Of a DNA stretch of 64,000 bases, positions 1-64,000 are shown piece after piece. The first letter of the stretch is position 1. Every line of letters begins with the position of its first letter. The notes beneath the pieces are model-generated. The model was given only the letters and a program-made list of their open reading frames with translations. It was not told where the DNA came from and did not search any database. Origin of the DNA: Selaginella moellendorffii (lineage: Eukaryota > Plantae > Lycopodiophyta); contig NW_003314261.1 of NCBI RefSeq assembly GCF_000143415.4, positions 3,836,880 through 3,900,879 of the forward strand, given 5' to 3'. The position numbers were made by a program, and so were the translations under genes.

Positions 1-2025
1 CCACCTTGCTTGACGACGGCTTAAAACTCGGGAAGTGGCAAAGTACTCGAGATTTTTGTGATCCGTCCAGACTGTTGTTTGATGGCTCGCCCCCTCCAAG
101 AAACGGCGCCACTCTCCAAAGGAATCCACGATGGCAAGAAGCTCCTTGTCGTGGATTTTGTAATTGATCTCCGCAGGCTGGAATTTCCGAGAATGGAAAG
201 CGACCGGATGAAGTTCGTGATCCGCTCCAAGTTGAGATAGCACAGCACTAATGGCAAAGTCGGAGGCGTCAGCCTCGATGAAGAAAGGTTGTGAGGAATC
301 AGCATGGATCAAGACAGGAGCAGAACTGAAGGCCGCCTTGAGTGTGTCGAAAGCCTGCTGGGCAGCAGCAGACCAAGAGAAGGGAACATCCTTGCGAGTG
401 AGATGTGTGAGAGGAAGGACAATGTCAGAGTAGTGATCAATGAATTTGCGGTAGAAGTTGGCGAAGCCAAGGAAAACCTGAACGTCTGACATTGATTGTG
501 GAGGCTCCCATTCGAGAATAGTCTTGACTTTTGCAGGATCCATCGTGATACCCTCAGGAGTGACAATGTACCCAAGGAACTCCACAGACTGCTGATCAAA
601 GGAACATTTCTCAAGCTTCGCGTATAGGCCGTGTTCTCGCAGCTTCGCTAGCACCTTGCGAACATGTTCGTCATGCTCCTCCTGAGTTTTTGAGTAGATG
701 AGGATGTCATCGAGGTAGACGATCACCATCTGATCAAGAAACTCCCGAAAAACGTCGTTCGCCATGTGTTGGAAAACCGCTGGAGCATTTGTCAAGCCAA
801 ATGGCATGACAGTGTACTCGAAGTGGCCATAGCGGGTTCGGAACGCAGTCTTCCATTCATCACCAGGCTGGATCCGGATCAGGTTGTATGCTCCACGGAG
901 GTCGATCTTGGTGAAGAAGCGGGCACCGCCGAGGCATTCCAACAGGTCCGAGATCAGGGGCAGCGGATAACGGTTCCGAACAGTCACCTTGTTCAAACCT
1001 CGGTAGTCGATGACTAGCCGCAAGCTCCCATCCTTCTTCTTGACAAAGAAGACAAGCGCTCCAGCCGGGGACTGCGAATGCTGAATGTAGCCCGAGGCAA
1101 GATTCTCATCCACGTACTCTTTGAGGGCCTTAAGCTCGGACGGGGATAACCCGTAGATAGGCCCCCACGGAGGTGACGCTCCTTCCTGTAAATCAATGGG
1201 ACAATCATAAGGCCGATGAACAGGCAGTACACTAGCTTTTTTCTTGTCAAACACATCCCCAAAATCATGATACTTCTCAGGAAGACTGACAGGAGAAACA
1301 TGCAAAGCAAAAAGAAAAAGAGGTTCTTCATGAAGGAGTTCTTTCATAGTGATTGTGGAGATAGGAGGAGGAGTATGACTAAATGGAATGATGAGACGAG
1401 GATACTGTCCAGTGTAAGATGGAAGAGAGAAAAAAGAAGAGGATGAAAACTGCGTAGAGTCAGGAACAGAACCCCAACTTGAGTTTAGGGAACTTTTCCT
1501 GATTCGGACTCGATGAACACCAGGGGAAGCCGTGGGAGATGGTGATGTGGGAGAGATGAGCTGTAAGTCCTTCCAACAAATCTGAGGCTGATGTAGTTGG
1601 AACCAAGGAAGACCGAGCACCACAGAGGAAGACTTGCTGTTGATGATGTTGAAGGCGATATTGGTGACGGTGGACCCGATGTGTACTCGAACGGGCAACG
1701 TTTCCCTAAGTCCAGAAGATGGAGACACAAAATGCCCGCCGATGCCTTCAACCCTTAGATCCCGTATGGTAGGAGAAAGAGGAACGTGATGTCGGGCAGC
1801 AAAGTCCGTGTCCATGAAGCAGGAAGTTGCACCCGAGTCTAGTAGCACCAAAGCCTTGAGTCCTGATTGTCCGGTGAAAGAAAGGAGACATGGGACGCGG
1901 AAGTTGCGGGAATTGGTGGTGGCTTTGATGAAAGGTGGTGAGGAGCTTGATAAGGAAGAAAAGTGATTTTTATTTGGGGAGTCCAAACATACAGCTCCTA
2001 CTCTGTTTGGACAGGGTCGTTTCCC
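1..2025 (-). CDS. pol: Pol polyprotein (aspartic protease, reverse transcriptase, RNase H), partial; in the -1 frame relative to gag
   Basis: Hand translation is stop-free from 2025 to 1: LLDSGATSCF (protease), MPFGLTNAP and VYLDDILIYS (YLDD at 706-717), FIEADASDFA and HDKELLAIV (RNase H). Absent from the ORF track because its stop is outside the window. Confidence 0.95.
1941..2025 (-). promoter_or_regulatory. Programmed -1 ribosomal frameshift signal (G GGA AAC plus H-type pseudoknot)
   Basis: Heptamer at 2025-2019 in the gag frame; 6-nt spacer; 9-bp stem GTCCAAACA/TGTTTGGAC; loop AGGAGCT complementary to AGCTCCT at 1947-1941. Confidence 0.85.
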
Positions 2026-2975
2026 GACTGCAACAGTGGTGGACTTTGAGGCAGAGTGAACTCGAGCAATCGGGGAGGCTTCCTGGGACACACAGCTGCT
2101 TTGTGATTAGGATCAGCACAGTAGAGGCAAAGATTATGAGATATTCGACGTTGCCTCTCAGCAGGACTCAACTTCCCTCTAATGAGTCGGGGAGTACCAG
2201 AAATATCCATCGGGACCGGAGCAGTAGGTTCAGGACTATGCCCCGAAGACTCAAGCTGGGATTCCTGAGTCTGGGACGGAAAAACAGCGGCGCGGCGACT
2301 TTCCTGATGACGTTCAAAGAGACGATTGTCACATCGAACAGCTTTGTTGATGGCATCCGACAGGTCCTTGGGATCCTCCATGGTGAGCAACAAATCCTTG
2401 ACACCGTTGTTGAGGCCGAAACGAAATTGGTCAATCAGGGCCCGCTCATCCCACTGAGTGTCCAAGGCAAGGAGTTGGAACTCTGCAGCGTAGATCGAGG
2501 CAGGACGAGACCCCTGAGAGAGACGTCTCATCTTTGTGGTAGCAGCCTGAACCCGATCCGTCTCGCCAAAACATGCTTCGAGCTTCTCTTTGAACAATTG
2601 AAGATCCATCAGCTCCGGAACCACGACCCCTTTCATGCTCTTCTCCAGAAGAGGAGAAAACCATGACAAAGCTGCACCCTCGAGCAACGTCCCAATCGCG
2701 CCGATTTGAGACTCGGGAGTGGGGTACCGCCGATGTTGAAGTGCAAAGATCAGCTCCATTTGATTCAAAAATCCACGAAGCTCCGAACGCTTGCCTGAAA
2801 AATTCGCCGGGAAACTCACCTTCGGTTCAGGAACTTTGCTGGATCCTTGAGCCGAAAGTGAAGCAAGCTCCTGCTGCATGCGAAGAAGGGTCGCCTTCAG
2901 CTCGGTATTCTCAGACTGGATTTTTGCAAGAACTTCGGCAAAGAAATCAGGATGGCTTGGAGACTCCATTGGCAA
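1998..2975 (-). CDS. gag: Gag with retrotransposon gag domain and CX2CX4HX4C zinc knuckle
   Basis: 325-aa ORF; LRGFLNQM..., QFRFGLNNGVKD, VPMDIS, CLYCADPNHKAAVC. Confidence 0.93.
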   Translation of the reverse strand: MPMESPSHPDFFAEVLAKIQSENTELKATLLRMQQELASLSAQGSSKVPEPKVSFPANFSGKRSELRGFLNQMELIFALQHRRYPTPESQIGAIGTLLEGAALSWFSPLLEKSMKGVVVPELMDLQLFKEKLEACFGETDRVQAATTKMRRLSQGSRPASIYAAEFQLLALDTQWDERALIDQFRFGLNNGVKDLLLTMEDPKDLSDAINKAVRCDNRLFERHQESRRAAVFPSQTQESQLESSGHSPEPTAPVPMDISGTPRLIRGKLSPAERQRRISHNLCLYCADPNHKAAVCPRKPPRLLEFTLPQSPPLLQSGNDPVQTE

Positions 2976-3049
2976 GAAGAAAGAAAAGAAAGGGGGGAAA
3001 AGACAAAGGCAATCAAATAATCAAAACAAGCTAAAAGAAAAGCAAAAAA

Positions 3050-3066
3050 CACAATCTGAATCAAAC
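3050..3066 (-). promoter_or_regulatory. Primer-binding site of self-priming type
   Basis: Immediately 3' of the LTR; 3050-3064 is the exact reverse complement of LTR-internal 3157-3171; no TGG tRNA-type PBS. Confidence 0.8.
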
Positions 3067-3415
3067 TGTCAAGACCCCCAACAAGATCAAGACTGGAAAA
3101 TGCTAAAGACAAAGAGAAAAAGCTAGTGAAAACAAAGAAGAGGCCTTAGACTGGTGTTGATTCAGATTGTGGAGAAATGGAACAAGGCTAACCTATATAT
3201 ACTATAGGTTGATGAAGCTCCACCACTCTTGGATCGAGGACAGCCTAAATACAGCTGAGGTCGAGGAGGCGCCACATCATCATCAGGAATGTGGCTCGAG
3301 ACTCAGGAATCGGGAAGTGTCTCGAGAGTCAGGAATAGGGAAGTGTCTCGAGAGTCAGGAATAGAGAAGTGTCTCGAGAGTCAGGAATGTGGCAAGAATT
3401 GAGGGATTTCTGACA
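3067..3415 (-). repeat. 5' LTR (349 bp) of the gypsy element
   Basis: TGTCA...TGACA termini; TATATATA at 3194-3201; internal 26-bp tandem repeats. Confidence 0.88.
3296..3390. repeat. 26-bp tandem repeat (~3.6 copies, CTCGAGAGTCAGGAATAGGGAAGTGT) in LTR U3
   Basis: Directly visible unit repetition. Confidence 0.9.
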
Positions 3416-3871
3416 GAGGTACCCATACTTTGCTGTTAGGCCACGGTTTTTCACCCCGGTGTCTCAAAGCAAGTGTTGCATTGAAGGCTTAGGATTTAAA
3501 GGGTCCCATGATCAAATCTTGTTGCACCAAGGGATGTTAGAAACCTGGAGGCTTGGTGTGCTTGGCTGCTTGTGCCTACGGGGAGTGTAGCCGAACCTTA
3601 AGTCCAGTCTAACCCGGGGAGGGGGATTGGGAGAGATTTGGTAATCTATGGATGGATAGCTAACACTCCGTTGCTCATGCAGTGAGTAGCTGAAATAGAG
3701 TAGCACCAAATAGGAGCTGGTACAATAGGCAGGAACCTTGGTGAGGGAACTTAGCAAAAGCCAAAGCAATGTTGGTCGGATAGACGAGGTAAGCTGCCAA
3801 ATTAGAAAGGAAAAATTTGTGGCTTACAATTCGATGAAGGCCTCTACAATGAGATGTCATTGTGGATGACA
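3416..3871 (-). mobile_element. Probable LTR of a second retroelement, interrupted by the gypsy insertion
   Basis: Non-coding; begins TGTCA on the minus strand at 3871; abuts the gypsy LTR. Confidence 0.35.
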
Positions 3872-3874
3872 TAG

Positions 3875-4392
3875 TCGAGAGCTAATGTTCCAAGTAGCCA
3901 CCGAGTTGATACATCTATGGGTTCTACAATTCCAAATGAGTCATCAGGCTATAGTAAGTTCATTTAGATTTTTTGATTGACTTTTGTTTTTCTTTTTTTT
4001 CAGAGACAAATGCAACTGCAGATCCAGATCCAGATGTTATATTTGAGACACAAGATCCTAAAGATGCTAATGAGGACATTCCAGAAGTACAAGTTAGTGG
4101 GAAGAAAGTTCCAATTGCTACAGGAAAAAAACGCAAGTGCACTCTAAAGGGATCTGATGGTCTTCTTGAGCAAAGTGACGAGCAAAGGAAAGCAATGATG
4201 CAAGAACTTCGAGATAGCAACATACAAATGATGGAAAAAATGGAGGTAGCTGATGATTGACGCCGCCAAACTTCAATTGTTGCTGCAGATAAGAGAGTTG
4301 CAATGATGTTGCAAGGAACACACATGATGTGTGAGGAACTTCGATTGCTACGGCAGGCTTTTGTGGAATCAACGGTGACAAAGGAGAAGTAG
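3875..4392 (+). pseudogene. 3' exons of a decayed gene, possibly the Harbinger second (Myb/SANT-type) ORF
   Basis: GT-AG intron ~3955-4002; acidic stretch, KKRK and coiled-coil tail with an in-frame TGA at 4258; convergent with the Harbinger transposase. Confidence 0.4.
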
Positions 4393-4647
4393 AATTGCAA
4401 ACTTTGTATTTTAAAGTTACACTTATTTAACACAACATTTTAGAGTTTATGGGTTTTGGAATCTAGAATGCATCTGGAATGGATATGAAACAAGAGGCAT
4501 TTTAAGGAGAATCATGGACAGTTTTGCTATAGTTGGTCCGTGATGTCACTACAGCGTTGGATCGAGAACAGGTACAAACAGAAAAGCAGGAGAGAAAGAA
4601 TTCCTCCATTGTTTTTATACTGCTTACAGGTGGTGATCGCTCGTGAT

Positions 4648-4813
4648 CGAGGAGGCGCCACATCATCATCAGGAATGTGGCTCGAGACTCAGGAATCGGG
4701 AAGTGTCTCGAGAGTCAGGAATAGGGAAGTGTCTCGAGAGTCAGGAATGTGGTTTGCAGGTTAGGAATCCGGCGAGAGTCAAGAATGTGGCAAGAATTGG
4801 GGGATTCCTGACA
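4648..4813 (-). repeat. Truncated solo-LTR fragment of the same gypsy family
   Basis: Near-identical to ~3262-3415, including the 26-bp repeats and TGACA terminus. Confidence 0.88.
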
Positions 4814-5446
4814 GTGATCTTGCTAAAGGAAGCGACCGATGGATGGATCAATCAATCAATCACAAAGGTATTTATACTCTCACTCTGCTGGTTTTCCTGG
4901 ATGAATCATCACTTTGGCTTGTCCACACCACTCACTTTGTTATTAAGCTGACTTCAACCGCCACTCACTCACTCTCTCATTTTTACAAATCCCTCAGGAA
5001 GGAAGACGAAGATGGTAGTAGCATTTTATCCGTTGAAAGCAACAGTGACCAAATCAACGCTAGTGGCGAGTGTCAATTCGAGATCAACAGACAAAAAGAA
5101 ATTCGCAGATTGAGAACAGGTACAAACAGAAGAAAGAATTCCTCCATTGATCGGCGAGAGCTTGATGTAAACCAGAACAGGTAATAGTGTTTTTTTTGTT
5201 CGTTTGTTGCTGCTGGTTTACTGTTTACATTCCAGCGCAAACACCTAGCCTCGATACTGATAATCGCCAGAGGGAGCTCGACGTAAACCATCGCCTAGAG
5301 AGTGTGTCGCCATTGTTGTGATCACCGTTCTTCTGAGCTGCCGGTTTACTGTGGCGCAAGTCTCATGCAGCAAGATCTTAAAAGAGGATCAACACCAAAA
5401 CGTTTACTTTTTGTCACTCTTAAGTAAATAAAGTACAAAAGTATTG

Positions 5447-6823
5447 TCACTCTAAGCTCTCTATAAACTTTTCCACTGTGTCTCTCAATGCTATGCCATC
5501 TTTAGCTGAATGAAGAGACCTTTGTGGAAGGTAGCCTGCATCATGGTTAAATTTGTCGGGGTCAAAATCTTCCATGAACCTATCATTCTATGTGATCATT
5601 AAGTTATGTAGCACACAACAAACCATGATGTTATTTGCAAGGATGCTTGGATGACCTCTAAATCCTTTCCGAGCTAGCAATTTCCATTGCCTCTTTAAAA
5701 TTCCAAAAGATCACTTGACAACAATCCTCGTAGAAGAATGAAGGAAGTTGTACTGCTCTTTGCCATGAAACCTGTTTGGATATGGGACCAACACCGGTAA
5801 AGCACAGTCATATCCTCCATTTGCAATGATATATTGTGGAATGTCCCCAAACTCTGTGTGGTACACTGGACCACATAAATGCTTCTTCTCAATCCAAGCC
5901 TTCTTCAAACCACTAGAATTCCAAACTCATCTATCTGGAACACTACCTGCTATCCCTGTTGTTATGTCAAGGAATGAAGTCTTACTGTCTACCACATCTT
6001 GAACTACCATCGAGTAATACTTTTTTGCCCTAGCATACCAATCCATTGCATCCTCTGATCCTAGGAGCTCAATTGCAATGTGAGTGCAATCCATTGCACC
6101 ACAACAATTTGGGAATCCACACAATCTCTAACATCCAGTTATAACTTCTTTCATTCCCTCCTCATCTGGCCAATGGATCATTAGTCCTTCATGCTCAAGC
6201 AATGCATACCTGAAACGGTGTAGACAAGCTTGGGTAGTGCATGAAGCCACTCCAAATGCATCATCAATTGTTTGCCATATATCCCCAGATGCCAAATGTT
6301 TCAAAGCAATAGCTACTTGCTTTGAAACAGGCAAGTGCCGCCCTGGTATTTCTGCCAAACTTGGAGGAGGCCTCTTAACTAATTTTGGAGCAAGCTCATC
6401 ACAAAGAAAAGTGAATGTAGATACCAAAACCCAAAAAACTTCTCTAAATCTTTGTGGATCTATATGAAGAACCTCAAGCTCTATTTGATACCACCAATGT
6501 AGACTTCTCGGCTTGATGTAATATGCGCTGATCGATAGCCCTAGAAGCTCCTTTTTAGTGATCACTCTCTCAACAAATGAAGATGTAGCGGGACATGGCA
6601 TAGAAAGAACTATAGCAATCGCTTCCTCCACGAATAAGAGTTTTCTTGAAATTGGAACTAAAATCATGTCCTCCTCCTCCAGAAAGAACAACTCTACCAA
6701 ATTTAAGTACCTCATCACAATCCCTACAGCATGGGAAATGATCGCCAAAGAAGAATCGGTGAGCCGTGGCATGCTGTGCACCATACTTGCATTTGAACAG
6801 GTATGATTAATAAAAAATGCCAT
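5447..6823 (-). pseudogene. PIF/Harbinger (HARBI1-like DDE) transposase, decayed
   Basis: KQVAIALKHLASG, GFPNCCGAMDCTHIAI, SMVVQ..VD, AGSVPD, HSSTRIVV; several stops and frameshifts. Confidence 0.9.
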
Positions 6824-6964
6824 TTAAAATGCGCGTATAATATGGTGTTTAAACACCAAGAATATTTTTAAAAAACCCGAAAGAATATACTTTCTTTTAC
6901 TTAGGATTAGGGTTCATGTAAAATCAGGGTTCGCGGGATCCGGAAGCACTGAGGTAAGTCCGGG

Positions 6965-9176
6965 ATGGGGGGAGGAAGGCAGCCATGCTGGAGCTGGGCT
7001 CATGTTCTGAAATTGAGGCTGACATCCGAGACAAGCCATGGCATGAGTCCATGGAAGTGTAAGTATTGCTCGAATACTTACACCGGCGCGGCTGAACGAG
7101 TTCGCGCTCACCTTGGGGGTGTGAAAGGAAGGAATGTAGAGATTTGTACAGAACAGGTGCCACTGGAGGTGGTGAACAAGGCTCGGGCATCTTTTAATCA
7201 TGTGGAGCTCACGAAGAGCTCCATGATTGCAGCAAGTCCCCAAGAGAGACTTGCCTTAGCTCACGAGACTAAGGTCGGTGAGGTGAGCGGTGGTGCCAGC
7301 TGCGGGGCAAGTGGTGGGGCTACTGGAGTGCTGGGCGAGGTGAGCAGCGGCAGCGTTCCACTTTCCGGGAGCAGCAGTTTTAAACGAAGTGCTACACCGG
7401 TGCTAGATGGTGACATTCGAAAGATGATGAAGTCTGCAAAGGTTCAATGTCTGGATGATGTAGTGGCCAAGTTCTTCTACATTGAAAATATCCCTTTCAA
7501 CACCATTCAGAGGCCAAATCTGAGGAAGTTGCTTCAAGCTGCTATTGACTTCGGCCCTAGAGCTCTTGCACAGATGATGGGATATGAGAAGCTGCAGAGT
7601 ACACAGCTGAAGAAGATTTATGATAGTGTCAATGCTCGACTTGATCCAATCCATGAGGGTTGGAGAAGATATGGAGTTAGCATCGTCACCGATGGCTGGT
7701 CTGACAACTGTAGCTGATCCTTGATCAACTTCATGGCCTCCAACGTCCAGGGTTCAGTTTTCTTGAAGTCTGTAGATTCCAAGGGCAGGACAAAGACAGG
7801 AGAGTGGATTTGGGTCGAGCTGAAGAAAGTGATTCAAGAAGTTGGCAAAGAAAACATTGTTCAGGTGATCACTGACAATGCATCAAACTGTGTGCAGATG
7901 GGAGAACTCATGACAGCTGAGTATCCTCACATTCTCCACAGCATGTGTGTGTGCCACGTCTTGGACCTTCTCTTCGACATCGGGAGCTTGTCATGGGTAA
8001 AACCACTGGTGAAAGGCTGCAACGAGGTGGTAACTTTTATCACCAAAAAACTTCATGTTCTGGCTTTGTTTTGGAAGCTGAGAAATCGGGATCTCATCAA
8101 GATGGCGAGCACAAGGTTCGCTTACATGTTTCTAGTGATGTCTCAGCTCCTGAATCTGACGACCTTGGAGGCATTGAAGGAGATAGTTGTGAGCTCTGAG
8201 TGGCAGCGATTGGACGTCACAAAGACCACCAAAGCCTAGCGCATTCGAACTCGGATCTCAGAAGAGACTCCGAACTCTTTCTGGACTAGATGCCAGCACT
8301 TGTTGGTGCTGCTTGGACTGCTCCTCAAGGTCTTGAAGCTTGCAGACCGGGAGGGGACAACTTCCGGTCTCATTTTCGAGGCTATGGACCGGATGAATGA
8401 GAAGCTTTCAAAGGCTGTTAAGATTGGGATTTTAGCCGAGGAAGAAGTCGAGGAGATCAACAAGTTCATGATGGAGGATCATGGTGAGGGAGGTTGGAAA
8501 GTAGCTCGTTGGTTCTAGATGCATTCGATCTTGCATGGAGCTGCTTTTGTTCTAAACCCAGCTTTTCTTCATCTCCCTCTCAACCAGGAGGCTCAAGAAG
8601 ATTTTGTGGAGTACCTAGAGTTGTATTGCAAAGGAGATCGAGGACTTCAACACAAGCTGCTGCACGAGTTTCAGAGTTTCTGTCAACAACTTGGCCGTTT
8701 GTTCTCTTCGGAGGCAGCAAAGCAAGTGCATATAAACTGTTTGTTTGTCAACTTTTTAGACTGATTCTCTTGTATAGATGGAGAACCAAAAACACCTGGT
8801 GAGTTGGTGGAGCAACTTTGGTGCAGGCACACTAGAACTTCAAAGGCTTGCTTTACAGATCTTGAGTCAGCCAGTTTGTGCTTCACCATGCGATCGAAAC
8901 TAGAGCTCTTGGAGCATGATCCAGACGAAGAGGAAGTCTCGACTGCTCTCCAAAAACTCAAAGAAGCTGGTTTTTGTGCACACAAATATGTGTGTCATAC
9001 AGAAGATCGAGTCTGGGAGTTTGAGGCTTATCGAGCATGATCTTGATAACCTTGAGCTTGAGCCTCAATGGCAAAGGATCCTTGCACTTCAGGAGGTTGT
9101 TGAAGAACCTCTTCAACAACCTGATGATGACAGCACTAGTGGTGATGATGTTCTAGATTTGGAGGATGAAGATTAA
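6965..9176 (+). pseudogene. hAT-family transposase (BED finger plus DUF659/RNase H fold), decayed
   Basis: WKCKYC..RVRAHL, SIVTDGWSD, VQVITDNASN, CVCHVLDL, STRFA, LHGAAFVLNP; in-frame stops at 7715, 8237, 8516 and others. Confidence 0.9.
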
Positions 9177-9492
9177 ATTAAACCTATATTATATTATGTT
9201 AAATTTTGTTTAGTAACAGTTAATTATTTTTTAATTATATTAAAACTGAAAACCATTTTACCCGTTCGAAAAAAAGCTAAACAGGTATTAAACGTTTGAT
9301 ACCCGTTCAAATCCGGTTGCATTCGAATGTTCAGATGCAAATATGCTGTGCGCTCAATTTAGGGCAAACAAAATTGGCACCCTAATCCTGGGTTACATAT
9401 AACCATTAAAAAAAGGGGGAAGGGAATTTTTTTTGGAAGGGGGGGAGAAATTTCCAGGTGTGGAACCCCACCCTTAGTTTGTAGACACGCCT

Positions 9493-9634
9493 CAGTGGGA
9501 GTGTTGAGATTAAATGCTTAGGTAGATGCTTAGCTAAGCAGTTAAGATGATGTGGCATTAGACAGCCCATGTATATATAACTTCATATATACAATATGAG
9601 CAGTCATTGCCAGCAGTCGCTGCCTTTTTTATCA
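9493..9634 (+). mobile_element. Polypurine tract plus short (133 bp) copia-like 3' LTR
   Basis: AGTGGGAG then TGTTGAG (9502)...TTTATCA (9634), with internal TATATAA; a second diverged copy at 10720-10839. Confidence 0.6.
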
Positions 9635-10358
9635 CTGGCCTAGAGGTGAGCCGCAGAGTCGCGGTGGTGTCGCTCTTTAGCAGCGACCGAATGCCGCTGC
9701 TCGTGAAGGAGAGGATTGCGTGCTCCACATTTCTGGGGTCGGGGAAGGGCGGAGGCTCAATCTGGTACTCCGCTGGAGTGGATTCCGGTGGAATTGCGTC
9801 AGGAGCAGGGATCGATCCCAGTGCGGCCGATTGACACGATGCTCCTGGCCTGAGGAAATCAGCGCCCAGGTTTTCACGAAATCAGCCGTGGCAACTCCAT
9901 CGGCTGCGCTGTGGTGGGTCGCTACCTGGGCCGCACAGGAACCGAGTGAGCTTGATCGAGACAAGAGGAACTTCCGTGGTTTCTTGCGTTGGGAAGGCCT
10001 CGCGCGAAGCTAGGCTGTCGAGGCTGGGATTAAACTCGTGGAAGCTGCCGAGTTCTTCTTCTAGAGATTTGCTGGCGAGCGCTTCGAAGAACTCGATGCC
10101 GGAGTCGCAACACTGGATCTCGAGGGCCTGATTGGGAAGAAGCTTGTAGCGGCCGGCTAGCGGATAGAAGAGGGAGAGCGTCTTGGAGAGGGATAGCTTG
10201 AGCTGGTCGGAAGGGACGAATCGTGCGAAGAAGTAGAGGAAAGGCGTGTAGACCCGAGGAGCAATCTGGTCGAGGCAGCTGAGAAGTATGGACGGTCGTG
10301 GTAGTGGAGAGGAGTTCGCAGGCTTGATGAGCTCTCGGACATTGGAAGCTACTTCCAT
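9635..10358 (-). pseudogene. BAHD acyltransferase, 5' half, frameshifted and truncated
   Basis: LSCLDQ, LSKTLSLFYPLAGR, then HHSAADG (HXXXD) in another frame; AAHL* just before the LTR; no DFGWG. Confidence 0.88.
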
Positions 10359-10684
10359 TGGGATCTGCCTTGGATGGTGGTGGAAAAAAGATTTCAATGG
10401 AACTAAGGATGGAAGACGATCATCAGCTCTTTCTTATGCTTCCAGGAACTCGATTGGGACTTGGATTCTAGCTAGCGGAGCATTTCCAGTTGCTGTGGAC
10501 GATGATGTCAATGCGTGGATCAGATTGTGTGCAAAGTTGAATTCCACATAAAACTGAAGTAACAAGTTGTGGAGAATTTGTTCATGTACTTAAGCATTGA
10601 TTTGAGTGAAACGGCATTGCTACTATAACATTAGATAACTGGTGAATCCAATCCAGCAAAATCCGACGTGAATCTTTGCTCGCT

Positions 10685-10875
10685 TAGCTCCCCAAAAAGT
10701 GAAAACAATATCGATTAATGCAGCGACTGTTGGCAACGACTGCTCATATTGCTATATATACATGGGCTGTGGCAACTGCCTAATGCCACATCATCCTAAC
10801 TCCCTAGCTAAGAATCTACCTGAGCATCTAATCTCAACAATAGCTCCCCAAAAAGTGAAAACAATATCGATTAAT
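10685..10875. repeat. Inverted LTR fragment (10720-10839) between identical 35-bp direct repeats
   Basis: TAGCTCCCCAAAAAGTGAAAACAATATCGATTAAT at 10685-10719 and 10841-10875. Confidence 0.9.
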
Positions 10876-11448
10876 TCATTCATTGCTAACTCCATCCATG
10901 GAAGCATTTCAATGGAGGAAAGTCAAGAGTATGGCGAACAGATCGGACAAGATCAGCATCACATCGTAAAGCTAGTAAACGTTTGGACTTTTCTCTTGTA
11001 AGGATAGGCAGACATGTGGAAACCTTCTACCTTTAACACTGATGTCGAGGACGAATTCTCAACTCCTGCCAGAACTCCAGTTCCGGAAAGCAATCTTCGA
11101 TAGAGTTCTAATTCTTTCTTTTTTTGTTATTGTTTTTATCGACTAAGCAGATGATCCAGAGCCTGGTCCTTCAAAAGAAGTGGAACTCGAGAGAGCTACT
11201 CATGAATTCATTGGAAAACATCAGTGTACATGTCCTCGTTCTTCTGGATCATACTTTAATTTCTCTTTTTGCTCGGTGACTCCAGGACTAATTTTGTTCC
11301 AAATCCTCTCCTAGAATTAATTGTTCCTTCTTTCTTGACACCTCTCCTCTTATAAACTCGTCTTAAGCAACAAACTTTTCGAAGGCAGGTCTGGGACACC
11401 ATGGAACAACATGTAGCGCCTGCTGTTGAAGGCACGTGGAGTCATATA

Positions 11449-13764
11449 TTATATTAAACGTTTAAGCAGTGCCTCCCATCTCTTACTGAAGAAAACTGCG
11501 TAACTCCATAGTATGCATGAAACACCACCACCAACAATGGCAGCCAGAATCGTTTCATCACCATGTCCATCATCACTGTCTTCATCTGTGTGATCACCAT
11601 GCAAAGGATTATACAAACCAGCACACTCTGCAAGGGGGAAGCCACAAAGGCCTGGGTTTCCTTCATAGCTGCTCACCGGGAATAATGCAAGCTGAGCACT
11701 CTGTGGAACCCTTCCAAGAAGCTTGTTGTTCGAGATGTTTAAGTATTTCAGGAAGGTGAGGTTGCCAAGCGAGTCCGGGATGTGTGATTCAAGCCAGTTC
11801 TGTGATAAATCTAGCCACTCCAGGTTCTTGAGGTTTCCAATTGTGGAAGGAATGGCCCCTGTAAGTAAGTTGTGTGCGAGATTTAGCACATTTAAGTCTC
11901 GCATGCCACCGAATTCCTCTGGGATTGTTCCAGTGAAGCTGTTGTGCGAGAGATCAATAGCCAAAGGACTGTTTACCAGATTATATATTGTTAAGTTGAA
12001 ACCAGGAGGTGCCAGAAAGAACCATCTTCTGCATCTGGTTGCAAACGGAAGTTGCTCAAAGTCATCCAAGCGGATCCCTTGCAGTATGAAAACCTCCTCA
12101 TAAGCTTTGCAGATGGATGCCTCTATGTTGATTGCAAACACCATCAGAAACGGGAAGGTTATTTCGGTTATTTCATCCTCTTCCACTACTGATGAGCGGC
12201 CGATCCAGCTTGGAATTTGTCCTGTCAACTGATTGTCGTTCACTAAAAGCAGGACTAGAACGTTGCTGTTCCTCAGCTCGCTTGGTAGGCCACCCTGAAG
12301 CTTGTTGTGACTCAGTAAAAGAGATCGAAGGCTCAGCATACTTCCAATAGATGCCGGGATTGCTCCAGATATCATGTTGTTGCTCAGAAACAGCAAGCAG
12401 AGTTTCTTCAGCCTAGATATTTGCTGAGGAATGACGCCTGTGATATTGTTAAAACTGAGATTTAGTGTCACCAGCTCACTACAGTTGCTGATTGTAGCGG
12501 GTATGCTGCCTTCAAGATTGTTCCCCCAAAGAAGAAGATGTTGAAGCTTCGGGAGTCTGCTGCACATATCCACTGGAATAGGCCCTGCTAGAGAATTGAT
12601 GCTCATATCAAGCATTTCCAGATTACCACAGTTCATGGCTGAGTTCAGAACCCGACCATGCAACCTGTTATATACCAGCAGCAAAGACTTAAGTGAGGAC
12701 CTTGCAGGGCAGATGCTTGGGTTGCCAGTGTTGAACAAGTTGCAGCTCAGGTCTAGAACCTTAAGACTTGGAGGAACTGTAGGGAGTTCACCTATAAAGT
12801 TGTTGTGGTCGGCTTGGAGAACTTGAAGAGACTTAAAAACCGTAGCTAAACTTCGATTGGCAAATACCGAGAGGAATGGTCCAGATAAGTGATTGTCTGA
12901 TAGATTGAGCATCTTCAAAGCAGCACAATCCTTCCGAAAAACTGTCCCAGAAATGTTGTTAAACGAGAGATCCAGCTCCTCCAGACTAGGACAGTGGTCT
13001 ATCTGAAATGTTGTGAAGAAGTTGGTAGACAGGTTGAGCTTCTGAAGACTGTTGGATGAACGTAGACCAGAAAGTTCCCCTGTCAAATTATTCGACGACA
13101 ATGAAAGCTCTTGTAAGCTTCTGCAGTTTATAAACATATCTTCAGGCACCCCTCCAACCAGCTGATTGCTCGATATGTCTAGAAACCGCAAGCTCTTGCA
13201 CAATGCGAAAAAGGAAGCAGGTATCGAGCCACTGATTCTGTTGTGAGATAAATCAACCGAAACCATAACATGCCCGATTGATCCCTTCAGCGAAATTTCT
13301 CTTAGCTTGTTGTGTGAGAGGTTCAAGTGCCTGATGCCTTTGCAAGTAACCAAAAGAATATCTAGAAAATGACTAGTGAAATCGTTGCTTGACAAATTGA
13401 GGAACTCCAAAGAGCATTTCTGCGGTGATATGTTGATCTCAGTGAAGTTGTTCCCCGAAGCAGACAAATTGCGTAGTTGAGGCAGGGCTTGGATTGTTGA
13501 AAGTGGAAAAAGGCCCGAAAGTGACAGAGAATCAATCTGTATGCCAGTGATCCGCCCTACTGAGGAACAACTTACACCAATCCAGTGGCAAACGTTTGTG
13601 CCCGCCTTCCAGTTATTCAGTGCCCCAAGAGGATCATCCACAGAAAGTTTAAAGCTTAAGAGTGCTTCAACCTCTGAATCTTCAGCACTTGCATGAAAAA
13701 CAATTGTGACAGCAAGCAGGACAAGAGCAAGCAGCCTACATGGATCCATTAGAATGCCTAGCAA
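11449..13764 (-). CDS. LRR receptor-like protein (signal peptide, LRRNT, many LRRs, BRI1/BRL-like island, 4 LRRs, TM, short tail; no kinase)
   Basis: Intronless 771-aa ORF; CHWIGVSC cap, LxLSxNxLxGxIP repeats, GNPGLCGFPLAEC C-cap, acidic juxtamembrane region, TM helix. Confidence 0.95.
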   Translation of the reverse strand: MLGILMDPCRLLALVLLAVTIVFHASAEDSEVEALLSFKLSVDDPLGALNNWKAGTNVCHWIGVSCSSVGRITGIQIDSLSLSGLFPLSTIQALPQLRNLSASGNNFTEINISPQKCSLEFLNLSSNDFTSHFLDILLVTCKGIRHLNLSHNKLREISLKGSIGHVMVSVDLSHNRISGSIPASFFALCKSLRFLDISSNQLVGGVPEDMFINCRSLQELSLSSNNLTGELSGLRSSNSLQKLNLSTNFFTTFQIDHCPSLEELDLSFNNISGTVFRKDCAALKMLNLSDNHLSGPFLSVFANRSLATVFKSLQVLQADHNNFIGELPTVPPSLKVLDLSCNLFNTGNPSICPARSSLKSLLLVYNRLHGRVLNSAMNCGNLEMLDMSINSLAGPIPVDMCSRLPKLQHLLLWGNNLEGSIPATISNCSELVTLNLSFNNITGVIPQQISRLKKLCLLFLSNNMISGAIPASIGSMLSLRSLLLSHNKLQGGLPSELRNSNVLVLLLVNDNQLTGQIPSWIGRSSVVEEDEITEITFPFLMVFAINIEASICKAYEEVFILQGIRLDDFEQLPFATRCRRWFFLAPPGFNLTIYNLVNSPLAIDLSHNSFTGTIPEEFGGMRDLNVLNLAHNLLTGAIPSTIGNLKNLEWLDLSQNWLESHIPDSLGNLTFLKYLNISNNKLLGRVPQSAQLALFPVSSYEGNPGLCGFPLAECAGLYNPLHGDHTDEDSDDGHGDETILAAIVGGGVSCILWSYAVFFSKRWEALLKRLI

Positions 13765-14819
13765 TATGCTTACAGTATATGTAAAAGTCCACCAATCTCA
13801 ATTGGCCACATGACTTTGACGGGGTTCGAACACGGAATCAGAAGAGAAGTCCAACCCAAATTCTACTAATAAATATTTGAACTTCATGGAGAGTTTGACT
13901 TTGCCTTGGTTGTCCCAGACTTGAAAAAAATGTTAATACTCTCTCTAAAAAACAAAGACAGAGAAGAAAGAAACAAAGAGTCCCAATGAAATCATCATTG
14001 CCAATGACGTGATCCTTCAAATAGCTTCAAAAACATGGTCTCGTCCTCCAGAGGAACTTCACTCTCACCCTCGAGGCTAAACACGAATTTTTCGTTCCAC
14101 TTCGGACTGGAACCCTACCCTGGAAGATGGAAGACAAAGTTTTGGTCTAGATAAGAGAAAAAAACTATGAGAGCTCGTGAGGATCGCATAAGGGTCTGAT
14201 TTCCCTAGAAGAAGAAGAAGCATCAGAGAATGACAGCAAACTCCTACCCAAAATGTCACTGTTCTTGATGTCGGAGCGTCGATGAGACAAACCTTCTATT
14301 CGTTCTTACTTGAAATCAAGAGATTTTCACAAAAAGTTCTTCCCATTTGTACCACCCACGTCATTTTCATGATATATTTATTTTAATGGAGGCATGCTTC
14401 TCTCACTTTTACCTTTTATACTTCATACTTCACGTGGTTTACAATTAGGCTGTCTTTTCGGAGGTTGACACAATTTCTGATCACATGTTTGCAGTGAAGA
14501 AAAAGACACTTCTACTTAAACAAAATATAAGAGATTATCTTACATTTGCGCGTTTCTCATGATGAATCTAGGTTAGCATTAAACAAGCTATATATGTTAA
14601 TAGGCATCCACTGCGTTTCTCATACTCTTACATTTTAAACTATTAAATCGTGTAGATGTAGGTTGCTGTCTGAGCTGGGATTGACACACACCATATCGAG
14701 GTTAATAAGTATGAATAAGAGCCCATTTCCATATGCATTGTAATGTAAGCATGTACACCACTTCATTTTTAAAATTTAGATTAGAGTTAAATGTTGTAGA
14801 GCACATGGTTTACAATTAG

Positions 14820-15080
14820 GATTCATATATGGAAAAAGGAAAACACAATTACTCTTTCAACATGTGAAGCTGAATACAATGCAAATATCACAAAAGAAGC
14901 AATTTGATTGAGAAGACTTCTAGCAAATATTGGACTTCCATGTTTAAAACCCAATTGTCTACAATAACAATACGTCAACTTTAGCATGATTGAAAATCTG
15001 ATCTTTCATGCTAGAACAAAACACATTGAGATGGATCACTTCTTTATTTGAGATCATAGAGTAGAAGGAGAAATAAAAAA
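14820..15080 (+). mobile_element. Ty1/copia RNase H remnant
   Basis: STCEAEY, KEAI*LRRLL and FHARTKHIEMDHFFI readable through stops. Confidence 0.8.
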
Positions 15081-15411
15081 ATACTTCACCTGGTTTCGAG
15101 CCAGTTTAGGCTATACTTCTTTAAGGTAATTGGTAGAAAACTAAAGAGTATTGTATTTGAATTCCTCTTCTCAACTGAAGTGAACCGTGCTAACACAGTA
15201 AGCACTATAGCAGGAACAAGCAGGTCTTCTGTTAGGGACGCAGAAACAATAAAGGCTCACATTTTCATCGTATTCGTCACGTAAAGGATTTGCTCGAAGG
15301 GTAGGTTTATAAGAGATTCCGATGTTGCTAACCGGTAAGGAGAAATGAGATTTACGCACCTTGCATTATTGACTTTAAAACCTAAAAACAAACAGCGAGA
15401 TACATATCAAC

Positions 15412-16266
15412 CTACTCAACGAAGGCTTTGAATGCCTCCAAGCACTGAGCAATGTGATGGCGGTGCTGCCTGGAAAGCATTGTATCGGATTTGTTGGCAG
15501 GGAGATTGGGAATGACATACTTCTTGACCCGGGTGACTAGAGTGGGCTCATCTCCATTTCTCACACAGTCGGCCAGAGCTTTCGTCATTGGGATGACGTA
15601 AAAGGTAGGACAAGTACCTGAAGAACAATGTGGCTATAGCTCGATCAAACGAAATACCAAGTACTTACCTAGCATGACAATACCTGGAATCGTCTGCTGG
15701 TCCGGAAAATCTTCCCTTCCCAGCCTTTCGTACAAGCGCCTGTTCTCCTGGTATGCTGCAACCGCCTCTGCCATCAATTGTGCTTCTGGATGATGGCCTA
15801 CATCGTAGCTTTTGTCTTCTTGAACCAGTAGCTTGATTGCGGTGTCCAATCTCTCGATGAGAACATCAGGGGTTGCTTGAGTTTTGGCGTTGGACATGAA
15901 GAGATCCAGGGTACATCTGCTGCGCACCGAATTGTCGTCGCCATCGTACTCAAACAGCTCCAGGAGTGAGGTTGACATGTCTTCCACGGCCGACTCTTCG
16001 TGCCTGTGTGTTTTGGTCACTGCGATTATGTGCTTGACCAGGAGCCTGACGAAGCGAGACCTTATGTGTCGGATTTGTATCGTCGACTGCAGCATGACAT
16101 CGCTCAAGTCTAAACCCAGAAACTCACTCACGTCCTCGTTGAACATCTGCGGAGGTTCTACCCCGAAAAACGAGCGAAACTCTCTTTCCTGGGCAGTCTC
16201 CATCTTAAAGTAATTTACCTGAGTTTCTGTCCACTCGGAACCTGATTTGCATGGCAGCCGTCGCAT
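15412..16266 (-). CDS. Uncharacterised fungal-like protein with putative PD-(D/E)XK fold (exons 16266-15669 and 15617-15412)
   Basis: KSGSEW, EESAVED, TPDV..LLVQEDK, PEAQLMAEAVAAYQ, IPGIVMLGTCPTFY, CLEAFKAFV; the 51-nt GT-AG intron restores the frame. Confidence 0.75.
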
Positions 16267-16420
16267 GCTTTAGGGTTAAACAGTGAATAACGCCAGCAAG
16301 GGGTATATTCATTGAATAATTTCTGGTATATTCATCGAATAACTTCTAGCATATTCAATGAATATACCAGAGGATTCCGAGACAATACTATCAACTTTTT
16401 AGATTTGGAGAGTCCTTCTC

Positions 16421-18163
16421 TCAAGCTCTACATTTCTTCTTGCTTCTACACGTCAGATCCTCGCTCCAATCCTCGCTCCCAACGCACTTCTTGCACACAA
16501 ACAGGCCCTGCGGATCCACAGCCTCCTTGATGAGCTTGAGCTTGTCATACTTGTCGCCAAAGAATGCCTGCTGCCAGTCCGGCTCGTTAACATCCGCCTC
16601 GTTGAGATAGCAGCCCGAGGATGGCGCCACTCTCCTCAGCCTGCCCCCGGTCTTGGTGATGGCGCGAGCAAGAGACTTCTTCGCCGCCTGGGTCTCGTTG
16701 GCAGGGAAGAGCTTCACGACTATGATGTGCCACAGGGCTTCCCTCCATGCCGGATTCACTGCGTTGTCTCGAGCCACTGAAACCTCGCCACCCGCGGTCA
16801 AGTACCCCATGACTCGATCGTATCCCTCGTCCCAAATCCCGACTAGAGTCTGTGCCAGCTCCTCCGGATCGTCGCTAAAGGTGCTGCTCGGGATCAATCT
16901 CGACACCAGCAGCTCCGAGGAGCCAGTTGCGAAGGAGCAGCCGGACTTGGAGCACTGGACGGCCTCGTGCCACTTGAGGTAGGAGGAGAAGCTCTGCATT
17001 GCCCCGTTGACGCTCACGCCGGCGATGCCCCTCGCCTCCGAGAGGAATGGATCGAACGAGCTCTGCGCAAAGGAGGAGTTCTTGTCTGGAAGAAGGTACT
17101 GGACGATGAGCGCCCGCTTGGCGATGAGGAAGAAGCCACCCCATCCGTCCTGGGACAGGCCCGGATTGCTCTTGACGAACTCCGTGACGACCAGCTCAAA
17201 GCTCTCGGAAGTGTTGGCGCCGACAACGTACGAGGCAAACTGCAAGCTCTTCAGCGCAGGATGAGTCGCGTGAGTCACGGAAACCACGACACCGAAAGTT
17301 CCTCCGCCGCCGCCACGAAGAGCCCAGAACAGGTCCTTGTTCTGGCAGGCATTCGCCACCACCAGCTTCCCGTCCGCCGTCACGACCTTGTACTGGAGAA
17401 CGTTGTCCGCCGAGAGGCCATACTTGGGTGACAGAGGACTGTGCCCCGCGGCTTGAGGATAGCCTCCGGCAGCTCCAACCGAGGAACACTGAGCACCAGC
17501 TATGGCTTTCCCATGCGCGTCGGCAGCGCGGTAGAGCTCCTCCCACACAACTCCTGCTCCAATTGTCACGCCGGATCGAGCAGCCGAGCTGTTGCATCCC
17601 TCTGGAACAAACTCCTCGACGAAAGAAATATCCTTGAGGTGGTGCGTCCATATGCTAAGCGACCCCGCTGCGTTGCTGCGTCCCAAGTAGTCGTGACCCG
17701 TGTTCTTGACGGTCACACGAAGGTTGTAAGTCGCGGCAAATTCCACAGCTCTCTGGACGTGCGATGCGCTCGACACGTTGACGGCAAACACCGAGACCCG
17801 CCCTTGATAGCAGCTACTTGTCTTGTTCCCGGAGAGAAGGCAACCTTCGTTGCCATCCATCTCGAAGAAGGAGTCTTGCATGGCACCGGGCTGCGCAGCT
17901 CTCCAAAACGCATCGCTCCATTTCTGCGTCACCTCGAGGCACTGCAGAGCGTTGTACTCGGGCTCGTGGCACGGCCAAGCCGGCGGTTTCGAAGCTACGA
18001 GCTGCCCATCAATGGACGCATTGAGAGCCTGCCAGGCGCTTGAGTCGGGCCAGCAGTCATCAGAAGGTAGACACTTGCAGCTAAATGCCGTCGGTCTTGC
18101 TCGCATTGACGATGCCAAGAGCACAGTGAGGACGACGAGTAGCACACCACCGCAAAAGCCCAT
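16421..18163 (-). CDS. Secreted FAD-linked oxidoreductase (VAO/BBE-like superfamily, fungal isoamyl-alcohol-oxidase type)
   Basis: Intronless 580 aa; signal peptide, CKCLPSDDCWP, VKNTGHDYLGRS, DLFWALRGGGGGTFGVV, YLNEAD..WQQAFFG, DPQGLF. Confidence 0.92.
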   Translation of the reverse strand: MGFCGGVLLVVLTVLLASSMRARPTAFSCKCLPSDDCWPDSSAWQALNASIDGQLVASKPPAWPCHEPEYNALQCLEVTQKWSDAFWRAAQPGAMQDSFFEMDGNEGCLLSGNKTSSCYQGRVSVFAVNVSSASHVQRAVEFAATYNLRVTVKNTGHDYLGRSNAAGSLSIWTHHLKDISFVEEFVPEGCNSSAARSGVTIGAGVVWEELYRAADAHGKAIAGAQCSSVGAAGGYPQAAGHSPLSPKYGLSADNVLQYKVVTADGKLVVANACQNKDLFWALRGGGGGTFGVVVSVTHATHPALKSLQFASYVVGANTSESFELVVTEFVKSNPGLSQDGWGGFFLIAKRALIVQYLLPDKNSSFAQSSFDPFLSEARGIAGVSVNGAMQSFSSYLKWHEAVQCSKSGCSFATGSSELLVSRLIPSSTFSDDPEELAQTLVGIWDEGYDRVMGYLTAGGEVSVARDNAVNPAWREALWHIIVVKLFPANETQAAKKSLARAITKTGGRLRRVAPSSGCYLNEADVNEPDWQQAFFGDKYDKLKLIKEAVDPQGLFVCKKCVGSEDWSEDLTCRSKKKCRA

Positions 18164-18476
18164 GCTCGATCGGAACTTCGGAAACTTGGAAACTGACTTG
18201 CCTCGAAAAGCGCGAGAGGCGGAGATATAAATGCTGCCCGAATGTCGAACCTGCCTTTCACTGCTGGGATAACTTCCTCCAGTCTACCTTCACTGTCGTG
18301 TATTGCCGCGGGTGATTTCTTGAGCGCATTCTCGCTTCGTGATAAAGTTGTCGACTTCGCACGCCATCTAGAACATCGGACTTACATGACCCCCCCGGCC
18401 CGGTCGAGAGGGAAAACACTCCACATATTTTGCTGGGACTCTCCAAAAAAATTCCGCCGATGGACGACGCACGCCG

Positions 18477-19570
18477 TCACCTCGTAAATCTTGCAATACG
18501 TGCCTGCCGTATGGCCTCGGCAGAAGTTTGCGGCGAGCCAGGCAGCGGTTCATGCTGTGGCCACGGCGGAGCCGTCGGGCTGAAGGAACTGCTGCCGCCA
18601 CCCGACCTCGGAGTCCCACACATCTCACAACTGTCGGCAGGCTCCCAGTTTTCGTACGTGCAAGCTCGACACCTCCACATCTGAAAACTTATCCCGCCTC
18701 CACTTCCACCACCTTCATTCCTGGATCCCACAGATCCTCCACCGAAGCGACGAGACGGCGGTGGCGATGGTCGTCCCAGTAAGAACCACAGCGGCCTAGT
18801 CACCAACATCCACGACCAGTTCGCCGATCGTCTTACGAGAGCCCCGATGCCACTGGAGAAGAACCTGGGAGCACGTACGTAGAGCAGCCCTGCTAGAATT
18901 CCGGAGAGGTGGCCCAAGAACGAGGCGCCTGGCATGAACATCTGGACGAGAACGAGCTCTGCCCATGCTGCAAACCTCGCTGGTACTACGAAGCCATAGA
19001 CGATGGCGTTGGCTGGAGAGTTGTGATTGAGGACTACCTTGAGAGCGAAGAGAAGCGCCGAGAATCCCACGGCACAGGACGTGTAAGGCGCAGGCGAATC
19101 GGTCAGGGTCGAGACGAGCGTTCCCAGCAACACCATCAAGCCGTGAGACATCCCCAGGAGGAGAGCCACCATGGACGCGAATTTCGGGCTTCCCATTCTA
19201 CCTTCGAGCTGAACGCCCTTCCAGAGCAGTGAGATCATGTTGTAGAACAGGTGCGCTTCGTCGACGTGGTAGAAAGCCGAGAGAAGCAAGCGCTTCACAT
19301 CGAAATTCTGCGAAATCTCGATCAAACCGGGGGATTCTCAAGAGGATTACGAGCGCTTACCCGGAGAACAAGGTAGGGACTGAGGCAGACCTCCTCGATC
19401 GATGGCAAAACCTCGTGCAGGCTCCCAGGGCGCAGATAGACGATCACATTCGCGAGAATCAGCGCCGCCGTGACCGGCGGCTTCCTCTCGAGCTGGACGA
19501 ACTGCGAGAAAACGTGAAGCGCCAGCATGAGGAGCATCCCGTTGCTACGACCGCCGCGCCTTCCAGCCAT
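18477..19570 (-). CDS. RBL14: Rhomboid-like protease with C-terminal RanBP2-type zinc finger (2 exons)
   Basis: KPPVTAAL, HLFYNM, AVGFS (catalytic Ser), FLGHLSG (catalytic His), WRCRACTYEN..CEMCGT. Confidence 0.88.
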
Positions 19571-19734
19571 CGCCAAAAGTCCCCCCGCGCAAACCCTAGG
19601 GAGCCCCGCGTGAGGTGTATCAACAAATAAAGCCTCGACACGCGTCAAAAGGATATTCCCACTTTCAAATTTGAAAAGTACGTCGTTGGAGCCCTAAAAA
19701 CTTTGGCAAAATTTTGGCAGAGAGCTCTTCGCTT

Positions 19735-21441
19735 TCACTCTGTTCTCTGGAGTTTCGGCTCGGGCGCATCGTCATCGTCTTGGAAGATCGTGCGCTTCCC
19801 GGTCGCGGCATTCTTCTTATCCTCATGGTTACTATTTCCCTTGAATTTCCTGTCTTGCTTCCCGGGATTTCGAGCTCGATTGTCTCTGCTGTATCGATTT
19901 TGGCCGGAGGTTTCTCGCCGCTTGACCTGTTGATCCCAGATTTTCTTCCAGTAGTCACGCTCGGCTTGTCCTGGGCGAGAGAACGCACAGTAAAGCAAAG
20001 AAGAAAAACCAGCTTTGATTGCAAACCTTCGAGAGCTTCCAGCGTTGCCAAGTAATCCTTGATCACAAGACCGCCCTCGTCCGAGATCACGGCTGCTGTC
20101 CGTGCCTTGCCTGCGTCCTCTGGAGTTTCGAAGCGGATGTATCCCTCGGTCTCGCCCTTTGAGAAGTCGACAAACTGCAGGAAAAATCAAAAGTGAAGAG
20201 AAGAAAGAACGATGGCTTTGAGACCTTCACGCTCCCATACTGCTGGAAGACCGCCTTGAGGTCCTCCCTTATGACCGCGTCACTTTGAGTTCCTTTCTCT
20301 GTTTTCTCTTTTGCCTCTCCGTCTTTATCTTCAGTGTCTTTGCTCTTGTCTTCTTCTTTCTCCTCGTCCTTCTTCTCCTCCTCGGCCTTCTTCTCCGATT
20401 CTTGCTGGGCGCCCTTCTCAATCTTTGTCAGTTTAAAGCGCACAAGAAGTCCTTTCACATAGTCGTCCCTGAAGGAAGAAAAACAATCACTATCGCAAAT
20501 TTCCAGGCAGACGGAATTACCTCTCTTTCTGTTCCTTCTTTGGCAGGGAATTCATGAGTGTCTCGAAGGAGTCCCTGCGAGAGAAAACCACGCCGTGAAA
20601 GATGAACTCACAACAGAAGTTTGAAAGAATTTTACTTGGACTGGAACTTCAAGTCGGCGCCCTTGAAGTTTAGTCCCATCCCAGACGCTCTCTGTGCTTC
20701 TTCTGGAGATGCAAACTCCACAATAGCGTAGCCACTGAAAGCTTTTACTGCAGGGTGACGAGGCACCCGCACGCTAAGAATCTAGAAAGCCAGAAAACGT
20801 TGAATTATCCAAAGACAAACCAAGTATAACTCCTACCTTGCAGTTGCTTTCAAAGAAAGCCTCGATCTCTTCTCTCGTGGTCTTCCACGAAAACGGTGAC
20901 ACTGCCAAACTCCGAGCATCAACTTCAGCACGAACCTCTTCCGGCTTTTGCATTTCGTGGACTCGTCCCACACGGAGGCCTGTAAACAACGAACACGTTT
21001 TAGAACAGGGAAAACCTTTGTTTAGTTTCCAGCTAGAACACATACCATCGTCCGAAACTTTGAGGAACGAGGATTTCCTCAAAACATCCGCGACCGCAGC
21101 GACGACACCCTTGGGAATCGTCTCTGGAGTGGTTTGAGAGAGCCGCAAGTGAAATCTCATCCGAGTGAAGGCGCAAATCACCGACAAGCTCACCACTGTT
21201 ACAAGGAATGGATGTTTAGAAAAAAGCGATTTGAGTGGAAAGCGCGAAAGAAAAAGGTACAGCCGTCGGCGCTCTCCTCAATCGAGCGCAGTAGAAACGC
21301 ATCGTTGGCGAGATTGCTGTCGCTAAAGTAGAATTCCACCTGCGAAGAGGAGAAAAGTCGCGCTCCATCTCACAATGCGCGTCCACTCACCTGTCTCGTG
21401 ATCTTCGCCGCGGCGTCGTCGCCCACAGCACCATTCTCCAT
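19735..21441 (-). CDS. La autoantigen-like RNA-binding protein (La motif plus 2 RRMs), multi-exon
   Basis: RQVEFYFSDSNL, VSLSVICAFTRMR, REDLKAVFQQYG, DFSKGETEGYIRF. Confidence 0.9.
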
Positions 21442-21501
21442 TCGATAAAAACCTCGAAAAACCCTAACCTCTAGAACCCTAAAAATCCTATCAAGGGAGC
21501 G

Positions 21502-23529
21502 ATGGTGGAGGGAGCGCCGAGCTCCAAAACGGTGGCGGATGCCACCACCGCGCTCTCAGGTATTGATTTTCACTGTTTCGATCTTCAAGCTTAGATGTTG
21601 TGAAAATGCAGCTCGCGAAGCTGTCGGCGATTTACTGAACGCTTCCCTTACTGGAACTTTGGAGGAGTTTCAAGGTAAAATCTGGTTTATTTCGAGAAGA
21701 AGAAGAAGAAGAAGGACTAGGACGATTCTAAATCTTTGTGTGTGTGTGTGTGTGTGTGTGCTCCAGATGCTGCAAAGAAAATGGCACAAGGACAGGAGGC
21801 TATCGTGGATGTCATTGCTGCAGTAAAAGATGCCAATGGTCGCGGACCACTTCACTTTGCTGCTCGCGGAGGAAATCTCCAAGTCTGCAAAGAGCTCGTG
21901 GAGAATTTCCATCTGGAAGTGGATCAGAAAGACAACGATGGTGTGTTTTGTGACCTTATCGACTTAAGACTTTTCGTTTGGTTTTGTTTTTGCAGGAGAG
22001 ACTCCACTGATCCATGCGGCACGACTGGGACACTTTGACACAGCTAAGTTTCTGATAGAGCATAACGCTCAAGTTTCGATGTCCTCACTGGACCTTGGAT
22101 CCACACCGCTGCATCATGCTGCGGGGATAGGTACCTTGAGCTAGAAAAGACATGAAATCTGACGATGTTTTTATATAGGCTCGATTGAATTGATGCGACT
22201 ATTCCTAGACAATGGTGCTAAGATCAACACTGAAAGTACTTCTGGAACGCCTCTAGTCTGGGCAGCCGGGCATGGAAACACAGAAGCCGTGAAGCTGTTA
22301 CTCGAAAGTGGTGCAAACGTACGGCACTTTCAGAAAAAAGAAAAACGTTCCACCACTTCTGATTCTATGACTTTAGCCAAACATACTTGCAGAGAATGGC
22401 GTGAGTGCATTGATATCCGGAGCAGCCACTGGATCTTACGACGTTGTTTCTCTCCTGATCAGGGTATGTCATAAGTTCTCCAGTTTTTGGAAACTTTTTT
22501 TTTCTCTATTAACTCACTCTTGATACAGCATGGTGCCGATGTAAACATCAGCGCTGGTGGAGTAACTGCATTACATGTAGCTGCTGACACTGGAGACGAG
22601 AAGATGGTGAAATGTCTTCTAGACGCTGGAGCCGATCCCAACGCTCAAGACGAGGTATGTCGTGAGCTTCAGTTTGTTGTTTTTTTTCCGTTAGGTGCTG
22701 TTGTTTAACTCGGTTTTTCTACTACTTTGGTGTTTCAGGATGGTGCCAAGCCTATCCAAGCCGCTGCTGCCAGAAACTCTCGCTCGATCGTGCAGATGCT
22801 TCTCCCTCTCACGTCACAAGACGCAAAGGATAACGAGTGGAGTGTGGACGATCTCATCGCCAGAGAAGCGCCTCCAAGGACGACGGAGGTCAGAGTTTCT
22901 ATCCTTTTCCTCCACTGATGGATCGATCCATGTTGCTGCAGATATCTCAAGAAATGCTGGACAAAGCCAGTGAAGCCAAATCGAGAGGTACTGAAGCTTT
23001 CAACCGGAAAGATTACTTGATTGCTATAGATGCATACACACAGGTCATACACACACCTTTTCTTCTTTTTTCTTATTCTTTTCGGCGTGTTATTGTGCTT
23101 ACTGTGTTGATTCCAGGCCCTTGATATAAATCCTACCGATGCTTCGCTCTACTCAAACCGGAGTGTGTGTTGGATACGAGCTGGCCAAGCCGAGCAGGCA
23201 CTCAAAGACGCAAAGGCGGCAGTGGATTTAAGACCAGACTGGGCCAAGGCACGGTATCGAGAAGGCGTTGCATTGAGGCTTTTAGAGGTAAGTAGCTTCC
23301 AATACTTTCTCGGGTCTAGAACTCACAGTAAACTCTATCAAAACAGCGATTCGAGGAGGCTGCTACTGCGTTCTACGATGGTATCAAACTGGAACCAAAC
23401 AACAAGGAGTTGCAAGAAGCTTTCAGGTAGCCATTGTTTTCTATCCTAGTTTCTATATCCCGGGTTGATCACAGGTTAGCCGTCGAGACTGGGAAGAAAC
23501 ATCACGCGAACAATCAAAAGACAGTGTAA
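21502..23529 (+). CDS. Ankyrin-repeat plus TPR protein, multi-exon
   Basis: GRGPLHFAA, TPLVWAAGHG, TALHVAA; AKSRGTEAFNRKDY..AIDAYTQ, RPDWAKARYREG. Confidence 0.9.
21737..21760. repeat. (TG)n microsatellite in an intron
   Basis: Visible dinucleotide run. Confidence 0.9.
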
Positions 23530-23586
23530 AGTCGTGAGAGAAAAAAATCATCGCTTTCTTTCTTAACACTTCGTTCTAGAAGTAAT

Positions 23587-25793
23587 TTACATAGTGACTG
23601 ATGTTAGCAGCTCACATAGCGCAGCCTTCCCAGCTCTTTTCACGTACAATCGAGCAAAAGGTAGCAACACCTCGTCGAGCATTTCGTGGCCACCGTCCAG
23701 AGGTGGCTTGATGGCCTTTCGTATCAGCTCGGTTAGCTCCATGCTCCCCCTGGCCGAGACGTAGGCCTGGAAGCTCTCGAGGAGGGCCTCTCGGAGGTAA
23801 TGGTGGTCGTCTGGCGGTGGCGGCGGCCTTGGCTTGAGGAATGCGTGCTCCAAGAGCTGGGGTATCCTCGGCCGCTTGTCCTTGTCCCACATAAGGCAGC
23901 TCTTCATCACGTCCACGATGAGCGGGTTGGACACTGGCGGGAAGTTGATTACATGGTTCTCGTTGGTGATCTCTCGGATCTTCTGGTAAAAACTGAGGTG
24001 GGAGAATGGTGTCCGGCCGTAAACCATCTGGTAAAGGATGCATCCAAGCGACCATATGTCTGACGCGCGACCACACTTGACGGTTCCCTGCTCGTCCCTC
24101 GAGTTCATGAGGAACGCTTCCGGGGACATGTAGTTGAGGGTCCCAACCTGGAAACGCAAGAGCTCTCGATGTTTATCAAAGAAAGTAACGAAGAAGCTTT
24201 GTACCTGAGACTCTCGCACGATGTTGGTTGTGTCGTTTTGTATGGCTTTGGCGATCCCAAAGTCGATAAGCTTGAGAGCTCCTTGGACGAGGAGAAAGTT
24301 CGCGGGCTTGAGGTCGGCATGGACGATCCGCTCTTCGTGTATTGTATTCACAGCTTTCAAGATATGCTGCAAATGGAAGACAAGTTTAAACGAAGACGAC
24401 GAGCTAGAATGTTTTACCTCCCAATGCAACCGCAACCAATTCTCATCAAGCTGTCCATCCTCGCTTTTCTTCCGCTCAAGAATGCGTGCTAAGTCAATCT
24501 CTCCGTACTCCAGCACCATGTAAATCCGCACGTCGTTAAGGATTTCACCATGGGCAGCAGCACTATCGGACCTGAAGATGGTTTTATCGGTCACCTGAAG
24601 AATAGACGCAACTGAGCACGATAGTTTACCAGCGTCGACACGTACCTCGTAATCTATAAGTTGGATAATGTGATTCTTTCCTTTCAGACGCTCCAAGTAT
24701 TCGATCTCCTGATGAAAACCGCAAGCTGTCTGATGATCCCGTCCTTTCAAGATGATCCTCTTGAGAGCGTAAATTGTGCAGTCTTGGGCGATGACTTTGA
24801 ATACGTGACTGCTTCCACCGCTTCCGATTTTCCCAAGCTTCTGATACCTCTTGTTGTTCACCCACACAAAGTTCGCATTCTCTCTTGTCTTGCCGCGAGA
24901 AGAATCACTCTCCTTGCTCTCTGTGACAACTTTGTCGTGAACATTGGCACCCTCGGCAACTTTCACTTCCTGCTGCTGTGACCGCAAGCTGTGAAGCTCT
25001 TCCTTCACACCACTGAAACCGTTTAGAAGCTTGGAGGCACCTCCTCCTTGCTTGCTCTCAATCTGCTGAAATTGCTTGCTTTCTGAAACTTGGATTTGCT
25101 GGTTTTCTGCCACTACGACTTGGTGATGGTTCACTACGTGGACCTCCTGGTTCTTAGCTACCTGGACTAGCTGATTCACTGCTACTTCGCTTTGCTGCCG
25201 GGACTCCACCACCTCGACTTGGTCGTGACGGATCTCTGCGAGGAGCTCACTTTGTTTTTGCTGGTTCTCTGCTTGTAAGTCGTTTTGCTTCTGTTGGTTC
25301 TCGGCAGCCTCAAGTGATTCGTCTGAGCCAGTGCTGTCGTCCCCACGAAGAACGCGTCTAGGCCGACCTGGAATCAAGCAAACTCCAAAGTAAGAGCTCT
25401 CTTTCTCACTCTTCGCCGAAGCCCGAGAAGAAACTTACCTAGCAACTTAAACCTGGAGTTTCTAAACGTTCCAGGAGCGCAAATCCCCGCGATCGTCCCA
25501 AGATTTGGAGCGATGCTCCCGGATGCCGTGTTGTGATGCGCACTCCCGATCGCCGCGCGTGCCTCGTCGGTGATACCAGACGCATCCCAGCCTGCATTGG
25601 CGGATGGAACCGCGAGGTCGTGATCCCTGAGCTCCACGGAGCTTCCAGGGGCGAAAATCCCCGAGATCGTACCCAAACCCGGTCCTGTGTGTCCCAGCAC
25701 CGCATTGTGATGCGCGGAGCCGAGCACCGGGCGCGCTTCTTCTGTGAGGATCGATGCTACGCCTGCGGCTGGAGGAGCGAGCTCATTCTCCAT
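23587..25793 (-). CDS. MPS1: MPS1/TTK-family spindle-checkpoint kinase, multi-exon; start uncertain
   Basis: [66 protein letters not shown]. Confidence 0.88.
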
Positions 25794-26949
25794 AGAACTT
25801 CCATGGAACAAAACAAGAACCCTAGCTAGGTAGGAGTGAAAAAAATATTTGCTACCCGGTTAAAATGGTAAAAGAGACGTCACTCGCGATATGGATGGAC
25901 GCCCACGATTGCAAGGTTTGAAGGAGCAGCGAGCGAGGGAAGGCGGAGAAGGCGCTCTTCGCGATTTGGCATCGATCGATCCGGTAAGTAGTGCATTGCA
26001 TTGGAAGGGAATTTTGGGAGATTTGGCTGCTCTCAGCGCTGCGAATCCGTGCGATCAGGGTTTGCGTGGCCTGAAAATCTCGATTGCCAGCGCCCTAAAC
26101 CCAGGCGCTTCGCGTGATATTGGCATTTCGATGATTTCATCAAGCTTCTCGTCTTGATCGATCGTCTTGTCTTGTGTCGATGGATTTGCCTTTTTTTTTT
26201 CTTGGTTCTTTCTTCTTGGTGGTTTTCTTTAAGAGAGCGACTGGACTGGCATCCTTTTTTTTTCCCGTGTTATCGCAAAAGAAATCTCGCTAACACGATG
26301 ACCACTTTCCGCTTGAACAGGAAGAGCAACGAGATGAGCATGAGAATCCCGAGCAAGGAAAGAATAAAAATCCAGTCTCTCAAGAACAACCATCATCTAC
26401 TAGTCTGCCGGATCGTCCTTGGTCCGGACCACGCAAAGAAGCTGAGAGCTTGATTCCAATTCCAGCACTGGAGTGGTCCTGTCGTGATCAAACGCAACGA
26501 TCCAGCTTACGTGCCAGGAACTTAAGCGCAGCGATGGAAGATCAAACAAGAAAGGAAGAGATATCTGCAAAAGTGGATTGGACAGGCTAGATTTCCAGCA
26601 CCTTGCGCAGCGGGTCACAGACACAGACACAAGCGTCTCGGTGATCCGGTGGTGGCATCCTAGCCGTTGGTGTGGTTGACGGCAATCCATAGGAAAGCAA
26701 AGGTGGGAGCTTATTTAGCAGCGGGTGGATAACGACGATTATCGGCCGGTATATTAAACTTTGACTGGCACAGAGCCTCCAGCAGCAGCGGTGCCGGAGC
26801 CGAGCAAAGCTTTCCTCGCTCTCCTCGGCTCTCTCGCTCAACTCGAGAGAACGGGATCGGTGCGTCAGCAGGGGTGGGAAAAGAAGGAAGGGGGCTGTAC
26901 CGGGATCCTCTTTTTCGTAGATAGCGAAGTTAGCTCACCCGCACCGGAG

Positions 26950-29317
26950 ATGCATCAGCTTGCTCTCAAATTGTGCTCGTCCACGCCATTGGCACAGGTT
27001 TTCGCGCAGCAGCAGCAACACAAAAGGTGCCTGCCGGTGGCGACTTGCTCCAGATCCTCGTCATGGGAGACCGCTAGAGGCTCCGAGTTTAGGGGCAGGT
27101 CCATGCATGCCGAGGTCAAGAAGATGAGCGTTTTGGGGTTCAGCAACAGGCTCCGGCTGCCGTCTTTGGTGAGAGCACGCGCCAGTGGTGAGTTTTTCTT
27201 TTCTGCTTTCTCCTCTCCTGGCTCTCGGAGCCTGATCTGATTGATCCCGGGAGTGCTCCATCGCTTCTTGGGGGCTTAGATCTTTAAGGCATTGATCTAC
27301 TCACTGGGTTTTCCATGCAGACGGTGAGATGCAAGAATTTGTCGACAAAAAGTCGTCTTCTGGAGGAGCAGTACTGCCTTATGTGGCAATCGCGAGCCTG
27401 GGAGCATTTCTGTTTGGCTACCATCTCGGGTATGGCTAATTTCTGGCACGCTTCGCTCTCAATCTGCTCCTCTGGACAGGGTTGTAAATGGAGCTCTGGA
27501 GTACCTCGCCAAGGACCTTGGCTTCGCTGGCAACGCTGTTCTACAGGGTAATGCGTTCTAGAGCTCCTCCTGCGCTTTCAGTGACGCGTTCACACTTTAC
27601 AGGATGGGTTGTGAGCTCCACGCTGGCTGGTGCGACTATTGGATCCTTCACCGGTGGATCCCTGGCTGATAAAATCGGCCGCAGGCACACGTTTCAGCTC
27701 GATGCGTTGCCGCTCGCGATTGGAGCATTTCTCAGGTCAATCTCGTTTTCTTATCGTTTTACCAGCACTTAATATTCGAAAAGTCGCATGCAGTGCAACA
27801 GCGACCACTGTGCAGGCCATGATAGCAGGAAGGTTTCTGGTGGGGGTCGGAATAGGAGTCACGTCCTCTATTGTACCTCTCTACATTTCTGAGGTTGGTG
27901 TCACCAAAGATCACTCAGCTTAAAACCTTAGCTTATCCGGCAAGTGCAGATTTCCCCAACTGAAATCCGCGGAGCCCTCGGCTCGGTTAATCAGCTGTTC
28001 ATTTGCATCGGTATTTTGGCCGCACTGGTTGCTGGGTTACCCTTGGCTGGAAATCATGGATGGTAAACTTCAGCTTTGCGATAGAAAATGGAACTGAAAA
28101 TGACCCAAGTCTATGATGCAGGTGGCGTTCTATGTTCACTTTGGCTACTGTACCGGCGATTCTTATGTGGCTAGGAATGGTGTTCTCTCCTGAGAGCCCA
28201 AGGTGGCTGTATAACGTAAGAGATTTTTATTTTTTTGGAGGTTTTTCTCTTTCTTACAACATTTTAAATGCAGCAAGGACGGCCTGCCGATGCCGAGAAG
28301 GCCATTGAACGTCTGTGGGGAAGGGCCAGAGTGAATGATGCCATGGCGGAGTTGAGAGGTAGCGGTAGCAAACAGGATTCTTCTGAGGAGAGCGCTGGCT
28401 TTGGCGACTTGTTTAGTCGACGTTATCGCAGAGGTATGACAGCCTTTTCCTCATTTTTCTTCTTTGATTTAAATCTTTTATGGTCGATGCAGTTGTAGGC
28501 GTTGGGGCAACGTTGTTCTTGCTTCAACAGTTTGCTGGTATCAATGCAGTTGTTTATTACTCAACTGCAGTGTTTCGGAGCGCCGGCATCACGTCCGATG
28601 TTGCAGCGAGTGCGCTCGTTGGAGCTGCCAACGTCTTTGGTACGCGTAGCTCTCCTCTGTTTCCTTCGTCTAACTCGACACCATTTCAGGAACTGCTGTG
28701 GCCGCATCACTGATGGACAAACAAGGACGCAAAAAGCTTCTTATCACAAGTTTTGCGGGAATGGTAAGGCCTTTCAAGCTTGTCCCATTCGCTGATCTTA
28801 TCCGTCGTGTGGCAGTCAATATCAATGCTCGTATTGGCCCTTGCTCTTTCATGGAAGGCATTGGAGGCTTACTCTGGATCCTTGGCTGTTCTGGGGACTG
28901 TAACGTAAGTGCAATCCTTGTCTCATGATGTTTGTCTCTCTAACGAAAACTATGGCGTTTCTTTCCAGATATGTTCTTTCTTTCTCGCTGGGGGCTGGTC
29001 CCGTGCCCGGTCTACTTCTTCCGGAGATATTCGCGAACAAAATCCGAGCGAAGGCTGTTTCACTGTGCATGGGTGTGCACTGGGTACGAAGAAGAATTGT
29101 TTTGCTAGCTTGTGCTAATGGGAGACGAATGCAGGTGTGTAACTTTGCAATTGGGCTCTGGTTCTTGAGTGTCGTCAACAAGTTCGGCGTGAGCAAAGTG
29201 TACTTGGCCTTCTCTAGCGTGTGCCTTCTGGCAGTGATCTACATTGCAAACAATGTGGTGGAGACCAAAGGACGGTCCCTGGAAGAAATCGAGCTGGAGC
29301 TCACGCCTGCTGTCTAG
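26950..29317 (+). CDS. pGlcT: Plastidic glucose transporter (MFS sugar porter), multi-exon
   Basis: Transit-peptide-like N-terminus; FGYHLGVVNGALEYL, LADKIGRR, PLYISEISPTEIRG, QQFAGINAVVYYS, VETKGRSLEEIE. Confidence 0.9.
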
Positions 29318-30309
29318 CAAAAAGAGGAGAAGCTCTGAATGACAATTTTGCTCTATGAACTGTTTGGAAAAGCTTTCAGAAAAGAGCAGATTTTCTTTTA
29401 TAAAACATGATTAAATCTCCACCGTCGATCAAAGTTCATCGTAGCCGTCTAGTTATACCCGTTGACAGGCTCTGAAAACCAGGTCAGCCTAGAAGAAGCG
29501 ATGGGGGAGCGACGCCGGTTTAGTGAGTGTCGTCCATGAGAGGAAGGTTTAGGGACCAGCGAGCTTCTCTCATGGCCAAGATCCACGGCTTCAATCCTCC
29601 AATTCTCGATGGATTGCAATAAAGACTGCAATCCCTTCCTCCAGCGTCGAGCAGCTCCCTGCTGGATGCCAATGGCAACCAAATATTTGAATAGCCATTC
29701 TTGCGAGAAATTTGATCCTTCGATAAACGTTAGGGAGTTTCTTAAATGAACTTTAGCACACGCCTTTCTCGCTTTGTCGAAGAAGAGCGGCATAGTTTTG
29801 TTCGCCATCTCGTTCTTGCTCCGCAATTGTTCTCGGCAGCCACCGAAAAAAAGCTTTTCCAGCTAGAGACACGAGTTGTCCGGAAAAAGAAGCAAGCAAA
29901 CGAATGCGAAAACCCTGGATGGAAAATAGCAAACCGGACTGGCTGCTGGCATTTGCTTGCCACTCGGACTTTTTTCACGACCAAGTCGTTGTCGAGGCCA
30001 GGCAACTCCACACACGGCTTGTAGATCTTGCTGCTGCTGCTGCAATGTATCCATAGCTCTCCCAGCACCTGATCCCTCTTGCTCGGGTCCACAGCCAGCA
30101 TCCTGGAAAGGAGATCTTCTGCCACAAATGAGAAAGGACCAATCAAGGTCCTCCTTTGCATAGACCTTCTTGGTCATTTTGGGAGAAGGCTTCATTGCTT
30201 TCTCTACACTTCTAGCAGACTCTGGCGCAGGCTCGGTCGGAATGGACACTGGCAGACTTCTTCTGTGGCCATGCCTACCGAGTCCCTCCAAATTTGTCCT
30301 AGTCTTGTC

Positions 30310-31822
30310 CCCCTGTGGATAGATGCCTCTACCTGGGACACCTGAGCCCCGAGGAGCTCGACCAGCTGTGCCACAGCAAAGATGTACCAGATGCCCGCTT
30401 TCACCTGCGGTTGCTCTCAGATTTCGCCCGAGAGCTGCTGCGGCACGACTTTGCCGATTCGCACGAAGACGATGAAGTGTGGGAGCCGCTGGAGCGGTCC
30501 TGGGAGCAGTTTTGTCTTAGCAAGGGGATGATTGTGCACCCTCGTCGCTTTGTGGATCGTTGGCAGACTGAATTGGAATCCTATCCTCTGGAGCCCCTCT
30601 GCACTCCACCACCTCTCTGCTTCATTGTTGGTAGCGCATGCTTTGATCTATTTTCCTTTGCCTGAGCCAACTTTTTGCAACAGGGGACAAGCTGACAGGG
30701 ATGAGCTCCCCGGCACCCGGATCTTTTGTTCTCTTCTCCGGTAGGCTTCATGGACCTGGGACGGTGTCCTATCCTTTTATCGTATCTGGGCGTACTAATT
30801 GAATCCTTCAGGAAAGCATGTCCTCAACATTTCGATCTTGTCTGCAAGTTGATGGAGAGCGACTATTTCTTGTGTTTGCCCCTGGCTGGAACCTCCGAAG
30901 GGCCAGCGAGGGTCATAAAGACGTGCAGGAGAGAGTGGCGAGAGCATATTCAGGGCTCATGGGCAACAGGAGTGCCATAGGCGAAACATATGCCAGGCGG
31001 ACGCCGTACTTTTATGGTGACATTTTCTTCATGCCGTTCCGCGTCAAGGAGGCGAGGCTTTTGCGCCGCGGGGTGTTCTACAGCCACCTCCTACGTTTGC
31101 TGGTGCTGGAGAGGCCCCCAAACTCCACCCTCCCGCACTACCACTCGCTCCTCAACTGTGCTACTCATGCGCGCCTCTGGCTTGACCGTTGCGACCTTCG
31201 AGTCTACTACGACCTCAGCTTGACGTGTACGTCTATTTTGCCCACTTGCTTTGTGAGGCTAACCGTGATCAATCGTCTGTGACGACAGATGGTGAAATAT
31301 GCACGAGAGGAGATGCGGCAGCGGAAAGTCAGGTAAACAAGTAGTGCACTGGTCAGTGTTTTCAAACTTGTTTTTCTTGTTTGTAGGCTCTTAAAGACGG
31401 GTACCTCGTGGAGCGGGGCCCGTCTATACTGGAGCTTAGCCTGAGGCAGGCCGCCATAGTGGTGTTCTGGTACGTAGAATCGGAGGATGTATGTAATCCA
31501 ATGCGTTGATCGTATCAGGCACAATCTTGGAAAACCATTCAACATGCGTCCAGAGGATTACAAGATTCCAGAGGAAGTGGAGCGAGGCAACGAGATGTTG
31601 TGGAAGGGAGTCAAGCAGCTGGGGCATACATGCAGTTTTGATAAACCTCTGCTTTCCCGACTGATGTTTGCGGCGTCCGTGTACATTGGTCGTGTCCCTT
31701 GGGAAACGGCAGCAAAGAGGAAATGGCTGTTCCGGCATGGTGAGCCCAAGCAGATAGACAGGAAAGCCATTTTGAATGCTCTACGTGAGAAAGACTTTGT
31801 CTTTCGCATGCGTCCAGGTTGA
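30310..31822 (+). pseudogene. Multi-exon orphan gene, apparently disrupted
   Basis: Coding-like segments split by short GT-AG introns (e.g. ~31226-31288, ~31333-31386) with stops or frameshifts; no recognised domain. Confidence 0.4.
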
Positions 31823-32449
31823 AAAGTACATTGTCCAACTTGAGATCCCGGTGAATAATGCCTCTCTACAATAAGCAGTTGATTGGCATATTAGATTTTA
31901 TTGCAAATGTGACTTTGAACCAAGAGCTACATTCTGGCTCGGGTGATTGCGAAGAGCGAGTAATCCTCTCCTTCAAAAGTGCTATCATTAGATTGCTACT
32001 AGAGAGTGACAGACTTGATTGGAAATACTGGCAACTCACCTTTGGATACAATTGCATACGTTGGACTGTAATCACAATATTCTTAGCATGGTCAATGATA
32101 TTACAATACGGCTTTTCGGTCTTTTTTGGGTTGGACTTGGCTCTCTATGCCCTCGAGGTTGATGCTGGTGCATCACATATTGATTGTCACACATGAGTGA
32201 CCTACTCACTTTCATTCTTCTCTCTATTGTTGGTCCCAGAACAATAAAATAATTCACCATTTTCACAAAAAAGTTGCAAAAGCTTGACAAATCATGTAGT
32301 ATAAAATCAAAACTCTCAAATCACAGACAAGAAGCTGAAGAGGAAGACTTAGAAAACAAATCAAACTTGTCAAAAAAGTTAGTAGTATTGCCCCAACCAA
32401 GAGGGTGATGCAATCCAATGTATTTAGCTATAAGTTAGGAACATGCTAC

Positions 32450-34400
32450 ATTGCAAGGTTGCAAAAATCACTATCTTTTCCAAAGTATGTCTCTTAGCTT
32501 GTTTTGTAAAAAGTTTTTTTTTATATATAAGCAAGAATAAATGTTTAAGATTTATGAGAGAAATTTTTTATTACCACATTAGTAATAATTTTCTGTAGAT
32601 TTAATAATATAGTTAATATAAGATTATAAAAATGTTTACAATTTATAAACACAAGATTAATCTTATTGAATATCAATACCATTAGATGGTAGAATAAATT
32701 AGAATATACTAGGAAGTGTTTAGGAAAGTTTGTAAATTATAAATACAAGATTAATCTAAATGAATAACAACAGTAGAAAACCCTTAGAATATCAAAGCAT
32801 ATTTTAGGTATATACACTACCACCTACAAGTTTGCTAACCAATATTAATGAGCATGTTTTTCAGTGACATAGTTATTAAAGTTGAGATCCAAATATCCTC
32901 AAGTGTAACCCATAGCATAAATCTCCACTATATTAATATCCACTTGGTTTGCAAGGATGCCTTCATGGTTGAGCCTCTAAAACCACTACCTATTTATAAA
33001 ATTAAGGTAAAGAAGAATTTTCAAGAGCATTTATATTACTTGTTTATATTAAATTTTTTATATCTAATGGAATTTACCAATGAACTCAAAACAGTTTATA
33101 TGGTGATTTATTAAATATTACAAAAAAAGTAATGGATTGTATTTCAAAGTATACTTACATAGCATAACATAGCATGAAATTTCATATTAGTAGTGTTTAA
33201 TTATTCTCATTTGTTGCAAGTAAAAATTTCTAAACTAATGCCAGACACAGTATCTTAAACCGCTAATGCATAATGTGGCATGAGAGAGATATTTTTTAAT
33301 ATTATGGTGTAACATAAATAGTTATTTATAAACCCATATTATAATTTACTCATTTAGCAAAATTTTGAATTAAAATATATTTTCATCAATTCAATAAAAT
33401 TTTGAATAAAGTTTTTATATTTTTTTCCTTCAATAGTAGATTATAGCATAAAACTATTGTTCAAGTATTATTATTTATTTTGTTGAAAAATATTTATATG
33501 CTTAATCATATATCATATTTTTTAATATGAGCTCTATTTTATCTATGTCTAAAAAATATTAATATTTAATTTAAATTGTTAAAAAGACAAAAAAATACCT
33601 TACAAGCATAAATCTTTAGCAAAGATAAAGCAATTAAAGAAATAATATAGGAAAAAACTCAAAGGCGTTGCAATTAAAGAAGTAATTATTTATATCAATT
33701 AAGGAAAAAGTTAAGTGTATATTTTTTATATTCACTCTTGACATAAATTCTAGATTATAAGGATTAGATCTAAGACCATTTAATATTTTTATTTTATTTA
33801 GTCTTTTAGCTTATTAATTGTTTTTCCACTAAAAATTTATGCAAAACAAATGTAAAAATCACAAAGAGCACCAATGTAAATACTAAAAAAACTTGATTTC
33901 AAACATTTTTTTAAAACAAAAAAACTGTTTAAAACAAAGATATTATCCATAACATATATCAAAAGTACTACTAGTGAAGAATAAAGTAAAATTTATGATA
34001 ATATTATTAGAAAGGTCTCAGGTTTGACTTTATTGGTTGGTTATATATTGAACTTGATATTTCTTCTAAAAGGTAGGGTATTAAAAGAGTAACTCTTTTA
34101 GGAAAGTAATGTGATAGATTGTAAGTAACAAAAGAGAATAATTAATGAGTTTGTCTATATAAAAGATTGTGTCTTAACTTATTATTTTTTACTATACTGC
34201 TTGCTATTGTATGCAAGAGAATTTATCTAATCTTTGCAACTATTATCCTCTTCTAGCAATTAATTATAGACTACAAAAAATATTTATTTTTTATCAATAA
34301 AACGTTTTAAAATTGTTGAATATCAAAACTAAATCATCTCAACTTTAGAAAATATATTATGTATAAAATATTTAAAGTATAGTATATATGAAGCGCTCTT
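32450..34400. repeat. Very AT-rich non-coding block; part is homologous to ~59040-59250 (probable non-autonomous TE relic)
   Basis: Shared string AAATTATAAATACAA.ATTAAT..AAATGAATAA...CTAGAATAT...CACTACCA at ~32735-32825 and ~59138-59233. Confidence 0.55.
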
Positions 34401-34613
34401 GTAAAGCAGACGTCGAAACCCATCATCACAAACGAGGGCAAGAAGAGTATTCGAAATGAGATAAAGGCTCAAATCGCTAAGAGCGAGATAAAGCCGCCAA
34501 TTGCTAGGAGCAAGACAAAAACACCAATCGCAAGAAGCGAGACAAAGATATAATGCTAATTATTAAAGTATGAAAGACATATAATAATAATTATTTTGCA
34601 ACATTAACGAAAA

Positions 34614-35486
34614 TCATATGCGAGTGGTGGTGCGCATGGGGTTCCACTTGATCTTTGGAGCTGTGAAACGAGCAGCACACCCATCACCAACACCAAAATC
34701 GAGATAGTGAACACCCCGTTCCTCTCGTCTCTTCACAGCATCGCCCAATGGTACATTCAAGGACCTAGCATTGAGCACCTTCTTCACTGGCTCACACTCG
34801 ATTTTCATGCTAGCGCTCGTCTCAAGCACCTTAAGACTCCTCCGCTGCTGTGACGCCTTTCTTGCTGTGTTGCAAGGCTTGATCGCCCTTGCCACTGTCT
34901 TACTGCTTTCCTTGTTTTCTTTGTGGAGCTCAATCCTCGCGACTTGATCTTTGCAGTGATCCTTGCAGGGTTCTTTGACTGCATATCCCTTCTTGTGCAG
35001 CTTGATCCTCACGATTATAGGACCCCTCGACTTGTCTTGATCCTTGCAGGGTTCCTCTCGGGCATCATTTCTCCTTACCTTCTTGAGGGGTTGGCCATCT
35101 TTGCATTCCTCCTCGCGCTCTCTTTTCTTACTTGCCTCGCCAGCTTCGGCCAAAGCCTCCATGAGCTCGTCGTTGTCAACTATCAGCTCCTTGATGACGG
35201 GCATACCGCCGTGCATCTCCACAAAAGTACTCGCCATCTTTTGCCCTTGATCCTTGCAGGGTTCCTCTCGGATGTCATCTCTCCTTACCTTCTTGAGGGG
35301 TTGCCCATCCTTGTGTTCCTCCTCACGCTCTCTTTTCTTACGTGCCTCGGCAGCCTCGGCCAAAGCCTCCATAAGCTCGTCGTTGTCAACTATCAGCTCC
35401 TTGGTGACGGGCATACCGCCGTGCATCTCCACAAAAGTACTCGCCATCGTTTGCTTCAATCCTTTACCCTGATTTGCAAATGCCAA
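34614..35486 (-). CDS. Orphan charged protein with two 70-aa tandem repeats
   Basis: 290-aa intronless ORF; 210-bp units at 35238-35447 and 35028-35237; basic NLS-like KKRERE/PLKKVRR. Confidence 0.6.
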   Translation of the reverse strand: MAFANQGKGLKQTMASTFVEMHGGMPVTKELIVDNDELMEALAEAAEARKKREREEEHKDGQPLKKVRRDDIREEPCKDQGQKMASTFVEMHGGMPVIKELIVDNDELMEALAEAGEASKKREREEECKDGQPLKKVRRNDAREEPCKDQDKSRGPIIVRIKLHKKGYAVKEPCKDHCKDQVARIELHKENKESSKTVARAIKPCNTARKASQQRRSLKVLETSASMKIECEPVKKVLNARSLNVPLGDAVKRREERGVHYLDFGVGDGCAARFTAPKIKWNPMRTTTRI

Positions 35487-36230
35487 TTTAAAGGGAAGAT
35501 GGACATGGCCCTTAATCTAGACCGTCCAAAACGCCACGCGGCAGAGTTTAACCCTCACGCAAAAGGTTTTGGAAATTTTAAACAAATAAAGCAAAAGGAA
35601 GAAATAATTAAATCTATCAAAAAATGTCATAAAACCAAACAATCCCGAGAACCTTTCGTTCTTCCTGGGAGCATGGTAATTTTCCCTGCTGATTTTGAAA
35701 CAAAACTCTCTGCGATGCAAGAACGGATTCTGGTTGCTTCTAGATGAGCCAAAGATGGACCTTTGAGCTCCGACCCCGGGAGAACGTTTGCGCTGAAGCC
35801 AGCATTCTGGGACTGATAGTCGGGAATGGTGACAAGAACCTGAACTTTCGAGCAGGGCAAGGCCCGAAGAATCGAGGGATGAGCATCACCCTGCAGCGGC
35901 TATGTGCCACTTTTGGTTAAACCTCAAACTTGGGGCACGAGCAAGCAAGACACCCGTAGTCGGCGACAACCACGCCAATCCGAGCCTCCGTGTTGCCTTC
36001 GTCAACACCTTACAACATTTCTGGCTTCCACACATTAAGTAGTGAGTAGTGAGCAGCCTTCTCTGCACAAGATGATCAGCGAGTCCAAAAGCTTTCGTAG
36101 CATCCGAGTGTGAGTCGTACCAAGAGATTGGCGATGGCGCCATTAAGAGTCTTGGAGATTTTTGGGCGCATAAAACTCAGTCCCTCCGAGTGTCTGCTTA
36201 AAAAACTCTAAATCACGATAAATTTCTTGT

Positions 36231-38282
36231 GTGGCTTCTACAGCGTCTTTGAGCACGTGTTTGCAACGATCGAGGCAACAGGCGAGAGGATTTATGAGAT
36301 GCATCGAGCACATCAGACATTGCAAAGATCTAGCGGAGCTCATTAGCATCCAGCGGGATCTTTCGTGCTGCTTGGACGATGTTTATGCGGCGAATCTAAT
36401 GATCCAAGCGTATGGCAAGGTTGGAAGGCCAGACTATGCTCGCCAGGTATTCGATTCCATCGCCAACGACCGAAACGTCTTCTCGTGGAGCTTGATGCTC
36501 TCGGCCTATGCCCAGAACGGGCACCTCCAGCATGCCAGGGAGATATTCGACGCAATGCGAGAGACGAATCTCGTGGAGTGGAACACAATGCTCTCAGCAT
36601 ATTCTCAAACTGGGAATCTTGCGGATGTCCAGGGAATTTTCTTCCAGATGCCGGAACGCAACATCATCTCGTGGAATTCTTTGCTTTCTGCATATGCCCG
36701 GGCGGGGCATATGCAAGTGGCGTTTGAGATCTTTGACAGCATGCGAGAATGGAGTCTAGTTTCGTGGACGGCACTTTTGTCAGCGCCTGTGCAACACCGT
36801 GACTGCAAGCTTGCGTGTTTTGTTTTCTCGTCAATGCCCGAGTGGAACATGTTTTCTTGGAATTTGATGCTTTCTGCGTATTCCCAGGCGCATGGTGTTC
36901 ACAAAGCCGAGAAGTTTTTCCAATCGATGCCCGAGTGGAATGTGGTGTCGTGGAATACAATGCTCGCTGCTTACACCTCCGATGGTTTGATTTCTAAGGC
37001 AAGAGAGTTTTTGCATAGACTAGAGGAGCGAAACATTGCCACATGGAACACCATGCTGTCAGGATTTGCCCAGGTTGGGGATGTGTACAAGGCCGAGCAG
37101 ACTTTTCAAGAGATGACGGAGCGGAATTTGATAACCTGGACAACGATGTTATCTGTCTATACGGAAAACTCTAGGTTAGAGCAAGCAAGAAATGTTCTAT
37201 GTTCAATGCCGGAATGGAATTTACCGGCTTGGAACACCATGCTTACAGCGTATGCCGCATCAGGGCATATGCACCATGCAAGAGAATTGTTTGCTAGAAT
37301 TGGCGGTAGCAACATTGTGACATGGACTGCCATGCTCTTAGGCTACGGTCAAACGTTGAATACCGATAAAGCAAGGGATTGTTTCCAAAGAATGCCGGCA
37401 TGGAACAACGTCGCGTGGAATTCCATGCTGGCGGTGTATGCCAACTCTTTTCATTTGTCACAAGCAAAAGCTTTGTTTGATTCAATGCCAATGCCGGACA
37501 CAGTCTCGTGGACCACTCTTCTCGTTGCTTATGCAAAGCTGGGTCATGTCGAGGAGGCCGAGCAAATGTTTCGCAGTATAAAGGAAAAGGATCTTATCGC
37601 GTGGAACGCGATGCTCGCAGCATATGCCTTAAACGGCTATTTTGCTCGGGCTGCACATATCTTCGTCGCGGAGATGGTCGAAAGGGATATTGTGTCGTGG
37701 AACGTGATGGTGTACATGCGAGGGCTGAACGGACAGACCCAGCAATCCACAAAGTTGTTCCAATCATCCCCAGCAAGGGACATCGTGTCATGGACTGCGT
37801 TGTTGGGTGGATTTGCACAGAACAAGCAGCCGCACCAGTTGATCCAGCTCTTCCACTTCATGAAACTCACGATATCTCCAGACGACGCATGTTTCGCCAG
37901 CATCCTACTCGCATTTACCCACACGGGGGATCTGGAGGGTGGTCGCGGCTGCTTCCGCTCGATGACAATGGATTTCGGCATCGCCGCAACCAAGCAGCAC
38001 TACTGCTGCCTGGTGGATCTTCTCGGCCGCTCGGGATACTTGCAGCAAGCGGAGGAGCTCATCCGCTCAATGCCGTACTCGCCCGATCTCCTCGACTGGA
38101 TGAGCTTGCTGGGATCGTCCCGGAGCCACGGGGATCCCGAGCGAGCAGCAGCGGCGGCGAAGATGGTGTTGGAGCTGGAGCCAAGAAACGCAGCCGCATT
38201 TGTGCTGCTTGCAAACGAATCAAGCACAAGAATCTTTGGTAGAACAACTGAGAGTATTAAAAAGCCACACTTTGCCTTGTGA
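36231..38282 (+). CDS. PLS-class PPR protein with E domain, no DYW
   Basis: Repeated NVVSWNTMLxAY motifs; HYCCLVDLLGRSG..AEELI..MPYSPD; exact start uncertain. Confidence 0.93.
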   Translation: MASTASLSTCLQRSRQQARGFMRCIEHIRHCKDLAELISIQRDLSCCLDDVYAANLMIQAYGKVGRPDYARQVFDSIANDRNVFSWSLMLSAYAQNGHLQHAREIFDAMRETNLVEWNTMLSAYSQTGNLADVQGIFFQMPERNIISWNSLLSAYARAGHMQVAFEIFDSMREWSLVSWTALLSAPVQHRDCKLACFVFSSMPEWNMFSWNLMLSAYSQAHGVHKAEKFFQSMPEWNVVSWNTMLAAYTSDGLISKAREFLHRLEERNIATWNTMLSGFAQVGDVYKAEQTFQEMTERNLITWTTMLSVYTENSRLEQARNVLCSMPEWNLPAWNTMLTAYAASGHMHHARELFARIGGSNIVTWTAMLLGYGQTLNTDKARDCFQRMPAWNNVAWNSMLAVYANSFHLSQAKALFDSMPMPDTVSWTTLLVAYAKLGHVEEAEQMFRSIKEKDLIAWNAMLAAYALNGYFARAAHIFVAEMVERDIVSWNVMVYMRGLNGQTQQSTKLFQSSPARDIVSWTALLGGFAQNKQPHQLIQLFHFMKLTISPDDACFASILLAFTHTGDLEGGRGCFRSMTMDFGIAATKQHYCCLVDLLGRSGYLQQAEELIRSMPYSPDLLDWMSLLGSSRSHGDPERAAAAAKMVLELEPRNAAAFVLLANESSTRIFGRTTESIKKPHFAL

Positions 38283-38479
38283 ATTTGTGACCAACCAATG
38301 TGGGGAACACAATCGATTAAAGCGAAGATTTTTTTACCCATGAAGAAACTTTGATAAAGCGTTCAGTTGTGTAGATCATGTGTCGGTGATGTGATGGATT
38401 CCTCCTTCGAAGAAATAATACTATTATAGGTACGAACATGTATCGTTCTATATCGATCACAGTGGGCCCATACACGCAC

Positions 38480-38560
38480 CGGACGCGGTGGAGTCCTCCG
38501 CGTGTGGGCATCCCATTTGCCCACGCGTCGCCACATCGTTGGCTCTGGGCTCCTATATAG
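38480..38560 (+). promoter_or_regulatory. Dehydrin promoter: CGCG/CE3-like boxes and TATA
   Basis: GACGCGG, CCGCGTGT and CACGCGTC within ~75 bp upstream of CTATATAG. Confidence 0.5.
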
Positions 38561-38691
38561 TCTCGCGAGCCGGCCATTGGAGGAGTATCAAGTCCAGGAG
38601 TTCTCATTGGTGTGGATCAAAGTTCGTTGGGTTGAGAAAGTTCTTAGTAATCTTTGCTTCATAGTTTTTGCTCTCTAGTTTTTGTTTCACA

Positions 38692-39012
38692 ATGTCGATG
38701 ATGGAGAAGATCAGCGAGACGCTCCACATTGGCGGGCACAAGAAGGAGGAGGAGCACAAGAAGGAGGACAAGGCCCACGCCGCCGGCGAGCACAAAGGCC
38801 ACGACCATCCGGCGGGGGTTCCTTGCTCCGGATCCGGGGCGGTGCCTCCTCCAGCGGCCGCGGGGTACAAGAAGGACGAGGAGCACAAGGCCGGGGAGGA
38901 GAAGAAGCACGAAGGGTTCATGGAGAAGATCAAGAAGAAGAAGAAGGACCGCAAGGAGCGCAAGGAAGGCGAGGGCAAGGGCAGCAGCAGCAGCAGCAGC
39001 GATTCGGACTAG
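38692..39012 (+). CDS. KS-type dehydrin (HIRD11/SRC1-like)
   Basis: MEKISETLHIGGHK N-terminus, K-segment-like HEGFMEKIKKK, C-terminal SSSSSSDSD. Confidence 0.9.
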   Translation: MSMMEKISETLHIGGHKKEEEHKKEDKAHAAGEHKGHDHPAGVPCSGSGAVPPPAAAGYKKDEEHKAGEEKKHEGFMEKIKKKKKDRKERKEGEGKGSSSSSSDSD

Positions 39013-39286
39013 AGATTGTTTGTGATCTTTAGTCCCGTGAGCACAAGAATTGCTACTATTGCTCCTTGCTCGTGGGTGTTTTGGTTTGATCTGTGTACAA
39101 AATGGATAAAAAGGAAGAAAACCTCTGTTTTGTTTGATATCCCATCCAGTGGTTTGAAGAGGATCGAGACCATTTGATCCGAGAGCTCTGTACCGGATAG
39201 GAAGAGATCTACTATTGTTTGCACAAGCGATTGGACCCACCTCCTCCAAAAAGTGATTGTTCAGTTCTATCTGATCTGTGGATAAC

Positions 39287-41362
39287 TTATTGTCCCGGCT
39301 TGTGCAATTCGGACAGCAAAACCAGAGTCCCGGACGAACTAACTCGCGCAGACGCTGACGATGGCGACGACCCGTCCGCCCAGAAAAGCTTTGGATCGAT
39401 CATCTCATCTCCAGTGCTTCCACGCAATCGCATTCGATGGTTCTTGCAAGCGCCCAAGAACGCCGTCCACGCGACGCGAGTCGGCTCAAACGGCATCGTC
39501 TCCAGTAGCTCCTCCGCGCGTTTCAGCTGCCCTCCGCGAGCAAGCATGTCAACCACAATGCAGTAGTGCTCCAGGTTGGCCGACAAGCCCCTGTCTGCGA
39601 TCATCGACAGGAAGTAACCCCTGCCGGCTTTGATCCAGCCGGCGTGGCTGCATGCCATGAGCACGCTCACCATCGTCATCTCCTCCGCCTCCACCCCGTC
39701 CATTTGCATCGAGCAGACGAGCTCGAGTGCGTCGCGGTAGCAGCCATTGAGCGCGCACGCGTTGATGATCGCGTTCCACAGGGGCAGCTCCTCCGCTCCA
39801 AGCTGCAGCGCGTCGAAAATCCTCCTCGCACGATCGACCATCCCGTTCTGCGAGCAGCAGGCGATGATCGAACACCAGGTGATGGCGTCCCTCTCCGGCA
39901 TGAGCTCGTGGATGAATCTCAACGCGGAGTAAATTTGCCCCGCATGGGCAAATGCTGAGGCCATTGCCGTCCACGAGACAAGATCCCTCCTTGGCATTTT
40001 CTCAAACAAATCCTCCGCTTCATTCACTCTCGAGAACCTCGCATACGCAGCGATCATCGCGTTGCATGCCACCAGATCCTTCTCTCGCATGGAATCGAAC
40101 ACTACGCGCGCGTACTCCAGATCCCCGCCTTGGGTAAATGCGGTAAGCATGATCGTCCATGTCACGACGCTCTTCTCCGCCTCGGCCATCATCTCAAACA
40201 GCGCTCTCGCCTCCCGCAGCTCGCCATAGTCGACGTATCCCGCAATCACAGCATTCCACGCCATGGGCAGGCGATTGGGCATCCGATCCAGCAGCGCCCT
40301 CGCCTCCGCCAATCGCCCAACACGACTCAGCGCCGCGATCACGATCGTCCAGGACGCCGCGTCGCGCACTGGCATCGAATCAAAGAGCTTCTTTGCATCG
40401 TCCAGAAGCCCATTGTGGGCGAATCCCCACATCATCGTGTTCCACACGATCTTGCTCCACTCGGGCATTTTGTCAAACAATCTCTTGGCCTCGCCGATTT
40501 CCCTGTTGTCAGCGTGGGAGAGAATCATAGCCGTCCACGTCACGGTATCTCTCTGGGGCATCTTGTCAAAGATTCCCCTCGCGTTGGCGGTATCCCCTCT
40601 CTGGGTATATGCCGTGACAAGCGTTGTCCACGACACTACGTTGGGCTCTGGCATCTCGTTAAAGATCCGGTGTGTCGATTCCAGATCCCCTTCCCGAGAA
40701 TATGTCGACATCATGGCATTCCACGACGTGGCATTGCGCTCGGGCATGGAATAAAACATGCGCTTGCTCTCTCGAAGATTCCCAGCCTGGGAATATGCTG
40801 CTATCATGCTGTTCCACGAGGCCACATCGCGCTCGTCCATCGAATCAAACAGCTGACGTGCCTCGACAATCCGACCGTTCTGCGCAAATGCAGCAACCAT
40901 GGCATTCCACGTCACCACGGTCTTGGCCGGCATCTTGTCAAAGATTCCCTTAGCCTCGTGCAGATGCCCAGTCTGGGCATATGCCGCCACCATGGCTGTG
41001 GACGCGACGATGGAATATGCCTGGGGCATTGCATCAAAGGCCCGCCTCGCTTCTTTCAGAAACCCATTTCTAGCGTAAGCTCCGATGATCATGTTCCAGG
41101 AGAATACATTGGGCTGAGAGATGGAGTCGAAAGTTCGTCTCGCGTCCACGACACTGCCAATCTTGCCATAGACTTCGATGAAGAGATTGGAGAGGTACCT
41201 GTCGTGGCGGAAGTGAGTTGCCTGGACGCGGGAGTGGAGGAGTCGCGCATCCGCGAGATCGCCACAGCCGCGGATCGACGCTGCCAGAGCTCTCTGCCGC
41301 TCATCTCGTTCGGCAAAGTCTTGGAGCGCGACCGCCTTGGCTTGATCTCCATGAGTTGCCAT
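39287..41362 (-). CDS. PLS-class PPR protein with E domain, no DYW
   Basis: 691-aa intronless ORF; PPR repeats; HYCIVVDMLARGG..MPFEP..WTAFLGAC. Confidence 0.93.
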   Translation of the reverse strand: MATHGDQAKAVALQDFAERDERQRALAASIRGCGDLADARLLHSRVQATHFRHDRYLSNLFIEVYGKIGSVVDARRTFDSISQPNVFSWNMIIGAYARNGFLKEARRAFDAMPQAYSIVASTAMVAAYAQTGHLHEAKGIFDKMPAKTVVTWNAMVAAFAQNGRIVEARQLFDSMDERDVASWNSMIAAYSQAGNLRESKRMFYSMPERNATSWNAMMSTYSREGDLESTHRIFNEMPEPNVVSWTTLVTAYTQRGDTANARGIFDKMPQRDTVTWTAMILSHADNREIGEAKRLFDKMPEWSKIVWNTMMWGFAHNGLLDDAKKLFDSMPVRDAASWTIVIAALSRVGRLAEARALLDRMPNRLPMAWNAVIAGYVDYGELREARALFEMMAEAEKSVVTWTIMLTAFTQGGDLEYARVVFDSMREKDLVACNAMIAAYARFSRVNEAEDLFEKMPRRDLVSWTAMASAFAHAGQIYSALRFIHELMPERDAITWCSIIACCSQNGMVDRARRIFDALQLGAEELPLWNAIINACALNGCYRDALELVCSMQMDGVEAEEMTMVSVLMACSHAGWIKAGRGYFLSMIADRGLSANLEHYCIVVDMLARGGQLKRAEELLETMPFEPTRVAWTAFLGACKNHRMRLRGSTGDEMIDPKLFWADGSSPSSASARVSSSGTLVLLSELHKPGQ

Positions 41363-41726
41363 TCCATGACTACACGAACTTTAAAACTTTCCACTCCCGG
41401 GACTACACACGCAAAAACGTTTGGTTAGCGCCAAGATAAAGAACTTCCATAGCTTTTGTGTTCTATACCTCGTTCTAGCAGCTGCTTTGTAAGCTCCCAT
41501 CCAAGCTTGGAGAAACGAAGACACGAAAACAAACGTCTCAGTACCAGAATCCAGAACCACGAAGCCTATCGACAAACAGGCAAGACCACGAATGCAAGCC
41601 CAAGATCTAGAAACTAAGAACGTAAGTTAAAGAGTTCTCCAAACAATCACGCCACCGGACTAGCGAGGTGGAGAGAGCTAGAAAGATGGACAAGCGAGAA
41701 AGGGAGGAGTTAACAAACATGGTATC

Positions 41727-44700
41727 CTAGCTGCGTATCTCGCCGTCTTCGCCGACCTCCCCGTCCTCCAGTTCCTCGGTGCTCCGCCGCTCCCGCTTTT
41801 GCCGTTTCGGCTTGGCCTCGGCATCAGAATCAGAGTCATGGCCATGCTGGCGAAGAAGCGAAAGTTAGAGACTGAAAGTTCCTGGAAAATAACCGACGCT
41901 TACCCTCCTTGAAGATCGTCTGTGCTCGTGTCCATGCTTCCGGGATTTCCTAGCCTCGTCCCTGTCATCTCTGTCGGATCCATCGTCGCTGCTTGCGCTC
42001 CTGTGACGCCTTCTGTGCCTTTTTTCTTTGTCACGGTCCCTGTCCTTGTCCTTCTTCTTTTCTTCTTTACTGAGCGCTGGTTCACCATCCTCGTTACGAT
42101 CCTTCTTGCTGCTCTTGTCTTTCTTCCGCTCCTTATCTTTGTCGTCTTTACTGTCTTTATCTTTGTCCTTCTGGAACGAGGGCAATTGAGTCCAGCATTA
42201 CCAAGGATACCTTATGCACATACCTTTTCCTCCTTCTCTCGCTTGCGATCTTTTTCCTTGAGTTTCTGTTGCAAATGAGCTACGTGCTCATCGAAAAGCT
42301 TTCTCAGCACCACCTCGTCATCAATAGCCCTGCAGTACAACTCGAAACCGGTAAATAATTTGAGAAGATTCTACACGTACCTAAACTCCACCGTCTCCTG
42401 TAGCAACGGTTTGGACTCTTCCCAGTTAGATGTAGCCGTTATTGTCTGCAAGAAAATTTCATTAACTTTCCCAGCCAATCTATCACCGGAAACCTTGTTT
42501 GATCGGAGTAGAGTAGAGAACTCCTCAGCTAAGCGTCGCCGTTTCTTAGCCTCCTTTTCTTCTTTCTCCTTTAGTCGTTCGAGAGCGTCTTCAAAAGCTA
42601 GCTGTTTTGCGTGTTTGTGTCAGAAAAGGAGAGAAAGACTGGAAAGTTACTCACCTTTATATGCAGTTCAGATATCGCCGTCAAGTCACCTGCCTCGGCT
42701 AGTGCAGCCTTGAAATCGTCGTAAGTGGTTGTCGGTACCACCGTAATCTACAGATGATAATTGATAAATACAAATTACTATAAAAAGAAGCGTGCTACCT
42801 TTCCGACCTTCATGATTTCTTTGATCTTGGCCTTGTCTTCGAGATACTGTTCAAAAGAAAACGTTTCATTACAAACTAAGATGGACATTCTGACTAACCA
42901 GCTTGTCAAGCTCCTCCAGGACATCCATAAAAAGTTCCTTCGGTGTCGAACCCGACAGATTAGTACATATTGCCTGATAAGCAGGATGCTCTTTGATCTG
43001 CGAAGAAATCGTCAAATGTTAAACTGACGCAAATTTCTTTTACCTTAGCTAAGTAGTCTCGCCATGGGCACCTTGCAACCAATATTCCTGCTGCTTTGTG
43101 AGATTCCAAGAGACTTCTAAACTCGTCCCGATTCTTACGCTCTTTCCGGCGTATTTGTTCCTGCGGAAAAGCCAACATTATTGTCAGAAGCTAAAGAAAA
43201 TAATCTCTATCCCAACCTTTTGCATTTTCTTTTCTTCTTCCTCTTCCTTTTCCAAATCACGAATATATTCCTTCAAAATTCACAAGTTCGTGTTAGTTTG
43301 CACTTAAAAAAATGTAGCGAGAACCTGAAAGACTTCTAAGCGGTCCATTTTATCTAATCGGCTCCAGCGCTCGTCGTCATCGAGTTTATCCTGAATTTTC
43401 CTCCAATGGGAATTTACCTATACATACAGTGAGTAAGAGGATTAAAGCACCACTACAAATACCTTAATAAAATCACAGGACTCGAGGTAACTTCTGAAGT
43501 CCGCGCGACTTTTCTTTTTCTCCTCCCGAGCCTTGTCTCGCTCCTGAAATTCAAATGTCAAATAAAAAACGAAAGAAAATTCAATGAAAAATTTACTTTG
43601 CGCTCCAGGTCCAGCAAATAGTCGTCAAAAAGATCTTCACGCTCTCGCTCTTTATCCACGGCATGAAAACGTGGGTCACTTTCAAAAAGAGATACGACCT
43701 TGCTGTAGAAATAAAACGTTATGTAAAACAAAGCAACCAATTAAATCTCCTGACCTCCAACGCATGGCTGATGTCAACTCCTTGGATTCCTAAGCAGACA
43801 CAAATTGTTGCCGAGGCAAAACATGTAAGCTGACAGATACCAGAGCAACAAAACTTACTTCCAACATCTTTATAAAATCTTCACGTGCTTTCTTTTGTTT
43901 TAAACGCTTTTCTTCAAGATCCAACTTTTTTCTTTGCGCAAGATACTGCGAGATGGCAGAATAAAACAGTTTGATACAATCTACAAAATTTAAGGTTACC
44001 TCGTTGAAAGCTTGCTTGCGTTCACCTAAAGATTTCAAGGCACCATACCGTTTGTCATTTATAATTACGCGCATAGCCTGAAATATAGTAAATGTTAAAT
44101 TTCATGTTAGCGACGAAGAAAAAGTTATCAAACCTGATCCCACGTCCAATCGGATTGAACGTGCATGGCTTCCAAAAGTTCTTTAAAGGCGCTTTTTGCC
44201 TCCTGAATATGAAGTTAGAAGCAAGCTTGCAATCATTAGAGCGTACATTTTTTGTCGCATAAGAAATCAAAGGCTCCTCCGTGGAAAATGACTTTCCCTC
44301 TGAAACTGGAGCAATATTGATCTTACCAATCGATGGTAACGATTTTTTTGCTTCCTGAGGATACTCAAACCTCAGAATACATAAGAAACCGCATTTACTG
44401 CCTACCTCCAGATCCTGTTGTGTCTGTTGTGTCTCCTCGGTAGCCTCAGCAACGTCAGCGCCAGACCTACAGAACATCAGTGAGTTTTAACGGATACAAA
44501 CCACCAAATGGACATACCCTGCAAGAGGCGCTGGAGACGGGGTTCCTGTAGCGGCAGGGGTGAGGGTCTGAGCTACAGGAGCTACAACAGGAGAAGAAGG
44601 AAGAGGAGAAGAAAGTAAAGGTGACGGTGCCGATATACCGGGAGCAGTTTCCATCTTAGCGACTCCCATATACCCCCTATCCGCCTGCTCGCGAGCTACC

Positions 44701-45617
44701 TGCACAAAACAACAATGTAAAACGCAAAGGCTGAAAGTCTGAGACATACTCTCATTTCCTCGGGCATTGTCCATGTAGACTGCCTCGTCAACTTGTTGTA
44801 ATAATATCTAGAAATCGAAGTGCTCATCAGCATTGAAATATGCAAGAAAACCTCATTAACTTACTTTCTGCTATCAGCAGTCACGAACTCTTTCCAAACA
44901 GTTGAAGCATCAGCTCGCTAAAAGGGAAACACACAAACGTAAGTCCCTGAGAGAAAAAAACTCAAGAAAAACTTAACCTCGGTCGGAGTCATCAACTCGT
45001 CTGGCTTTTCCCAGCTCGACTGCTTAGTCCGCTTATTGTAATAATACCTTCAGGGCAAGAAACCAAAACCATGAGTAAAAAGGCCGAGAACTCAAACATT
45101 TAAAGACCAACCTTCTCCCGTCAGGAGAAAAATGCTCCTGCCATTCAGAAGCTCTCTGTAGCAGCACCGATAAAAGCAGAAGCAAAAAACAAATCAGCAC
45201 TCGCACTAAAGTAGCGGGGATCAAAGAAAAACTTACGGATCCTGGAGGTGGTACGCCCGAATGCAGACCTTGTGCCATACCATTGTTAGTTTGTCCTGCG
45301 TTTACTGGATAAGACTGAAGAAGCTGACCCGGATTCCCGACCTGATAAGAGCCTGGATACGCATTGCCTTGTTGAGGAAAGGGAACGGCAGATCCATACT
45401 GCGAGAGCGAGCAAAAGAATAGAAAACAAAGGGAAGACATAAGATAAGAGAAAGAGCCAAGGCAAACAAAAAAAAAGCAAAGCATACATACCATTCCAGG
45501 AGGTCCTTGAGGAGGTCTCTGTGGCTGAGCGAAAGGACCAGAGGCCTGATTGGGACGCATTTGCATTGGGGGAGGATAGGCAGCTTGCGAAGACATGGGG
45601 GGCGGGACGTTGCTCAT
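41727..45617 (-). CDS. PRP40: Pre-mRNA-processing protein 40 (WW plus FF domains), many exons
   Basis: [21 protein letters not shown], second [25 protein letters not shown]-terminal [13 protein letters not shown]. Confidence 0.9.
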
Positions 45618-46086
45618 CTTCTCGGCTCACAGCATTGGCTGCAAGCAATCCAAGGACGCGGACGGAAACCTAAGCTCCAGAGAGAGATCTCTAGGCGCGG
45701 CGCGAGTCGCAATACACACCTGGAGATTCATAGCGCCCGCCCCAGCTGCCCAGCGCCTACGCCGATCATGCTCCTCTTCGCGCGACTGATCTCTCGAGAA
45801 AATTAGGGCTCCTGCTCTATTCCTTAGTATATTCCCCTTTCTTCTTCCAATAGATTTTTTAAAGCTGGACACACACAAAGAAATCTAAAGAGAGTGGAGA
45901 CTCTTTCCCGCGCCAAAACTGCTGTGTTCTAGATCGCGCCAGCACAGTGCTACAAACTAAAAGAGTCTTCGAAACAAAAAAGCCTGGCAAAACTGTGAGG
46001 AGCTCATACTCAAAACTCAAAACGATCGATCGATGGTTCTCTCCTTTTTTTTTTCTTCCTTTTTGCTTGTCGTCGGCTGGGGTGCT

Positions 46087-48591
<2,505 letters not shown>

Positions 48592-48963
48592 GAGATGGAT
48601 CGATCGATCGCCGCCAAGGGCCGGAGCCTAGCCTCTAGGGTTTTGAGGCAGCTAGAACTACAGTATAGTCTTCCCTCCACACTTGGTTTATCACTATAGC
48701 CCCGTAAGCGGCGGGCCGTGTCCGTTCCTCTGGCGGGACGAGATCTAGACCGTCGATCAACACATTCCGGAATCTTCGCGCGTGGAGGTACGTTTCCAAG
48801 GATCAAGGAATGAAGATGAAGCGCGACACGACGACCGATGACAAAGAAAAAAGAAGAAAGTTTAGAAAGGAAGGATTTTTTTTGCTCTTCGTTTGATTAC
48901 TGTGGAGGATACGAACTTCCAGTGTCAGCAAGGAGGAAAAACGAAAATTCTGGTGACGAACCT

Positions 48964-51742
48964 TTACACAGCTTCTCCAAGTAGAGCATCCATTTCGTCG
49001 ATTTCTTCCGCTTCTTCTGCCGTGGTTGGCTCCTCCTTGACGGTTCTCGAAGTCAAGAATGCCAGTGCTGCCTCCTCAGTGACATCGCTGTTTGGAAAAC
49101 TTTCGTGGATGAACGCACAAAAGAAGGAAAAAAAAAAACTGTACCTGTCTGAAACTTCTCCTTTGGAGATCAGTGTCAACTTTCTCTGGATCACTGCGTC
49201 CCAGAAGTCGCTCAAGCGCTTCCCTTGGCACTTGTCAGCTAGCACACGAAAGAAGTCGTTGAATTCTTTGGATTCCTGGAGAAAACAAGAGTTTAGCTCC
49301 GAAAATGTTGCAGACTGCTTGCTTACCTCTTGCATCACGCAACCACTTCGGAGAGCGGCTAAGCAAGTCAGTGCTTTGTCGTAAGTGTTCCCTTTGTACG
49401 AGGAATCCAAGAGATCGATGATGATTTTCTTCATTCCTTGTATAGCTTTCCCGACCCACTCATCACTGTCCCGACGAGCTAGTAGCGTTTGGAAGTCCTG
49501 GACTGGGTTTAAGCTTCCAACTTCCTCGACCTGACGTGTGGCAAAACTGTCGAACGAGAGACCACTGCCCGAGGTATCCACATCCGGCTTTGCTTCCGCA
49601 TCATCGTCTTTAGCAGCGGCTTCGATTCTGTCTTTCCAAAACTTTGTCGAGTTTTTAGTTTTCTGCGCATACCACCCGACTGAGAAAAACGAGGGAGACA
49701 GAAGCACAGTGCCTCACCTGCACGTTCACCAATGTAAATTGGCTACAAAGTCCTTGAAGTTTTTCAATATGCTCCGATGAAAAATCTGGTTCTATGACTT
49801 TCTTCAGAGTTTCGTCTAATTGAGGTACCGATGCGTCTGGGTTTAGTGATTTCAAATAGAGAAAGTGGTAGAATCGCTGCATGCAATCATAAAATAAGTC
49901 AGGGAGCTTGAAACTCCTTTATATTGGTCTACCTGTAAAACTGGATTGCTCGTTTTCTCGGGTTGTAGGGACTCGACGCTGTCTGAGGGCGAAAGGTCGA
50001 GCATCTGAACTAGTAAATCAGTAGCTTCTTCTTGTTGCTTTGAAGGCAACTGGGACGCAGGTCGGTCATCAAATGATGCAAAGCCAAACTCACGAATATC
50101 TTCGGCAAATGGCACGATGTTGAAATAGAAAGAATCTGCCTACAAATCGCAACACCGGGTAAAATCCTGCTGAAGGACAATGACAAAAACTTACGATGCC
50201 ATCTTCGAAGGATAGATTTGGTGTCAAAACTCCCATCACAACATTTCGTTGTCCTTGTCTCCAAACACACCGGACTAAGGCCACCATGTTCGTTTGTTTC
50301 AGAGCTCGTGCAAGAGCGGACATTGCAAGAGAAGCTTTACGATTGCCAGGCTCCGGAACAAAAAGATTCGGCTCCTTCATATAGTAGTGCCTACGTTCGC
50401 ACAGTTAAAATCTCGTACGAAAGGGAAAGAAAAATCCATTACCTTGGAATATTGGCAGCTTCTGTGAATCCTAGGAGCTTTACTCCTTTGTCAGCAGTGA
50501 ACTTGAGTGACAGTTCCATGTCTGGGGTCACAGGGATAAGCTGCTGACCATAGTAGTAACCCTTTGCTCGTTGTGCTTTCGGAATGGACACTGTCGGGTC
50601 GTCACTGCTTTTGTAATCAGTATCCATTTTCACAACGTGAGTCGCAAGCGCATCACTTTGGGGTGCTTTGTCTGAGTAAACCTTAAGACTAGGAACTCTT
50701 TCTTGTGCGGCTTTCTTGTAAACCCAAACCTGGAGAAGCAGAAAAAAAGAAAAAATAAAAATTAGAACAAAACACAGTGAAACACCCAGTACCTTAATTC
50801 GTGCACCTGGTGTCATCTCCATATCTCCTCGGTAGAGCGTCGTGGGAGTTACTGTGCGAGGCTTTAGAGCTCCAAACAAGCACAGAGGACTTTCCACGGT
50901 TGTGACTTCTCCGTGCGTCCGAGACGCTAAATTCTCTAGAATCTCCGTGCTCTCCGAGCCGCTTTCACGCTTTTCCTCGTTCATTCTGAGTATAGCCGCG
51001 TCGAACCTCACTCCATGGTCTTCCATTTTCTCTGCGATTTTCTCAACCTGTTCCATCATACTCATACCTTCCATTGGCTCTTTTATCGGCGACTGGGCAT
51101 CGGTTATAAGGCAGATCCGCTTGTTTCCTTTCTTTCCATCTCCATACTTTTTGAAGATCATATCTGTGGCAACAACGATGGCATCGACATCTGTAGTGGT
51201 GCTTGTTAAGAAGAACGGAAGTATCAAAGAAACGATCACATAAAAAAAGGATACAGTCTCCTGCGTAGCATCCCCGGGGAAGCGCTCGCAGCTTCGTCAC
51301 CAGCTCACCATCGACAAGCGTAATCGGTTCGCTCACAATGCCTTCGTATGCTTCCCCGACTTCTCGTCTAAGATCGTTATCAGTCTCTGAGAAGAGAAAG
51401 CAAACCTTCTCAAGATTTTCTAGGAAGATCCTTAAAGGTTACCTTCCATGCCAAAGAGAACAAGTCCCACCTCATCGTTTTTGTGATTGAATAACTGGAA
51501 AGAAAAAAATTCAAGGAAGAATGAGCAAAAAATTCTCATGGAAACTTACCTTCCTTTCCAGCACAGCTGCCGTAGCTTTAGAAACGTGATGAAGATAGGG
51601 ATGCATCGACGGAGACACATCGAGAACAAAAACTAGCGATTCCTGAGCCAATAAGCGATCGCTATCACAAATGTAAGCTAGAAACGACGCAAGAACAATC
51701 GGAGCTACCGATCGAGGAAGAACGCACCTTGCTCCGGGCCAT
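48964..51742 (-). CDS. KU80: ATP-dependent DNA helicase 2 subunit Ku80, multi-exon
   Basis: LVFVLDVSPSM, KNDEVGLVLFG, DAIVV, KGYYYGQQLIP, PFAEDIREF, NPVLQRFY, NPVQDF. Confidence 0.93.
51191..51254 (-). other. U12-type (minor spliceosome) GT-AG intron in Ku80
   Basis: 5' splice site GTATCCTTT; branch TTCTTAAC (51212-51205) close to the AG; splicing gives GDYVDAIVV. Confidence 0.85.
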
Positions 51743-51906
51743 AGAATTCGCGCCTTCGAGATTTAGGGTTTTTCAAAACCTTGAAGAGGAAGTTTAGCTC
51801 AACAAGGGGCCGATCCCAGCCGTTGGCTCCAGTGCCACATCCGGGCCGTCAAACACTTATTTCTTTCAAAACTTCGGTTTCTTCTTCGCGCGTTCTTGTG
51901 GCTTCT

Positions 51907-54900
51907 TCAGGGCTTGAAGATCTGAGCGAGCTTCTCAGCGCTTCCCTTGCAACCATCCGCGAGCTTGTTCGTGTTCTTGGCTACCAGCGCCGAGATCTCG
52001 GACGCCATCGACGCAGCAGCGCTCTGAGCCTCGCCGGCGCGTTTCCTCACCACGAAGAAAGTGTTATCTCGGACTTCTCCGGCCTTCCTCGCGATCTTTT
52101 CCATGGACTCCAGCATCCTCTGCTGCGCCACGCTCAGCCTCTGGTTGGAAGTTTGCATCGCTTCTCTCAGGAACTGCAAGCTCCTCCCTTTGAACTCGTC
52201 GGCTTTCACCAGGATGCCGTGCATTGGAGGTTTTGCCTGCTGCGACGTGTCCTGGAGCTCGAGCTTCTCGAACTGCCAGCTTGGGACCGGGATGTTGCTG
52301 TCGTCCAGATCCTTGTCAACGTGGACCTCAATCCCTTGAGACTCCCATCTCTTTCGCGCTTCCTCTAGAACTTTAGCGTGAGCCATTGCCTTCTTTGCTT
52401 CTTCCTCGGCCCAAGTTCTGCCCAAAGAAACCATCCAACTCGCTTAGAACGAGGAACAAAAAAAGAGGGAAAGTTTACCTTGCAAGGACGAGAGCTTTCT
52501 TTTCTACTTGGGTCTCCGACTTCACATTCTCCAGCGTATCCCGCTCTTCTTCAATCTCGGCCAGAAGCTTCTCCATTCTGTCCCGCTCAAACACCACCTT
52601 TACTTTTTCCGAAGACAACCCTTGCAGAAGGTCATCAACCTCAAGCCGTGCTCGAGACAGAGCTTCCTTTGCAGCGTCCAACGAGGCTCTTTCCTTCATT
52701 ACGCCGTACTTTTCTTCTTCTCTTTCACTTTTCAGCTTCTCCAGCTCTTCCCTCAATCTCTCGGCCACTGCCTCAGCTTCGACCGTCAACTGCCTCTGTC
52801 GATCCAATTCTTCACGAAAAACAGCATTCGCTTCTTTCTGTGCACGAGCCTCTAGTGCTATCTCAGCAGCCACCGCCTTTTCCGCATGTCTTTCAGCTTC
52901 TAGACGCTCAAGCTCCTCGCCGATATGCTCTGATGCCTCACCAGATGACAGTGCAACCGCTGCCTGGCCCGTAGTAACGGGTTTATGTGGTTGAAACAGC
53001 CTCGTGTATCCTGCCAAAACATGTCAAACCAGAAATGGAAATAGTTTTAGCCGAAGTACCGAATGCAGACGATATAATGCTTCGGTCGCCCGCAGCAACA
53101 TCCGCTGCAATAGCAGGCCAAACATCCGTATGAATGTTATCAATGTCGATGAACCTTTCTTGCAATTTCTGCAAGTAATATCAACATCAAACAAGTAGCC
53201 TTCTTGAGCTCAAAAACAAACTTACATTTCGATTTGCGACCGGAAGACTATGATTTTCCACGGCAAACTTCCAGCTTATAAGATCTTGACGTGACAATGG
53301 ACTGCAAAAACTTGCACGCATTAAAACATGTGCTGGTGGCCCGTGCAACAGCATTACCGGTCAGGAAGAAAATGGATCGGGCCATCACTATCTGGACCCC
53401 GTGATAGCTTACTGAAAATAAGCCCTGCCTCCGCCAGGCCTGCTCAAACGTCCACTGTCAAACGAGCGTCTGGTATGAAGAAACTGTAACCTTGTATGAA
53501 TGGAAAATCCGGATCCTCAGGCGAAACATCGTCGAACGCAGCTTCTGTAACTTTTTCGATATACATTGCAGGAGAGACTTTAGCACCCGTATTTCTGTGA
53601 GATATATACGTGAGAACTTAAAGAACTGAAAAGCTGGACAGAATACCTTGCCAAGGTTCGATTTGCAGCAACAAGCCAGCGAGCGTACTCTCTTCGGGTA
53701 CAGATAGTAGACGCTCCAACTCCTGGCTCCACAACCTGCACGAACGAAAATGAATAAAAACAAAAACAAAACAAGAAGAAGCAACGCACCTTAAGAGATT
53801 GTAGCGCAGAGAGGGCCTGTTCTTGGCCATGATCTACGACAGGTGCGATCAATACACGTCCTGATGGCAATGCAGAAGGCGCAGATGGAGCAGGTATGAC
53901 AATTTGCCAAAATTCAGACTCCGATGAAGGGGAAACTTTATCTAGCGAAGACGTGATCCTACTGATTTCATCCTCCTGGGATAAAACCATATCAGCTGCA
54001 TTCTCCACGGGTGTTGCTCCAACCTCGGAGGAAGAGAAAGGCTCATCCTGCTCACTCACACTCAAACCGGGAGACGCAGTCACCGACTCAACCAGCTCAA
54101 CCTCCCTGTCTGACTCCTGAGGTAACGGTACCTCGGCACCATGAACAGCAGTGTTAGAGTCCTCGGTTAGATCCACAGAGGCCAACAAGACGTCGGGCTT
54201 CTCCGATGCTACGACGACTTCGTCCTCGGACGGCAAGGCAACCGGGGCAGACGACTCACTGGAAACGCTCTCTGGTTCTTCAGGACTGCTACTCTCGACT
54301 GAGTACGTGGAATCGGCTGTTCCGGCACTCGACTCGGGTGTGGCATCTGAGTCGGGAGACTTCAGATCATCGGAGACTGAATCGACGGCTAAGTCAGTAG
54401 CAGGGGTTGACAAATCCTCTCCAGACTCTGTGTCAGTACGGGATAGCTCTTCGCCGGTATTCTCGTAACCAAAGGTTGAAGCAGCACCACCAGATGCAGG
54501 AGAACTGACCACCCCAGCCTCACTATCTTCAATCGTGTCACTTGGAAAAGAAACCTGACCTGTGGTTGTATCGGGTTGATGCGGAGTAGCCACAGGAGCA
54601 TCCGCGGCAACCTCTTGCTCCTCTTCCTCCTCCGCATTCTCAGTCGATTGGACATCCACTGGGCTTTCCTCCTCATCCTCGACTTCCTGAGCAGCCCCAG
54701 CCTCCTTGACCTTAGTCGATTCTGTCACATATGTTTCCTCGTAAGCCGGGGGTGGTGGTACAAGATCCACCTTGCTTCCTACACCTGCAAGTTCGAATCC
54801 ATTACGATGAGAAAAGCATGAGGAAAACGAAATGAACCAACCTCTCTTCCAACACGCATTGGACACCAACGCAAAACCAACGGCGAGAGCAACGCCTGCT

Positions 54901-55229
54901 CCTACTTGCAAAAATCCTGCGCGAAAAGAATCAATGTAAGCATCGCATGCACAGGAAATAGAGAAAAAGGTACCTGAAAGCTTCTTTCGCTTGCCATTAT
55001 CCAGAAAAGACCATCCGGCATAGGAATCCTTCCCTGGCTCCTGTGCCCACGAAGAAGAAGAGGTGCTCGGCCCATCGTCGCCGCTGGACTGCGCACAGCA
55101 GTAAATGCAAGGTAGCCTAGTGCATCTCCTGGATGGATTCGCGGATAGCGATGTTGCATGCTGGTGCTGGCATCCTAGATACAATTTCGCCGGCAGCAAG
55201 GAAGGTAATCCGGGGAGAGCTACCGCCAT
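51907..55229 (-). CDS. Chloroplast S-layer-homology (SLH) domain / coiled-coil protein, multi-exon
   Basis: DSYAGWS, VDHGQEQALSALQSLKVVE, CTRREYARWLV, AFDDVSPEDPDF, LFQPHKPVTTGQAAVAL, RTWAEEEAK. Confidence 0.85.
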
Positions 55230-55418
55230 ATTTCGGAAAGGAAGAGGAGGAATCGGGTGGAAAGAGGAAACGGGAGCTCGAGCGAGCTACAAACACATCT
55301 GCGAGCGCCGCGCACCGGCAATTCAGTCGCGGCGATGCAAGAAGGGAGGGAGACTCACCGGATCTAAGCCAGCGCCTTGGTCGATCGAGAGCTCCTCTCT
55401 CAAACCCCTGCACAAACC

Positions 55419-56125
55419 CTAGGAACTGTACACAAAATGCCACATGTTGGTGACGTGGCTGGCCAAGCTGGCACGTTTAAAACGACCATCGCCTTTCGTG
55501 TGGCGCCTGGTTCGCTACTTGTCCAAAGCCTGCGCTCTCCAGGTAGCAGATTGGCCTACTTTAAATTTTTTTCATGCTTTCTTCGAGAAAATCGCGTGCT
55601 TGCTTCTCTTGTCCCATTGTCTTTGAGTTTTTGTTTAGCTTTGATATGGTAGTCACGATGAAATAGATAGAATGAATACTTTTGATCGATCGAGCTTATA
55701 TGGTGAATTCGTTTCGCTCAAATGGTGATCTCCTTTGATCGATCGAGCTCAAAACCGGATAACAAAGAGAAAGGTTTTTGGTTTTAAACAAAAGACAGAG
55801 AAACACATACCAGGATGAGATACTGCGATTCATCAGCTAAGAACTTTGCTCGTCACCATGGACTAGCAAAACTCAATGCCAAAATCGATGAAATCAAACA
55901 CGGGATCAGCTCGATCGAAGTTTTCATCCGCAGTATATCTCCATACCAAAGACGAAGGACAAGAAAGGAAAGAGTGCTACATACACGCTCTTGGTGACAA
56001 TGCAAGTCATCCCGGCAGCTTTGGCAGCTTTGGCAGCTTGGAGGCCAATCCTACTGTCCTCGATGACCACGCAACTGGATCAAACATCAACGAAGTTTAT
56101 CCAAATATCAAGAAAAAACAAATCT
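55419..56125 (-). pseudogene. Duplicated 3' fragment of CbbY (last two exons, 3' UTR, downstream intergenic); direct repeat of 60008-60702
   Basis: Colinear with 60008-60702; has an extra 9-bp GGCAGCTTT unit and an intron deletion. Confidence 0.88.
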
Positions 56126-56560
56126 TCGAGGAAGTGGAAGAAATGGTCGCTCTGGCGGCCAAAGGCTCGACTTTGGTGAGGTGGTGAGCATCACTCGGAC
56201 ACAGCCGAGAGCCGTTGCCTTTGCTATCCGCTCAAATCGTCGATGAAGGAGAAAGCCGTGAAGTCGAGATCGAGCTCGCTAACTTCGATGTCAGCATGAT
56301 CTATGGAAGAAGAAGAAGATTAAACCAGCAAGATAGTTTCTGTCAACAGCATGAAGCCAGCATGACTGTTGCGAGTTTTTCGAGCTGGACTCGAAACAAA
56401 CCCAGTGAACAATCGCAGAGTTCATCGAACAACGAGTAAAACAACTTTAGCTATTTCTTTTGCAAGCTTCCAGTCCAAAGTTCTTACCCTTCCTCTATTT
56501 CCAGGCCCAGAGAGTGATAGTTCCACACCTCTAGGAAGGCAGCTAGCTTTTCCTTTGCAT

Positions 56561-57328
56561 CTACCAAAACATGTCCTCCTTGCTTCGCATGAAGCCCGCA
56601 CAGCTTGCAAACTCCACAACTTGTCCAAGGGGGAACCGAAACTCATTCCGGATGTTCGTGGGCAAATCCGGCACACCCTTGAATATCGTATCCGTGGATG
56701 CCACAAAGCACTCGTGCCCTTCCAGCCGACTATACTCTCTGAGCTCTCCGGCATATCCGATGCATGCCTGAAACCACACTCCCCGACTCCCCTCGTCGTA
56801 GTTGACGCTCAAGCCGGCAGCCAGCGTCACCGTGTCCAGCTTCATGATCTCCCTCACGTTTTCCTTGAGCTTGTCGAAGGATTCATTGTAGAAGGCCACC
56901 TCCACAACCACGATAGGAATCTCCATGGAGCTGACCTCGGGCTTCCTCGTGTAGAGGACGTTGTCCACCATCTTCTTCGTGCCGTTTGGGAGGCTCAAGA
57001 GCATGTTTGTCCAGTGGCAAACTGTCTTGAAAGTCGGGATGCCCATGTTGAACACCTCGTCTTGAAGAACAGCAGAGACCCAACCCTTGATCGATGCGTG
57101 CACGCCGGTGTTGTCGCCGCAGATGCTCACCACGCCTCCGCGAGGGTCATACTGTAACCCGTAGCGCCTGACCACATCATCATCCACTAACCTCTCGTAT
57201 TCTTCCGCTTCCACTCCAGACGCGCAGTGAAAGGGGCCTCTCTTGTAGAGAGCCAGGTCCCTCTTCTTCGAATAGATCCTGCCATGCGTAGTCTTGCAAG
57301 CTCTCAACAGCTTCTTCGAGGCGCTCAT
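56561..57328 (-). CDS. Uncharacterised protein with putative restriction-endonuclease-like (Uma2/CR-REase) fold
   Basis: Intronless 255 aa; GVHAS..., KKMVD...PIVVVEVAFYNESFDKLK; AAACCCTA motif just upstream. Confidence 0.6.
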   Translation of the reverse strand: MSASKKLLRACKTTHGRIYSKKRDLALYKRGPFHCASGVEAEEYERLVDDDVVRRYGLQYDPRGGVVSICGDNTGVHASIKGWVSAVLQDEVFNMGIPTFKTVCHWTNMLLSLPNGTKKMVDNVLYTRKPEVSSMEIPIVVVEVAFYNESFDKLKENVREIMKLDTVTLAAGLSVNYDEGSRGVWFQACIGYAGELREYSRLEGHECFVASTDTIFKGVPDLPTNIRNEFRFPLGQVVEFASCAGFMRSKEDMFW

Positions 57329-57419
57329 AGTCCCTTTCGTCTTACTTATAGGCTAGGGTTTCTCACATCTGTTTTTAACTATCAATTGATCCATTGCCAG
57401 TGCGCTCCGCAAACCTAAA

Positions 57420-58720
57420 CTCCGAGACTCTGTCCATCCTCGTCGTAGCAAACGAGGTTGAGCTTCTTTTTTTCTCACCACTTTGCTAACTCGTGCACCA
57501 GATTGAGCCAGTTTGCGGTTTCAAGTCGAGTACTTGCGATTCCTGGTTCACGCCTCGCGTGGTTCACCTCTTCGGGATAACGTTTTTCTGTGCCGTTTTA
57601 TACTGCTGGCGTTGCGGACGCTTGTCGAGAGTTCCAACTCCTAGGAGACGAGGCTAGACATGAGAGATGAAATGCTCTCTGGTAAGTCCATAGCTTTTGG
57701 AAGCATGGCTTTTTGTTTTTTGGAAGAAAGACCGGCTTTAATTCTTGAAATTCATGTCAGTGGAACCTTGAGGTGAGGATTTGCTGACTCGATGGCTGGC
57801 ACTGGCACTAAGTTTCCTGTTTTTTTCTTTTTCCCCAGTTTGCTCCCCAAGAAAAAAAGCTTGCAAGATTCTGACCGTCTTGATCAGGTAGCTTGTTTTG
57901 AGACTTTGCGAGAGAAGTTGTCTAACGTTTTTCTTGTTTGGAAGCGCTCGTCCACGAACACAGCCGGCACCGGATGATTTGTTTTTCCTATCTCTCGGCA
58001 GGTAAGACATCCAAGCTGCGCGATACCAACAGCCGTCAGCACTTTGGCTACTCCGCTAGGAGCGAGTTCCATGTTTGTACAAGTTGAGGGCGTGAAACTC
58101 CTGACTCCCTTTGATATCTACACAGCAGTACATTCAGGTTCGTGATGCTGTGCTCTCCAATCAACGTAAATCCGTTTTGCTCGACAGGATCTCACCGATC
58201 TCATGGAACAGACACTGAAAAGAACCTCAAGCTGCCGAGCTCGTCCGAGAAGTATAAGCAGGAGGTGCTGTCCGGTAACTTGGATTGGACTCCACTCGGC
58301 TTTCAAAAGCTGAGGATCGACGCTGCGAAGTCGTGCATCAAAGTTCGGACGTAGCATTTGTTTGTCAACCGGAGAAAACAGCACCATTTGCTACCTCCAC
58401 AGCTCGTAATAACCACTAGAAGAAGTAGAGGAAGAAAGCTCTAGCTTCCGACCGAAAGCTGTAAGAGAGTAGAAGCAAGTCTTTGGTGGGAGAGAAGGCA
58501 AAACACCTCGTTTGTGCGGCCGGGTCCTTGATGCAAATCATCTATGGCACAGAAGATGTCGACACCAAGCTGTTCCTTTGTATGCTCGATGACTGGTACC
58601 AAGTTATATCTTCTTTCCCCTAATAAGTAGAGCTCCCTTGTAGGACCCATCGCAAACCCATCGCTCACGCTCGCGAGAGGATGGAGCAAATCCACAAATA
58701 CTTTAGCAAAAGACTAATAA
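57420..58720 (-). pseudogene. Decayed orphan gene fragments
   Basis: Short coding-like pieces with GT-AG boundaries; no recognised domain. Confidence 0.3.
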
Positions 58721-60385
58721 AGACGCATTACGTTGTATACTAGAAAGAAACTGTAAGAGATCAAATAGATCAACTAGGCACTCGAATGCCAAGACATTCC
58801 TTGCAATAACAATATTAAGGTGCCGCATTCCCCGCACCAATCTCTCCCATATTACCTACACAAATGTATTAACAAAGATATTTATAAAATTGAATATATT
58901 ACCAGTAGCAAAGTGATTTCTCTGGTACGCAAGACAGTGCCACGTGTTATAAGTTTATCCCCTTGGATGGATTTTAATTCCAATAGATCCTTAATAAAAT
59001 AAATTGCTAATAACGCTTGGTTTTAGTGTTATTGTTACTTATTAATCCAATTCATCAAATAAATGATAAGATGATAAAATTAAAAATAATATGCTAGAAA
59101 GGGTTTAAGAAAGTTTATAAATTATAAATATGTTTATAAATTATAAATACAAAATTAATAAAAATGAATAATAACTGTTAGATGGTAAAATATCCTAGAA
59201 TATTTAAGTATATTCTAAATATATTCACTACCATTCCACAGGTCTGGTTAAACAAACAAAAAATTATTAGTGGATAGTCAAATTTTAATATTAACTAACC
59301 TTTAGCTTTTACAAACCACTTCATCATTCTTGAGGTTACATTTGGCAAACGTTGGGAAATGGCCACCTCTGGTATTAATTGATCTTGGTGAGGGCTTACA
59401 TCCCCTCCAAAAAGAAAAAATAAATAAATTTTACATTTTATAATATGTAAATCAAGAATTTATTTCCTAGTTAGATCATAATAAAACTTAATTGCTCAGG
59501 TCTATTATAATTCACATTTTATATCCATTAACAACCAATTTTATAATAAATGTTTACCTTAAATTTTAAGTTGAATTAATTTAGTTATAAAGCTTAAAAA
59601 ATGACCTATTTATATTCTAAATTCACATGGGGTGAAACATTATTTAATAACTTCCTCCAACCTTTATTTGACACATTACTTGCAATAAAACCCCATTGGT
59701 AGTTATTATCTTTAATATACTTCAAGAGCAAGAGCAGTTGGAAGATAGAAGATAAAAGTTTGGCATATTTGACCTCTTAAAGTTGCATCCAATCTAGAGA
59801 ATAAAACAAAGATCTAAAGCTCTTTGTCTAGAACATACCTTGGGAAGAACAAATCCAGCAAGGTAAAATGTGTCAAATGTGAGAGCTCCAGCAGAGTGGC
59901 GGAGCTTCTGAGATTGATTAAAATGTTCGCTCTAAAGTATTCAAGCATGCCACTGGACAGTTTTCTGAAACGAGGCTTGTATTTTGGGTGAAAAAGGTCA
60001 TTTCTTGCTAGGAACTACACAGGATGGTGACGTGGCTGGCCACGCTGGCACGTAAAACGACCATCGCGCCTGGTTCGCTCCTTGTCTAACTCCAGTAGCA
60101 GATTGGCCTACTTTAATTTTATTGCACGTTCTTCGAGAAAATCGCGTGCTTGCTTAAGAAAAATGTCTTGTGCCATTGTCTTTGAATTTGTGCTTAGCTT
60201 TGATATGGTAGTCACGATCAAATAGATAGGAATGAATACGTTTGGTGGATCGAACTTATATGGTGAATTCACTTGCCTCATATGGTGAATTCCTTTGATC
60301 GAACGAGCTCATAACTGGATACCAAAGAGAAAGGTTTTTGGTTTTAAACAAAGGAACACATACCAGGACGAGATAATGCGATTCA

Positions 60386-61727
60386 TCAGCTAAGAACTTT
60401 GCTCGTCACCAAGGACTCACAAAACTCAATGCCAAAATCGATGAAATCAAACACAGCATCAGCTCGATCGAAGTTTTCATCCGCAGTATATCTGGCGGAA
60501 GAGAAAACAAACATTTCTTGAGAAAACTTCCATACCAAAGACGAAGAACAAGAAAGAAAAGAGTGCTACATACACGCTCTTGGTGACAATGCAAGTCATC
60601 CCGGCAGCTTTGGCAGCTTGGAGGCCAATCCCACTGTCCTCGATGACCACGCAACTGCATCAAACATCAACGAAGTTTGTGCAAAAATCAAGAAACAAAT
60701 CTCGTGATCGCGGAGAAAAGTTTTTGCAGCACCTCGAAGGCTCAACTTGGAAAGATGTAGCAGCCAAAGTGTAGATGGCCTGCGAGGCGAGACCAATCAG
60801 GAACACAACCACAGGGAAGAAAACATTCCAACACTGGATCTCTTAACTGGATCTGGTTTTTTGCGAGGGACTACATCGCCGGCGAAGATGGAAATGGATC
60901 TGGCTCTCAAAGGACCGAGCAAAACATTGACAATTGCCGAGACCTGTTGGCACAGAAATATTAATCGACCAAACAGTGTGCGTGATCTTACAGCTTTTTC
61001 GTTTGAGGTGCTACAAACGGCGACCTTGATGTTCTTCGCAAGTGCTTCGTCGACTAATCTGTGCAACCATAGCATCGATAGTTACAAAAGAAAGATAAAA
61101 GCTCAACAAAGAAGAAAAAGAAGCACCTGGCAACTCCTGGACGAAGTGGAAGTTCTTTAGTATCGATAAGCTCCATGAACAAGTCGGTCTTTCGCTTGTG
61201 CAGCGATGCTACGAAAGCTTTTCTCTCGGCGGAGTCTTTTGGAGCAGCGTCGGGCCATCCAACTTGATTGAAGTAGTGTGTCATGCTGCCAAGAAACTTG
61301 GAAGTATCGAAGTTAACGAACTTTGCCAGTTTAGAACACGAAGAACTTGCAAGACAAACCGTTCTTTGCCGCCTCCAATCTTGAGCAATTCTCCGTAGAG
61401 CTCCACGTCCCAGACTGTGTCCAATCCTTTCTGTTTTGGACAAGAATGCGAGGAAGATCCTTGAAACTTGGAGCATTTCCAACTGCAACTTACCTCCTTG
61501 AAGGTCTGATTGAAGGAAACTCGATGACCATCCTTCTCTGTGTCAACCAAAACGCCATCGCAATCGAAAAATAGCGCTTTCACTGAAGAATCGCTCGCTG
61601 CTGCTGCTCGAGGCTGGACGAAGAACACCCGCGACGATTTAAATCTATTTGCCGCGACGTTTGCTCCCGGGAGCTTCTTTGGAAACCACTGTGAAGTGTA
61701 GGAAGTTACAATGGAAGAGGAGGCCAT
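60386..61727 (-). CDS. CBBY: Chloroplast CbbY-like HAD sugar phosphatase, multi-exon
   Basis: FDCDGVLVDTEKDGHR, LLKIGGGKERM, VCSTSNEKAV, KKPDPAIY, CVVIEDSGIGLQAAKAAGM. Confidence 0.93.
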
Positions 61728-61756
61728 GGCCAGAGTTTAGGGCTTTAGTTTTTGTG

Positions 61757-63060
61757 ATGTTGCAAGGCTTGTCGCCGTGTTTCACCGGTAAGGAGCTCTT
61801 GTGTGGTTCCTCTAGAGCTAGCGCTAGAATGACAGTGTTGGTTAATGCAAGCACCAAGGATCCCAGCGAAGACGATGAAGTTACGAATAAGCTCGCGAGC
61901 ACCAAGAACTTGGATGATCTTACAGTCGTGTCATTCTATAAGTTTGCTGATATTCCCGACTATACAACGAAGAGACAATCTCTAGTGGATGTTTGCGGCA
62001 GACTGGTAAGCCTTCAAACGAACAAAAACATAAAAATTCCCAGAGTTTTAGAGAAGATTTTTGAAGTGACTCCTGAGCAGCATGTTTCAGGGGGTATTAT
62101 TCTCGCTGCCGAGGGCATCAATGGCAGTATCTCTGGCACGAAAAAAGCCGTGGCGGAGGTCTTGGAGAGCATCCAGGCAGACGCTCGCCTCGCGAATCTG
62201 AGGATAACTCGAGCACCAGCGTCTTACGATGAAGTTGGCAGTGATGGTGCGTTTCGATGGAATCACGTTCGAGTGAGGCTAAAGAAAGAGGTATGCTTCT
62301 CTCTCCTTGTCAAAAGATGTCCTCATTTTCTATCACAACAAAGGTGGTTCCTCTCGGAGTTCCAGGCCTTAATCCTGCAAACAAAGCTGGACAGTACGTG
62401 AAGCCGTCGGACTGGAACGAACTTATCAGTGACCCCGAAACGGTAAAAACCTCGCGTCTATTTCTCCTTCCATGCGCTGAGACCTGTTTGTGCTTCCAGG
62501 TGGTGATCGACGTGAGAAACTCGTACGAAACTCGCATTGGTAGCTTCAAAGGAGCGCTGGATCCTAAAACAGCCTCTTTTCGAGAGTTCCCCGACTGGGT
62601 GGACAAAAACCTCAGCCTCAAGGGCGATCGCCCTTGCAGAATCGCTACGTTTTGCACTGGAGGAATCAGATGCGAAAAAGCAACCGCATTTTTACTCGAC
62701 CGAGGATTCGACGAGGTAACTTTATACGGAAAAAGCTTGAACGTTTTCCAGCAAGCATCTTTATAGGTTTATCATCTGGAGGGAGGCATTCTCAGATACT
62801 TGGAAGAGACACAACCGGCAGAGAGCTTGTGGCAAGGCGAGTGCTTCGTGTTTGATCGTAGAGTTTCGGTGGAGCATAGCTTGGTGCCTGGAACGTATGA
62901 TCTCTGCTATGCTTGTAAGAAGCCAGTGAACAAGCAAGACATGGAGTCTACGGAATGGGAGGCTGGGGTGTCATGTCCACACTGCTTCCACCACAAGAGC
63001 CAGCGAGAAAAAGATAGAGCTCGAGCACGGCAAAGGCAGTTTGACATTCTTAGCTATTAG
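61757..63060 (+). CDS. STR9: Rhodanese-like protein of TrhO/YceA type (STR9-like, plastid), multi-exon
   Basis: [74 protein letters not shown]. Confidence 0.88.
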
Positions 63061-63208
63061 AATTTAATCATGACTTGACTCACTGATTCCTAAGGAATAT
63101 TGTTTATTTTGGTTTATAAATTTTTTTTCTGCATATTATTGATCTTTGTGTAATATGTTTTGTGATTTTAAAATTTATTAAATGCAATAGATTAAACATT
63201 TAATAGGA

Positions 63209-64000
63209 TTAATATGAGCATAATACATGGTCTTTAGTACCTGATGTCCATATAGCAACATTTGGAAATTTTGAGGTATAAACGATAAAATTACAATCAT
63301 TTTGAATAGTAAATAAAGTTAAAAATATGCAATTTGGTTGATTTTTACAAAATGTATTGGTGGCCCATAGAGATTTATTATCATAATACATAACTAAATT
63401 ACCATCAAACTGTAAAGTAAGAAAACAATTATTAACATTTTTTATAGAAGTATTTGATTCCCAAAGAAGTTTATTTGATGAATAAAACATAATATTGCAA
63501 TTAGACTTTAAAATAAATATATTTTTACCATTTGAAGACACTAAAAAATGATCAACATACATAACTGAACCAGGAAATAAAGTATTACTTCTAAGATGAC
63601 AAATTAATTGTTTATCTAAAATTGTATTATGATCAGCAAACTCTCTTGATTTTGGACGTATTAATTTATATTGTATGAAATATTTTTGACTTTCTCTTTC
63701 AAAAAAATCTGAATTATTGATAAACATAAGTTCTTTACTAGCTTCTAAAAGACTTTCAATTCCACGTTTAATATTAAAACCTGTAACAGAATCTTCATAA
63801 AAACATTGATCTTTTGCTTTAATTATTATATCTATATATCCTTGTGATACAGGTATTACAGTCCCATCTCCAAATTTTGATGGATAAAGCTCTTTATTAT
63901 TAAGTTTAAATAACAAACTGTTAAAAGCAGTAATAATTTTATGTATATCTTGAGGATTTAAAATACCACTAATTCCAAACCGAGGCTGAGATCCTGGAGG
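63209..64000 (-). CDS. AT-rich ORF with C-terminal bulb-type (GNA/B) lectin domain; 5' end outside the window
   Basis: Frame is open from 64000; LWESNT, LTLQFDGNLVMY, LWATNT, IQNDCNFIVY, IWTSGT. Confidence 0.8.
   Translation of the reverse strand, partial: PPGSQPRFGISGILNPQDIHKIITAFNSLLFKLNNKELYPSKFGDGTVIPVSQGYIDIIIKAKDQCFYEDSVTGFNIKRGIESLLEASKELMFINNSDFFERESQKYFIQYKLIRPKSREFADHNTILDKQLICHLRSNTLFPGSVMYVDHFLVSSNGKNIFILKSNCNIMFYSSNKLLWESNTSIKNVNNCFLTLQFDGNLVMYYDNKSLWATNTFCKNQPNCIFLTLFTIQNDCNFIVYTSKFPNVAIWTSGTKDHVLCSY

What the first reader, a model, noticed from the sequence alone, without database searches (positions are those of the whole stretch)
11449..13764. Kinase-less receptor-like protein with a BRI1/BRL-type island domain in an apparent lycophyte
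Seen: an intact ORF whose island (~11965-12200) reads FAINIEASIC-KAYEEVFIL-QGIR-LDDFEQ-LP-FATR-C, i.e. N-x5-C-x9-QGIR-x6-LP-x4-C. Four LRRs, a TM helix and a ~12-aa tail follow, with no kinase downstream. Knowledge (recalled, not aligned): BRL1-type islands have the same N-x5-C-x9-EGIR-x6-LP-x4-C spacing. ISNCSELVTLNLSFN closely echoes a BRI1 LRR, and the post-island LRRs and C-cap resemble BRL2. Canonical BRI1-family receptors are generally regarded as missing from Selaginella, although it responds to brassinosteroids. Inference: this may be a stand-alone steroid or small-molecule-sensing ectodomain that signals through a partner kinase (SERK/SOBIR1-like), or a relic of the BRI1 ectodomain's origin. 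Residues after the second Cys diverge, so the ligand may differ.
Basis: partly seen in the sequence, partly recalled or inferred. Interest (0 to 1): 0.85.

Follow-up and report, generated by a model that had tools for sequence, protein, structure and literature searches.

The report
Kinase-less BRI1-like receptor in Selaginella
This spikemoss gene is an expressed cell-surface receptor-like protein whose outer part descends from the plant steroid-receptor (BRI1/BRL) family, but it has no kinase and lacks the residues that family needs to hold brassinosteroids, so it is probably a receptor for some other ligand.

Summary
Window 11449-13749 (-) is an intact 766-codon gene of Selaginella moellendorffii: signal peptide, about 19 LRRs, a 79-aa island, 4 LRRs, an acidic juxtamembrane stretch, a TM helix and a 12-aa tail. 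No kinase lies in the 64-kb window or within 10 kb downstream at four family loci. RNA-seq shows one unspliced mRNA ending about 200 nt after the stop.

It belongs to a roughly 10-member kinase-less family known only from S. moellendorffii. In ML trees the family is sister to the whole fern and seed-plant BRI1/BRL clade (100/99 against RLP and LRR-XII outgroups).

The island keeps the BRL frame N-x5-C-x9-GIR-x6-LP-x4-C-x9-G. Profile-profile scores beat every shuffle, but Pfam's Island model and island-only searches find nothing.

The steroid pocket is not kept. The Trp564 and Tyr642 equivalents, invariant in 103 BRLs, are both Leu. Lys601, the Gly-rich loops and Thr750 are also lost. The juxtamembrane region is RLP-like (net charge -8).

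Verdict: a BRL-derived LRR-RLP, most likely sensing a non-brassinosteroid ligand through partner kinases. BRL-like RLPs as a kind were described by Ngou et al. 2024, and RefSeq already names this gene "BRI1-like 3". Other agents of this scan reached the same reading on paralogs. PSKR, EMS1, NILR1 and bryophyte BRLs could not be put in the tree.

The parts
11449..13749 (-). Coding sequence of the kinase-less BRL-like receptor-like protein (766 aa plus the stop at 11449-11451), without introns
   Evidence: ORF list. It is 99% identical to RefSeq/SELMODRAFT protein P0001 of S. moellendorffii. The other haplotype, L001, has the same frame with 20 nt differences and no indels.
11247..13909 (-). Transcribed region: continuous, unspliced RNA cover
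   Evidence: Stranded RNA-seq raw reads X21 and X22, plus contigs of X1 and X3. Cover is about 11247-13737 with no joints. A few reads reach 13909. Depth is zero over 10585-11175.
13681..13749 (-). Signal peptide (residues 1-23)
   Evidence: Hydrophobic N-terminus MDPCRLLALVLLAVTIVFHASAE, read directly from the sequence.
13564..13680 (-). LRRNT_2 N-terminal cap (residues 24-62)
   Evidence: Pfam PF08263, E = 1.1e-12.
12199..13563 (-). About 19 LRRs before the island (residues 63-517)
   Evidence: Pfam LRR_1/LRR_8/LRR_4 and repeat parsing. The pre-island LRRs alone place the family with BRI1/BRL (SH-aLRT 97).
12250..12252 (-). Codon 500, the equivalent of BRI1 Trp564: Leu here
   Evidence: This column is 100% Trp in 103 BRLs. 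The Selaginella family has L/L/M/Q/H/Q/M. W564H is a null allele in BRI1 (PMC13481262).
11962..12198 (-). Island domain, 79 aa (residues 518-596), with the frame N541-x5-C547-x9-Q-G558-I-R560-x6-L-P568-x4-C573-x9-G583
   Evidence: It aligns contiguously with BRL3, BRL1, BRI1 and BRL2. It keeps 9 of 25 conserved BRL island columns. hhalign against the BRL island profile beats 150 of 150 shuffles. There is no PF20141 hit.
11614..11961 (-). Four post-island LRRs (C3) and the C-terminal cap (residues 597-712). The last LRR reads AQLAL where BRLs have GQLTT.
   Evidence: The QxxT/S loop is described in PMC10834447.
11551..11613 (-). Acidic extracellular juxtamembrane stretch (residues 713-733, YNPLHGDHTDEDSDDGHGDET)
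   Evidence: Net charge of the last 20 residues is -8. The median of 101 BRLs is +2, range -2 to +6.
11488..11550 (-). Transmembrane helix (residues 734-754, ILAAIVGGGVSCILWSYAVFF). It has no strict GxxxG.
   Evidence: Hydropathy scan and motif check.
11452..11487 (-). 12-aa cytoplasmic tail SKRWEALLKRLI, followed by the stop
   Evidence: The tail is shared by paralogs P0001, P0002 and P0004.

Best explanation
The gene encodes a plasma-membrane LRR receptor-like protein. Its ectodomain is the Selaginella (lycophyte) branch of the BRI1/BRL receptor family. The kinase is missing, and the family has grown to about ten copies by tandem and segmental duplication.

Shown here:
- The gene is intact in both haplotypes, transcribed and unspliced. 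It ends 12 residues after the TM helix.
- The family is sister to the fern and seed-plant BRI1/BRL clade.
- The island keeps the BRL disulfide/GIR frame, but the brassinosteroid pocket residues are replaced.
- The juxtamembrane region is strongly acidic, as in LRR-RLPs.

Inferred:
- The groove between island and LRRs binds a ligand other than a brassinosteroid. Its surface is more hydrophobic and aromatic than in BRLs (FPFLMVF, WFFLAPP).
- Having no kinase, the protein signals, or modulates signalling, by pairing with receptor kinases: a SERK-type co-receptor and/or a SOBIR1-like adaptor engaged through the acidic juxtamembrane and TM region.
- The kinase was lost secondarily in the Selaginella lineage.
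For: Identity and family:
- 99% identical to S. moellendorffii P0001. Paralogs P0002-P0010 and P0016 all lack kinase Pfam hits.
- The best non-Selaginella hits among 5.8 billion proteins are BRL1/2/3 at 33-37% identity over 90-99% of the query.
- Only BRI1/BRL chains align in one stretch across the island (213.8 bits for residues 379-721). PSKR1 and RXEG1 align only after it.

Phylogeny:
- The Selaginella family is monophyletic (93-95). It is sister to 39 euphyllophyte BRLs including 13 fern ones (100/99). Both together separate from the RLP and LRR-XII outgroups at 100/99.
- The same grouping is recovered from the pre-island LRRs alone, at 97.

Island:
- N541, C547, G558-I-R560, P568, C573 and G583 fall on nearly invariant BRL columns.
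- hhalign scores are 14-34 against nulls of 2.7-10.6 with SD about 2, with 0 of 150 shuffles as high.
- The same island scores at null level against canonical RLP islands.

Model:
- Best matches are BRL3, BRI1 and BRL1, with Z 43-46 and 359-365 of 389 residues at 1.9-2.2 A. Other receptors reach Z 35.5 or less with 290-327 residues aligned.

No kinase.

Expression: stranded reads on the gene's strand at depth 4-19, no joints, and zero cover downstream.

Constraint:
- dN/dS is 0.37 between haplotypes and 0.49 against the L004 paralog.
- The island core 531-589 shows 0 changes, where about 5 are expected.

RLP-type features: juxtamembrane charge is -8 against a BRL median of +2. Negatively charged juxtamembrane regions are reported only for ID+4LRR RLPs (PMC10834447).
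Against: - PSKR, PSY1R, EMS1, NILR1, bryophyte BRLs and other lycophyte sequences could not be obtained. 'Sister to BRI1/BRL' is therefore tested only against canonical RLPs and LRR-XII kinases. The family also sits on a long branch (about 1.4 changes per site).
- Pfam Island (PF20141) does not hit.
- Island-only searches find no BRL.
- With a Selaginella-only alignment, AlphaFold leaves the island unfolded (pLDDT 28-39).
- SERK-contact features are weak in this copy: QxxT/S reads QLAL, and the Thr750 equivalent is Leu.
- The TM helix has no GxxxG.
- Ligand, partners and any phenotype are untested.
Confidence: 0.62

Rival explanations
1. It is a genuine brassinosteroid (or related sterol) sensor. 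It would be the missing receptor behind Selaginella's growth response to brassinosteroids, binding the hormone in the island/LRR groove and signalling through SERK and another kinase.
For: - Selaginella elongates in response to BR and has CYP90 genes, but no BRI1/BRL kinase has been reported (PMC3862569; PMC9223546).
- The ectodomain is BRL-related, and the island keeps the disulfide/GIR frame and the Gly644 equivalent.
- The BRI1 pocket tolerates many substitutions, and BRL2 still binds BRs at medium affinity (PMC13481262).
- Aromatic residues stand near the Tyr597/Tyr599 positions (FPF).
Against: - The Trp564 equivalent is Leu, and L/M/Q/H/M in paralogs, where all 103 BRLs have Trp. W564H is a null allele.
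- The Tyr642 equivalent, 100% Tyr in BRLs, is Leu. The Lys/Arg601 equivalent is Ile.
- All seven conserved Gly positions and Glu617 are lost. Only 9 of 25 conserved island columns are kept, against 72% of conserved LRR columns.
- PF20141 gives no hit.
- The Thr750 equivalent, which contacts SERK, is Leu.
Confidence: 0.07
2. It is a ligand-independent modulator or decoy: a truncated receptor that titrates co-receptors (SERKs) or an extracellular ligand away from signalling kinases, without transmitting a signal itself.
For: - There is no kinase and only a 12-aa tail.
- Truncated LRR-only paralogs of LRR-RLKs are common and long-lived, and have been proposed to act like microproteins (PMC7318236).
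- The functions of BRL-, PSKR- and PSY1R-like RLPs remain unknown (PMC10834447).
Against: - Selaginella has no full-length BRL for it to antagonise.
- The SERK-contact loop is degraded in this copy.
- The acidic juxtamembrane region is the feature linked to adaptor-kinase pairing in signalling RLPs.
- Paralog differences cluster on the putative ligand-facing strand 495-501, which suggests diversifying specificities.
Confidence: 0.15
3. It is an ordinary LRR-RLP of the canonical immune-type clade. Its resemblance to BRI1/BRL would then be chance or convergence on a Cys/GIR motif.
For: - The ID + 4 LRR + acidic juxtamembrane + TM + short tail layout is that of canonical RLPs.
- The C-cap 'SSYEGNPGLCGFPL' and the Glu at position 2 of the penultimate LRR look RLP- or PSKR-like.
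- The C3-only tree is unresolved, and the nearest non-family row there is an RLP.
- The family is expanded in tandem, with degenerate copies.
Against: - Trees of the whole module and of the pre-island LRRs group it with BRLs against three canonical RLPs.
- The island profile matches BRL islands but not RLP islands.
- The island has no Yx8KG or Kx5Y motif, read directly from the sequence.
- Top database hits are BRLs.
Confidence: 0.1
4. It is a decaying relic, an expressed pseudogene-like remnant with no function.
For: - The family includes broken or internally deleted copies (L004 copy 1, P0121; another agent reports a frameshifted allele).
- dN/dS of 0.37-0.49 is only moderately constrained.
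Against: - The frame of 766 codons is intact in both haplotypes with no indels.
- It is transcribed.
- The kinase-less layout is shared with P0016, which is only 36% identical, so it is old and has been retained.
- The island core is invariant among close paralogs.
Confidence: 0.06

Closest known systems
BRI1/BRL1/BRL2/BRL3 brassinosteroid receptor kinases (LRR-RLK Xb)
   Same: - LRRNT cap and a superhelical LRR ectodomain.
- An island of about 70-80 aa placed four LRRs before the C-cap.
- The island Cys pair, GIR motif, Pro, and the Gly at the bri1-6 position.
- 33-38% identity over the ectodomain.
- The model superposes on them at Z 43-46.
   Different: - No juxtamembrane or kinase domain.
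- PF20141 is not matched.
- The Trp564, Tyr642, Lys601 and Thr750 equivalents and the Gly-rich loops are replaced.
- The island has 4-5 extra residues.
- The juxtamembrane region is acidic instead of basic.
[quoted passage not shown] 2024 (PMC10834447), and the truncated paralogs AtRLP2/AtRLP3 of PSY1R (Man et al. 2020, PMC7318236)
   Same: They are kinase-less receptor-like proteins whose ectodomains belong to an LRR-RLK-Xb clade. Their function is unknown.
   Different: - The published BRL-like RLPs are described as highly similar to BRL1/BRL3 and as keeping the BR-binding residues.
- The Selaginella family is old and strongly diverged, and it has lost those residues.
- It is expanded to about ten copies.
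- It appears to be the only BRL-type sequence left in its genome.
Canonical ID+4LRR LRR-RLPs (RLP23, RXEG1, Cf-type)
   Same: Island followed by four LRRs, a strongly acidic extracellular juxtamembrane region, a single TM helix, a short tail and no kinase. They depend on partner kinases (SOBIR1, SERKs).
   Different: - The island lacks the Yx8KG and Kx5Y motifs and instead carries the BRL Cys/GIR frame.
- There is no GxxxG in the TM helix.
- The family groups with BRLs, not with the three RLPs available.
Fern BRL2-type receptor kinases (CtBRL2s; Adiantum and Ceratopteris homologues P0125-P0139, P0190, P0195)
   Same: They are non-seed-plant members of the BRI1/BRL family with diverged islands. 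Several also lack a PF20141 hit in the precomputed Pfam listings, and one (P0190) has even lost both island Cys residues.
   Different: The fern proteins keep the Xb kinase and the Trp564 equivalent. They lie inside the euphyllophyte clade, whereas the Selaginella family lies outside it.

Membership tests
BRI1/BRL receptor kinases (LRR-RLK Xb) | Cytoplasmic Xb-type Ser/Thr kinase domain after the TM helix | tested here: not met
   The protein ends 12 aa after the TM helix. tblastn finds no kinase in the window. No RLK-type kinase lies within 10 kb downstream in L001-L004. RNA reads show no splice to a further exon.
BRI1/BRL receptor kinases (LRR-RLK Xb) | An island of about 70 aa interrupting the LRRs, with four LRRs after it | tested here: met
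   A 79-aa island at residues 518-596, followed by LRRs at 597, 619, 643 and 667. It aligns contiguously with BRL3, BRL1, BRI1 and BRL2.
BRI1/BRL receptor kinases (LRR-RLK Xb) | Match to Pfam PF20141 (Brassinosteroid receptor island domain) | tested here: not met
   No hit at E<=10 for the island piece, nor for the whole protein, P0005 or P0016. The controls P0015 and P0019 score 110 and 101 bits. By the precomputed Pfam listings, some fern BRL kinases also lack this hit.
BRI1/BRL receptor kinases (LRR-RLK Xb) | Conserved island frame: Cys pair, GIR, Pro, and Gly at the bri1-6 site | tested here: met
   N541, C547, G558, I559, R560, P568, C573 and G583 coincide with BRL columns conserved at 92-100%. 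The island profile comparison beats 150 of 150 shuffles.
BRI1/BRL receptor kinases (LRR-RLK Xb) | Ectodomain falls in or next to the BRI1/BRL clade in a phylogeny | tested here: inconclusive
   It is sister to all 39 euphyllophyte BRLs. Support is 100/99 against canonical RLPs and LRR-XII kinases. PSKR, PSY1R, EMS1, NILR1 and bryophyte BRLs were not available, so the test is incomplete.
BRI1/BRL receptor kinases (LRR-RLK Xb) | Brassinosteroid pocket residues (Trp564, Tyr599, Lys601, Leu615, Tyr642, Gly644) | tested here: not met
   W564 is L, K601 is I, Y642 is L and L615 is V. Only G644 and an aromatic residue near Y599 are kept. The residue roles come from PMC13481262.
BRI1/BRL receptor kinases (LRR-RLK Xb) | Binds brassinosteroids and recruits SERK | not testable with these tools
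   This needs purified ectodomain and binding assays.
LRR receptor-like proteins of the ID+4LRR clade | No kinase, a single TM helix and a short cytoplasmic tail | tested here: met
LRR receptor-like proteins of the ID+4LRR clade | Negatively charged extracellular juxtamembrane region | tested here: met
   Net charge is -8 (family range -4 to -8), against a BRL median of +2. The criterion comes from PMC10834447.
LRR receptor-like proteins of the ID+4LRR clade | GxxxG motif in the TM helix | tested here: not met
   None of the 6 family members has GxxxG. Only AxxxG and GxxxS are present.
LRR receptor-like proteins of the ID+4LRR clade | Yx8KG and/or Kx5Y motifs in the island | tested here: not met
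   The island sequence contains neither motif. Its profile scores at null level against three RLP islands.
LRR receptor-like proteins of the ID+4LRR clade | QxxT/S loop in the last LRR, used for SERK contact | tested here: not met
   The window copy reads QLAL. Paralogs P0006 (QLPT) and P0016 (QLTT) keep the motif.

The most novel reading that the evidence does not exclude
The Selaginella BRL-derived, kinase-less family could be the long-sought perception module for brassinosteroids, or for another sterol-like small molecule, in a plant that responds to BR yet has no BRI1/BRL kinase. It would bind the ligand in a remodelled, more hydrophobic island groove and signal through SERK plus an adaptor kinase. 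That would amount to steroid perception by an RLP.
Probability: 0.07. Interest if true: 0.9.

Novelty: new variant of a known kind. Interest (0 to 1): 0.5.

Why it matters
Reviews and primary papers state that S. moellendorffii has no BRI1/BRL homologue, and they date the island domain to seed plants or ferns (PMC3862569, PMC4926431, PMC9223546). Those surveys searched for receptor kinases.

This gene and its paralogs show that the BRL ectodomain lineage did survive in Selaginella, as an expressed kinase-less family. Two consequences follow:
- The BRL-type island frame would predate the split of lycophytes and euphyllophytes.
- The family is a natural case of an LRR-RLK-Xb ectodomain combined with RLP-type juxtamembrane features. 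This is the modular evolution proposed by Ngou et al. 2024.

It does not explain Selaginella's brassinosteroid response, because the steroid pocket is not conserved.

Tried and rejected
- Island-only searches gave nothing for BRLs: PDB phmmer, Pfam at E<=10, a word-index search of the island region (Selaginella paralogs only) and a profile search of 1.84 billion representatives. In the last one, the two extra hits, P0122 and P0123, are bacterial repeat proteins that match by summed short stretches. I treat them as spurious.
- ESM Atlas features for the island region returned only generic LRR clusters.
- A PDB search with the C3 region alone was uninformative, because summed LRR matches put FLS2 and GSO1 first.
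- The C3-only tree was unresolved.
- AlphaFold with a Selaginella-only alignment left the island unfolded. The fold evidence is therefore not independent of BRL sequences.
- Exact-sequence look-ups for P0003 and P0004 found no contig.
- The kinase genes about 9 kb downstream in L001 and L004 are CAMK-like, lie on the opposite strand and are 25-34% identical to BRL kinases. I rejected them as the lost kinase.
- RefSeq's extra 127 N-terminal residues (P0001) lie upstream of the signal peptide and resemble a C2-domain remnant. I treat them as a likely gene-model artefact.
- I could not obtain PSKR, PSY1R, EMS1, NILR1 or bryophyte BRL sequences by reference, and I did not type any from memory.
Full report
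OBSERVATION

The ORF exists at 11449..13764 on the minus strand. The mechanical start is a TTG. The first ATG is at 13749 and gives 766 aa, opening with a signal peptide.

The protein contains:
- an LRRNT_2 cap (PF08263) and many LRR hits, with no kinase family;
- about 19 LRRs;
- a 79-aa non-LRR island (residues 518-596, window 11962-12198);
- four more LRRs and the C-cap;
- the stretch YNPLHGDHTDEDSDDGHGDET;
- a 21-aa TM helix and the tail SKRWEALLKRLI.

tblastn with the cytoplasmic domains of two BRLs finds no kinase anywhere in the 64-kb window.

ORGANISM AND ANNOTATION

The best database hit is P0001, at 99% identity and full coverage. RefSeq names it 'receptor-like protein kinase BRI1-like 3 [Selaginella moellendorffii]', an automatic name for a protein with no kinase domain.

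That locus is L001 (GL377573.1). It is collinear with the window at 96-98% nucleotide identity, so it is the other haplotype or another assembly of the same locus. The two alleles differ at 20 of 2301 coding bases (11 aa, no indels, dN/dS 0.37). Downstream of 9642 the window carries extra DNA with a DUF659 (hAT-type) ORF that L001 lacks.

EXPRESSION AND GENE STRUCTURE

Two stranded RNA-seq runs cover about 11250-13740 continuously on the gene's strand, at depth 4-19 from about 12% of each run. There are no joints, and depth is zero between 10585 and 11175. Two assemblies of other runs, likely transcriptomes, end at 11247.

The mRNA is therefore unspliced across the ORF and ends about 200 nt after the stop. 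There is no kinase exon. The reads carry about 15 fixed differences from the window, which match the other allele.

The only kinase genes within 10 kb downstream of L001 and of the paralogous locus L004 are CAMK-like genes of about 270-310 aa on the opposite strand. They are 25-34% identical to BRL kinases and unrelated to RLKs. L002 and L003 have none.

A FAMILY

S. moellendorffii has about ten related proteins. P0002-P0010 are 57-91% identical, and P0016 is 36% identical. None has a kinase Pfam hit.

L004 repeats the neighbourhood of this locus (Transferase, Amidohydro_3, Cupin_8, kinase). It also holds a second, internally deleted tandem copy. The family therefore grew by both segmental and tandem duplication. 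The kinase-less layout is shared with P0016 and so is old.

An island profile searched against 1.84 billion representative proteins finds only this family. Two weak bacterial hits in that search match by summed short repeats, and I treat them as spurious.

RELATIONSHIP TO BRI1/BRL

Among 5.8 billion proteins, the best non-Selaginella hits are almost all BRL1/2/3. They are 33-37% identical over 90-99% of the query and all carry PF20141. PSKR, EMS1 and NILR1 fall within the searched length range but do not appear among the 120 best.

Against the PDB, only BRL3, BRL1, BRI1 and BRL2 align in a single stretch through the island (residues 379-721, 213.8 bits for BRL3). PSKR1 and RXEG1 align only after it.

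ML trees of the module 340-728 give three results:
- The Selaginella family is monophyletic (93-95).
- It is sister to a 100/99-supported clade of all fern and seed-plant BRLs.
- Both together are split from three canonical RLPs and three LRR-XII kinases at 97-100.

The pre-island LRRs alone give the same grouping, at 97.

This is the position expected for a lycophyte co-orthologue. The BRI1 and BRL2 clades are reported to have arisen by a duplication in the euphyllophyte ancestor (bioRxiv 10.1101/2024.10.09.617452).

Caveats: the family sits on a long branch. I had no PSKR, PSY1R, EMS1, NILR1 or bryophyte BRL sequences to add.

THE ISLAND

Of 25 island columns conserved at 90% or more in 103 BRLs, the window protein keeps 9: F538, N541, C547, G558, I559, R560, P568, C573 and G583. 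It keeps 90 of 125 such columns (72%) outside the island.

hhalign of the Selaginella island profile against the BRL island profile scores 14-34. Column-shuffled nulls score 2.7-10.6 (SD about 2), and 0 of 150 shuffles are as high in each of four settings. The same island scores at null level against three canonical RLP islands.

Three other tests find no similarity:
- PF20141 gives no hit even at E<=10, while two BRL controls give 101-110 bits.
- The island alone finds nothing in the PDB.
- The library-wide profile search finds no BRL.

An AlphaFold model built with an alignment that includes BRLs has pLDDT 84 overall and 51-77 in the island. It superposes on BRL3, BRI1 and BRL1 at Z 43-46, with 359-365 of 389 residues at 1.9-2.2 A. 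Receptors without that island reach Z 35.5 or less with about 290-327 residues aligned. With a Selaginella-only alignment the island is not folded (pLDDT 28-39), so this is not independent evidence.

My reading is that the island is a strongly diverged homologue of the BRL island.

IS IT A STEROID SENSOR?

Probably not. Hothorn and colleagues (PMC13481262) report:
- Trp564 of the LRR core is essential, and W564H behaves like a null allele.
- Tyr599, Lys601 and Tyr642 position the ligand for SERK binding.
- G644D (bri1-6) strongly reduces binding.

In this protein:
- The Trp564 equivalent is Leu, and L/M/Q/H/M in paralogs, although the column is 100% Trp in 103 BRLs.
- The Tyr642 equivalent, 100% Tyr in BRLs, is Leu.
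- The Lys/Arg601 equivalent is Ile.
- All seven conserved Gly positions and the Glu of LxEF are gone.
- Only the Gly644 equivalent and an aromatic residue near Tyr599 remain.

The Thr of the QxxT loop (my mapping: BRI1 Thr750, the site of bri1-102 as I recall it) is Leu here. It is kept in P0006 and P0016.

HOW IT LIKELY WORKS

The region after the C-cap is RLP-like. The net charge of the last 20 extracellular residues is -8, against a median of +2 (range -2 to +6) in 101 BRLs. Ngou et al. report negative juxtamembrane regions only in ID+4LRR RLPs and link them to BAK1/SOBIR1 pairing. The TM helix lacks a strict GxxxG.

Against the 91%-identical paralog in L004, dN/dS is 0.49. The island core 531-589 has no change. 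Seven of the 41 non-synonymous differences cluster at residues 495-501, the strand that carries the Trp564 equivalent. This pattern suggests a conserved island scaffold with a variable ligand-facing strand.

I therefore favour a ligand-binding RLP that relies on partner kinases, with an unknown, non-brassinosteroid ligand. A decoy or modulator role, a canonical-RLP origin, a functionless relic and true steroid sensing are the ranked rivals.

COMPARISON WITH WHAT IS KNOWN

The literature says Selaginella has no BRI1/BRL homologue and no island domain (PMC3862569, PMC4926431, PMC9223546).

Ngou et al. [quoted passage not shown] They left the function of these proteins open. Selaginella is not named in the main text. 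Man et al. 2020 showed that LRR-only truncated paralogs of LRR-RLKs are common.

So the kind is known. This family is an old, diverged and expanded variant, and apparently the only BRL-type sequence in its genome.

Two earlier notes of this scan (s1-432167, s1-408288) reached the same reading on paralogs elsewhere in the genome. I did not use them as evidence.

VERDICT

The gene is a BRL-derived, kinase-less RLP that is unlikely to bind brassinosteroids. Interest is moderate (0.5).

Noticed in passing
window 12919-12985: A spike of RNA reads (depth about 130, against about 10 for the gene) runs in the orientation opposite to the RLP mRNA, and every read has loose ends on both sides. A 66-nt piece of this coding sequence is therefore part of a much more abundant transcript from another locus. 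The flanking letters are not in the window or in L001-L004.
   Followed up: partly
window 6965-8236 (+) and everything below 9642: DUF659 (PF04937, hAT-transposase-associated) ORFs are split by a stop. This stretch has no counterpart in the other haplotype L001, so it looks like a haplotype-specific transposon insertion downstream of the RLP gene.
   Followed up: partly
window 9885-10397 (-): An N-terminal fragment of 171 aa from a BAHD-type acyltransferase (PF02458). It has low, separate RNA cover. A 413-aa copy lies downstream of the paralog in L004.
   Followed up: partly
L004 10001-11630 and 12327-14409: Two tandem copies of the RLP. The first is internally deleted but keeps the island remnant 'HEEVFILQGIRLDDFEH'. 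RefSeq fuses both into one 940-aa model (P0002). The block Transferase, Amidohydro_3, Cupin_8 and kinase downstream repeats the L001 neighbourhood, which indicates a segmental duplication.
   Followed up: partly
window 13750-14100; L001 10001-10977: The RefSeq model P0001 adds 127 residues in front of the signal peptide. They include a C2-domain-like remnant (compare P0121, and the C2 gene just upstream of the L004 copy). A few reads reach 13909 and then continue as sequence that matches L004 near 9861. The extension is probably a gene-model artefact or a paralog cross-match.
   Followed up: partly
window 12247-12267 (residues 495-501): Seven of the 41 non-synonymous differences from the L004 paralog cluster in the one LRR strand that carries the BRI1 Trp564 equivalent. 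The island core (residues 531-589) has none.
   Followed up: partly
fern proteins P0135, P0137, P0139, P0190, P0195: By the precomputed Pfam listings, these fern BRI1/BRL-family kinases lack a PF20141 hit, and P0190 has lost both island cysteines. The Pfam island model is therefore not a reliable membership test outside seed plants.
   Followed up: partly
window 42-179 (-) and 32001-34000: There is a weak LRRNT-like tblastn match at the very start of the window (E = 2e-4), and a 2-kb stretch of only 25.7% G+C. I looked at neither further.
   Followed up: no
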